Of a DNA stretch of 64,000 nucleotides, positions 1 to 64,000 are shown one piece after another (position 1 is the stretch's first letter; every line of letters starts with the position of its first letter). The position numbers were made by a program, and so were the translations under genes. The DNA is from Octopus vulgaris. Taxonomy: Eukaryota. Below the pieces are notes generated by a model. It saw nothing but the letters and a program-made list of their open reading frames with translations, had not been told where the DNA came from and ran no database searches. The stretch is taken from assembly GCA_951406725.2 (NCBI GenBank), contig OX597822.1, positions 66,030,001-66,094,000 of the forward strand, in the 5' to 3' direction.

Positions 1-542
1 TTTTTTATAATGTTTCTTCTAACATTGGCAAGCTTGTTACTGTCTATGTAGGGTCTTACTTCAGGGTGTTTCTGTCTCCAGTTTAAGTATGCTTGTACAG
101 TGCTAGACTTATCTGTGGGGAAATATATGGCATGGTAGAAGGCCTCAAGAACTTCTTTATTATCTTCCCTAGACCATTTTTCCTTCTTTTTCTTTTGATT
201 ATTTGGTGATGAGCATGGATGGCCATCTGTTGGAATATTCCGGTTGTGGGGTTCGTCCAGCTCCTGTGTGTTGGGAAGATTTGATCCAGTAACTGATCTT
301 TCAATCAGGATTTGGTTCAATTTTCGGGTACGTGGTCTTTTGTAATCCGCGCAATGACCAATGCGGTTTATTGTTTGATTTGTTGACCTTGAAGCATGAC
401 GAGCATCCATTCTTATATTAGGAGATGGATCTGTCAGTTTAGGGTTCACTACGTGTAAGCATTGCTCATAGCGCCGCTTCTTAAGACTAGCAGATCTATA
501 TTCGTCTGTATTTTTTTTGTTGATAGTTTTATCTCCGGACAT
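1..542 (-). CDS. Partial ORF: N-terminus of an R4/Dong LINE protein (180 codons, no stop inside the window)
   Basis: Manual translation from ATG 542: MSGDKTINKKNTDEYRSASLKKRRYEQCLHVVNPKLTDPSPNIRMDARH...NNQKKKKEKWSREDNKEVLEAFYHAIYFPTDKSSTVQAYLNWRQKHPEVRPYIDSNKLANVRRNIIK. Absent from the ORF track, probably because it has no stop. Confidence 0.75.
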   Translation of the reverse strand, partial: MSGDKTINKKNTDEYRSASLKKRRYEQCLHVVNPKLTDPSPNIRMDARHASRSTNQTINRIGHCADYKRPRTRKLNQILIERSVTGSNLPNTQELDEPHNRNIPTDGHPCSSPNNQKKKKEKWSREDNKEVLEAFYHAIYFPTDKSSTVQAYLNWRQKHPEVRPYIDSNKLANVRRNIIK

Positions 543-662
543 TTTTTTTTTTTTTTTTTCCTTTCCTCCTCTTCCTTTCTTCAAGGCTTACTGTGTTTGT
601 ATTAGTTCGAAATAATGAGAATAAAATACGGAGAAGGAAACGAAAAGAAAGTGAAAAGGGAA
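1..662 (-). mobile_element. 5' end of an R4/Dong-clade non-LTR retrotransposon (about 120-nt 5' UTR plus ORF start), inserted next to (TAA)n and truncated by the window edge
   Basis: Begins immediately after the (TTA)n tract at ~663-760. Pyrimidine-rich leader, then an A-run, then ATG at 542. The encoded motif KWSREDNKEVLEAFYH...WRQKHP...KLANVRRNII matches the R4/Dong N-terminal region. Confidence 0.75.
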
Positions 663-737
<75 letters not shown>

Positions 738-760
738 CATTATTATCATCATTATTATTT
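663..760. repeat. (TTA)n microsatellite
   Basis: Seen directly. Further (TTA)/(TAA) tracts at 1915-2182, 2741-2832, 5352-5490, 15836-15915, 41805-41930, 42436-42545; (CTA)n at 982-1031 and 1247-1306. Confidence 0.98.
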
Positions 761-981
761 ACATCATCAGTACATATAATTTTCTCTGAGTATCTGATAC
801 TTTATACGCCATACCGCAGTATAAGAATATTAAGCATTCCAACAATGTCACACTATCTCATCATATAACAGCACATTGCAGTCACATAATCGACGAAGGG
901 AACTTAACGTGATAGTGAAGCTGCAAGTTATATTTCATATTCTAGCATCCCATCTTGAAAAGACAAGCATACATTTGAAAG

Positions 982-1032
<51 letters not shown>

Positions 1033-1246
1033 GTTTTCTTCAGTTTCTATTTCTTCTGGTTACTCTTAATATCCTTCTTATCGCTTGCTCGAAAATTCCC
1101 CTCTTCTTCCCTTCGTTCCCGACTCCTTAATCTTACTTTTTTCTCCCTCTCTTCTTGTCCTTCCTGTTCTGTATTCTTTAACAGGTTCCTCCTCCTCCCC
1201 GCTTCTTCTTTCTCGTGTTGTCCTCCTTCGTCACAACTTCTTCAGT

Positions 1247-1308
<62 letters not shown>

Positions 1309-1546
1309 TTTCTTCTAGCATTTGTTGCTGTGATAACTTTATTTTTCATCGTCAAGAATCACTCTGCTCCATGAGATTCGGTAGATCTTTATAGTTCCAT
1401 GCTGGTCGATTCAGCGAATAGCATCAACGTAGCTAAATGCATTTTGTCCTATATTAAGGTGTGAAAGTATAAAAATATGACCTGTTTTTCTTCACAACAG
1501 TGGCGACCCAAAAATCTACTCTGCTTTCAGCAAAAATATTAAATAC

Positions 1547-1749
1547 TATTAAGTTGGTGCATAATTATTGCAGCTTTTTTTTCAATAAATTTCATTCAAC
1601 AAAAACAAAGGTTAACAAAAACATCTTTAAATGGTTATTCCGGAGCATATTCACAATCTACTTTAATTTCCGCTTGGCGTTATGTTTATATTTTTCGTTG
1701 AATAAAATTTATTGGAAAAAAGCCGCAATAACTATGCACCAACCAAATA
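1547..1749. mobile_element. Mariner-type MITE of about 200 bp (Hsmar1/MADE1-like TIRs)
   Basis: Left end TATTAAGTTGGTGCATAATTATTGCAGCTTTT; right end AAAAGCCGCAATAACTATGCACCAACCAAATA. Inverted match extends about 50 bp, with TA at both ends. Confidence 0.75.
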
Positions 1750-1920
1750 TAGTGAGCTTCTCAGAACCTGGTAATCAGGTTATTTCCAAGTCAGCGAGAG
1801 TGGCTAGCTTTCTACCGTATGGAGCCAAATCCCAAAGTTTGAAACGCGATCTTTAAGATTCTGCTGATTAACTGAAAATATTTTATGGATATATTCCATT
1901 TTTCTTTTTCTCAATGATAA

Positions 1921-2007
<87 letters not shown>

Positions 2008-2030
2008 TATTATCATTATTATCATTATTA

Positions 2031-2097
<67 letters not shown>

Positions 2098-2120
2098 TAT
2101 TATCATTATTATCATTATTA

Positions 2121-2181
<61 letters not shown>

Positions 2182-2182
<1 letters not shown>

Positions 2183-2738
2183 GAGTGAGAGAGCAGTGCA
2201 TGCCATCAAAGTGACACTGGGGTAAAATATACGAAGCCCAGTATACACATCATGACAACCCGTCTGATAAGGGTACACTAGGCACATGCATCACAACCAT
2301 ATATTCGCGACATGGAGATCTCATATTAAGATAAACAACGCATGAACTTGCAGGTGGGGCCCAGTTAGAATTTTCTTCTGGTCGAGTAACCCATCCCGCC
2401 CAAAAGGTCCCTGAATAAGGGTTGTTTAAGGATGTTGAACGAAACACCCATATTTCCAGAAGTGAATTATTCGAACCCCAAAGAATTCCTCTAAACACAT
2501 GGCTAAGATGCTCTCCCACTACTACTGCTCGTGATCAGAGATGCATATATCGTCAGCCACTAAGGGACATGGTCAACTGGCTAAGGCCAAACAACTGACA
2601 AGCAATTCTGTGGTATTGAGCAGAATATTTGCTGTAGCCCATCTTTTATACCAAGACAAAACAATGTACATGATGACACTTCCAATTAGTTAAGATGAGA
2701 AGCCACGAGAGCTACTGCCTGGTACTGCATCAGCTCTA
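2182..2738 (-). mobile_element. Non-coding interspersed repeat of about 550 bp embedded in (TAA)n (copy 1)
   Basis: Reverse-complement homolog at 3477-4020. Both copies end ...ACTGCTCTCTCACTCA followed by a TAA-type tract. Confidence 0.75.
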
Positions 2739-2759
2739 TCATTATTATTATTATTGTTG

Positions 2760-2832
<73 letters not shown>

Positions 2833-2844
2833 CGCCCTTTCTTT

Positions 2845-3162
2845 CTTCCTTATCGCATACCTTGTTTCCAGTTTCCATGTACTTCTCGAAAATTTTGCTC
2901 ACTGTTCCCAGGGCTCCGACAATTATTGGTACTATTGTTACCTTTTTTATCGACCTGCTTAACTTCCAAAGCTAACCTGTCATACCTCTCAACTTTTCTT
3001 TCTTCTCGCCTACCTTGTTGTCATCTGGGCATGCTCTATCTATGATCCAGCATAATTTGTTTTCTTTCTCAATTAAGACTATGTCCGGCTTCCTATTCTC
3101 TATCTCATGGTCACACTGAATCACAAAATCCCATAGAATCTTTACATTTCTATTTTCGACAA
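2845..3162 (-). mobile_element. R4/Dong LINE fragment: restriction-like endonuclease (RLE) domain, degraded
   Basis: VENRNVKILWDFVIQCDHEIENRKPDIVLIEKENKLCWIIDRACPDD, then in another frame TIVPIIVGALGTVSK. This is the RxPD...D RLE motif. Confidence 0.85.
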
Positions 3163-3163
3163 T

Positions 3164-3320
3164 AGGCGCAAGAGTGGCTGTATGGTAAGTAGCTTGCTTA
3201 CCAACCACATGGTTCCGGGTTCAGTCCTGCTCCGTAGCACCTTGGGCAAGTGTCTTCTACTATAGCTTCGGGTCGACCAAAGCCTTGTGAGTGGATTTGA
3301 TAGACGGAAACTGAAATAAG
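3164..3320 (+). mobile_element. tRNA-headed SINE family A (CORE-like), 3'-truncated
   Basis: GAGTGGCTGTATGGTAAG (A-box-like), GGTTCAGTCC (B-box-like), CCTTGGGCAAGT CORE-like motif. Many further copies in the window. Confidence 0.85.
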
Positions 3321-3349
3321 AATAATAATAACAACAACAACAATAAGGC

Positions 3350-4025
3350 ACTGAGTCTCGTGGCTTCTAACTGATTGGAAGTGTTATCATGTGCATTGTT
3401 TTGTCTTGGCATAAAAGGTGGTCTACAACAAATATTCTGCTCAGTACCACAGATTCGTTTGTGTCCTGATGCAGTACAAGGCAGTGGTTGTCATGGCTTC
3501 TGATCTTAACTGATTGGAAGTGTTATCAGGTACATTGTTTGTCTTGGTATAAAATATGGGCTACAACAAATATTCTGCTCAATACTACAGATTTGCTGGT
3601 CAGTTGTTTCACTTTAACCTCTTCAGCATTTTCATTAGTGGCTGACTGTATATGCATCTCTGAAAACGAGCAGAAGTAGTGGAGAAGCATCATATCCATG
3701 TGTTGAGAGGAATTCTTTGGGGTTTGAATAATACACCTCTGGAACCATGGATGTTTTGTTCATCCTCCTTAAATAACACTTATTCAGTGATCTATTGGGT
3801 GGGAGGGGCTACTCGATCTGAAAAAAAATTTTAACTGGGCCTCACCTGAAAGGTCATGCGACTTTATCTCGATATGTAATCATCATGACGTGCACATATG
3901 GTTGTGATGCATGTACCTGGTATACCCTCATCATGCGGGTAATGATCATAGGTGTACTGAGCTTATTATATTTTAGCCCTGTGTCGCTTTGATGGCATGT
4001 ACTGCTCTCTCACTCAGTAATAATA
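3350..4025 (+). mobile_element. 550-bp (TAA)n-associated repeat, copy 2 (3477-4020), preceded by a partial duplicate of its first ~110 bp
   Basis: TGGCTTCT...AACTGATTGGAAGTGTTATCA...CAAATATTCTGCTCA occurs at ~3361 and ~3494. Inverted relative to 2182-2738. Confidence 0.75.
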
Positions 4026-4854
4026 ATAATGATAATATGTTGTCGCAACATCATATTAATACCCCTCAAATAATATTTCAAAACATCACCAAAACATGGT
4101 ATCTTCACATCGTTCAACTTATGAAAATTGTATATGGTCGCACGACCTGCTACAGACAGACAAACAAGACACATTTCTCTAGAATCTCACATTCTAACAT
4201 CTAAAGATACAGAGAGAACACATCGGGTAATACAGTACAGGATATACACTTTCCCCAAAGTAGACGAATGGGGGCTTGAAAGCTGTTTATCAAATTACAT
4301 TTGCTCGATCAGGGCAGAACTGGGACACAACAGCGAAAATAACAAAATCAATAACGCTACTAGGAACAACAACAAAAATTTAACCATAGCATCAATTGTT
4401 TTAATATACATATCACTGCGCCAGTACACTCAGAGATTTTAAGGAGAGGTTACTCCGTACATATCACACGATGTCAAGCTAACTCGAATCTATGTCATTT
4501 ATAATTTAACTAGACAACAATGAATATTTGGCGTTTGTTTTTTGATTTTCATCTTTATGTTTTCTATTCACATTGACTTGAAGCAAACTCATTTACTGAA
4601 TCTTTCGTATACTTATTTTTTACGTTTAGTTTCGGTTTCCCTTTCTTTGTTAAAAAAAAAAAATGGTGGGGAGGTAAGAAAAACAATAACAACAAAATTT
4701 AATGCATGTCCATATTTGGTTTCATTTATTATATATTATATAGTTTTTGTTTTGATATCATAATCATCATCATCATCATCATCATCATGCTTTAATTCTT
4801 CTGTTATTGCTTTTTAATTTTCCATGTTTATTCTCATTGAATATATTTATTTAC

Positions 4855-5255
<401 letters not shown>

Positions 5256-5451
5256 TTGAATTCGCTCGTTTGCTCGATGCAAATCGCCTACTGTTTTCCA
5301 AGTTCCCCCTTGCAATCACCACCAAAGATTTGGACGTTTCTGTGCCACAGCATTATTATTATTATTATTATTATTATTAGTATTATCATTATTATTATTA
5401 TTATTATTATTACTATTATTATTATTACTATTATTATTATCATTATCATTG

Positions 5452-5489
<38 letters not shown>

Positions 5490-5882
5490 GATAAGTATAA
5501 TAACTATAGCATGCAGTATAATCACCATTATTATTTATTATTTTTGTTGTTGGTATTCCTTTCGCTGTCGTTGTCACTCTTACTGTTGTTATGGGTGTGG
5601 GTGGTGGGATGCTTGTTCTGTTGTCGTTGTTCTTGTTCTAGTTGTTCATGTCATTCATATTGCATTTTATATTTTATATTCCTTTTATAATATTCATTAT
5701 TTTTATGTCTGCCATTAAAGCTTTGTTTCTGCGTCTACTTCTATTTTCAAAGTTTTCCCCTCCAGTCTATTCATTTACACATTCACCGTGTGAATTTCAT
5801 ATTTCGGAATCAATAATATGCGTATACTCATGCCCATACGTATACATACATACATACACAAACGTGCATAAGTACATACATG

Positions 5883-5978
<96 letters not shown>

Positions 5979-6045
5979 ATATATATATATTTATATATTC
6001 ATGAATTCGTATGCATTTCAGAATGAGTATACTTGCGTATGTATA

Positions 6046-6107
<62 letters not shown>

Positions 6108-6204
6108 CATACATATATACATGTATATACATAAATACATATATATACCTATATTTCCCTCTCTCAGTCTTACATTCTCACTCCCACACTTTTTGTTTCT
6201 GTCT

Positions 6205-6239
<35 letters not shown>

Positions 6240-6255
6240 GCTATATATGTGTATA

Positions 6256-6286
<31 letters not shown>

Positions 6287-6929
6287 TTCTATATACCTGT
6301 GTATATATATGTATGTATGTGTGTGTGTTTGTGTACACATATTTATTCTGACACATGTATCACACACATGCTGGTGATAAATTCAACGTATATTTTCTCT
6401 TTAATTTCTATGTCATTCGGTCTCATCCGATTTCTTCACCATTTACTTGTCTACAAATTGCAAATGGTATCAGAAAAGGTCAGGTTATCTATGCAAACTC
6501 AATAAATCAGTTTCTGGAAGTGTATGATCTAAAAGAGCTTTCTGAAATATTACAATCAACCTTCATTCAATTCTTCTAGAAATATTGAAATAGAATTTGA
6601 TTTAGTTAAGTGCACAAAATGAACTTTTCTAACATGTTAAGACTGCATTAGTCGTCCTATGTGCGCTGTTGACTCACACACGTCGTATTCTCTTATACAA
6701 AGATGCAGAATTTTGACGTATATAAATAATCCAAGCATCTCGAGATAAAGGAGGCAACTGTTAGATGAAAACTGGAATTTATACTTATACATGTATATAT
6801 GTATGTATGTATGTGTGGGTGTGTGTCTGTATGTATGTATGTATGTATGTATGTTTGTGCGTTTGTGTGTATATATGTATGTACACACACACACATAAAT
6901 ATATATATATATATATAAATATACATATA

Positions 6930-7021
<92 letters not shown>

Positions 7022-8489
7022 TACATATGCATATATGTGCATAAATACATGTTTATATTTATATGTATGTATTATATACATAAATACATACATATATAAA
7101 ATAAATATATAAATATATAAACACACACACACAAATGTAGGCATACACACTCACAAACACAAATATATATTGCTTCTAAAGCTAAAATGTTGAGTGAAGT
7201 TTTTCACAATCATAGAAGCATTAAATGCATTTAATCATTTTACGACCAATACATGTTAGACTTAAAACTACTAACTGCATCTGTTATGGAATAGCTTAGT
7301 GATTTCATAAACAGATATGATAAAGTTATGTTACTTTTTCTTGTTCGTTATAGAAAACCTAACCTTGAATGTCTACATTTATTTGCAGCAATATTTTAGA
7401 CATGAAGCTATCACTTTGATACCATTTTACGCTTTAGACGACATTTCCTTCATTTATATTCCATATCCAATTACATTCATCTCAATTCTACCCTAGCCAT
7501 GACGATGTGTTTACATCTGTGATGCGACTTGACACATTCGCAAACTAAATTCTCCCTCCCTCCTATAGGCATTTTATACATCAAATCAGGCCTATATCCT
7601 AACACGATCATGCGAATTGATCTCTATGCCCTTTCTATTCCATCCCTATTGCTCCCACTATCCAGTATCTTTTTCTCTCCCTCTTCTCAACCTCTGTCTC
7701 TTTCGCAGGCTGTAAAGAGACTGCATAAACAGTCTCACCGCTGGATAATATGTCCCCATCTGTGCAATGATGTTGTCCCTCTCATTAAAAATTCAATACG
7801 AAAGAAAGTCCGGTTGGCTTAAACAGAAGAGAAACAAGAAAGAAATTGAAGCTTCAACCAGATTTATGTGAACTATATTCCCCGAACCTCTTCTGTCACT
7901 GCTAACAATTCAAGTAATTCGCTCTATTTGCCCTTTGTCAAATGACGCTCATATATCGCATACATGTGAATAATATATGCGCAGTCAACTATCAATTGCT
8001 TTGCCACAATTTATTCCAACCTTTGGCGATTAATTTGGACGATTTATAAGCTTTGATTTGCTTTCCGCAAAAATGTAAATGCAGCTATGCTGAGCTAAAA
8101 ATCTGGTAGCATAAACACATAGTAAGTCATACGTGTGACTGGTTGCGTGAATCAGTATTCATATCGGTCCATCACAAATTAAGCGTTAGATTTGGTTTGG
8201 CATTTCAGAGTGTCGCAAAATGTAGCTGAGTGTTCATCAAGTTATTACTGCAGTCATTCGGCCTGTTATACCGCATGATATATGTATTTCGATTTTCGTA
8301 ATAGTTATCATCTCTAATGATATTTATTGTTTAGCACCATATTATCATCAATAACCCGGAAAGGTGGCTGGGCTTTCTACACATTGAAATTCCGTAAGAT
8401 GAAGAATGCACTTAACATATCCCTATTTATTATGTCGTTCAACGTATTAGAAAAAAATATCAATTTTATACAGAAGGTGAAAAAAAAAA

Positions 8490-8808
8490 GGCGCACCGCT
8501 AACTTGTTAGAGCGTCGGACTCACAATCATGCGGTAACGATTTCGATTCCCGGACCTGGCTATATGTTGTTTTCTAGAGCAATACAATTTATTTCACGTT
8601 GCTTCAGTCAGCTGTAAAGATGGCTTGTCACGTGCCTGGTGCCATGTTGTATCGGCCTTTCCCTTGGACAGCAGCTGTGACATTGAGAGGAGAGTTTCGT
8701 AATCATGGGTGACCGCTGGCTTCCTATAAACAAATTTGCATGGACTTGTGTATCAGAGGACATTCTAGGTGCAATGTCATGGTCATTCATGACCGAAGGA
8801 GTTCTTTG

Positions 8809-8812
<4 letters not shown>
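8490..8812 (+). mobile_element. tRNA-headed SINE family C, diverged copy
   Basis: GTTAGAGCGTC...TTCGATTCC head; tail CTAGGTGCAAT...GGTCATTCATGACCGAAGG. Homologous to 54330-54660 in reverse. Confidence 0.7.
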
Positions 8813-8880
<68 letters not shown>

Positions 8881-8950
8881 AGGTAGATAGATGGATAGGT
8901 AGCTACACGGATAGATATGTAGGTAAAATAGATATTCTTATATGCGTATT

Positions 8951-9122
8951 AAAGCGGTGAACAACCTGAGTACACCGGACAAAATGTTTACCTGTATTTG
9001 TTCTCAGCTGAAATTCTGCCGATGTTGAGTTTGCCTTTCATTATTTCGGGATTGATAAAATATGTACCACCTAATAATCACCTTACTCTCTCCCCCGAAA
9101 CTTGCATCAAAATTTGAAATCA
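8951..9122 (+). mobile_element. Degenerate SINE family B (Meta-domain-like)
   Basis: AAATTCTGCCGATGTTGAGTTTGCCTTTCATTATTTCGGGATTGATAAAATATGTACC resembles the family B core. Confidence 0.6.
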
Positions 9123-9198
9123 ATATATAATTATAAACTTGCATATCTTTGTATATATACAAACTCATATACATCTACACATGTATAAATGTAAGTAT

Positions 9199-9420
9199 AT
9201 GAAGGGTGCCGCAAAAATACCTTCCATATTTTAAACTTTCATTTCTTGAAAGTTGCTGTTGCTCATGAACTTATGCGGGTGCCAATGATGTTTTCATTTA
9301 GCTAATGAACAAAATCTGTAACTCTGTTTAAACAACAGAAAACTAAGTTTTCATAAATGTTGTTTCTGTTCCCTTTTGTCAACCTTTCAAATGTGGGACG
9401 TATTTCTGCCGCACCCAGTA
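9199..9420. mobile_element. Tc1/mariner-type MITE of about 220 bp
   Basis: Left AGGGTGCCGCAAAAATACCTTCCATATTT versus right AAATGTGGGACGTATTTCTGCCGCACCCAGTA: imperfect TIRs in a TA context. Confidence 0.6.
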
Positions 9421-9606
9421 TAAGTATATTTGCGCGTTCGTGTGTATAGATGGGTGAATATCTGTGCAATATCTGATACATGATTGTTACTGCTTCTATC
9501 CTACAAGTACTTTATTGCAATCGTATTACTGAAAGGTTGTTGGTTCGCGTATTAATATTAAAATGAGTGAAAGAAAGAGAATGCATCGATAGTGAATAAT
9601 TTATGT

Positions 9607-9640
<34 letters not shown>

Positions 9641-10020
9641 CTTTTATTCTTTTACTTGTGGCATTCATTTTGACTGCGGCCATGCTGGAGCACCGCCTTT
9701 AGACAATCAAATCGACCCCAGGACTTATTCTTTGTAAGCGTAGTACTTATTCTATCGGTCTTTTGCCGAACTGCTAAGTTACGGGGACATAAACACACCA
9801 GCATTGTTTGTCAAGCTATGTGGGGGGACAAACACAGACACACATACACACATATACATATACATATATACGACGGACTTCTTTCAGTCTACCAAATCCA
9901 CTCACAGGGATTTGTTCGGCCCGAGGCTATAGTAGAAGACACTTGCCCAAGGTGCCACGCAGTGGGACCGAACCCGGGACCATGTAGCTGGTAAGCAAGC
10001 TACTTACCACACAGCCACTC
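9641..10020 (-). mobile_element. SINE family A, near full length
   Basis: ACTTGCCCAAGGTGCCACGCAGTGGGACCGAACCCGG...TTACCACACAGCCACTC. Directly abutted by the CR1-like LINE. Confidence 0.88.
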
Positions 10021-10797
10021 ATTGGGACCTGTGTCTGAACGTGTCAAAGTGCTGTCATCTGCCTGTCGGCTCTACTCCTGCAGCTCAACTTGATTTCGAG
10101 CCGGGTCGTCTGCTGCTGGAGAGGACCGATCAGGTAAAGGACCTGGGTATCTTGGTGGATTCTTCCTTTTCGCCTTCGGCCCAGTGCGTCCATGCTGCCA
10201 ACAAAGCACGCGGAATTCTGTTCTTGATTCGACGGTCATTCGGAATGCTCACAGCAGCCATATTCCTACCACTCTATGTCACGCTGGTGAGACCCATATT
10301 GGAGTATGGGATTCAAGCCTCTTCTCCTTATCTCCTCAAAGACATACAGCATCTCGAAAGAGTCCAGAAGCTGGCTACCCGCATGGTTCATGGTCTCAAA
10401 AATTTGTCCTACGAAGAAAGGCTGAGGACGCTCGACCTTTATTCTCTTGAAAAACGCCGCCGCCGTGGTGATCTCATTCTCGCCCACAACATTATAAGCG
10501 GAAAGTGTAACCTCTCGAAAGAGCTGTTCTTCACTCCTGCTCCAGAGCGTCGGCTGCGGGGTCATTCCGAAAAGCTCTACCTGCGACGATTTCATCTCAA
10601 TCGAAGGAGAGGAGCTTTCTCCGTCCGGGTTGCGGATCCGTGGAACAAGCTGCCAGACGAGATGGTGAAGATGCCGACGACCGCTTTGTTCAAAGCCTCC
10701 CTGGACCTCCAGTGGCCTGAACTCTTTACATGAACACCACCCTGTACTTAACTCCATGTCCCCCTACATGGCCTTGCTATTTGCTTTTGAGCCAAAT

Positions 10798-10829
<32 letters not shown>
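10021..10829 (+). mobile_element. 5'-truncated CR1-like LINE with (CTAA)n tail; young copy
   Basis: Uninterrupted C-terminal ORF2, short 3' UTR, and about 7 CTAA repeats at 10801-10829. Visibly more GC-rich than the flanks. Confidence 0.92.
10041..10733 (+). CDS. C-terminal part of CR1-clade LINE ORF2 (post-RT region); 5'-truncated, not a host gene
   Basis: KDLGILVD...ANKARGILFLIRRSF...LYVTLVRPILEYG...LERVQKLATRM...SYEERLRTLDLYSLEKRRRRGDLI...RGHSEKL...FSVRVADPWNKLP. Confidence 0.88.
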   Translation: MSKCCHLPVGSTPAAQLDFEPGRLLLERTDQVKDLGILVDSSFSPSAQCVHAANKARGILFLIRRSFGMLTAAIFLPLYVTLVRPILEYGIQASSPYLLKDIQHLERVQKLATRMVHGLKNLSYEERLRTLDLYSLEKRRRRGDLILAHNIISGKCNLSKELFFTPAPERRLRGHSEKLYLRRFHLNRRRGAFSVRVADPWNKLPDEMVKMPTTALFKASLDLQWPELFT

Positions 10830-10880
10830 ATATATATATGTATATACATACATACATATATATTCATATACATATACATG

Positions 10881-10928
<48 letters not shown>

Positions 10929-11269
10929 CTATGTCGGGATCCATTATTGGCTATATTAGTAGATATTGAATGAAATTCACAATTATATGAATATTGCATG
11001 AATAGAGTAAATATATATAATTATTCGCTACTAATTTAGTGTGAATATTATGAATTGTCTAGAAATGTAATCTCTTTTATGATGTCCATTTTAAAATAAT
11101 AAAATCGCTTGAGTCGACGACAAAGTGTTATGTTTCTACGCTACGTATTATAATATATATAAGGCTAGTACAAGGAGTTTTCGATCTTGGAAAATTGTGT
11201 TCTTGAAGATTTGATTTTGGTGGAATTTTAATCTGGGAGGTTTTAAGATGGGGGTTTCTAAGCTGGAGG

Positions 11270-11480
11270 TTTCCTTATAAACGGAAGCAATTTGACGGCT
11301 GTAGGATGACGATTGATATGGGGTGAATTCTAGTAGACTGGCATTCTAGGACGGAAAGACTGCTGTAACTGAGGATGCAACGTCTAGGTGTAGAAGCATT
11401 ATGGGTGACGGGACAATATGAGACAGAGGTAACACTAAATCAGCCATTTGTAAAGAAGAGCGGTCATTTTGAAGAGGAAG
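11270..11480 (-). pseudogene. Possible highly degraded LINE ORF2 C-terminus
   Basis: Minus strand reads QLQQSFRPRMPVY*NSP...P...LLPF, resembling the SF.PRT..WN.LP motif. Weak. Confidence 0.3.
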
Positions 11481-11721
11481 ATATCCAAAGAAAGTGAAAT
11501 ACAAAGACAGAGAGAATGAGAAAAAAGAGGGGGGAGAGAGATGGAGAGAGACAGGGGAGAGAAAAGAAAATCCTCTGTGAACCAGAGATCAGTGTATGCA
11601 GAAAAATAATGTCTTACTATTTATGTTGAGAAGCTTAAAACTTAAACCCGCGATAGTCGAAGGATTACTGTAATTATGTATGCGTATATAGAAAATATTA
11701 AGGAAATAATTCATGTATATT

Positions 11722-12120
11722 GTTTTCTATCCTAGGCACAAAGCCCGAAATTTTTGGGGAGGGAGCCAGTCGATTAGATCAGCTACAGTACGCAACTGGT
11801 ACTCAATTTATCGACCCTGAAAGGATGAAAGGCAAAGTCGACCTTGGCGGAATTTGAACACAGAACGTAGTGGCAAACGAAATACCTATTTCTTTACTAC
11901 CCACAAGGGGCTAAATATAGAGAGGACAAACAAGGACAGACAAATGGATTCAGTCGATTATATCGACCCCAGTGCGTAACTGGTACTTAATTTATCGACC
12001 CCGAAAGGATGAAAGGCAAAGTCAACCCCGGCGGAATTTGAACTCAGAACGTAACAGCAGACGAAATACCGCTAAGCATTTCGCCCGGGGTGCTAACGTT
12101 TCTACCAGCTCGCCGCCTTA
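11722..12120 (-). mobile_element. SINE family B (tRNA head plus Meta-domain-like core), tandem dimer
   Basis: Two units of the form TTTATCGACCCyGAAAGGATGAAAGGCAAAGTC...GGCGGAATTTGAAC; a single head ...CCAGCTCGCCGCCTT at the right end. Confidence 0.88.
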
Positions 12121-13194
12121 TAGTTCGTGTATATTATAAATATTCTAAAAATGAATTGAACATCTTAACATTTTTTTAAAATGTAGTACTATGCTGTGGT
12201 ACAGTATTTCAGCATTATATTATACATTTTATAGCATGATACTAAAAGTGGGTTAAAAAAAAATTTTTTTTTAACTTTAATTCCTAAGTAATATAAGAAA
12301 ACCTGCAATGTGATGTATTTAGACTACATATTGGTACTTTTATTTTAATGGAGAAATTTACTATAATTCATGTTTGTTTTTAATCTACTGAAGTTAAACA
12401 TAGTTGTTAGGTATCTAAACAATACGAAAAAAAAAAACAGGCATGATGATGTTATGAAATTTGTAAACTCTGAAAACACAAAGGAATTAAGCATGCATAT
12501 AAGTATAGACGCATCTTAATGTTCGTCTAAGCGTATATAAATATATTAGACTATATCTAACGTAACTGTAAATGTGGCAAGGCTATTGGAACATTTTCAC
12601 TCAAGCTTGCAAGCACGGATGCCCACCACTTATTTCCTTCTTTCGACTAACCTCTCTCTCACTCTTTCATTTTGTTTCTCTCTTATAGCATGTGTGTATG
12701 TGTGTGCGAGTACTTTTATAATCAAATGCGTGAGGGTTTGTGTGTATGTGTGTGAGTGTGTGTGTACCTTTACATTAGATATAGCAAAGCAAAACGACAA
12801 ACACAAACAAACAAGATATTCAAAATTTGTTAGCTACAAGTTAACAACGAACCGCTATATATACATATATTTAATATATTAGACAGAGCGATGGTTAAAT
12901 TCTAAGAGATAAATTCTAAACGATCCTTATAGACGCCTTTAATTGGAATATATACGACATAATGGGAGTATATAAATCTTTTTTTCTTTATTTATTTGGC
13001 TGAGTTTAATAATTTTGAAAACATAATTCTATGTTCCATTATTACACTGTAACACAGCAAAATAAATTAATTTGACAATTTAAAAAAAAATACAAATAAA
13101 CACAAATACGCACTCGCGCATGAACACTCACGTACGCCCATTCTCTATCCCTTAATGTGTGTCTATTTATATCCCAGTGTATATATATATAAAA

Positions 13195-13238
<44 letters not shown>

Positions 13239-13414
13239 CATATAGGGGTCACACGCTCGCTTTCACAAGCTATGATTCTTTCTTTACACAAGCATATATG
13301 CACATATAACGTCTCTATCTATCTATCTGCCTACACACACACACACACAATATATATATATATATATATAGGTATCGGTATATAGGTATACTTATATAGG
13401 CATATATACATATA

Positions 13415-13480
<66 letters not shown>

Positions 13481-14514
13481 TTTATATTTATATATACACG
13501 ATTCTCTGCTGTATATAATAACGTGCTCGTTTTTAGTTGTATATACGTTTATGTATGATTGTTGTGTTTTTAGACTAATTTTTATCACAGATATAAACTC
13601 GTTAAATTTACTTGGTAATAATAATATATAAAAAAGAAAAAATTTGCAGTGTCTTGTTGAGAAACAATGAAGTCAGACAACCATAGAGATGCGATTATAT
13701 TTAGCGCGTAATAAATCTTTGGAAATTTTTAATATCAGGCTGTACAATAATTTTAAAGAATGAAATCAATTTATAACTGAAGCTGCTTAGATGAATGTTT
13801 AATATTATTTTGTATTTTATTGATGTATTTATGTCAGAAGAAATACACACACAGATACATATACGCATCCATACATGCGCATGGACATATATACGTAAAA
13901 CCAAGCAAATACAAAATAAAATAAAACAGAATTGAAATCAGTCAAAAATTATCAGTCTATCGCAAAATATTGGTTGCTCCTTGGTGCCTGAAGCAAAAAG
14001 TAAATGCTAAAGTTTAAATTATATACCGAACGATGTAGATTAAAATTGCTATGGTTCATTATATTACAGGAAATAATTAAGTTAAATTAAATGATAATAC
14101 TGTTACACAAACTAATATGATAACGTATAAATGACCTTTTTAAATATATTTACTTTAGTTCTCGACTTTTCTTTTTGGTTGTTGTGTTAAGTGTATTTTC
14201 ATATAATATTATAATTCAAAATGTAAAAAATAAATTTTCGTTTTTTTTCATACGTCACGAAAATCAAATCTCGTACTCACACGTAAATTTATTACGAGCC
14301 TCATTAATCTGACCTTCATATTTTATGACATAATTTATCATATAACGTTGTACGCTACCTAAAGGCTGACAAAAAATCTAACTACATTAAATTACTGATT
14401 ACTATAATAATTATGGCTTCTTAAATTATGAATGGAACCATTTTACGAAAATATATTAGTCTTACTCTGCATGAGTTTTACACTGTAACTATTGTATGTA
14501 TGCAAGTATGTATG

Positions 14515-14574
<60 letters not shown>

Positions 14575-15284
14575 TGTATGTATGTATGTATGTATGTAGC
14601 GAGAGAGGGAGAGAGAGAGAGAGAGATGGATACACGTATGCATGTCTCACTTCTAATAATTTTCATTTTGGTGAAGGATTTGCCCGAAGAATTAACCGAT
14701 TCTACAGAGACACAAAAAAAATCTAAAGAATTTTGCATAATAATTTTACTTAAAATTTAATCATCATCCTAAATAATATTAAGCATTGAACAAGCTCTAG
14801 TCCCGAATTGAATCGTGAAGGATGTGACGTTCTTTGATGCACCGCATGAAAAAAATTGCAACATATGTTAAGACACACAGCGTGGCGAAACTATCAGCAG
14901 AGTGAAAACCTGCAGTAAGCTAGCAAGAATCGCACTCTTAGCGATTGCATATGTGGTGTCATGTAGTAAGTACTGTTTTATTGCTTTTTCAGCAAGTGTC
15001 CAAAGATTCTGTATACTGTAATCTGTGGGAACAATACGCGTTTAAAGTAAGGACTAGAATATTAATCCGCTATCAAATACATATATTGTTGTTGCTGATT
15101 TGTCGTTACTCTTGCTTAATCTCATTTCCTCAAACTCTAAATACCGAAGATACAGAACTATTACTGTGATCGTAATATTTTTTCAATTTTTAAGACTTGG
15201 TGGATTTATATTATACGAAATCTTTACGCAGTCTTTGGAACTACTAGTAGTATCAGTTACATGTCGTTCAAGACATAAAACCTA

Positions 15285-15640
15285 TTGTGCGTGTGTGGTC
15301 AGAAGCATGCTTCCCAACCACATGGTTTTGGATTCAGTCCCACTGCGTGGCACCTTGGGCAAGCGTCTTCTAGTATAGCCTTGAGCCGACCAAAGCCTTA
15401 TCAGTGGATTTGGTAAATGGAAACTGAAAGAGGCCTGTAGTTGGATCCCTTTCCTACCGCTTGACAACCGATGTTGGTGTGTTTATATCCCCATAACTTA
15501 GCGTTTCGGCAGAAGGGATTGATAGAATAAGTACCTGTATCACAAAGAATAAATCGTGAGGTCAATTTCTTCGACTAAAGTGCAGTGCTCCCGCACGGCC
15601 ACAATCAAAATGACGGAAACAAATAAACGAACAAAATAAA
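15285..15640 (+). mobile_element. SINE family A
   Basis: CCCAACCACATGG...TTCAGTCCCACTGCGTGGCACCTTGGGCAAG...GATAGAATAAGTAC. Confidence 0.85.
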
Positions 15641-15825
15641 AGAATCAAAGAATACTGGGAGGATTAGATTACTTGTCTAACACTTGTGTCTTATTGCTTA
15701 CTTGGTCATTTACATAATTTTACTAAGCAACGCCCCTAGTCTGAAAATTTTACATGACCAGATGTGCAACTATTTTAAAATTGACTTCTTGGAGCAGCTA
15801 ATAAAATGCACTTATATTTGTGAGC

Positions 15826-15899
<74 letters not shown>

Positions 15900-15939
15900 T
15901 ATAATAATAATAATAAAAACAACAGCAACAACAACAACA

Positions 15940-16125
15940 ACAATATTGATAAATACTTAGGAATGAGAACCCAGTTTCGAAATTTCCCCAAGACACCTGA
16001 TGAAGGTTGGAGGGTGTATCAGCCGAAACGTTGTGTTAACAACAATCAAGATGAGGACAAATATCCTTCAAATGTAATTAATGTAAATAATGTACATAAT
16101 TCCTCATCTCTTAAATATAGAACTG
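15940..16125 (+). mobile_element. Hammerhead-bearing non-coding element (family H1), headless copy after (AAT)n/(AAC)n
   Basis: Homologous to both arms at 59172-59635: TTAGGAATGAGAACCCAG...GACACCTGATGAAG...GATGAGGACAAAT...AAATATAGAAC. Confidence 0.8.
15992..16037 (+). ncRNA. Minimal type-I hammerhead ribozyme motif (Penelope-like)
   Basis: GACAC-CUGAUGA-A-GGUUG[GAGGGUGUAU]CAGCC-GAAAC-GUU-GUGUU. Helix I GACAC/GUGUU, helix II of 5 bp, palindromic AACGUU in place of helix III. Confidence 0.8.
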
Positions 16126-16772
16126 TATTAGAAATAATACATACTAAACACTGATATCCAAGAGAGCAAACTGTAGTACAGATTTAAGAGTATTTTTCTC
16201 AAATAGAATAAAATAATTTTTGCTTTTTAAGTAAAACCAAAAGGATAAATACGAAAATTTAAAGCTAAATTACAAACGTGTAGATATTGCTGAATGAAAT
16301 ATCTGTACTTTTCCCACATGACAGCTAAATAATAGATGTCCTGTTTTGGCGGATTTTAAAGATTACCTTGAATATCTGCCGAGAAGAATTCTAGAGTTCT
16401 TCGTATGTGTTAGGGCTGAATGGAGAACATGGTCTATTATAGTTCTTATATTGAAAACATGACAGGGATTTATTTTAGTGACAGAAACTAAAACAGAAAT
16501 TTAAGGTAATTCCTCTGGATGTAAAGAATATTAATATCATTCTGTATGTCTAGTAATACAAAATCCTTCTTTTATTTGCATTAGAAATGTTATTATTCAA
16601 CATAATTCTACATAATTTCGATTGTTCAAGGAAAAAATTACTAAAAGAAACCAGTTGTAATTCGCACGAAAACCTACGAATAACGTAAAAGTATACCTAT
16701 CTGCTAATGTGCATATAAATAAGCTTAGCTCATTCGTGCACACTCATATTTGATATATTACCAGTGATTCAC

Positions 16773-16995
16773 GTGGAGGCGCGTGGCTTAGTGGCTAGGG
16801 TGTCAGCATCATGATCGTAAGATTGTAGTTTCGATTCCTGGCACGGGCGACTTCATTTCACGTTGCTCCAGTCAACTCAGCTGGCAAAAATGAGTAACGC
16901 TGCGATGGACAAGTGTCCCGTCCAGCTGGGGAACACATACGCCATCGAAACCGGGAAACCGGACCCATGAACCTGGCTAGGCTTTAAAAGAGTGC
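16773..16995 (+). mobile_element. tRNA-headed SINE family D
   Basis: GGCGCGTGGCTTAGTGGCTAGG (A box), GTTTCGATTCC (B box), GCGATGGAC...CCCGTCCAG central motif. Related to 45490-45782. Confidence 0.75.
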
Positions 16996-17272
16996 ATTTA
17001 AACAATTTTTTTATTTTTTACCTGTGATTCACATAGATTTACATCCGGAATGTTTAAAAGGTTTGAAACATACACAAAGCAAACATAAAATCCATTCCAC
17101 ACATCAATAATATAGACATATCAATAAAAAAAAAAACAGAAACACAAACGAAAATCTTCACTATATCATTGGTGAAATCTAAATTAGAACACGAAAAATA
17201 GTAAATATCTATTCTTCCCTGCTTACTTTTCATGAATGATAATTTCCGTACGATTTACTCCTCAATATTTAT

Positions 17273-17512
17273 TTAAAATTCAGAGAAAGGTAAGATAGTA
17301 TGTTGGGCGGTAAGCTGAAAATCGACTGGTTTTCCGACGTCACCAACCACTGCAGCAATCTCTGATTTTTTCATGAAATTATCTGAAAGAACATTACAGA
17401 AAATTCGTAGCTGCCTCTCATCAATCCGCACAGTGACCCAGAAACTATTATGCGACGGGATTCTTAAAATATTTCTACGATAGTGACTTGGTCTTTGTGA
17501 AAGAGATGCCAT
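17273..17512 (-). pseudogene. Possible Tc1-like transposase N-terminal relic
   Basis: RIDERQLRIFCNVLSDNFMKKSEIAAVVGDVGKPV loosely resembles the second Tc1 HTH region. No catalytic motifs or TIRs found. Confidence 0.25.
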
Positions 17513-18243
17513 AATATTTTTGAACGTTTCCTGTGTTTGTCATGAAATATACGTGTGAGAATAACAAACTTTGCTTCTGGCTTCATATTTTCCTGTTTTA
17601 TTATTACAGAACACAGGCTATAGTAAGGCAGCGCGAGAGGTATCGAGACAAATAGATAGGAAAAACAGCTCCATATCTTGATTATGTGTTCATTTCAGAC
17701 GTATAAGGGTAGTGTTGACATCGGAGAGATTTGAACCGTAACGCAGAGAACCGGAGCAATTAGAAGACGATAAAATGGACGATCTTTGACGGACTAATAT
17801 GAACACCTTTATATCAGTATTTTCAGGAAAACGGCGAATTAAATAGATGAATTCTGGTTTGATTTCTTGAAAAATAGAGAATTCCATTAATGCACAATTA
17901 GACAAATTGGTTTAAACCCGGAAGTATTATTGCTTTCGTTAAGTCGACATTTTATGAGCAGAAAAATTCGTCCATAACCACCCCAAATTTTTGTTTGTTT
18001 CGTTAGGAAATCTCCAATATTTACGTCTGTAGTATTATCAACACATTTAATAATTTTTTTATTTCTTTGATAATATTTTGCGGTATATATTTCAGCATCA
18101 TACATTTCTCAAACACCCATGTCCTTCCTAACATACGTAGCTTTGTCTGAAAGATGGCTTCGCAAAAACCATTTTGCTGAAAGTGTTTTCTGTGTTTTAG
18201 GAATTGTTCATCCATACTGAAAAAATTCAAATGTAACATTGTT

Positions 18244-18276
<33 letters not shown>

Positions 18277-18397
18277 ACACACACATACACACACACACAT
18301 ACACACACACTCACACACACACACGCACTCACACATGCACACACACACAAAGAATAAACTATATAGTTATAAACTGCAGGCATACACATAAACGCAC

Positions 18398-18442
<45 letters not shown>

Positions 18443-18727
18443 CGTATATGCATATGTGCACTATATATACTTGCAGATAGACTGACTAGCATATAACATC
18501 AAACAATAATAAATGTTTTTTTAGAAATAACATTTACAGCATGACCTACGGCAGAAATTAGGAAACGAAGAAAACATCTTATCGAATAAATAAAATAAAA
18601 TTATGCATAAGCAAATGAAATTTCACATACCTACGGATATCAGGAGAAACGTTGTAGATACAAAAGTGAGCAGACAATATTTCATTTATACACTTTAAAA
18701 TTATAGAAGTGCTTTAAAACATTTTCC

Positions 18728-19722
<995 letters not shown>

Positions 19723-19745
19723 CTCTACCTGCTAAAGACACTCTT

Positions 19746-19813
<68 letters not shown>

Positions 19814-19833
19814 TGTGTGTGTGTGTGTGTGTG

Positions 19834-21094
19834 TATCTGGTCATTAAGAATAAAATGTTCAATATCGAACTGATAGTTTATTTTACTTTATGTCAACAAA
19901 AAACGATGCAATTCATTAAACTATACACCTAGATTATCAACACAATTTTGCCATTTTTTGGTAGCTTATTTATGCCGGCAGCGAAGAATACCGATGAGCA
20001 AGAGGTGATGAAATCACGAAAGGTTCTTTTTGCATCTTCTTCACATTTGAACTTTATTTTTTCCTTGCAAAAATTTGTCTAATGCCTGGAAACCGTGATA
20101 GTCAGTTGCTACAAGGTCTGGTGAATATGGTGGATGACAGTGTACTTCCAAGTCCAGTTCCTGTAACTTCAGTAACGTTCCTGTAACTTCAGTTACGTTC
20201 TTTGCAAGAGAAGGGGCCTGTCTCTATTGACCAATCTCGGTTGTTTAATAAGAAGTCCACTCGTCAGTTCATCCAATCGTTTGATGTATACACCCGCTGT
20301 AATTAACTTACCAGCTCTCATGAAGCTTGACCGCCGAACAGACACCATTATCTCTCTTTGGTAGATACTCTTTTCTGGATTGTGCTTTGTCACTTCGTCC
20401 ATCCAACCACCATGCAGAACGATGGCTATTGTTGAAAAGAATCCATTTTTCATCACACATAACAATGCGATGCAAAAATAGTTTTCTTTTATACCGTGGC
20501 AGCAAAGAACAGCAAGTATCAAGACGACGTGTCATTTGATGCTCGTTCACTTCGTGTGGTACCCACTTATCCAGCTTCTTTAAGCTTCTTTATCCTGTCT
20601 ATTTGTTTCAGATGGTCCAATACCTTTGAAATGGAAATATCAAACCTTGCTGCTAACTCGCGCGTAGTTTGAGATGTATGCGCTTCTACTACAATTTCCA
20701 TCTCATCATAATCCTCCTTGGTCTCGGGTTTCTCACGCGGTTGATTTTCTAGAGTAAAGTCATAAACCGGACCTCCTCAAATCATCGACGTACAGTACGC
20801 CCATTCACCACATCTTCACCAACCACCTCATTGATGTTTCGAGTTCTCTGGGATGCACTGGTTCAACGACGGAACCCATATTGATAAACAACACAAATTT
20901 TCGATCTATCCAGGGGTTCACAAAAATTGATTTACAAGGAAAAACTATCACAATATTATCATCACCATAGATTGCATTTCGAAAAGTAATGATATAATTC
21001 TTCAATGTCGTACAACAAAGACTTGCCAGCATAAAACATTTGCGTCAAATTTGGTGCATAAGTAATTGAATATTTCATTCTTAATGATCTGATA
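19834..21094 (-). mobile_element. Full-length but decayed mariner transposon (about 1.26 kb)
   Basis: TIRs TATCTGGTCATTAAGAATAAAATGTTCAAT / ATTGAATATTTCATTCTTAATGATCTGATA (4 mismatches in 30). Transposase motifs RNINEVVGEDV, DKWVPHE, RIVMCDEKW, HPPYSPDL, KWQNCVDN, with stops and frameshifts. Confidence 0.92.
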
Positions 21095-21142
21095 TATATA
21101 TATGTGTGTGTATATATATTTAAACATATAGATATATATGTG

Positions 21143-21182
<40 letters not shown>

Positions 21183-21344
21183 TACAGATATATAGGTGTA
21201 TGTATATATATATAAATACATACACACATACATCCATACAGGGCCTGAATTTTTACCAACCTATCCTCTTTTGAAGATCGAACTTTGGAACTGCTGCATT
21301 ACTGTGAAAGCACCGTAGTTCTAGCATCTAACTGAGCTTATTGC

Positions 21345-21600
21345 TATCAAAATCTCGTGAATACATCCTCGAGGTACATAAATATTCCCTGTTGTCCCAG
21401 CGCCGTTCCACTAATATGAAGAACGCACTGGATATTTTATTGAGACAATATCTGAGTCTTCGCAATTATAATTCTCATCCCTACCTTGTAGCATTCTATA
21501 GTGGACCCACTCAGTTTAAGCTGGAAATCCTTTTCTACCGATCCAAGTAGCACCATGTCGTCTGCAGACATCAACCGACCGATTCTACGCACACCGAGTG
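21345..21600 (-). pseudogene. LINE RT fragment (RTE-like), degraded
   Basis: RIGRLMSADDMVLLGSVEKDFQLKL...ECYKVGMRIIIAKT...GTALGQQGIFMYLEDVFT: the YADD-equivalent through the F.YLG motif. Confidence 0.7.
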
Positions 21601-23239
21601 TGATATTACTTCCAAAATGGCTGCGTAGATAAAAATTATTAAGAAATAAGTTTACCTTCCGAGTTCAAAATTTAGTGCGGCAGATGTTAGCGTTCATCCG
21701 TCAAATATCTGTAAAATAAGAAAATAGTCAAGAACTAGGGTTAATATAACAGCTGTACCGAAAAAAAGTAAAAGCAATTAATTTTTTTAGCCTTTTGGCA
21801 ATGTTAAAAGTGAAAACATCAATTGATGGAAAATATCCACAGAATGCATTGAAAAGTACTTTTCAATACTACACAAATATATGTAATAAACATCATGGAG
21901 TCTCTGGGCATCTGCCTGGGGAAAGAGAACAAAGATTCGTTTATCATAATTGTTGTGTGTATACGTCATAAGAAACGTGTTGAAACTCATAGACACTCTA
22001 ACACACATCCATTTATGCACTTTTCCACCTATTTATTTACTTGTATCCTTTTTAGTCGTTACTTGTATTATTCGCTACAAATTTTCTCCTTTACTGTGAA
22101 TTAATCTGAAGCAAGGTGTCTGCTAACTGTGTCTTGAGTAAACTTAATAAAATAGATAACATACATAATTTAACTTTATTTGCATATTTGCCTCTTCCTT
22201 TTCTGTTCTGTTGCAATTCATTCACTTGTATTGTTATTCTCGACATATTTTTATTTCATTATTTCGTATTGTCTATTATCCTATGGCATTCTATTCCATT
22301 TAAATCGTCACCTTCCATTCTCGCACACAGTCACTCTGTCACACATACATAAAGCTTTAATGAATGTGCGAAAAATGTCCTTTACACAAGAAGCTACTCT
22401 GTCGTAGACAACCTTATCCGTAGGAGGACTGAACTGGCCTATAGCACCAGAGAATTTAATGCGTAACAACTCATATTGTATTCCGGTACCGAAAAACCGT
22501 TTTTCTCATAACCCTCACCTTACATTTCTAAATACTTACATCTCTACTCTACACCCGTTAAATAGTGATATTTTCAATGTTAGAATACGTCTCAACATAC
22601 TCGATTAGAACAAATTTGACGTTAGACATCAGACATCTTGTTTTAAGATTTATCTGCTCAAAAGACAACTGACCTACGGTCTTGTCCTTAGGTTGGAAAA
22701 AAAGGAAAATAAATTAATATTTTGACCAAGAAACACTGGGTAGCTGTATTTATGAAGATTTAGAGGCTTTTATAACATATATAACAAGGCACTTAAATGA
22801 TGTAATATCTTCATTAATCACTTAAAAATTCGTTGGAAATATCTGCAGAGAATTGACATATATATCTGTTGTTATTTGTATAAATACAAAAACATACATA
22901 CGTACGTACATACATACATACATACATACATAAATACATACATACATACATACATACATACATACATACATACATACATACATACATACATACATACGTA
23001 CATACATACGTACATACAATTTGTTTGTATTTATTATATCCCAAAGATGGAGCCATGTATCTTTGTTGGAAGTTGATTCATTATTCAGTGGAAGATTTAT
23101 AATGAGTAAAAAAATAAAAAGACACACATATACACACACGTTTACACACACACACACACACATATATATGTATATCTATCTATTTATATATGTATATATG
23201 TATATATGTATATACATATAGTTATATATACATATATAT

Positions 23240-23342
<103 letters not shown>

Positions 23343-23598
23343 CATATATATTTATATAAATTTACTATAAATAAAGATAAGATCGTTATTCAAATATCGA
23401 ATTTATCAAGTGGCCAGCATGGGAATAAAAACCTTCAAAGGTAATAAGTATTATTAAAATTATAATTTAGGGTATCTGAGAGATACCACCACGCTTGAAA
23501 TAGCAGCCAAAACTTGACTCTAAAACCACATTAATATGGTTTTAAAGTCAAGTTTTGGCTGCTATTTCAAACGTATCTCTTATATACCTAAATTATAA

Positions 23599-23681
<83 letters not shown>

Positions 23682-23688
23682 GTATTTA

Positions 23689-23733
<45 letters not shown>

Positions 23734-24776
23734 GTATTTATATATGTGTATATATATATATATACATACATACACACAAACATATGATGTGTGTGCGTGG
23801 GCGTGCGTGCTTGTGTGTCAAATGGTGTAATCATTCTTTTCATTATGAACATAATCCTAACATTAAAAACTTTCACATGTTTCCTCATGAGGAAAGTAAT
23901 GCGAACTGATACATAGCATTATTTTCAACATAAAGTAAATATATACCGCAAATCAAAACTAAATATACTCTACCTTTTAAATGCAGTGTGCTTTTTGCGT
24001 TTCTTTTGTGACTGCACTTTTGAGAATCTTAAGTTCTTTTTTAGTTCATGCTAGAGATCCCTACTATTTCTAGACATCCATACTTGGTTCATTCCAGACA
24101 TCTGAACACTTACTCTATGTCATAGTTGCCTCACTAATTCTTTTCTCAATTGTCCTTATTTTCCAACGCTAAATATTTTCATTACGTTGACACATTATTT
24201 CTCTCGTACATGGTCTTTCGTTCTTCCTATCATTTATCGCGCATCTTAAATGTCAACTTCTCATGACGCTGCTTGTATAATTGTAGCCATGCCTTTCTAA
24301 AATTTATTTAACAATTTATATATCACAATCCTCCCTCTCTCCCTCTCTCTCTCTCTCCTTCTCTGCATCACTCTATCCATTTCTCTCTCTCTTTCTCTTT
24401 CTCTCCCGCAAACTCCCTCCCTCTATTTAATTATCTATCGATCTACCGATCGATCGATCTGTCTGTCTGTCCATCTATCTATAAATCCATCAGTCGATCT
24501 ATTCGTCGATCTACCCGTCTGCCTGTCTCTCTATCTATCTTTCTACCTGTCTGTCATTTGTTTGTTCGTTTGTCTGTCTGTCTGTCTGTCTGTCCATTTG
24601 CATGTATGTACATACATGAATACATGCTCTCTGTACATAGATATACATATATACACACACATGTGAGTGTAAGTTTGTGTGTGTGTGGTATGTGTGTGTG
24701 TTTATGTGTAGATTTGTGTAAGTAAATATTTGTCTTTGCACGTGTAGTCTTCACAATATTAATATAAATACAAGAA

Positions 24777-25175
24777 TAGGCGTAGGAGTGGCTAAGTGGT
24801 AACTCGCTTGCTTACTAACCAAATGGTATGGGTTCAGTACCAATATCTGGTAACTTGGGCAAGTGTTTCTGCTATAGCCTCGGACCAACCAAAGTCTTGT
24901 GAGTGCATTTGGCAGACGGAAACTGAAAGACGCCCGTCGTGTATATGTATATGTGTGTGTCTGTGAGTGTGTGGGGGGTGTTTGTGTGTCTGCGTTTGTC
25001 CCCACATCATCGTTTGACAACCGATGTTGAAAATTATCGATTCGACAAAAGATAAAATAAGTACTAGGCTTAGAAATATTAAGTCTTCGGGTTGATTTGT
25101 TCGTCTAAAAAGGTGGTGTTCCAGCATGGCCGCAGTCAAATGACTGAAAGATACAAAAGAGTAACAGAATAAAAG
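24777..25175 (+). mobile_element. SINE family A
   Basis: AGGCGTAGGAGTGGCT...CTTGGGCAAGTG...CCAGCATGGCCGCAGTCAAATGACTGAAA. Confidence 0.85.
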
Positions 25176-25186
25176 AATAGGCACAC

Positions 25187-25273
<87 letters not shown>

Positions 25274-25519
25274 AGAGAGAAAATAGTAAAAAGTGAATAA
25301 AGTAAAGAAGGCTTGTTTTAAAAGGTTAAAAAATATATATTTGAGTCATTATGTCAGAGGAATGTTATAATTTTTTTCATACAGTGACATAGTTTTTGCA
25401 AAAACTATGTCACTGTATGAAAAAAGTGTTTTCACTTTTTACTATTTTCTATATATTCAACCACGTGCTTTCACACACCAACTTTCTCACCTATATATAT
25501 ATATATATATATATACACT

Positions 25520-25918
25520 TTACTTTTTTACTCGTTTCAGTCATTTGACTATGGCCATGTTGCAGCACCACATTTACTCGAGCAAATGGACCCCAAGACT
25601 TATTTTTTGTAAGCCTAGTACTTATTCTATCGGTCTCTTTTGCCGAACCACTAAGATACGGGGACTAAACACACCAGCATCGGTTGTGAAGCGATGTTGG
25701 GGTGGGGGTGGGGCAAACACAGACACACAAACATACACATACATGTACATATATACGACGGGCTTCTTTCAGATTCCGTCTACCAAATCCACTCACAAGG
25801 ATTTGGTCGGCCTGAGGCTAAAGTAGAAAACACTTGACCAAGGTGCCACGCTGTAGGACTGAACCCGGAACCATGTCGTTGTTTAGCAAGCTACTTACCA
25901 CACAGTCACTCCTACCCC
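25520..25918 (-). mobile_element. SINE family A
   Basis: TTTCAGTCATTTGACTATGGCCATG...CCAAGGTGCCACGC...TTACCACACAGTCACTCC. Confidence 0.85.
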
Positions 25919-26011
<93 letters not shown>

Positions 26012-26731
26012 GATAAACACGCATACGTTCATGTATGTGGCTATCTTACTTAGTCAATGACACTGTTCATAGCAAACGCGTTGTACACAACCTCTCCTCC
26101 AACAATAAACGCTCTTAAGTATTAATACTATCTTCGTCGCTCACCGTGAATCTAAATGCCAAATTAACTTCGTTCCGCGCAATCTCTTGAAGAGCTGCCA
26201 ATATACAGCTGATCGCGTCGCCTACTTGAATCCGCTAACGCAATTCGAATGCCAGCTAACATGAATTGACTTTTAAAATACTAATTTATTGCATCTTGCC
26301 ATCAGAATGGAAACATGAAATGTCTGCTTAAAGTGAATGTATTCAATTTTATCATACATGACGATACAGCAACATGTAACATGGCGTTCGAGAGAAACAC
26401 GAATAAAAGAATCTCTCAAACTCTCATTAGAAGTGAATATGAAAGTGTGTGTTGTAGAATAAATTCTTAAATAGTCTAGTGGATATGAAAATTTGATTAT
26501 TTTAAACACTATTCAACTGAATCCCCTTCAAATTAATTGGGAGGAAGTTTTATTGTAACAAGCAGAGATGTGTCTTCTTATAAATCTTAATTGTAAAGAC
26601 ATCACACTGTCGAATAAACGCAAGAGTGAGGTTGTGTCTTTGGCGGTGATTCACAAAACGACAAACAAACGTGAAACATACATACATATATATGCATATA
26701 TTCTTACATACTTATGTATGTACACACACAC

Positions 26732-26797
<66 letters not shown>

Positions 26798-27284
26798 TTG
26801 TGTATGTTTGTGTACATATATATGTATGGTATGAAGATACTTCTATTTAGTCTTAAATATATATGTATATATACACACACAATATAAATATGTGTAGCGT
26901 CCAATAACACTATACTTGTTCCACGTCCTCGCGTTGTTGTGTTTTCTCTTTGTGTTTTCATGTTTGGATTAACTATATATATATATACAGTCATACATAT
27001 ATACATATATATGTGTGTGTGTATGTTTATGTGTGTGTGTATTCATATAAGTGTGCTTGTATTTATGTATACAATGTATATTGGAACAATATATTTAGTT
27101 TTACGGAAATAGTGTTTGTAAAACTAAACACCGACACACGTGTGCACATACACTCACGCGGACAAACACACACACATGGGTAACGGCATAAGTACAGTTG
27201 CGTGATTAAGATCATATTCTAATGATTGAAAAAAAAGACAAAAGAAAAACAAAAGATGTCTTTGGTTATGGTAACTCTTTCGGG

Positions 27285-28100
27285 CTTGCTGCATTTTACG
27301 CAGATAGCGTGACACAAAAGTTTTATGGCCACGAAAAGAGAATAGTAGGGACAGCCAAGAAATCTTTCAATGTTAATCTTATACAGAAAGACCTAGCTTC
27401 CATTTATAAACGGGTTGAATAAAACAACATGCAATTTGATACATGCAAATTCCAATTCCACTGCTATTAGTTAGATTGTGTTCATATGCTTCAACAATGA
27501 CACTTTGGATCAAAAGTTGCGGTTAATCACAGAGAAAAATACACTGCGGGATCTGGGGATTGATATAATCAACAAAGTCTCGTTTCATCTACATATCAGT
27601 AATATGGTGACAATATGCAGGTGACTGGTCGGATGAATTCTGAAAACTTTCTGAACAAGAGACCAGTAAACTATGCTGGTTCTCTGGAGGACATTTGTAA
27701 TCAGCCACTGTATTACTGGTCTCAACTCTGGTCATACCACAGTGTTAAATAAATAGCGGAACTTGAGGCAATTCAGTTGTGCTACGCCAGGAAGATTGCA
27801 TGTGCCCTATTGGGAACATGTGCCCTCTTGGAAGGGACAGAAGGAGCTACGACTCTACTCCCCAGAGCTAAGACCCGAAGACCTGACAGCTATGCAGTGA
27901 TAAATATATGAAAGATCATGGAGGGATTGGCACAAAACTTTGGATTCGCCGAACTGGATGTTACTGCACAGTTCAAAAGTTCCCACCTGTTCCTTCAAGA
28001 TAGTGACCATGTATTACAAGGGCTTGGGTTTCAACTGCTCACAGCTATTTAATAACCTGCCAAAGCACTTAAGGTATGTACATAAATTACGTAAAGTTTT
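27285..28100 (+). pseudogene. Old CR1/L2-group LINE ORF2 fragment (end of RT to C-terminus)
   Basis: FYADS...IQKDLASIYKRVE*NNMQFDTCKF; LRDLGIDI; ILKTF*TRDQ*TMLVLWRTFV; SQLWS...ELEAIQ; LRLYS; LFNNLPKHLR. Many stops. Confidence 0.75.
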
Positions 28101-28457
28101 CAAGAGACCCCAACTGATGCAACTACATGCAGTAGGATTTACAAAAAACAACTTCATTTTTTTTCTGTCCATGTTTCTACAGGAATAAATACAGACCACA
28201 CCAACAAACTCAAAAGAGAGTAGCAATGTCGAAAACCTTCCTTCATCAAAATCCAATCACATAAGTATGGCCATTAAAAAAGAGTAATGGCCAATCCTAC
28301 ATGAACCTGAAGATTGCATAGTTTAATGCATGAAAGTACTAGTTCAATCAGAATGGACATTTAATATTCTGTCATTTGATTATGTCATATTATCCTATAT
28401 TATATAATTATAAGATTGTAAACAGAACGTGAAAATTAAAAAGTTGGAATTTCTTTA

Positions 28458-28519
<62 letters not shown>

Positions 28520-28541
28520 ATATATATACATACATATATAT

Positions 28542-28768
28542 TTCTTTATTTCTATATTGCCCACAAGGGGTTAAACATAGAGGGGACAAACAAGGACAGA
28601 CAAATGGATTAAGTCGATTACATCGATCCTAGTGCGAAACTGGTACTTTATCGACTCCGAAAGGATGAAAGGCAAAATCGACCTCAGAGGAATTTGAACT
28701 CAGAACGTAACGCAAGACGAAATACCACTAAGCATTTCGACCGGCGAGCTAACGATTCTGCCAGCTCG
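28542..28768 (-). mobile_element. SINE family B monomer
   Basis: CCCACAAGGGG...GAAAGGATGAAAGGCAAA...GAATTTGAACTCAGAACG...TCTGCCAGCTCG. Confidence 0.85.
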
Positions 28769-28818
<50 letters not shown>

Positions 28819-28829
28819 ACACACACACG

Positions 28830-28885
<56 letters not shown>

Positions 28886-29021
28886 TTATAATATATATAT
28901 ATGTATATTATTATCAATTTAATATATAATTTGCCTTAAAATCTTTATTGCATGCTATCTTATAAAAAACCCTTATGATTTTTATCCTTATATTCTGTTA
29001 TCTCTCTCTCTCTTTCTCTCT

Positions 29022-29062
<41 letters not shown>

Positions 29063-29140
29063 TGTAAAGAGAATAACAAATATTAAGGCACGGCAAACAT
29101 CTCACGTCGTATACGATATTATTATTGGAAAAAATTCAAA

Positions 29141-29196
29141 GTCTGACAGCTGTTTCTGAGATATTCCCTAGTATGGGGTATTCCGTCATCAGAGAC
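29141..29196 (-). ncRNA. Type-I hammerhead ribozyme motif (family H2), imperfect helix II
   Basis: Minus strand: GUCU-CUGAUGA-C-GGAAUACCCCAUACUAGGGAAUAUCUCA-GAAA-CAGCUG-UC-AGAC. Helix I GUCU/AGAC, palindromic ACAGCUGU helix III, GUC triplet. Confidence 0.7.
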
Positions 29197-30397
29197 AAAT
29201 AGGGAAAATGAAGATGGTGGGCCGCAAATGGTTGGAGACAATTATATTATATGTAGGCTTCATGTAGTTAACTGGAATTCCATATTGGGCACTAAGTATG
29301 TCGCTCCATATTTAATTTCTGCACATTGTTACGATGTGGCATCTTCGACAGAGCGGTGTCCTTGAGTTGAAGATCTATACTTTCAGATAGTGAGTTTTCC
29401 CATGTATGTGTATATTGGATATTTAGAAATATTTAGAACTGCTAAAAAGTTTCCACACTTAGAAATAAAATGCTATTTTCCTGAATGGAAAATAATTCGT
29501 TTTTCCATGACATTCGTCTTCAAATAACATTCATGTAATGATTTGGGAACATGCCTCCAAATTAAAACAATAAAAGGTTAAGTACTTAGGCTACAATGTT
29601 AACGACTGTTCCCTAGCCTCGTTAATGACTTCTTGTTTTTTACTCGTAGTATCAATTATAAGCTTGGTGGAGCAGATCATGCTTAAAGTTAAATAATTGG
29701 TCATCGATGCAACATAATAATAGAGTATGAGCTGCTGTTCACACTCCGGCATCGCATTAATCTAGACTGAAGGCGACAGAAATAGCAACAAATAGACTTA
29801 TAAAGAAACACGTTGATACTGAACAATTTGTTCCTCTTTTTTGATTAAATACATTCATTGCAACTGAAATCCACTAACTTTGGAAGATTACATAAGATTA
29901 ATTTTATCTCATTGACAAATATTTTAATGTCATCATTTTCTGTATTGGAGCAGGTATATCTGGGTTTTGTTTACCCTAATTTACGTTATATCTCCAAAAT
30001 ACTTATGGATAATCCCCATACAATTTTAGGAAACTTCTGTTTCAAACGTAGAATTTTTAAGCACTCAAAAACTCCGCAACATTTTATTTCAAATCGAATA
30101 ACACTATGGATTATATTTTTTTTAAATCGAAGTTTTCCAGTGAAACTCTATTTTAGTGATACAGAGATATCGAGATAATTACATAGATGTTGAAACACGT
30201 TTGAATATTTAGATAATACAAAGAAGCACATTGAAATGGATATATTTCACCTTGTGTATTCACGATAAAAATCTTACACCAGAACTTACGTAGAGTTTTC
30301 TTGAATGCTGATATTAGGAGACAGTTCTTTACTATCACACTGTTAACATGGACAAAAACAAAACTTTGCTTTTAAAACATTGGCAATCTTATTGCTT

Positions 30398-30596
30398 ACT
30401 CTTTTACCTGCTTCAGTCATTTGACTGTGGCCATGCTGGAACACCGCCTTTAGTCGAACCCTGGACTTATTCTTTGTAAACCTAGTACTTATTCTATCGG
30501 TGCCTTTTGCCGAACCGCTAAGTTATGGGGACGTAAACCCACCAGCATCGGTTGTCAAGCGATGTTGGGGTGGGACAAACACAGACACAAACATAT

Positions 30597-30629
<33 letters not shown>

Positions 30630-30797
30630 CACATATATATACGACGGGCTTCTTTCAGTTTCCGTCTACCAAATCCACTCAAGGCTTTGCTCGGTCCGAG
30701 GCTATAGTAGAAGACACTTGCCCAAGGTGCCACGCAGTGGGACTGAACGAGGAACCATGTGGTTGGTAAGCAAGCTACTTACCACATAGCCACTCCC
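30398..30797 (-). mobile_element. SINE family A, well-preserved copy
   Basis: CAGTCATTTGACTGTGGCCATGCTGG...GACACTTGCCCAAGGTGCCACGCAGTGGGACTGAAC...CCACATAGCCACTCC. Confidence 0.88.
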
Positions 30798-33204
30798 TTG
30801 CTTGTTGAAAGATAAAATATGTAACGAATTCCTTTCACGTCCTACTTACAAGACAACAAAAATTCATCAAATGTCTTGCTAAAAATAATCACCCTGGCGG
30901 CTCGGTTTCGCCTCTTGGCATGGGAGCCTTAGTTAAAGTTGCAACCGTGGATGTGTGGTAAGAAGACAGTTTCTCAACCATATGTTTCAGTTGTCAGTCT
31001 CACTGTGATGCATTTTCGGCGAATGTCGATTACGTGTCCCTTCATAATTTCCAATCTACAGACGCACGCTTATTGTAAACCAATCTACTCTACATTCACA
31101 GATCTTTTTATGTTTTTTTTTTCTGGTGCTAGAACATCGCTCTTCATTCAGAATTGCTTTCCAAATAGAAATTTTAAAATTTAATGTGGCCTTTAGACGA
31201 TAAAGCAAGTATTTATATTTAGCTCTTTCAGTCGCGTCAACCATACAATCCCTTTCGTAATAGCCACCAGATACAGGAAACTAACCGGCGTTACCGACTA
31301 AGGGAAGAAGCGATGGATCAGTACGTTAGAGTCAATCTTTGGTAGGATCCTCTTACACATGACAGCGGCTGTTCGACGTAAGTTTATATGTCAACAATGC
31401 TCAAGCAATGTACAAGCACACGTAGTAGACTTTTGTCGCTCTGCGCACATCTCAGGAGGGCGCGGCTTACATCCCTACGATGCTCAACATGCTGTTATTT
31501 TTTCCGTAACCAGCAATGCCTTCCGGCAACGCTGCAACCCGGGGATTTCCGGGAACCATCCAGGAGCCAAACCAAAATATCGACGAAAACCAAAATTTTC
31601 CATAGAATATCGCCGTTCTTGTTCATTACTACATCTCTGCAGAACTCCATCGCGGAATTGCACAGCCCGAAGTGCACCGTTCTGGCCTAAAAACATTCTT
31701 TCTGCCAGGTGACATACCTCTGGTTACGTTCGACCCTGGAATGATTCTAAATCTTATGGAACGCTCTACGCAACCCACAAATATAACAATTGTGGGTATA
31801 GAATTGTCAAGTTCAAAAAAATAAAGTAGGGAGACAACACATTATACTGATCGTTTCCGAACGAAGGTCAGCATTCTAGCTTCTGAAGAAGGGGCCAGAC
31901 CCAATCGCCAGGAGGAGGGCTACAAAGTTTTGGTGTTCGACCCAGCAAAATCTCCGAATTTATGCTATGATGCATCAGGTGAGATGAAGTTTACAATAGG
32001 AAGATTTGGTTAGTATAGTGCATGAGTGTATCTCACCTACCGGAGACATATTTATATACGATTGCATGCACAATCGTGCACACACACGCACACACACATA
32101 CACGCACAAACACACTTACACACACAAATTTCAAAACGAAAAATATTTTCTTTTTGGGGACGTGGTGGCCTCCAAGTATATGTTTACGTTCAGCATAAAA
32201 AAAGCCTTTACATTAATATAAGTTCTGGGTTCAGGCGAGAAAAAACACTCAAATGATACAACCTATCAATTTGAAATTAATACTTCCTTTTTATCTGTGT
32301 CTCACGGTCTCGTAAAAAAAACACGACCGTAACTGACAACCATAATGCTAACAACAGAACAGAAACCATGAAAAAGAACTGCAATAATAATCCCAATAAT
32401 AATAATGATGATGATCTTCAAATTCGTAACTGTACTGGCAAGAATTTACATTACAAAAAGAAACGCCTGTCTGCCATACGATTTCAACAAAGCTACTTGT
32501 TATTCAAACTTTGTGACTATCTGTAATGAATGACAGCTAGCAACCATGCAAATGTACTAAAGCTCTATTACTATTGAACTATATACGTAAAACTATTATT
32601 TGCTTATCACGTCTAATTTCCGCTTAATTTATATTCTGTTTGTGTCATGAAATGCTTTTTAAAAATATCTATTTTCGAGACTGCCGGTAAGATTGAAAAT
32701 GTTGGTAGCTCTGTTGAAGTGAAAAACAGTTGCAGAATACTAGAATACGTGTGGCGGATATATATATCACAATTTGAAGGATATTATTTTTTTTGAATAT
32801 ATAATTAATTCGGCAGAACGTTCAAGTACATACGTACGTGGACACAAATACAGAATTACACCACGCACACACTTACACGCACCTAGAAACACAAACTACG
32901 CACACGCACACACACACACACACTCACACACACACTATTGCCTATGCATAAATATCTGAGATCCAAATAAGATGACAAAATGAGTTTAGCGCATCTTTAA
33001 TGACCAGTTACAATTGTTTCAGAACCACGGTATTTTAATATTGCACACAAAAGTTCAACGTGAAAAGTAAGTTAATACTTTCGGTTTTAAACACCAAAGT
33101 AGCACATCGTGCGACATGCTTCAAAAGATGTGCTCTAGCATGGTGTGTCTGCCAAGTTTTGTATTTTGCTTGTATCGGGAGGTGACAAGACCTATAAATG
33201 TAAG

Positions 33205-34010
33205 AGAAGGTGGAGGAGGAGGGGAAGGGGTAGGTGGGTGGGGGATCAGCAACAGCAGAAAAAGAAGAAAGCGGAGGAGGAGGAGGATGAAGAAATGGAA
33301 GAAGAAGAAGAAAAAGGAGAGGGAGAAGGTGTAGAAGAAAAAGAAAGAATTGAAAAGAAAAGGAAGAAGAAGAGGAAGAAGGGGTAGAAGAAAAAAAAAG
33401 AAAAGAAAATAAGAGGAAGGAGAAGAAGAAGAAGAAGAAGAAGAAGAAGAAGAAGAAGAAGAAGAAGAAGAAGAAGGGAAAGAAGAAGGAGACGAAGAAG
33501 ACGAAAAACAAGACGAAGAAAAGAAGAAGAAGAGGAAGGAGAAGAAGAAGAAGAAGAAGAAGAAGAATATGGAAGAGGAGGAGGAGGAGGAGTAGAAGAA
33601 GAGGAAGAAGTATAAGAAGAGGAAGAAGGACTAGAAGAAAAAGAAAGAAAAGAAAATAAGAGGAAAGAAGAAGAAGAAGAAGAAGAAGAAGAAGAAGAAG
33701 AAGGAAAAGGAGAAGGAGACGAAAAAGAAGAAAAACAAGACGAAGAACAGAAGAAGAAGGAGAGGAAGGAGAAGAAGAAGAAGAAGAAGAAGAAGAAGAA
33801 GAAGAAGAAGGAGGAGGAGGAGTAGAAGAAGAAGAAGACGAAGAAGAAGAAGAAGAAGAAGAAGAAGAAGAAAAAGAAAAAGAAGAAGAAGAAGGAAAAG
33901 GAAAAGAAAAAGAAGAAGAAGAAGAAGAAGGAGAAGAAGAAGAAGAAGAAGAAGAAGAGAAGAAGAAGAAGAAGAAGAAGAAGAAGAAGAAGAAGAAGAA
34001 GAAGAGAAGT
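33205..34010 (+). repeat. Polypurine (GAA/GGA)n tract of about 800 bp with an internal ~250-bp higher-order duplication
   Basis: AAAAGAAAATAAGAGGAA...GGAGACGAA...AAAACAAGACGAAGAA...GGAGGAGGAGTAGAAGAA occurs twice (~33400 and ~33650). Confidence 0.95.
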
Positions 34011-34117
34011 CTATAAGGGAAAACGAGCAAAACTAATAGGTAGAAGATAATAAAAGAAAGAAATGATGAGGTGGGCTTAAAATAGACAGACGCCAGCCGT
34101 CTCATCAAAATGATTGA

Positions 34118-34533
34118 GTAGAGTAGCCGACCTGGTTGTGTGTCAAGCAGATTTTTTCCCAGCCACTAGGTTCCGGGTTCAATACCACTGCGTGGAACAT
34201 TGGACAAGTGCTTTCTAAAATAGTTTCGGGCCGATCAAAACGTGAGTCGATTTGGAAGAGGGAAACTGAAAGAAGCCCGTCGTACATACACACAAAGACA
34301 CACACTCACATATATATATATATATTAAGGTGTCTGTGTATGCGCGTGTGTATGTGGTGTGTGTATCTTTGTCTCTATGTTTGTCTCCCACCACCTCCTG
34401 CAACACCTAGCAGTTCGGCAAAAGTGACCAACAAAATAATTACCAGGCTTAAAAAAATAAGTACTGACTGCAGTCAATCCTCCAACGCACTGCTCCAGCA
34501 TGGCCTCAGTCTGATGACTGAAGCAAGTAAAAT
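34118..34533 (+). mobile_element. SINE family A, diverged
   Basis: GGTTCCGGGTTCAATACCACTGCGTGG...GGAAACTGAAAGAAGCCCGTCG...CTCCAGCATGGCCTCAGTC. Confidence 0.8.
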
Positions 34534-34580
34534 ATAACAGGAATATTGAAATCATGTTTATTTATATATCTATTTCACCA

Positions 34581-34686
<106 letters not shown>

Positions 34687-35450
34687 CCTATCTATCTATC
34701 TATCCATCTATCTATCTATCTATCTATATATATATATATAAATATGTCTGTCTGTCTGTCTGTCTGTCTATCTTTTTGAGTGTTTATGCGTGCGCGTGTG
34801 TGTATGTGCGTTTATATACATACATGTTTGCATTATGAGTATGCGTATATATACGCATATATACACACATATGATGACGGTAAATGTCTACCCAAATTTA
34901 ACACATTGTAACATATAGGAGGAATGCTAAGGAACCTGATGGTTTCAGTACCCTGTGTGAGGATAACTATTGGATTACGCTTTTAGGCAATAGCCTCTCT
35001 GGATATAAAACGCAGGAAACAACATATTGTATTAGAGACACAGCGGGGTAAAAGTGTAACGACAGGTAAAAGACGTAAGCGTAAGAGTAATGACAGCGTT
35101 TGGAAAGAAAAATAAACCGCCAAACAGGTTTGCTCGATAAAAAATTGACATGTCAGTATGAAGGAGGAAATGGAACGGAACAAGAGAAACACTAAAACAT
35201 AATGTATCATATATGACATAGAATTGAAAAAAAAGTACGATAAATATACATGGACAGTGTCCTTAAGTAAATGATAGTGAACAGATAAATGTATTTGTTA
35301 GACACAGAGACATGGAGAGACACAGAGAGTGACATAAGGGGAAGAAAGATGGAGGCGGAAGAGAAATGGAGAGAAAAGATCTGTGACCAGAGCGAATGGT
35401 CAACAAGTACGATGTATAAAGAACTCACACAGACGCTCATACACAAACAT

Positions 35451-35490
<40 letters not shown>

Positions 35491-36020
35491 CACACAACAC
35501 ACAACACACAACGCATGCAAATACTCACAAAATTGCAATGTTTCCGCACAATTAATGTGGAACATGATGGTACCAGACAAACTACAGTAGCATTGGCAGC
35601 TAAAAGCCTGAAACTATAGATATATTTGCAGAAAAATCATAACAATACGCATGCCAAGAGCAGTAAGAGAAAAATACTGTCATTCAGATAAAGTAGAGAA
35701 GTAACCGGTTCTTATTCATTTCTGATTCTCAGAATAAAAGCTATGCATACACGTCAAATGAAATTTACCATTAATCAGCTGTCGTTCGGGAGGACTGGGT
35801 GATATTTTTTTCAAAAGAGGAGAGTGGGTTATTCAGAAGGTGAGAGGAAAAGTGTCAGGATGTCAAAATAATAAGAACAAAGAGAATGAGACTATAGATG
35901 AAAATAAGCAAAAGCGACTAGTGAGTATTGTAAAAATTGGAGTGTTGATAAATTCGTGACCGTGTGGAAGCTAAAGGGTGCGTATATTAGAATATATGCG
36001 TCCATTATATGGTCTTCGTA

Positions 36021-36600
36021 AAGCAGCGAGCTGGCAGAAACGTTAGCACGCCGGGCGAAATGCTTACCAGTATTTCGTCTGCCGCCACGTTCTGAGTCCA
36101 AATTCCACCGAGGTCCATTTTGCCTCCTTTCGGGGTCGATAAATTAAGTACCAGTAACGCACTGGAGTCGATATAATCGACTTTATCCGTTTGTCTGTCC
36201 TTGTTTGTCCTCTCTGCGTTTAGCCCCTTGTGGGTAGTAAAGAAATAGGTATTTCCTCTGCCGCTACGTTCTGAGTTCTAATTCCGCCGAGATCGACTTT
36301 GCCTTTCATCCTTTCGGGGTCGATAAATTAAGTACCAGTTACGCTCTGGGGTCGATATAATCGACTTAATCCGTTTGTGTCTGTCCTTGTTTGTCCATTC
36401 TGTGTTTAGCCCCTTGTGCGTAGTAAAGAAAAGAGGTATTTCGTCTGATTTTGCGTTCAAATTCAAATTTCGCCGATATCGACTTTGCCTTTCATCGTTT
36501 CGGGGTCGATAAATTAAGTACCTGTTGAGTACTGGGGTTGATCTAATCGACTGGCACCCCTCACCCAAAATTTCGAGCCTTGAGCCTAGAGTAGAAAAGG
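36021..36600 (+). mobile_element. SINE family B tandem trimer
   Basis: One head GCGAGCTGGCAGAAACGTTAGCACGCCGGGCG, then three units with TTTCGGGGTCGATAAATTAAGTACC joined at GAAAwAG|GTATTTC. Confidence 0.9.
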
Positions 36601-36659
36601 TTATATGTTCTATGCGAGGGTGAATATATCTTTTTCTTTTCCCTTCTCTCAGTAATTAG

Positions 36660-36808
36660 ATTACGGCCATGCTTGAGCAGCTCTGTCTTGAAGAATTTTT
36701 CTCGGATGAATCGACCCCAGTACTTTTGCCGAACCGCTAGTTTACAGTGACTTACACACACATCAACGCCATTATGAAGCGGTGAGGGGAACAAACGCAG
36801 GCATACAT

Positions 36809-36887
<79 letters not shown>

Positions 36888-37035
36888 CTTACACACACAT
36901 ATACGGCTTCCTTTTTGCATTCTCGGTCCACCACATCCACTCATAATGCTTTGGTCGGTCGGAGGCTAATGTAGAAGATACTTATCCAGATACGCAATGA
37001 GACTAAACCTGGAGCCATGTAGTCGGGAGGCAAAC
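36660..37035 (-). mobile_element. SINE family A, diverged
   Basis: GGCCATGCTTGAGCA...TTTTGCCGAACCGCTAG...ATCCACTCATAATGCTTTGGTCGG. Confidence 0.7.
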
Positions 37036-37164
37036 TTCTTATCAGAAAAGCACTTACCGAATGTAATAAGAAATTAGATAAAAATTTTATCTAGACTTAA
37101 GTTTTTCAAATTGCAATTATAGTTAGAGAAACATTTACACGATTGTAACTCTTCTTCCACTGCA

Positions 37165-37885
37165 GCTAAAAAGTGGGTTCGGAGCAGACATGCTGCATTT
37201 AAGTTCTTGACAATGTTGCATCCTGACAGTTCGATATTCTTTACTATTCAAGGCACAAGGCCCGAAATTTTAGAGGGAGGGAGCCAGCACGCAACAGGTA
37301 CTTAATTTATCGACCCCGAAACGATGAAACGATGAAAGGTACAGTCGACTTCAGCGGAATTTGAACTCAGGACTCTAAACACAGAGAGGATAAAACAAGG
37401 ACAGACACACGGATTCATTCGATTACATCGACCCCAATGCGTAACTGGTACTTATTTAATCGACCCCGAAACGATGAAAGGCAAAGTCGACCTCAGCGGA
37501 ATTTGAACTCAGAACGTAGCGGCAGATGACATACCTATTTCTTTATTACCCACAAGGGGCTAAACATAGAGGGGACAAACAAGGACAGACATATGTATTA
37601 AGTCAATTACATGGACCCCAGTGCGTAACTGGTACTTAATTTATCGACCCCGAAAAGATGAAAGGCAAAGTCGACCTCGGCGAAATTTGAACTCAGAACA
37701 TAACGGCAGACGAAATACGGCTACGCATTTCGCCCGGCGTGCTAACGTTTCTGCCAGCTTGCCGCATTCCAGCCAACGCGACGTTGACAGAAAGCTTTAG
37801 TGTGTTTACGAAGAGGAAGCTATTGACAATAGCAACGTTCATACATGGATTAAAAATTTTAAAGAAGAGGAAAACAAGGTTAGAA
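37165..37885 (+). pseudogene. Mariner transposase N-terminal HTH relic interrupted by a SINE B array
   Basis: VRSRHAAFKFLT before the SINE; RDVDRKL*CVYEEEAIDNSNVHTWIKNFKEEE after it (VYG....V..W...FK pattern). Confidence 0.45.
37236..37767 (-). mobile_element. SINE family B tandem trimer
   Basis: Three ATCGACCCCGAAA.GATGAAA...ATTTGAACTCAG units; head ...TCTGCCAGCTTGCCGC at the right end. Confidence 0.88.
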
Positions 37886-38277
37886 CATTGATCGAAATCC
37901 TATTTTACATACCTCTGCATATGGAGGCTTTTAATTACTTAACCAATATCTGTTTATGCACAGCGCAACGTATATATTCCATGTCCGGGAAAACAAGTTG
38001 TGTACATCTATAAGAACAGTTCATCAAATCGAGAAACACTGAAATATATTTTACGTTGCCTAGCCTCGTTGGTTTTACATAAAAGAACTAAGAACTGTTT
38101 TAGCGGAGAAATGAATTTCACGCATACAACTTCGACTTTACTACTTGATATTAAAATGGGAAGTAAAGTTAAACAGAAAGGAAGTGTTTGATTTGTTATG
38201 CAAATATACGATCTATATGCATAGACACACAAACGCATACATACAGAAAGAGAGTGTGGGTGATAAATCATCCTCTC

Positions 38278-38610
38278 ACTCATTCACTCATTCACTCACT
38301 CACTGATTCACTTGTTCACTCACTAATTCCTTTTTCACTCACTGATGTACTTGTCACTCACTGAACCACTTGTTCAGTCACTGAACCACCTGTTCACTCA
38401 CTGATTCACTTGTTCACTCACTTATTCACTTGTCCACTCACTAATTCCCTTGTTCACACACTGAACCACCTGTTCACTCACTGAACCACTTGTTCACTAA
38501 TGTATTCACTTGTTCACTCACTGATGCACTTGTCCCTCACTGAACCAATTGTTCACTCACTGATTCACTTGTTCACTCACTCAGTCACGCACACATTCAC
38601 TCATTCATTT
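38278..38610. repeat. 20-bp minisatellite, about 14 degenerate units
   Basis: Units CACTGATTCACTTGTTCACT / CACTGAACCACTTGTTCACT, flanked by (CACT/CATT)n. Confidence 0.9.
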
Positions 38611-38621
38611 ACCCCCTCTCT

Positions 38622-38662
<41 letters not shown>

Positions 38663-38969
38663 CATATTGAATTTAATGATATTAAAGTTCTTGTCCTGCA
38701 GTACGTAATTGTTTGCCTTACCTCAGAAATTTAACCTATCCTTACTGATTCAAAGGGATGCCACCTCTAACCGTTTTTGAAGAAGTCAAACACATAACCA
38801 TAGATTCAACTGCCATTCTAACTGGAAGGTTTGTGGCTCACCAATTTGAGCACTCAGAACGCATACCTATAAGTTTGAGTCATCCTGATGAAAACTCCTG
38901 ACATCCTCTGTATATGTATGTATATATACATTTATATCTATCTATCATCTATCTACATATCAATCTGTT

Positions 38970-39036
<67 letters not shown>

Positions 39037-39692
39037 CTGTATCTGTCAGTCTGCCTGTCTGTGTGTATCTCTGCCTGCCTATCTCTCACCATCTATCTAT
39101 CTATTTATCTATCTATCTACGTGGATTTGCATGCATTTGTGTGTGTGCGTATTTAAACAACAATTGAATTTTCAAAACCGATTTCAAATTCATGCATTAT
39201 ATAATCCATAAAACCATGTTTCAGCTCAGCATACATCAGCAAGCACATGTTTATGTAGGATTCTGCTCTATTGAATCATTTCCCGTATATGAAACAATCA
39301 GCACAAAAATTTTGCTGAAATATTCAATCTATTTTTCACCACACAGATTCGACGATTATATATAAAGGAACAGCAATACCAAATTATATTAAATCTATAG
39401 AAGAAGAAAACCAAAAATAAAACAAAACGAAAACTCAACAAAATATATGACGTTATTTCGGTAAATCAATGCTTGGAAATATATACAATTATGTTGTTAA
39501 AGTAATCCCCATTGTATATATAAGGGAATACAATTGCGCTGATATGTGTCGCAAAGTAACAGAAATAAAGCGTGCGCCATATTGATATATTCACAGCAAA
39601 ATTTAATTGAAATATCGATGTTCATATTGCTGAAGCGAATGCACGCATGCGCGAGCACACGCTAAGCACCCACGCATACATACACACACACA

Positions 39693-39761
<69 letters not shown>

Positions 39762-40250
39762 GTTTGTTTATATATTTATATGTTTGTATATATATATGTT
39801 TGTATATATATATATATGTGTATGTATGTATGTTTGTGTGTTTGTATATACACACATACGCATACATGTATGTATGGATGTATGTGTGTCTGTGCGTTTG
39901 TCTTTGTGAAGGCTTGTATTTACGTATGGAAGCATATATATATATCAATTTGATATGCATTCTTGCTCACAAAAGCTTTTTATAAACTGAGCCACGTCTT
40001 GGTAACAGGGCAATATTCAAAAGTAAAGATTCTCTGTCGAAAATCTTTCACCATTATCATCCCAAGGCATCTCTCTCAACTATTTCTGAGCTTATAGAAT
40101 TTTTTCTTCAATTCGCTGAGAGAGAAAACGAAAAAAAAAATGTTCTAATGGAAATGATTCACGGAGTTGGAAATTTGGTCAGGTTTCCATATGTATCTTG
40201 CAGCTCGTGAAACATAATTGCACGGCGGACTGTGTACATACATACATATA

Positions 40251-40282
<32 letters not shown>

Positions 40283-40429
40283 CTCACGCACACACACATA
40301 ATTTAGACAGAAATTGAGGAAAAAGAACTACAATAATATCATCATCAACAACAACAACATCAGAAAACACTAATAATAATGATAATAATCTCAGGACAAA
40401 CTACTCTAAGTATTACATTGCTAAAAGCA

Positions 40430-40575
40430 CTAACTTGCCACTGTGGAGGATGTGCTCTGAGAAGGGAGAAAGTATAAGCCATATTGTTAGTGAGTGCTGT
40501 ATGCTCGCACAACGCGAATACAAAAGGAGACACGACAATTTGTTCAGATATGTCCAAAGGCTGCTGTGCGGTAAA
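40430..40575 (+). mobile_element. R4/Dong fragment: CCHC zinc-knuckle region
   Basis: PLWRMCSEKGESISHIVSECCMLAQREYKRRHDNLFRYV. Confidence 0.85.
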
Positions 40576-40579
40576 GCAA

Positions 40580-41780
40580 ACCGTAAAATCTTTACCAGGT
40601 ACCGAATGCACCATCCAAAATCAGATGTACACAGGATTTATCTCTCAAGTAAAGTAGGTGAAAGAGGCCTTATACAGCTCGAACAATCCTTCAAATGAGC
40701 AATAAGAAGCTTTGAAACATACCTTAATAAAACAAGTAATGTGCTCTTACGAACTGCACTGAAGCACGAATATTCCAAGCAAGCTTCCGTGATGAAGTTT
40801 AGTAAGAAATTTAAAAAAGTCTCTTCACTTACAAGTTAATAATAAGAATGAGCAAATACATCTAATTACTGACAAACCTACCATTGCTTCACCTGATTTA
40901 GAAATTAGCAATCAGAAAGACCAACGAGATCCAAATAGGGACAAACCTATCACTGATGCAAAACCATTTTTAAAAAAAGCAAAGAAGGCTTGCATGAGTA
41001 ATTTCGAAGACAACTGGAAAGGTAACCTCCTGCATGGAAAATGCCCTAACCGCCCGTCCAAGCCAGATATTGATCAAAACCAAACACACCATTGGCTACA
41101 AAGGAGAGGCCTGAAAGGGGAAACAGAAGGTTTTGTTATTGCATCGCGAGGTCAGACCTTACTAGAAACTACCAGGCAAACATCCTTACAGATGAATGTG
41201 ACCCTTCGTGCAGAATTTGCGGAAAATTCACAGAGGGAATTGATCATGTTGCTTCTGGCTTCCCAGTCCTCGCTGAATAGGAGTACCTCATAAAACACGA
41301 CTGACTATAGGAGTACATCCACTGGAATGCTTGTAATTACTACAAAATTAAATACCATAACAAATAGTATAAGCACCATCCAGAGAGTGTAGTAAATGGC
41401 GAGGGCGTAACCAAGGACTGCACCAGAGGAACTTGTCTGTTAATAGATATGTCTGTCCCACAAGATCAAAATGTCTCAAGAAAAGAATACGAAAAGCTTT
41501 CTCACTATAAAGATCTGCAAATTGAAATCTCAAAAATGTGGAAGCTTTGTACTACAATAATAGCAGTGGAATTAGTGCGTTGGAAATGATAAAGAAGGCA
41601 GCTGAGAAGTATATTAAACAACTCCCTGGTAACTACAATCTCTGTGAACTACAAAACACAACATTCTCCATCTAAAATGGGATAAATGTGATAATTTTAG
41701 CATGCATAGCAAAACAAAAGTGCCCTTGCTACTCTTGGCCTGCGGAGGATGCCCGGGACTAAGGCAGCTGAAATAAAGTT
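40580..41780 (+). mobile_element. R4/Dong fragment: post-RT region, zinc knuckle, RLE and 3' end; degraded
   Basis: RMHHPKSDVHRIYLSSKVGERGLIQLE; HHWLQRRGLKGETEGFVIA; TRNYQANI...CRICGKFTEGIDHVASG; LIDMSVPQDQNVSRKEYEKLSHYKDLQIEISKMW. Followed by (TAA)n. Confidence 0.88.
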
Positions 41781-41809
41781 ATAATGAAAATAAACCATAA
41801 TTAATAATG

Positions 41810-41933
<124 letters not shown>

Positions 41934-41954
41934 AAATAATAATATTAATAATAA

Positions 41955-42436
41955 TAGTGAAAGACCAAAACAATAAAGTTTGCTTATTGATTGACATGAG
42001 CATCCCCTGTGATCATAATATCTCAGCGAAAGAGTTTGACAAGCTCAGAAAATATAAAGACCTACTCATTGAAATTGAGAAAATGTGGCATCTCAAGGCG
42101 GTTACAATACCAGTGATCGTAGGAGCACTAGGAATGATCAAGAAGGGAACCGAAAATTATATGAGAATGATCCCTGGCTTACCATCCCTGCAAGAAGTGC
42201 AAAAGATTGTCTTAACTAGTACATCACACGTATTGAGAAGAGCATTGTCGATGTGAGAACTGTTGCTGCTCATGCATTTTAATTTAACTTAAAAAAAAAA
42301 AATTTTTTTTTTAAATGAACGAACTACTGAGTTTGGTTTAATGGCCTACCAATATACACTATGAGTTTCTTTGCCCTAGGAGTCGGGAAGACACTCGGCA
42401 AGAAATGGAAGAAAATTTGAAAGAAGAAAAAAAAGT
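41955..42436 (+). mobile_element. 5'-truncated R4/Dong 3' end inserted in (TAA)n; reading frame intact to stop at 42256
   Basis: VKDQNNKVCLLIDMSIPCDHNISAKEFDKLRKYKDLLIEIEKMWHLKAVTIPVIVGALGMIKKG...QKIVLTSTSHVLRRALSM*. TAA repeats on both sides. Confidence 0.92.
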
Positions 42437-42480
42437 AATAATAATAATAATAATAATAATGATAATCATTATTATTATTA

Positions 42481-42545
<65 letters not shown>

Positions 42546-42574
42546 ATGACAGTGACAATGAATCTCCCAATGCT

Positions 42575-43552
42575 GGAGATGTAAGAATTTGATGTGGCAT
42601 TTCCCAGGGTGGCTCTCTATAATCACTCCTGTTTTGCTTAGCCTGAATACCTCTCTCGAAATTGCTCGATGATGTACAATATGGCTGTAGATGTCTGATA
42701 AAAATATTAATCATCTCTTTTATATGGATGATTTAAAGCTCTTTGCAAAAAACATGACCAACAACTACAAGGCTTACTAGCAGTTGTTAAACAGTTCAGT
42801 GATGACATCAGGATGCAATATGGCCTCAAGAAATGTGCAAAAGCTACCTTTATCAAAGACAAAATGACAGAAACCTCCAACAGTAATCTTGACCAGCAGA
42901 ATGTCGTAAAGGAGTTCGAACCAGCGGAGAGCTACAAATACCTGGAGGCATTTGAAGGTGATAAAGTCAAACATTCATTGATGAGGTAAAGGATTAGAAG
43001 AGAATGTTATCGCAGGTTGATGGCAGTACTGAAGATAGAGCTGAATGCAAGAAACAGGATCGAATCGATCAATACTTTAGCCATGCCCGTTGTGACTTAT
43101 ACTTTCAATATCATTAACTGGACAATTACTGACATACCTAATCTTGGCAGAAAAATACGAAAATTGTTGACAATGCATAGAATGCACCACTCTTAGGCAG
43201 ATATAGAACGACTTTATCTGCCAAGCAAACAGGATGGCCATGTACTTATACAACTGGGAATAACAATAAAGATTGCCACAATTGGCCTCAATGCTCACCT
43301 AGAAAACTCTGATGACAGGATGTTAAAATTTGTTTTAAATCATGAAAACAAGAAAGCATCATACTTACTAACGAAACAGGCAAAGAAGTATCTAAGGGAA
43401 TTCCAAATACAACAAATCGGAGAATTAGACATACTAGAAACAAGCACAGAAAAAGCTAAGCGTATGGAAAACCGTACTGAAACTGCTGCTTTAGATATTC
43501 TTAATAATAAATGGCAAGAAAAACCTCTCAATGGCAAATACCCAAAGAGAGC
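42575..43552 (+). mobile_element. R4/Dong fragment: RT domain, degraded
   Basis: GISQGGSL..LLFCLA; INHLLYMDDLKLFAK (YMDD at 42721-42732); FSDDIRMQYGLKKCAK; ESYKYL; ELNARNRIESINT; KIRKLLTMHRMHH; WQEKPLNGKYP. Confidence 0.9.
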
Positions 43553-43554
43553 TA

Positions 43555-43946
43555 AGAGTCACAAGGCCTGAAATTTCATGGTCGGGGATAAGTGAATCAC
43601 CTGGGCCCCAGTACTAAAGTCTGAGAGGATGAAAGGCAAAGTCGACACAGGTGGAATTTGAATTCAGAAAGTACAGCCGACGTGCAAACAATACTGCCAG
43701 CTCACTGCCTTAATAACAACGATAGTATTAATCCTTTTTACGATAGGCACAATGCCTGAAATTTGGGGGAGATAACTGGTCGATTACATCGACATCGGTG
43801 CCTGACTGATAATTATTTTGTAGAAATCTAAGGATGAAAGGTAAAGTCAACCTCTGCGGAATTTGGACTCACAACGCAAGGACGGGCGAAATGCCGTTAT
43901 GCATTTTTTCCCGGCGTGTTATCAACTCTGCCACCTCACCGCCTTC
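43555..43946 (-). mobile_element. Two diverged SINE family B copies in tandem
   Basis: GGATGAAAGGCAAAGTCGAC...GGAATTTGAA...TGCCAGCTCACTGCCTT and GGATGAAAGGTAAAGTCAACC...CTGCCACCTCACCGCCTT. Confidence 0.75.
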
Positions 43947-43989
43947 ATATTGAAAATAACAATAACGATGATGTATGTATGTATGTATG

Positions 43990-44076
<87 letters not shown>

Positions 44077-44517
44077 TTATCTATATATCGCTTTATCTAT
44101 CAATCAATCAATCAATCTATCTATCTATATTTATATATGACTGTCTATGTGCATATGTACATACACGTATAATTGTGTGTGTGAGGGTGTATATAAAGAC
44201 ACAAGCATGCATACATATACACATACATACATATATATACATACACACACACATACATACATTCATATATACATACATACATACATACATACCTACACAC
44301 ACATGCATACATATATACATACATGCAGATGTACGTACATTCAGAGATTCTGTCACAATATTCATCTCACTCGCGATATTTCAATGAATTCTTAGAACGA
44401 ATATTCACATCAAGTGTAAAGATGTATGTGCGTGTGTGCATGCGTGTGTGTGTGTGTGCCTGTGTGTGTATGTGTGTATAAGTGTGTGTACACGTATATA
44501 TATATATATATATATAA

Positions 44518-44642
44518 TGGCAGTGTGGTGCGTGGTTCCGGATTCAGCTCAACTGTCTAGCACCATGGGTAAATGTTTTCTACGATAGCCTCATGTCGAC
44601 TAATGCTTTTTGAGTGTATTTTGAAGACAGAAACACTAGGAA

Positions 44643-44733
<91 letters not shown>

Positions 44734-44945
44734 CTTTGAGTCTATCTTTTATTCCCCGTCACCAACTGACATTCTATGTTGGTGTGTTTACGGCCCCGCA
44801 ATCTAACGCTCCGGCAACACTCACACATAGGTTGAGTACCAGGCTTTAGAGAACAAAGGTATTGGGGACTAGTCGTTCGACTAAAATCCCTGAAGCGTTG
44901 ACCCAGCATGGCCAAAATCTAATAACTAAAGCATGTAAAAGATAA
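44518..44945 (+). mobile_element. SINE family A, old copy
   Basis: GTGGTTCCGGATTCAG...CACCATGGGTAAATG...TGTTGGTGTGTTTACG...CCAGCATGGCC. Confidence 0.65.
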
Positions 44946-45237
44946 ATGATATACGATATGAATATTTGTTGAATACCCAAAATTACAATACACAAAATGA
45001 ATTACAAATCATATTTAGATTAAAATATTCAGTAACATGAACTTATAACAGATGTCTCAAGATTTTTGCACCTTTATTTACATACAGACTTCATTCATCA
45101 CGCATACTGACAAAATCAATCTTTAATTCCTCTCTTTAAAACATCTATGATTCTAGAATTCTAAATGAAGATGACACATTTACGAAACATCCTTCGAACC
45201 TAATTACTTCAGCCCGTTTTATTCTTCGCCGCCTCTC

Positions 45238-45452
45238 ATCAAATCAAGTCAAATCAAATTTATTGTGCATAAGCCATGAAATAAAGAAAAACAGTTATTG
45301 TTATTCACAGTTGCATACATAGTCGCCACAGTTGTCTAGAGCCTCTTTGAACAAGGGAGTGGTGGGCAGCTGAATGACATCTTGTGGTAGCTTGTTCCGC
45401 GGGGCTGAGATACTGACGGAGAATGCGGCCTCGCGCCTGTTGAGACGAAGAT
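45238..45452 (-). mobile_element. Short 3' fragment of a CR1-like LINE related to 10021-10829, with a different (TTTGA)-type tail
   Basis: HLRLNRREAAFSVSISAPRNKLPQDVIQLPTTPLFKEALD aligns with FHLNRRRGAFSVRVADPWNKLPDEMVKMPTTALFKASLD. Confidence 0.8.
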
Positions 45453-45489
45453 GTATTTTTTCTGTTTTCTTTTCCCTTCCTCCTTCTTT

Positions 45490-45782
45490 CACACATCTTG
45501 TTGTTTGTTCCTTTTCGAGCCACGCCTGGCTCGTTAGGGCCGGTTTCCTGGTTTCTTTAGTGTATAGGTTCCCCACCTGGACGGTGAGCTGCAAGATGTA
45601 GGAAGAAAGAGTGAAAGTTGTGGCGAAAGAGTCACCAGAAGTTCGCCATTACCTTCTGCCAGAGCTGCGTGGAGCTTAGGTGTTTCGCTCATAAACACAC
45701 ACATCGCCCGGCCTGAGATTCGAATCCGCCATCCCTCGACCGCGAATCCGCTCCTCTAACCACTAGGCCAGGTGCCTCCACT
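45490..45782 (-). mobile_element. tRNA-headed SINE family D
   Basis: GGCACCTGGCCTAGTGGTTAGAGG (A box), GGATTCGAATC (B box); tail CCGTCCAGGTGGGGAAC...GAAACCGGCCC as at 16773. Confidence 0.78.
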
Positions 45783-46599
45783 GCACACGTCTTAGTATCA
45801 ATATAAAACTTCCAATTTTTTTAATATGTCACCACTTCATACTCACAGGGTACTAGTGAACAGGAAGCTATCATAGAAATCACTTGAGCAGCTCGCCGCA
45901 GTGGGATCGAAACCCAAACCCTTGTATTAGCGAAACGAAATTTGTAAATATAGTGCCAACTTTATATCCATCATTAAACCACCGAATTATCAACAAATAT
46001 TTGCAATACATTCACTGCATTTGAGTAAACGTTTCGAAATCTATTTTATAGGAATATATGACAAATGATATAGAGGTCGAACGCATTCATTAAATATTTG
46101 AAGAAATGTAAAAACAATATACAATACTCTGAGATATCATTACAGTAATGATATCAAAATCAGGTGAATACTGGCGGTATTACTCCACCTGGTATTGACT
46201 CGAAGTCAATATTGTTCTTAATTCTCAAGCATCTCATTCCATCGATTTCTCATCATCCTTGTCAACTTTCATAAATTTTGTATCAGCATGATCTCGTAGG
46301 TTGTTATCAAAGTCACAATATCTCAAGTGAATTCACCTGAATTACGTTGAGACGCGCGCGCACACACAGACACATAAAAGTTTTAAATAAAGGAGCATTA
46401 TTATAATTAGATGATGTACGTTACATGTATATATTTCACGGCAAAACAGTTCTAATTTTGTTAAATGTAAGTACTATGTACTTTTTACTAAAATACTTTA
46501 GTATTTTTGTTGAAAAATTCAGTATTATTTAATCGGGTTAATAAAAGCAACCTTAACTACCAATGTGTAGGCTATAGAAGCTGGTAGAGTTTCAGCAAG

Positions 46600-47176
46600 T
46601 ATTGGGTTGTCCGAAAGTTTGTGCCGATTTTGAAAGGAAAGAAAAAAGGAAGAAAGTCAATAAATACTTGCCATTACATTTTTAATAAACCAAATACGAA
46701 TCATTTTGTTGCACAATGCGTCTCCATCTTTCCTTTAACCTGAAAATACTCTCTTCCCAGAATTGAGCTGGTTTCATTGCAAAGAATTCATCAAGGTATC
46801 TTCTTACGTCATTCAAGGAATTGAATTTTTTACCATTAAGACTATTCTGCAGAGACCTGAATAAGTGGAAATCCGAAGGTGCAAATATCTGGTGAATATG
46901 GAGGGTGGGGTAACACTTCCCAGCCGAGTTGCAGCATTTTTTGTCTAGTTCCCAAACATCAAGTGCCGAAAATGAACTTTCTTATCTTCCATTATAAAGG
47001 GTTACAAAATTAACACAAGTTATAGGAACATAAACCTTCTGCCACGAAAAGATAGCTTAAACTGTGCTCTAAATGGAGATGTAGTCAAATCCTATTTTAT
47101 GGACTCAACCATGTTCTAAAATAAGTCCAAACGTAAGCTACTATAAATCGGCACGAACTTTCCGGACAACCCAGTA
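46600..47176 (-). mobile_element. Internally deleted mariner (about 575 bp) with intact TIRs
   Basis: TA-TTGGGTTGTCCGAAAGTTTGTGCCGATTT / AAATCGGCACGAACTTTCCGGACAACCCAG-TA. MEDKKVHFRHL start joined almost directly to GWEVLPHPPYSPD. Confidence 0.9.
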
Positions 47177-47929
47177 GACAGTTGACGTTAGCTTTAATTG
47201 CTCAAGATTACGAAAGTGCAGTTATTAATGGCAGACGCTCATAAGCATATGAAAGCAGACAGATGTATGCTTTCCTAAGAAGTTAAATTTCTGGTAGTTC
47301 CAAATTAAATTTATTGAATGAAGAATGACCGAACATATTTGAATATATCGGAACTACATCGCACATTAGAACATCTTACATTATGATGCACCATGTTAAA
47401 TAGAAAGAAAACAAAACATTATCATCCCGTTTAAATTTCCTTGATAAATGACGAGGAAATATGAATTTCATTATTGTCAATTCAACCATGGAACATATGC
47501 ACTGAAATTTATGCAGGAATGCTTTTGTTCTCTGTTTCCATTTTCCTTATCAGCTTATCTACATGCTATAATTCATTTACATTATACCCAGGGAATTTTC
47601 CGATCATTATCAAAACATAAAAAGAATTTACGAAGACAATAAAGGGAAAATAAAGAAAAACAATATTTGAAATAATGATTTCTAACATAGGAACAAAGAT
47701 TGTCGGGAAAGCGTTTCAATAATAATAATTCTTTACACAAGCACAGAGTCACAAATATGGTTGGAGTTTGAATGTCATTTATACTTTCCTCATCAGTTGC
47801 GGATTGTTTTTGCTTTCACTAGAAGGATTAAAGACGAAACCGTAAGCAACGAGATTTGAACTCAAAGCAGAAATAACGGAACTAGATACAGCGTGACAAT
47901 GATAATGAATACAATGGTAGTAATAATAT

Positions 47930-48145
47930 CGGTTTAAAATTTTTGGCACAATGCCAGCAATTTCAGAGGAAGGTGTGAATCGATTACATCAACCACAGTA
48001 TTCAAATGGTCCTTATTGTCATCGATTCCGTTAGGATGAAAGGCAAAGTCAACCTTGGTGGATTTTGAACTCAGAACATAAAGACCGACGAAATGCCCTT
48101 CAGCATTGTGTGCAGAGTTCTAACGGTTCACCCATCTTGCAACTT
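47930..48145 (-). mobile_element. SINE family B, old copy
   Basis: TCGATTACATC...GGATGAAAGGCAAAGTCAACCTTGG...TTTGAACTCAGAAC. Confidence 0.75.
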
Positions 48146-50897
48146 TAATGATAGTAATAGCATTTCTTGCCTTCTATTGATTTACTATACTCAATCTTCT
48201 TGATGTTGTGCTCCAGTTCGGGAATAAACAGACGCAAAATTCAAGGGACGTCACTCAATTATATTCACCTCCAGGTTTATCGGCTGACTTCGGAGAGTCA
48301 AGACTTTGTTCTTTTCCACTCTGCTCACTTAGGCCGTCTAACGTTATGTGCATTTTCATTGAGAATGACCTCGAGTGCATTTATCCAGGGTATCCAAATT
48401 TCGCTGATATATATACTATATCTAAATTCATTTAGTTGACATCCTAAATGAAGGGACTTTGATCTCAATCTAACAAAACGTTTAAGATATCTTTACGTTG
48501 AATAGTAAACTAAAACTGTAATTTTTTTTTGTTTTGCTTTGTGTAGTTTATTAAATCGTTTCTTCACGTCGTTTTGGTTGCCACAAATGTAATCGCTGTT
48601 GATATTGTTATTGTTATTTTTGTTATGGTAGTGGGACGGAGATTAGCTTGCAAGCTCTTTGGTATTTCGTTCAGATTCGAAAACGTTTGTAAAGTGACAA
48701 CCTATATTAGTTGTCATCTTTGCTCTTGCAACGTATTTAAATTCCTCTTATTTACATTGCTGAAAATGAGAAATTTAGGAATCTTCTTCTTTTGCAATTA
48801 ATGATGTATCTTCCACATGTTCAGAAGACATTTGGCGTTAAGAAGTAAAAAAAAAATAGAGAAACAAATAATTCTCATTTATATTTCGTAACTAGGGTAA
48901 AATTTGCATTTATAAATTGGTTATTATAGACCTAAACTTGGAGAAACTAACTTTTTGTATGTTCTATCGTAAACAAGATTTCATATGTACAACCTTAACG
49001 ACCACTTGCAATTTGGTCAAGTTCAGGTTCATGAATTCAGGTGGTTAAGTCGATATCAACCTGGCTGAAAAAGATTTAATTGAATTTTGTTCCTTTCATT
49101 TTTAAAATGTCAGACTGATACCAATGCGTGGTGGTCTCCGAGAGTCTGAAGAAGTTTGGTCATTATGCTGTCTGCGGAGAACTGATGTTCATAAGACTGG
49201 CACTTATCTTAATCATATGATCAATAAAACCTCGTATATCGAAATCAAGTGACGTCAGATTGAGCATAAAGCATTGTTTCTAAATACGTCCTCACTTCAT
49301 TCTACGCAGATTCTTAAGTCTTTGCATAATCAATGCAGGGAGAGGACAATAAATTAGGATATGCCTTACTTATTCTATTTCGTTTTTGGATTTAGTTTGC
49401 AAGATTCTTTATATGAGTTCGTGTGTTGAAGTATATTCTGTGGTGTCTGGGGAGAGTCATTTTCTTTTTGTTCCTTATAATGTAACACACCCACCGGTAA
49501 AATTTCCACTTGTTTCTAATTTTTATTTTCCTTAATTTCCACTTATTTCTTGTTTATATTTTCCTTATTTGTCTTAATTATTCATTTACAGCATATTTTT
49601 CAGATTCTCACCGGTAGTCACAACGTCAACGTTCGAATCCTTCTCATACTCCGAAACGAGATTTTTCATTTCTTGGCTAATTTTCCTACTTGTTCTTTGT
49701 ACACAACGAGGCGTGATTTGTGGAGGACGCTTTTTAAAAATATCCTACATGACAAATTCATTTTGTTATTCTTTGTTTATTCTTCAACGTGCTTCAAGTA
49801 ATCCCATCGATTAACTGTAAATCTAAGAACTGTGGATGGTCCTAGCACTTCCAAGCAGTTTTATATCGTCCGTGTCTTTACGAATAGAGGGGCTAGTAAC
49901 GTTGTACGGAGCCTCCAACTGACTGTGAGGGGGAGAGAATCTTTCGAACACTTTAATCTATCTCCATTGACACTGGTGCCCTGGATGTGTCCAATTTGTA
50001 TATTTTTCCTACAAAAATCGGAACACGAGATGATCAGACTGCAGTAGCCATTGCCGCTTTTGTAGGTTAAATTCAGTGACCGATTTTTGTTTCTGCTACT
50101 GTTTTATATGTTACCATATATTCTTGAGAATATAACACAAATGTGCTTCTTGGTAGCACAAACGTAGAACGGGAGCATGTTGCACTGTATAGCAAGTCTG
50201 AATAATGTTCAGACAAAACAACAGGTAACATAAGTATTCGGCACATTATACAATTCGGGAAATGATCATTGAGATTTACTGGTGTATCCATCAATCGACC
50301 AATATTATTGTGATTCCTCTCTTGTGTTCTCAACAGCTCCCTTGCTACACCTAAGCTTATGTTTTCTTCTATGCCTCTGAGACTTCAGTTTTGAATTTCA
50401 TCACTGCATATATTTGGGCTATATTTTATTGGATGTATTCGGGCATAAATGGGCTGTTGTGTTCATCTTACTCTATGTCGAAGACACTAATATTATTGCT
50501 AGAAATCTCTTCTCTGCTTCATCAAAAGCGAATCTTGGACGAACTTTGTAGTGTTCTTTATCAAAGCTTTCCTTCAAGAGAACGTACAAATCTCTTCCAG
50601 TTCATTTGGTAGCAGAGGTCACTCCGTTTGACTGAAGAAGTAGAAGAAAGAAGAGATAAGATAGAGGCTGAAAATCAGTGAGAAGAAAAGAGAATCAAAA
50701 TGGAAGATCAGGAAAACTAATAGATAAAAAATATGATGAAAAACAAACAAAACAAAAAGAGGAAAAATAAAGCAAAGAGCTACAAAGAATTCAAAAAGCA
50801 AGACTCCAGGTGAAGTGCAAATACAGTTAGATGTAATTCTTTAATCTTTCCACACGCGTACATATCAACACAGAAGAACACACATGCACAAATACAC

Positions 50898-50937
<40 letters not shown>

Positions 50938-51265
50938 TGAAACACAGACGCAGACACATGCACACACACACACACCCACCCACACGTATTCAAATCTGAT
51001 TAAAGCTCAGTTTGTTCACACACTTGCATAAACATTTACACAAACATCTAATTTGGAAAACATATGCCAATACATTAGATTGCCAGATATCGCTTTTCTC
51101 AAAAGGATTATTTTTCCGAATGAAAAATCTTAATATTTTCTTTCAATTCTCACAGAATTTTAAAGAATAAGTTTTTAGAATTTTATACTTGCATCTTAGA
51201 TCGAATATCCTTAAAACCTCATGATGATGCACATATAAGTGCCAAACGATATATATATATATATA

Positions 51266-51313
<48 letters not shown>

Positions 51314-51361
51314 TGTGTCTATGTATATATGTATATATATACGTATATATATATAGATAGA

Positions 51362-51394
<33 letters not shown>

Positions 51395-51553
51395 GCATGT
51401 ATATATATACATGCACATACATTCATATATATATACATATACATACATATATATACATATATACAAACATATATACATAACACTATATATGTATATATAT
51501 ATAAACATAACACCATATATGTATATATATATGCATATATATATATATGCATA

Positions 51554-51586
<33 letters not shown>

Positions 51587-52135
51587 GCATTGTGTATATA
51601 TGAATGGATGAAGCATGTTCAAGAATATTACGGTGTTTTGTTGTGTTGCGTATAAATCACGCGCATGCATGTGTGCCTTTGTGTTCCTCTCACTGTTTGT
51701 GTGCGCGTGTGTGAAACGATATTTGTGTGTGTATGAATGCGTGATGGGTTGTGCATGTGTAGTACTATATATGCACCTGTAGCATGCAGGCGTGCACTGA
51801 TTCAAAAACTATATTTCAAATTAAAGCTATTTTAATAAAGCCAAACAAATGCATACATAAAGAACACACACACGCACACACATATACACACATATACACA
51901 CACATACACAAACATGCACAAACACATACATATAAAACCAATACACATATATCTGAATAATTGGCTGTGAATGTCTGCATGTTTCTTTGTTGAAATATAC
52001 ACATACATAAGGAGCAATACCCGCACAATTAATGAGTATAATATTTACTTATTCGTGCACTGACGTGTGCAAATACATACATACATACATGATTACATAA
52101 TACATACATACACACACACATATATAAATACATAC

Positions 52136-52184
<49 letters not shown>

Positions 52185-52189
52185 GTGAA

Positions 52190-52325
52190 AGCGTGGCTGT
52201 GTGGTAAGATGCATACTTTTCAACCACATGGTTCTGGTTTCAGTCCCACTGCGTAGCAACTTCGGGTCGACCAAAGCCATGTGGGTGCATTTGATAGATG
52301 GAAACTGAAAGAAACCTGACGTATA
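52190..52325 (+). mobile_element. SINE family A, 5' part
   Basis: GTGGCTGTGTGGTAAG...CAACCACATGGTTC...CAGTCCCACTGCG...GGAAACTGAAAGAA. Confidence 0.8.
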
Positions 52326-52779
52326 TACATATGTATATATATATAGAGAGAGAGAGAGAGAGAAAGAGAGAGTGAGAGAGAGTGAGAGAGAGAAAGAGAG
52401 GGGAGAGGAATGTGAGTGGAGATGAAAGACGAGAGGAGTATAATAATGCACTGAAGCCAAATGCAACTCGTGGTTAGTTGCAGGGTGAGGCGAAGAGAGA
52501 GAGAAAATTTCGGTGAGAGAAAAGAAAGTAGAAAGGATTCATGACATGCTGTAGGATGGGGAGGGGAATGTAAAGAGAAAGAGATGTGTTTGGGATACAA
52601 TACTTAGCTGCGGGTGATGTTCTGGTGGTAAGGTTTAAGAAAGGCAGATAGAGAGAGATGGACACGGGAGGCGTTTGAATTAAGAGAGATTGAAAGACAG
52701 AGAGAGAAAGTGAGAGAGAGAAGGAGAGGAAAAGACAAGAACAGAGACAGAGAGAGATAGTAGATACCGTTTTCTATTT

Positions 52780-53624
52780 ATTTCTTTAATGCCCACTGGG
52801 CAATAAAAAAGAAATAAAACAATAAAGAAATACAACAATGAGGTGACAAACAAGGACAGACAGAGGGATTAAGTCGATTACATCGATACCAGTAATTAAC
52901 TGGAACTTATTTAATCGACCCCGAAAGGATGAAGGGCAAAGTCGACCTCGGCGGAATTTGAACTCAGAACGTAAAGACGGGTGAAATACCTATTTCTTTA
53001 CTACCCACAAGGGGCTAAACACAGAGGAGACAAACAAGGACAGACAGACGGATTAAGTCGATTATATCGACCCCAGTTCGTAACTGGTACTTAATTTATC
53101 GACCCCGAAGGTTGAAAGGCAAAGTCGACCTAGGTGAAATTTGAACTCAGAACGTAACGGCAGACGAAATACCTATTTCTTTATTACCCACAAGGGGCTA
53201 AACACAGAGGGGACAAACAAGGACAGACATAGGTATTAAGTCGATTATATCGACCCCAGTGCGGAACTGGTACTTAATTTATCGACCCCGAAAGGATGAA
53301 AGGCAAAGTCGACCTCGGCGGAATTTGAACTCAGAACGTAACGACAGACGAAATACCGCTAAGCATTCCGCCCCGGGTGCTAACGTTTCTTATGTCTTTA
53401 TTGCCTACAAGGGGCTAAACATAGAGAGGACAAACAAGGACAGGCAATGGGATTAAGCCGATTACATCGACACCAGTACGTAACTGGTACTTATGTAATC
53501 GAACCCGAAAGGATGAAAGGCAAAGTCGAGCTCGGCAGAATTTGAACTCAGAACGTAACGGGACACGAAATACAGCTCAGCATTTCGCCAGGCGCGCTAA
53601 TGTTTCTTCCAGCTCGCCGCCTTC
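52780..53624 (-). mobile_element. SINE family B tandem tetramer (about 183-bp units)
   Basis: Four ACAAACAAGGACAG...CGATTA.ATCGA...GAAAGGCAAAGTCGA...TTTGAACTCAGAACGTAA units; complete head only at the right end. Confidence 0.92.
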
Positions 53625-53707
53625 TATTGTCAGAACATCACGGCAAGAAAATGTAGATATACTGGACTGAAATAAAATTGAATAAACTTTGTTACTGAAA
53701 GCTATAG

Positions 53708-53716
53708 TGATGGTGG

Positions 53717-53770
<54 letters not shown>

Positions 53771-53828
53771 GTGGTGGTGGTGGTGGTGGTGGTGGTGGTG
53801 GTGGTGGTGGTGGTGGTGGTGGTGGTGG
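53708..53828. repeat. (GAT)n followed by (GGT)n microsatellite
   Basis: Seen directly. Confidence 0.97.
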
Positions 53829-54329
53829 AGTTGGTGTGTTGATAGTGAAAAGTAGATTTTTATTGAAATAAATCTGTAATATTTATTCTTTTATGTGTTT
53901 GTTTACACTTTACGCTTTAGTGTGTTAGAGAGGGGGAGGGAATGTGAGGGTGAGTGAGAGTGCAAATAGTCAGTCGATGCATTTGCTGTCACTCATGTGG
54001 TAAGTGGTTAGAGGAGTTAGGCAGTGAAAAGAGAGAAATGTTAAAGACGTGAAGAGGGGAATTACATCGTTAAAATATTTGTTGAGCAGGCAGCGAAAGA
54101 GAGAGAAAGAGAGAGAGAGCAGGAGAGAATCTTGTGAGTAGATTTGGTAGACAGAAACTGCGTGTGTATGCGTTTCTGTGTGTGTATGTTTGTATATACT
54201 TTTGATAGAATAAACATATTAATTATTAATATATTTCAGTAGATATAATGAGCGAATGTATATAAAATGAAATCTGAGAAGAATACGGAAAAGACAAATA
54301 GAGATAGGGCTTGGTGTAGATATCATATC

Positions 54330-54660
54330 GGGCCCCCCTTCGGTCACGACACTGACCATGGGATTGCACCTAGAAAGTTACCCTCCTAATCGCAAGTCTG
54401 GGCAAAGTGGTTTATGGAAGGCCAGCAGTCGCCCATGCATACCGGCCTCCCCTCTCCACACCACCAGTGTTATCCAAGGGAAAGGCAAAGGCCGATACAG
54501 CTTGGCACCAGTGAGGTCGCAACTCATTTCTACAGCTGAGTGAACTGGAGCAACATGAAATAAAGTGTCTTGCTCAAGAACACAACACGCAGCCCGGTCA
54601 GGGATTCGAACTCACAACCTCACGACGTAAGCTCGACGCTCTAACCACTGAGCCACGCGC
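54330..54660 (-). mobile_element. tRNA-headed SINE family C
   Basis: Minus strand GCGCGTGGCTCAGTGGTTAGAGCGTCGAGC...GAGTTCGAATCCC (A/B boxes), TTCTTGAGCAAGACACTT CORE-like motif, tail GTGACCGAAGGGGGG. Confidence 0.85.
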
Positions 54661-55048
54661 AGGCATACAAACACACACTGAGAAACACCACGCGCGCGCG
54701 CACATATACACACAACTAAACACGTACACACTCACACGTACATACGTATATATATATATATACATGCTTGACCGCTAAATACACAAGTGCTTTTTTTTAT
54801 TCTATCTGTTTATTTTCTGTTATTCATTTCTCTTAAAGTGCGAAGGCTCGAAACTTAAAAGACTTTCTCACTAATACACCTGTATTCATCTTTTGTTTTC
54901 CTGACAGACAGACAGAGGGAAAGCATTTTAGCTCTTATTTCTAGCAATATTTCTAACACCCTAGTCACATTTAGAGACAGTTATAATCTCATTTTGAGCG
55001 AAACATAGAAAACTAATATATATATATATACATATAGATATATGAATA

Positions 55049-55152
<104 letters not shown>

Positions 55153-55359
55153 CATACATACATACATACATACATACATACATACATACATACATAACTA
55201 CATAGGTATATATATATATATATATATAAATATAGGGATGGTATTATTAAAATACCATCACAAGTGGTAAGCGAATTATTAGCCGTACAGGCAGATTACT
55301 TCTGTACCACCGAAAAATCACAAATCTATTACAGACAAGATAGGAAAAATATCAGATAG

Positions 55360-55415
<56 letters not shown>

Positions 55416-55724
55416 GGGTGAATGTGTATCCTTCTCACTACAATATATATGTACACGATACTATCAAGACAGAATCTTCATATATTATTTGAATTACGGA
55501 ATATAAATGCATTCACATATATTCGCTCCTGAGATATAGACACCCTTGAACAAATATGCAAGCCATATTCGCTAACAAATTAAATTACATATGTTAAAAT
55601 GTATACATTTTTATTTAAATATACATATATATCAAATATGCGTCCTAGCGTACTCAATTGTGTGTGTACATACAAACATATATATATATATATATATATA
55701 CATATACATACACACAAACACACA

Positions 55725-55759
<35 letters not shown>

Positions 55760-56746
55760 CTTTATTTTAAGCAGCAGAAAATTCAACAAAATCTGTTATT
55801 TGTTGCCGTTCATCAGACAGTTTTTGCTAGAATGGAACATATATATAATTCAATCTATACTTTACAAACGCTACACCTTTAAAGAAATGGACTTGTTTGA
55901 TTCTTTAGAAAAAACGGTCAATTTCGAGCGATAAACAAAAGGTCAAAAATATATGATATATATATAAAAACTTATAAAAATTATAAAATCCGAGGAAAAT
56001 CGAAAAAATGTTGCCGTTAATGAAGACAGTACAAATTAATGCATAGAAATTAAACCTGTTATAAATACTGCAATACATATTTATATTAAAATCCACTATA
56101 TATATCAACATACACAAGGATGCGCGTAAACGCCATACATACATATACAGACGTATGAATATGAATCTAAATTATACACATAAAAGCATGTGTACATATA
56201 TTCACGCAAATGTTCTGCACGCAAGCTAAAATTCATAGATGAATTTTAGCTTGCGTGCGAGACGGTTTGCGTGAATATATGTACACATGCTTTTATGTGT
56301 ATAATTTAGATTCATATTCATACGTCTGTATATGTATGTATGGCGTTTACGCGCATCCTTTTGTGTATGTTGATATATATATGTGGATTTTAATATAAAT
56401 ATGTATTGCAGTATTTATAACAGGTTTAATTTCTATGCATTAATTTGTACTGTCTTCATTAACGGCAACAGGTTTTTTCCTCGGTATTTTCCTCGGATTT
56501 TATAATTTTTATAAGTTTTTATATATATATACATATATTTTGACCTTTTTGTTTATCGCTCGAAGACTGACCGTTTTTTCTAAAGGGCCAATCAAACAAG
56601 TCCATTTCTTTTTAAAGGTGTAGCGTTTGTAAGAGTATAGATTGAATTAATATATATGTTCCATTCTAGCAAAAACTGTCTGATGAACGGCAACGAGAAA
56701 CTCAGAGTAACAGATTTTGTTGAATTTTCTGCTGCTTAAAATAAAG
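55760..56746. repeat. Near-perfect palindrome of about 990 bp (arms ~480/510 bp, 2-nt centre at 56237-56238)
   Basis: ...GCAAGCTAAAATTCAT-AG-ATGAATTTTAGCTTGC...; arms traceable out to CTTTATTTTAAGCAGCAG / CTGCTGCTTAAAATAAAG. Confidence 0.95.
56676..56713 (+). ncRNA. Minimal type-I hammerhead ribozyme motif (family H3)
   Basis: CUGU-CUGAUGA-A-CG[GCAA]CG-A-GAAA-CUC-A-GAG-UA-ACAG. Helix I CUGU/ACAG, GNRA-capped helix II, quasi-palindromic ACUCAGAGU helix III, GUA triplet. Confidence 0.72.
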
Positions 56747-56815
56747 CATATTACTCTACCACTGGTATTTGAGTACTCTTTTTTCCACCTTGTTTCACAT
56801 TTATGTGTTTACTCC

Positions 56816-56859
<44 letters not shown>

Positions 56860-56873
56860 TATACATATACATA

Positions 56874-56959
<86 letters not shown>

Positions 56960-57096
56960 GATTAATCAGCCGAAATTTGCTATGATGATCCGGTTTCTGA
57001 CTGAAGATTAAAGGCTTCCAATGACCCGTCCGTTTTTTTTTGTGTTCCTCCCTTTGTGTATTTCACGTTCTTGTTTCTTTATATATAATTTTTATA

Positions 57097-57173
<77 letters not shown>

Positions 57174-57385
57174 TGAGAGGAAAAGGAATAGAAACAGAGC
57201 TAGATTGCTAGATAAATAAACATATAAATGGACCGATAAATAAATAAATATATAGATAGATAGCAGATAGATAGATATATGTTAAGATAAATGCATTTAA
57301 ATAGATATATACTTTAAAAACCACGGTTTCTTCATATTTGACTACGATCTATGCGTTCTAAATTCTATCTTTGTACTTTTGTGAA

Positions 57386-57445
<60 letters not shown>

Positions 57446-57636
57446 AGTCTATCTACCTATCTACCTATCTATCTATTTACCTATCTATCTATCTATCTGC
57501 CATCTATCTATCTGCTATCTATATATTTGTTTATCTATCTATCCCTTTCTCTAATTCTCTCTCTCACCCTCTCTTTCTTTATATATATAAACATATGTGT
57601 ATGTGTGTGTGGAGGGAGAGAAAGAAAGAGAGATAA

Positions 57637-57714
<78 letters not shown>

Positions 57715-58386
57715 CGATAGACAAATATATATAAGCTTACATATACGTATCTTTCCATATATGAATTCATAATATAAGTATATTTGCATGTTCGTATGTG
57801 TGCAAGATTTGATTAAACAAGTTTCGTATAGACTATTTCTCTTGAATGTTATCGGCATGCAAATTTTTAGCCTGAATCTGTAATCAAATATATTCACAAG
57901 GATCTCTAAAGAGAATCGCAAATCTTCGTAAATCTATTTTCCAGAGTGTACGGCTTATTTATTTGCTTTGATCTTTGGTGCTTTATTATTTCTGTTTGTT
58001 ATCCTGTATTATTTCCTTTCAAATTCAATCTTGTTTCTCTTTGGCTTGGCTTGGCTTGGCTTGGCTTGGCATGGTTTGGCTGGGGGATTTTACAATAACG
58101 GGGAAGTTTTCCAAAAAAAACAGCAAACTTTATTCTATCACTGTAAAATGTTTTGAAAAACAAACTAATCTTTGTGAACAAACAACATGAGATATCGGTT
58201 TATCAACGATTTGCATATCTTTGAATGTTTAAATGATTCTTGGAGATATGAATATACGGCGCTTGTTTATCAGTGCATTTATACATATACAAGAATACGT
58301 GTCAGTACAGAAATGCCAATTCTAACGCACATGATCGCGTAAAATATAAATACACAAAACCATACGTACATATATACATTTATATT

Positions 58387-58425
<39 letters not shown>

Positions 58426-59171
58426 ATGCTTCAAGCTATATATGTATGCATATTCTTATTGTATTTATTCGAACTTTTAATCAGATGTAAATGCGTACAA
58501 AAATAGATACAAAGTTAACACTTATAACAGAAACATATGCAAATTTTATTTTTGAAATATGTATAGATCTTTCTCTGATTATATGTGTGTGTGCGTGCGT
58601 GTGTGTATATGAGCATGTGTGTGTGTGTGTGTGGGTGTGTGTGTGCGCGTGTGGGTGAGTGTGTGTGTGTGCGTGCGTGTGTGTGTGTGCGTGTGTGTGT
58701 GTGCGTGAGTGTGTGTGCAAATGATTATCATGAATAATAATATACGCAAACATATATTACAGATATGCACTCTCGCACTCTCACATAACATACCTATATA
58801 AATCGTAGGACCAAAAAATAGGAAATATGGCGATGGAAAACACAATATTTGAAATAGATTAATATATTCCCCAATTTCAACACAAGATTTGAACTTTTCA
58901 CAGTGCAATGTGAATTTTTATTATTCAAAGAATATTTTTATTTCTGTTTCTGTTGCTTACGTTTTATTTGATTTATTTGAGGTTTATCTTCTTCACAGCA
59001 CTTGGATAATTTACCTTTCCGTCCGATTTAAGAGTCATATATTTGCCTATTATTGCAGCTGTACTAATGATAACCAGTTCTATAATGTAGGGCTTCATTT
59101 AATATTAGTCTAACTGTTACTTTACCTGTTTATAATTTATATTTTTATAATGCCTGATCACAACATAATAC

Positions 59172-59454
59172 TGTTCTATATTTAAAGGATTATGTGCATT
59201 ATGAGAGATTATGTACATTATTTACATTATTTACATTTGGCGATATTTGTCCTCATGTTGTTTGTCGTTAGCACAACGTTTCGACTGATATACCGTCCAG
59301 GCTTCATCAGGTGTCTTGGAAAAATTTCGAACCTGGAGTTTTCATTCCTAAGGTATTTTTCGATATGACTTTATAATTATTATTATTATTATTCAGGTCA
59401 CTGCCTGAAATCGAACTCGGAATCTTGGGGCTAGTAGCCCGCACTCTTAACCAT
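59172..59454 (-). mobile_element. Family H1 element with tRNA-like head, (AAT)n spacer and hammerhead
   Basis: Minus strand TGGTTAAGAGTGCGGG-CTACTAG-CCCCAAGATTCCGAGTTCGATTTCAGGCAGTGACCTG(AAT)n...GACACCTGATGAAG...GAAACGTTGTG...AAATATAGAAC. Confidence 0.8.
59270..59315 (-). ncRNA. Minimal hammerhead motif (H1), core intact, one helix II mismatch
   Basis: GACAC-CUGAUGA-A-GCCUG[GACGGUAUAU]CAGUC-GAAAC-GUU-GUGCU. Confidence 0.7.
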
Positions 59455-59463
59455 GAGCATATG

Positions 59464-59635
59464 GTGACCTGAATAACAACAACAACAACAACAACATCGA
59501 AAAATACTTTAGGAATGAGAACCCAGGTCCGAAATTTCCCTAGGACACCTAATGAAGGCTGGATGGTATATCAGCCGGAACGTTGTGTTAACAAGAAGCA
59601 AGATGAGGACAAATGCCCGTCAAATGTGAATAAAG
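59464..59635 (+). mobile_element. Second, inverted H1 copy (headless) with mutated hammerhead core
   Basis: GTGACCTGAAT(AAC)n...GACAC-CTAATGA-AGGCTG...CAGCC-GGAAC-GTT-GTGTT; core changes CUGA>CUAA and GAAA>GGAA. Confidence 0.8.
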
Positions 59636-60441
59636 TACTGATCACATGTTGTAGCCATTTTTACTAATTGGATATTTGTATGTATTATTAGTATTCAATT
59701 AGGTAGCTAACAAAGATAATTAGAAATATCATTACTGTCTTTTGGTTTGTATATTTGCGGGTATTCCCCACCTTCTACTTCATAGTTTCCAAAAATATAT
59801 TAGTGAGCACAAAAAGCCTACCATACACACATACAAATACATATGCGCGCACACACTGAATTTTTTCATAGACTAGTGTCTTGGTTTTCAAATAGATCTA
59901 ACGGTATAAACTGAGTCCAAAAGACGGCTTGGAGAGGTATGGAATGTAATCTAAATCTTCCACATTTCTGTATTGCTAGTGCAAGCGAGTAGTAGTTACT
60001 CTTCTTTTAAATTCTGTGTAGTGTATATCAAGTTGTAGTCATCTCTAACTGGATGGAATGCATAATCTCTCTATAACAGAAAGGAACGCTATATATATAT
60101 ATATAGTAGTAATAGAAAAGGAGGAAATTTTGATTATCCCCACTTGGTGTGTTGTAATATATATCAGAAATTAAAAAGGAAAATACGCACACTTTACATA
60201 GTTTTAATATAATTTTTGATAGATCAACCGGTTTCGCTTTCGTTATTCATGATATTAAGGTTTATTTATTTGAATAAGTACTTTTTAAGAAGAAAGTTAT
60301 GCCCATGTTGTATGTGATGATATTTACGAGTGAATGACATCACAAATAGAAAAACAAGGGGAGGTAATTGGTTGTCGTTTTTATTGTTATTGTTGTGGGC
60401 AAGGAAGATAACTGTTTGACTTTCGGTAAGGGGAGGAGTAT

Positions 60442-60504
<63 letters not shown>

Positions 60505-61074
60505 GTTGTTGAAAAATATAGTAGTAAGCGCCACGAGCCTGCCACTGGCCATAAAGAGGTTGTATGATATGAAATTGCTTTGCTCAATCTCACTGCTATT
60601 AATCGGTGGTAAGAGAAAACAATAGCTTCAGGTAGATGGCTAGAAACATGTACCTACGTTCTGTATAAATTCCACAATGGACAAATTCCATTTTTTTCAC
60701 TTCTTCACTGTCTGGTGGTTCCCTATACCTTCATTCGATCAAACGGCCTGTTGGAGTGCCCATTTCTATAGTACTATTTTAGATTCTAATACTCCTAGAT
60801 ACTTATAACTCTCTCCTCCTAGTTTTGCGTGCCTGTTAATAATGAAAAAACATCAAACAGTGCTTCAACTCTGTGTGTGTGTGTGTGTGTGTGGATATGT
60901 AGAGAACGCGGTTTTCTATACTTAGTCACAGTTCGTTTCCTCCCCTTTTAAGTATGTCTGTTTATATATATATTTGTATGTGTTAGTGCATGTGTCTGTA
61001 ATTCTAGTTGCTATGTATCTTTCTAAATAAACACATACAAACACGGAATAGAACGCTATATATATATATATATA

Positions 61075-61880
61075 TGAAATTATCGCTTGCAATTTGGCAA
61101 AACGGATTTGCCACAATAGTGTCTGACAGAACAACACGGGACCTTCGCCTTCAAGACCTCAAAACAACGCTTACAGAAAGACAATATCCGCCCTCACTTA
61201 TAGACGAGAGAATTAAACGTTCCAAAAAATTAGACATGCAAATACTAAGAACAACAAAACATAACACCACACCTCATCTCAAAACACTACTTTTTATATC
61301 AATACACTCTTGAACCAGTGATGCATTCAACACTATTGTGTACAAATCTTCCTTTACTAACTAGAGATACAGAAATGAACGACATCATGGAAACGCACAA
61401 ACTCATCGAATGCAAAAAGCAACACAAATCGCTAAAGAGACCGCTAATAAATACGAAATTTTACAAAACAACCACGAAGCCAACGGCTAAAAGATGTAGA
61501 TGCCCAAACTGTGGAACCTGCCCCTACTTACTTGAAGTTTCTCATTTCCTTTTCAAACAAGGACAGAGGTTCACAATTAAAAATAGTTTCACTTGTGATT
61601 CTGAGAAGCTAATTTATGTAATAACCTGCTCGGGCTGAGGACACAACTATATTCGATAGACGAGTATGACCTTGAGACCGAGAACCACTCTACATAAAGA
61701 GCAAATCCGTTTCCCGTAATACAGAAATTTCTCTGTGAACATATAGAAAAATGTGCATATAACATCAAACCAAATTCCACAGTCTTCCCCTTCTACCAGT
61801 GCAAAGACATAGTTTCTCCATAAGAACGTTTAAATAAAGAATTTTTTTCATTGAAAAATACAGAACACGTCTTAATAGGC
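61075..61880 (+). mobile_element. Penelope-like element fragment: RT thumb end, Cys-rich linker and GIY-YIG endonuclease; decayed
   Basis: IVSDRTTRDLRLQDLKTTLTERQYPPSLID; KRCRCPNCGTCPY; FTCDSEKLIYVITCSG*GHNYIR*T...LR.R...H; ERLNKE...LN. The Cys linker suggests the Neptune group. Confidence 0.85.
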
Positions 61881-61981
61881 ACGCAAAACCAACTTTTTCT
61901 TTTTACGTATTTCAATTCACGATTACGTCACTGTACATAAATCCCCTCACTAAACAAGTCTTCGAAACTTTTTTTTGTGTG

Positions 61982-62064
<83 letters not shown>

Positions 62065-62247
62065 CTCCCCTTACCGAAAGTCAAACAGTTATCTCCCTTG
62101 CCCACAACAATAACAATAAAAACGGCAAACAATTACCTCCCCTTGTTTTTCTATTTGTGATGTCATTCACTCGTAAATATCATCACATACAACATGGACA
62201 AAACTTTCTTCTTAAGAAAGTACTTATTCAAATAAATAAACCTTAAT

Positions 62248-62278
62248 ATCATGAATAACGAAAGCGAAACCGGTTGAT
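62248..62278 (+). ncRNA. Degenerate hammerhead motif in the putative pLTR (mirror copy at 60223-60253, minus strand)
   Basis: AUC-AUGAAUA-ACGAAAGC-GAAA-CCGG-UU-GAU. Helix I AUC/GAU and palindromic AACCGGUU are retained; CUGANGA has two substitutions. Confidence 0.45.
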
Positions 62279-62974
62279 CTATCAAAAATTATATTAAAAC
62301 TATGTAAAGTGTGCGTATTTTCCTTTTTAATTTCTGATATATATTACAACACACCAAGTGGGGATAATCAAAATTCCTCCTTTTCTATTACTACTACTAT
62401 ATATATATATATAGCGTTCCTTTCTGTTATAGAGAGATGATGCATTCCATCCAGTTAGAGATGACTACAACTTGATATACACTACACAGAATTTAAAAGA
62501 AGAGTAACTACTACTCGCTTGCACTAGCAATACAGAAATGTGGAAGATTTAGATTACATTCCATACCTCTCCAAGCCGTCTTTTGGACTCAGTTTATACC
62601 GTTAGATCTATTTGAAAACCAAGACACTAGTCTATGAAAAAATTCAGTGTGTGCGCGCATATGTATTTGTATGTGTGTATGTATGTGTATGTGAGTCTGT
62701 GTGTGTGAATATGCGTGATTGAATGTGTGTATGTATATGTTAATGTGTGTAAGCATGTAACATTGGAATAACATTTCACAGAGTACAGAAACATGTCTCG
62801 TCAGATTTTGCAAGTTACGGAATGAAATGACACGGAGATAATTCGGATAAAAATACTGCTTCATTTTGATTACTTTTAATCTTTGGAGCACTTGTTTTAG
62901 ATGGTAACTGACAGATAAAAACTATATTGTTAGATCATTTTATTTTGATAACAAAGTTGGGGTGCGACGCCTAG

Positions 62975-62984
62975 GTCACGTGAC
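62975..62984. promoter_or_regulatory. GTCACGTGAC palindrome (CLEAR/USF-type E-box), overlapping TGACGT
   Basis: Exact 10-mer in a locally CpG-richer, non-repetitive stretch. No linked gene visible. Confidence 0.25.
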
Positions 62985-63769
62985 GTGTTACATGTCTTTG
63001 AGACTGGGAACGACGGAGGATGGGCGAAACATACCATCATTCGTTGCCCTTGTACTCAAAATTCGATATAGTCCAGTTATACAGAGTAATAGATGATGTC
63101 CCGAATATAACAGTTTCCTCTGACATATTCTCACGCAGTTACTGTTTGCAGAGTTTCACATATTTGGATATGGTGGATTCGAGTTTATTGCAGTAGATGC
63201 CCGTACAAATTGATGTGTACGTAGATAAGAACGACGTGATTGCGAAGTAAAGTCCTCAACCAAACAGAATGACTTTAAGGTCGTTTACATTATGTAGGTA
63301 TAACTTTTGCAGTATTATTAGTGATGCATGGAGTATTTCTTGTTAAAACAGTGATTTCTATGGTTGAATTATAATCTATCATGCATACATGTCACTTCTG
63401 AATTGCAATACAACTTTGCTTTATTAACTGAACGAGTTTGCGCTTTTACCAAGCTATATGTATAACAAAGCAATTAGGATATGTTTAATACATAGTACGA
63501 GTTACGTTCTGCATTTCAGTACGATAAACTCGCAAAACATGTCAGTTCAATTCTTATTCCATACTGCTGTAAAGTCCTCGAATTGTTTAGCGTTATAATG
63601 TTTCATCTTATCATGTTTAATTTTATATTGTTAATATTATAGTGAAATTTAAAAGGTGATGACGTGATTCCGTGTGCATCATTACATTTAAAGCATGTTA
63701 TACTGACATTCTAGTAATACGCTATCATTAATTCCAGTAATAGTTTTGAAAGAAAGATTGTTTCTGATA

Positions 63770-63880
63770 TTGGCACAAAGCCAAATAACTCGGGTGGCAC
63801 TCAGTTGATGCCATCGACTCCAAACCTTGACTGGTATATCATATTATCGACCCCACACAATGAAACTCAAACTCGAGATA
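63770..63880 (-). mobile_element. Very degenerate SINE family B remnant
   Basis: GGCACAAAGCC...CATCGACTCC...ACTGGTA...TTATCGACCCC. Confidence 0.5.
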
Positions 63881-64000
63881 AAATTGCCTTTTGTATAGTA
63901 TTTTCTTATGAGAGAAATGGTTTGTTTCCTGTAGTTTCACTGACAACAAGAGTAATGAATTTGTCACAGTTAATATTAAACATCAAATGCAGCTTGATAT

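What the first reader, a model, noticed from the sequence alone, without database searches (positions are those of the whole stretch)
55760..62681. Three unrelated hammerhead-carrying elements in 7 kb share the same fold-back architecture, with ribozymes pointing outward
Seen: three inverted structures (55760-56746, 59172-59635, 59822-62681) with no evident sequence similarity to each other. Each has a minimal hammerhead motif on the minus strand of the left arm and the plus strand of the right arm. In the first two, one ribozyme core is intact and the other broken. Established: Penelope-like elements (PLEs) carry minimal hammerheads with palindromic helix III in their pLTRs and often integrate with an inverted pLTR. 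Inference: several non-autonomous ribozyme RNAs are mobilised by PLE RT/GIY-YIG proteins through fold-back priming, generating palindromes that also capture neighbouring DNA. This would be a genome-wide source of long dsRNA in a lineage known for heavy A-to-I editing.
Basis: partly seen in the sequence, partly recalled or inferred. Interest (0 to 1): 0.75.

Follow-up and report, generated by a model that had tools for sequence, protein, structure and literature searches.

The report
Three Penelope retrotransposon ends, back-to-back
The three palindromes are real and are the tail ends of three different Penelope-type jumping genes, a known kind whose end repeats carry a hammerhead RNA motif; two have the back-to-back shape typical of their families, likely made by copying one RNA from two fixed start points, and the third is likely a later local duplication.

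Summary
The three inverted structures exist, are unrelated in sequence, and their hammerhead motifs point outward. They are not three non-autonomous RNAs but 3' ends of protein-coding Penelope-like elements (PLEs) of three clades: a young Hydra-type family (intact 727-aa ORF elsewhere), a Penelope/Poseidon-type family whose end repeat starts with a tRNA-like segment, and an old Neptune-type family with an A3-U8 core. Head-to-head insertion with a 'tail' on one end is textbook PLE anatomy. The genome sharpens it: neighbours are divergent 26:1 and 19:0; classifiable pairs join one tailed and one tailless end (27/27, 23/25, 16/16, 5/5; none alike); both arms share private variants; 9 of 27 pairs cannot be simple fold-backs. 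Best reading: twin priming on one RNA, with snap-back only at some junctions. Element 3 is a later local duplication (both arms tailed, 30 shared mutations, 270 nt of flank). The broken ribozyme of element 1 is probably a long-read error. Editing has only a weak hint. The scan noted similar things on other DNA of this genome.

The parts
55760..56236 (-). Element 1 left arm: inverted, 5'-truncated, tailless copy of the 3' UTR of a young Hydra-type PLE (unit positions 2773-3281), joined to (TA)n; hammerhead core at 55810-55816 with helix III and GAAA partly deleted
   Evidence: 14 gap openings, all deletions
56234..56817 (+). Element 1 right arm: same 3' UTR (unit 2768-3352) with the 71-nt tail (56747-56817), joined to (TA)n; 99.7% identical to the reference unit
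56670..56720 (+). Intact minimal type I hammerhead (core CUGAUGA 56680-56686, palindromic helix III, predicted cut after 56709)
   Evidence: sequence; two copies co-fold as a double hammerhead; 2705 exact copies
56228..56241 (.). Centre of palindrome 1: a natural 3-bp hairpin of the element, the likely snap-back point
   Evidence: snap-back inferred
56956..57099 (+). Fourth repeat between two (TA)n runs, with hammerhead blocks in site-GAAA-CUGAAGA (SGC-like) order; this copy is cut off at the predicted cleavage site
   Evidence: 3499 first-look candidates
59171..59460 (-). Element 2 left arm: tailed end repeat of a Penelope/Poseidon-type PLE: tRNA-like head (A and B boxes), (AAT)n, hammerhead (core 59304-59310), tail; 92% to family consensus
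59463..59637 (+). Element 2 right arm: headless, tailless copy; hammerhead core mutated (CUAAUGA at 59549, GGAA); 89% to consensus
59822..60504 (-). Element 3 left arm: local inverted duplicate of 61995-62681 (PLE 3' UTR, tail and about 270 nt of flank)
61078..62397 (+). Old 5'-truncated Neptune-type PLE: broken thumb, zinc-finger linker and GIY-YIG coding remnant, 3' UTR interrupted by (TA)n at about 61986-62041, A3-U8 hammerhead at 62251 (decayed), tail; 85-88% to other copies
62414..62681 (.). Flank of the PLE (relic of an unrelated old repeat), near-identical only in the two arms; other genome matches are 68-85% and shorter

Best explanation
The three structures are 3' ends (pseudo-LTRs) of protein-coding Penelope-like retrotransposons of three clades; elements 1 and 2 are primary head-to-head insertions, likely made by twin priming on one RNA, and element 3 is likely a later local inverted duplication. 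Shown: family identity, divergent orientation, one tailed plus one tailless end per insertion, both arms from one source sequence, (TA)n targets for families 1 and 3. Inferred: the RT/GIY-YIG protein nicks both strands of the target; one 3'-OH starts cDNA at the outer site (unit ~3352 in family 1), the other at the inner site 71 nt upstream (~3281); both copy the same RNA or RNA of the same locus; the two cDNA ends are joined by microhomology, by annealing at a short palindrome when both run off the same RNA 5' end (CTAG at ~3200 in family 1; the tRNA-like head in family 2), or after one cDNA snaps back, as at this window's element 1. The ribozymes point outward simply because they lie 40-60 nt from each 3' end. 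Element 3: a break in (TA)n folded back onto the (TA)n inside the old PLE 1.5 kb away and copied 680 nt of DNA (inferred).
For: Intact 727-aa RT+EN ORF in 3356-nt tandem units continuous with element 1; GIY-YIG coding sequence runs into the tRNA-like head in L119, L175, L177, L192 and, inverted, L174; zinc-finger plus GIY-YIG in element 3. Orientation: first 100 listed family-1 motifs give 26 divergent, 1 convergent, 3 tandem neighbours within 7 kb; family 2, 19 of 30 loci divergent, 0 convergent (L192 by hand). Ends: 27 of 27 pairs with both ends seen (tail-biased set); 23 of 25 in a set chosen without tail bias, 2 with off-site ends, 0 alike; 16 of 16 classifiable in family 2; 5 of 5 in family 3. 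9 of 27 pairs are non-nested. Arm-to-arm differences 184 against 580 to other loci over 52,393 compared bases in 40 loci; 28 of 29 asymmetric pairs closer than the median other locus. In vitro a PLE cuts and extends both strands and starts RT at two sites that bound the tail (PMC11167929). Element 3: 30 differences from consensus shared by both arms against 4 and 9 private.
Against: No biochemical test. 10 of 27 junctions are symmetric within 20 nt and 8 more are nested, all compatible with fold-back. Arm likeness could come from later gene conversion or from polishing in the assembly. 7 of 37 and 6 of 40 family-1 loci and 11 of 30 family-2 loci showed no second arm. In vitro there was no strand preference of start site. 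The pile-up of 5' ends at 3197-3204 (17 of 40 loci) abuts the edge of the search pattern. No full-length family-2 or family-3 element was recovered; Pfam found nothing in the family-1 ORF. In run X8 the arm contig of element 3 carries the right-arm letter at 60064 and does not continue into the left flank, so the left copy is not independently confirmed. The window locus and L129 fell out of the comparison.
Confidence: 0.72

Rival explanations
1. Pure fold-back (self-priming): one cDNA snaps back and copies itself, and the endonuclease cuts the hairpin at the inner site, giving the tailless arm (first reader; Arkhipova et al. 2013 propose self-priming, Craig et al. 2021 EN-mediated resolution).
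For: Short natural hairpins at symmetric junctions, including this window's element 1; head-only inversions of about 22-30 nt in 5 family-2 loci (L101, L105, L114, L120, L183); shared variants between arms; PMC3846280.
Against: 9 of 27 family-1 pairs have a tailless arm that reaches more than 25 nt further 5' than the tailed arm, so neither arm contains the other, e.g. L147 with 0 arm differences and 15 shared variants.
Confidence: 0.17
2. Element 2 is a true SINE: a Pol III transcript from the tRNA-like head is the template that the PLE enzyme copies in trans, so one of the three is non-autonomous in practice.
For: 12 of 46 arm 5' ends fall within -4..+6 of the head start and only 4 reach into the ORF (two spurious short hits dropped from 48); A and B boxes conserved; precedent of tRNA-headed hammerhead SINEs in schistosomes (PMC6765202).
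Against: The same sequence is the natural end of the coding element, whose stop codon lies in the A box; a hairpin just upstream of the head could stop RT on a long RNA; ARAGORN calls no tRNA in 12 of 12 loci. This is compatible with the best explanation rather than exclusive of it.
Confidence: 0.45
3. Element 3 is PLE-mediated 3' transduction: a read-through RNA of the old copy was reverse-transcribed and inserted inverted next door.
For: The arm holds 3' UTR, tail and flank; PLEs can capture host DNA (PMC3846280); one junction is in (TA)n.
Against: It does not start at either family start site; it landed 1.5 kb from its source; none of the 5 inverted family-3 pairs has two tailed arms; flank occurs nowhere else at high identity.
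Confidence: 0.12
4. The palindromes are assembly artefacts (fold-back chimeric reads).
For: Deletion-riddled arm in element 1 and L129 matches missed bases in nanopore reads of inverted duplicates (PMC7229812); element 3's left copy unconfirmed.
Against: The two arms end at different, family-fixed sites and each joins its own flank; dozens of loci obey the rule, old diverged ones too; element 3's arms differ by 7 substitutions and 4 indels, not by deletions only. The artefact reading is likely only for the deletions in element 1's left arm (about 0.7).
Confidence: 0.04

Closest known systems
Hydra-clade PLEs (Craig et al. 2021, PMC8557442; section 11, section 20 and passages read)
   Same: Family 1: RWK, DKT, CxCX5C linker, no CCHH, CxxC and CxH around E and N, (TA)n target, hammerhead, tandem plus inverted insertions, tail on one end.
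   Different: Unit 3356 nt (they say generally under 3 kb); tail 71 nt (30-40 given for PLEs); very young and abundant (2705 exact motif copies).
Penelope/Poseidon PLEs, Poseidon_Ac (Frangieh et al. 2024, PMC11167929; parts 1-2 of 4 read) and Adineta Pen2a (Arkhipova et al. 2013, PMC3846280; passages)
   Same: C-terminal GIY-YIG without zinc-finger linker, two 3' ends bounding a tail of about 35 nt, head-to-head inverted pLTR with palindromic junctions.
   Different: Family 2's pLTR begins with a tRNA-like A/B-box segment overlapping the stop codon, and 5' ends pile up there; strict pairing of one end of each type is counted here.
Neptune-clade PLEs
   Same: Family 3: CX4CxxC linker, two cysteines and histidines in the GIY-YIG core, (TA)n target, two 3' ends about 55-60 nt apart.
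   Different: Hammerhead core A3-U8 (AUGAAUA in 22 of 23 copies read); the window copy has a later inverted duplication with flank.
Minimal PLE hammerheads (Cervera and De la Pena 2014, PMC4209133; passages)
   Same: Minimal type I motif, palindromic helix III, dimer fold; they already report pairs on opposite strands 100-700 bp apart and a U3-A8 core.
   Different: A3-U8 was not in the passages I saw; Lunse et al. 2017 could not be read.
Non-LTR retrozymes (PMC7229834, passages; bioRxiv 10.64898/2026.07.22.740005, part 1 of 5) and schistosome hammerhead SINEs (review PMC6765202, passages)
   Same: Hammerhead-bearing repeats linked to PLEs; promoter followed by ribozyme resembles family 2.
   Different: None of the three is a tandem non-coding monomer array; each continues into a PLE ORF.
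L1 twin priming (recalled, not read)
   Same: Two target 3'-OH ends prime on one RNA; L128 shows the first cDNA stopping at the inner site of the upstream unit.
   Different: L1 gives inversion without duplication and a variable inner site; here the same stretch is copied twice from two fixed sites.

Membership tests
Penelope-like element (EN+) | Single ORF with RT and GIY-YIG endonuclease | tested here: met
   Family 1: 727-aa ORF with RT motifs read by eye (Pfam silent). Families 2 and 3: endonuclease end only.
Penelope-like element (EN+) | Partial tandems plus an adjacent inverted 5'-truncated copy | tested here: met
Penelope-like element (EN+) | Tail on one end only | tested here: met
   27/27, 23/25, 16/16, 5/5; not met by element 3 itself
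Hydra clade (family 1) | RWK, DKT, CxCX5C linker, no CCHH, CxxC/CxH flanking E and N | tested here: met
   ORF against section 11 of PMC8557442
Hydra clade (family 1) | (TA)n target and canonical hammerhead | tested here: met
Hydra clade (family 1) | Placement in the RT tree | not tested
   no reference proteins fetched
Penelope/Poseidon clade (family 2) | C-terminal GIY-YIG with internal cysteines, no zinc-finger linker | tested here: met
   L192 translation
Penelope/Poseidon clade (family 2) | RT domain and tree placement | tested here: inconclusive
   two candidate regions held no full-length copy
Neptune clade (family 3) | CX2-5CxxC linker before a C-terminal GIY-YIG with CCHH | tested here: met
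   window and 5 loci; RT not recovered
Minimal type I hammerhead | Core, G10.1-C11.1, stems I-II, palindromic helix III | tested here: met
   Family consensuses and element 1 right arm; family 3 with A3-U8; the other five window copies are damaged
Minimal type I hammerhead | Self-cleavage | not testable with these tools
   only contigs, no raw reads
Non-LTR retrozyme | Non-coding tandem monomers, one ribozyme each | tested here: not met
   all three continue into PLE coding sequence
tRNA-derived SINE (family 2) | A and B boxes at the 5' end | tested here: met
tRNA-derived SINE (family 2) | Separate from the autonomous partner | tested here: not met
   ORF stop lies in the A box
tRNA-derived SINE (family 2) | Transcription by Pol III | not testable with these tools
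   no raw RNA reads or ChIP data

The most novel reading that the evidence does not exclude
Across three PLE clades every inverted insertion is written by a dimeric enzyme that copies one RNA twice, once from each target strand and from a different fixed site per strand; internal starts in the 5' pseudo-LTR yield thousands of ribozyme-bearing mini-palindromes (one clade feeding them from a Pol III promoter), and these head-to-head PLE ends are a main source of the long, near-perfect dsRNA behind the heavy A-to-I editing of this lineage.
Probability: 0.2. Interest if true: 0.75.

Novelty: new member of a known kind. Interest (0 to 1): 0.42.

Why it matters
How PLEs make their inverted repeats and one-sided tail is an open question (PMC8557442, PMC11167929). 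A young, intact, (TA)n-targeting family with thousands of copies gives exact predictions (start sites ~3281 and ~3352 on opposite strands, RNA 5' end near 3200) and rules out fold-back as the only route. The source of the exceptional dsRNA potential of octopus was left unannotated in PMC5625713; PLE palindromes are a testable candidate. It also warns that one arm of tight palindromes may be corrupted in the assembly.

Tried and rejected
Rfam: only microRNA look-alikes among rows shown; no hammerhead model hit. ARAGORN: no tRNA in 12 loci. Pfam: nothing on the family-1 ORF. My own strict descriptor found 6 motifs in 314 kb against 0-1 in 10 shuffles but missed the window copies. First idea that family 1 is Naiad: rejected, its endonuclease is C-terminal. 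First idea that family 2 is a free-standing SINE: changed. Editing of the template before reverse transcription: no A>G excess in family-1 arms (72 A>G, 142 T>C, 132 G>A, 114 C>T). Inverted duplication of host flank at fresh insertions: not seen in the 25-nt flanks of 37 family-1 loci. Sequencing runs: no RNA holder listed; the best share of left-arm words was 0.33, near the 0.39 shared with other family copies, which cannot separate error from a private insertion. Laying contigs on element 3 neither bridged the left junction nor showed an empty site. Two regions fetched for a full-length family-2 element held none. Unbiased density of family 2: 8 copies in about 830 kb, only the window's inverted, lower than in motif-selected loci. 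In 314 kb, 21 inverted repeats (arms 50+ nt, 80%+) of which 3 clearly and 2 possibly PLE-type, so PLEs are not the only source. Literature searches for octopus+SINE+hammerhead, SINE+Penelope+tRNA-derived+hammerhead, Penelope+twin priming, Penelope-like+Pol III+tRNA-like+pLTR gave no paper describing these points; the library lacks most subscription papers, Lunse et al. 2017 and Ohshima and Okada 1994 were not seen, and no supplements were read (those of PMC8557442 and PMC4209133 list families and cores and may bear on the Hydra and A3-U8 claims).
Full report
Setting. The window is G000:C9:66030001-66094000 of a 2.8-Gb animal genome. That it is an octopus is my inference from recalled repeat sequences and size; no call names it.

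Observation. Self-comparison gives the three inverted structures. The families share no sequence beyond one 48-nt AT-rich hit. Hammerhead motifs face outward in all three.

Element 1. The right arm is 99% identical to 39 other top hits. Two of them lie in 3356-nt tandem units with an intact 727-aa ORF that has the Hydra-clade marks of PMC8557442: RWK, DKT, CxCX5C, no CCHH, CxxC/CxH. Pfam is silent on it. Element 1 is unit 2768-3352 plus an inverted 2773-3281, each end in (TA)n. Of 37 loci, 30 are inverted, all head-to-head; in all 27 with both ends in view one end stops at ~3352 and the other at ~3281. That set was biased to tails, so I took the ribozyme motif alone: 2705 exact copies; among the first 100 listed, neighbours within 7 kb are 26 divergent, 1 convergent (two separate insertions) and 3 tandem. 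Of 25 of those pairs fetched, 23 are tail plus tailless, 2 have off-site ends, none is alike; 8 of 14 apparent singles were also inverted. In 17 of these 40 loci an arm starts at 3197-3204, a CTAG just before the ribozyme, giving palindromes of about 240 bp; this peak abuts the search pattern's edge, so its height is uncertain. A TATA-like sequence lies about 30 nt upstream, which fits a transcription start (inference).

Which mechanism. Of the 27 pairs, 10 are symmetric within 20 nt, 8 nested and 9 non-nested. Non-nested pairs cannot come from one cDNA copying itself. Yet both arms come from one source: 184 arm-to-arm differences against 580 to other loci over 52,393 bases in 40 loci, and 28 of 29 asymmetric pairs are closer than the median other locus (the window locus and L129 dropped out of this comparison; gene conversion or polishing could contribute). 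A purified PLE protein cuts and extends both strands, starts at two sites bounding the tail and does not need ribozyme cleavage (PMC11167929). Hence twin priming on one RNA, with snap-back or palindrome annealing at the junction. This window's junction is a natural 3-bp hairpin, so snap-back is likely here. Self-priming at head-to-head junctions is already proposed (PMC3846280), and the inverted copy and one-sided tail are textbook (PMC8557442); opposite-strand hammerhead pairs were seen in Schistosoma (PMC4209133).

The broken left ribozyme. The left arm has 14 gap openings, all deletions, and 4 substitutions in 498 nt; the right arm has 1 and 1; background predicts 0.4. L129, another tight palindrome, has 9 in 252 nt; most other symmetric loci are clean. 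Missed bases in one arm are a known nanopore fault (PMC7229812). I do not know the platform of this assembly, and public runs could not decide.

Element 2. A 290-nt repeat: tRNA-like A/B boxes, (AAT)n, hammerhead, two 3' ends about 35 nt apart; 1218 exact motif copies. I first read it as a SINE; earlier scan notes pointed to a coding parent, and I confirmed it: in L119, L175, L177 and L192 a Penelope/Poseidon-type GIY-YIG runs into the head, its stop inside the A box. In 30 motif-selected loci 19 are divergent, none convergent; 16 of 16 classifiable pairs are tail plus tailless, 3 have a short arm. In 30 top-hit loci 23 are divergent, 17 of 17 classifiable pairs heterotypic (the window copy by hand) and 6 have a short inverted head. 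12 of 46 arm starts lie at the head start and 4 pass into the ORF, so a short, possibly Pol III, RNA may be a template. In unselected DNA only 1 of 8 copies was inverted. The window pair is old (92% and 89% to consensus) and both ribozymes are damaged.

Element 3. 61078-62397 is a broken Neptune-type PLE, 85-88% to other copies. Its family core is AUGAAUA, a 3-8 pair swapped to A-U, in 22 of 23 copies read, and the consensus co-folds as a double hammerhead. Five other family loci are ordinary tail/tailless inversions. The window's arms are different: both tailed, 30 shared departures from consensus against 4 and 9 private, 270 nt of flank found at high identity only here, 7 substitutions and 4 indels in 653 nt. 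So the duplication came long after the insertion; one junction is in (TA)n, the other in TG/CA-rich sequence, as a DNA-level template switch would leave (inference). In run X8 one contig covers the outer arm at depth 82 against 23-60 nearby, but it has the right-arm letter and does not enter the left flank: unconfirmed either way.

dsRNA and editing. Octopus has an exceptional share of loci able to form long dsRNA, its repeats were not annotated there, and Penelope is heavily edited in lizard (PMC5625713). Here one run guessed to be RNA (X16) has seven A>G sites at 56582-56654 absent from two large DNA-type runs, in two contigs of depth about 5; the other RNA-guess run has none. These may come from any family copy. 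In 314 kb, 3 of 21 inverted repeats are clearly PLE-type and 2 possibly. The claim stays open.

Verdict. Real, PLE-made, largely known; the value is in the sharp footprint of mechanism and two variants (tRNA-headed pseudo-LTR, A3-U8 core) that I did not find in the searches named under Tried and rejected.

Noticed in passing
window 56956-57099 (+); L236-L260: High-copy repeat (3499 candidates) with hammerhead blocks in S-G-C order: stem III AGCAAA/UUUGCU, stem I UCAGAA/UUCUGA, stem II AGCC/GGCU with 5 extra bases after the core; this copy and L248 begin at the predicted cut site, 23 of 25 loci extend upstream.
   Followed up: partly
L198, L201, L205, L216, L220, L229 and others: Stereotyped ~240-bp perfect mini-palindromes of family 1 centred on CTAG just before the ribozyme; they score as microRNA-like hairpins in Rfam, below curated cut-offs.
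   Followed up: partly
window 61045-61077 and 62398-62419: The old PLE's two flanks are inverted for 6 nt beyond (TA)n (GAACGC / GCGTTC); L050 has 50-nt inverted flanks around a family-3 copy.
   Followed up: partly
L023:3-2035 / L137: Another Neptune-type PLE with a 562-aa open frame (RVT_1 hit) and a U3-A8 hammerhead; family 1 inserted in its terminal (TA)n.
   Followed up: partly
window 15926-16130 (+): Single tailed family-2 copy with an intact hammerhead core at 15997.
   Followed up: partly
window 52807-53626, 36020-36598, 37284-37769, 11717-12122, 28541-28768: Tandem 184-217-nt units of another abundant repeat; 36020-37768 form an inverted pair without a hammerhead.
   Followed up: no
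window 25372-25425, 23275-23762, 2161-4037: Other palindromes: perfect 54-nt, AT-rich 490-nt, and 573-nt arms at 83%.
   Followed up: no
window 62975-62985: GTCACGTGAC palindrome (USF/TFE-type E-box, recalled) in CpG-richer unique sequence 300 nt beyond element 3; possibly a promoter; no long ORF follows in the window.
   Followed up: no
L128 (G000:C21:32434881-32444872): The tailed arm stops at unit 3278 of the upstream unit, exactly where the tailless arm starts: the L1-type twin-priming signature on a tandem RNA.
   Followed up: partly
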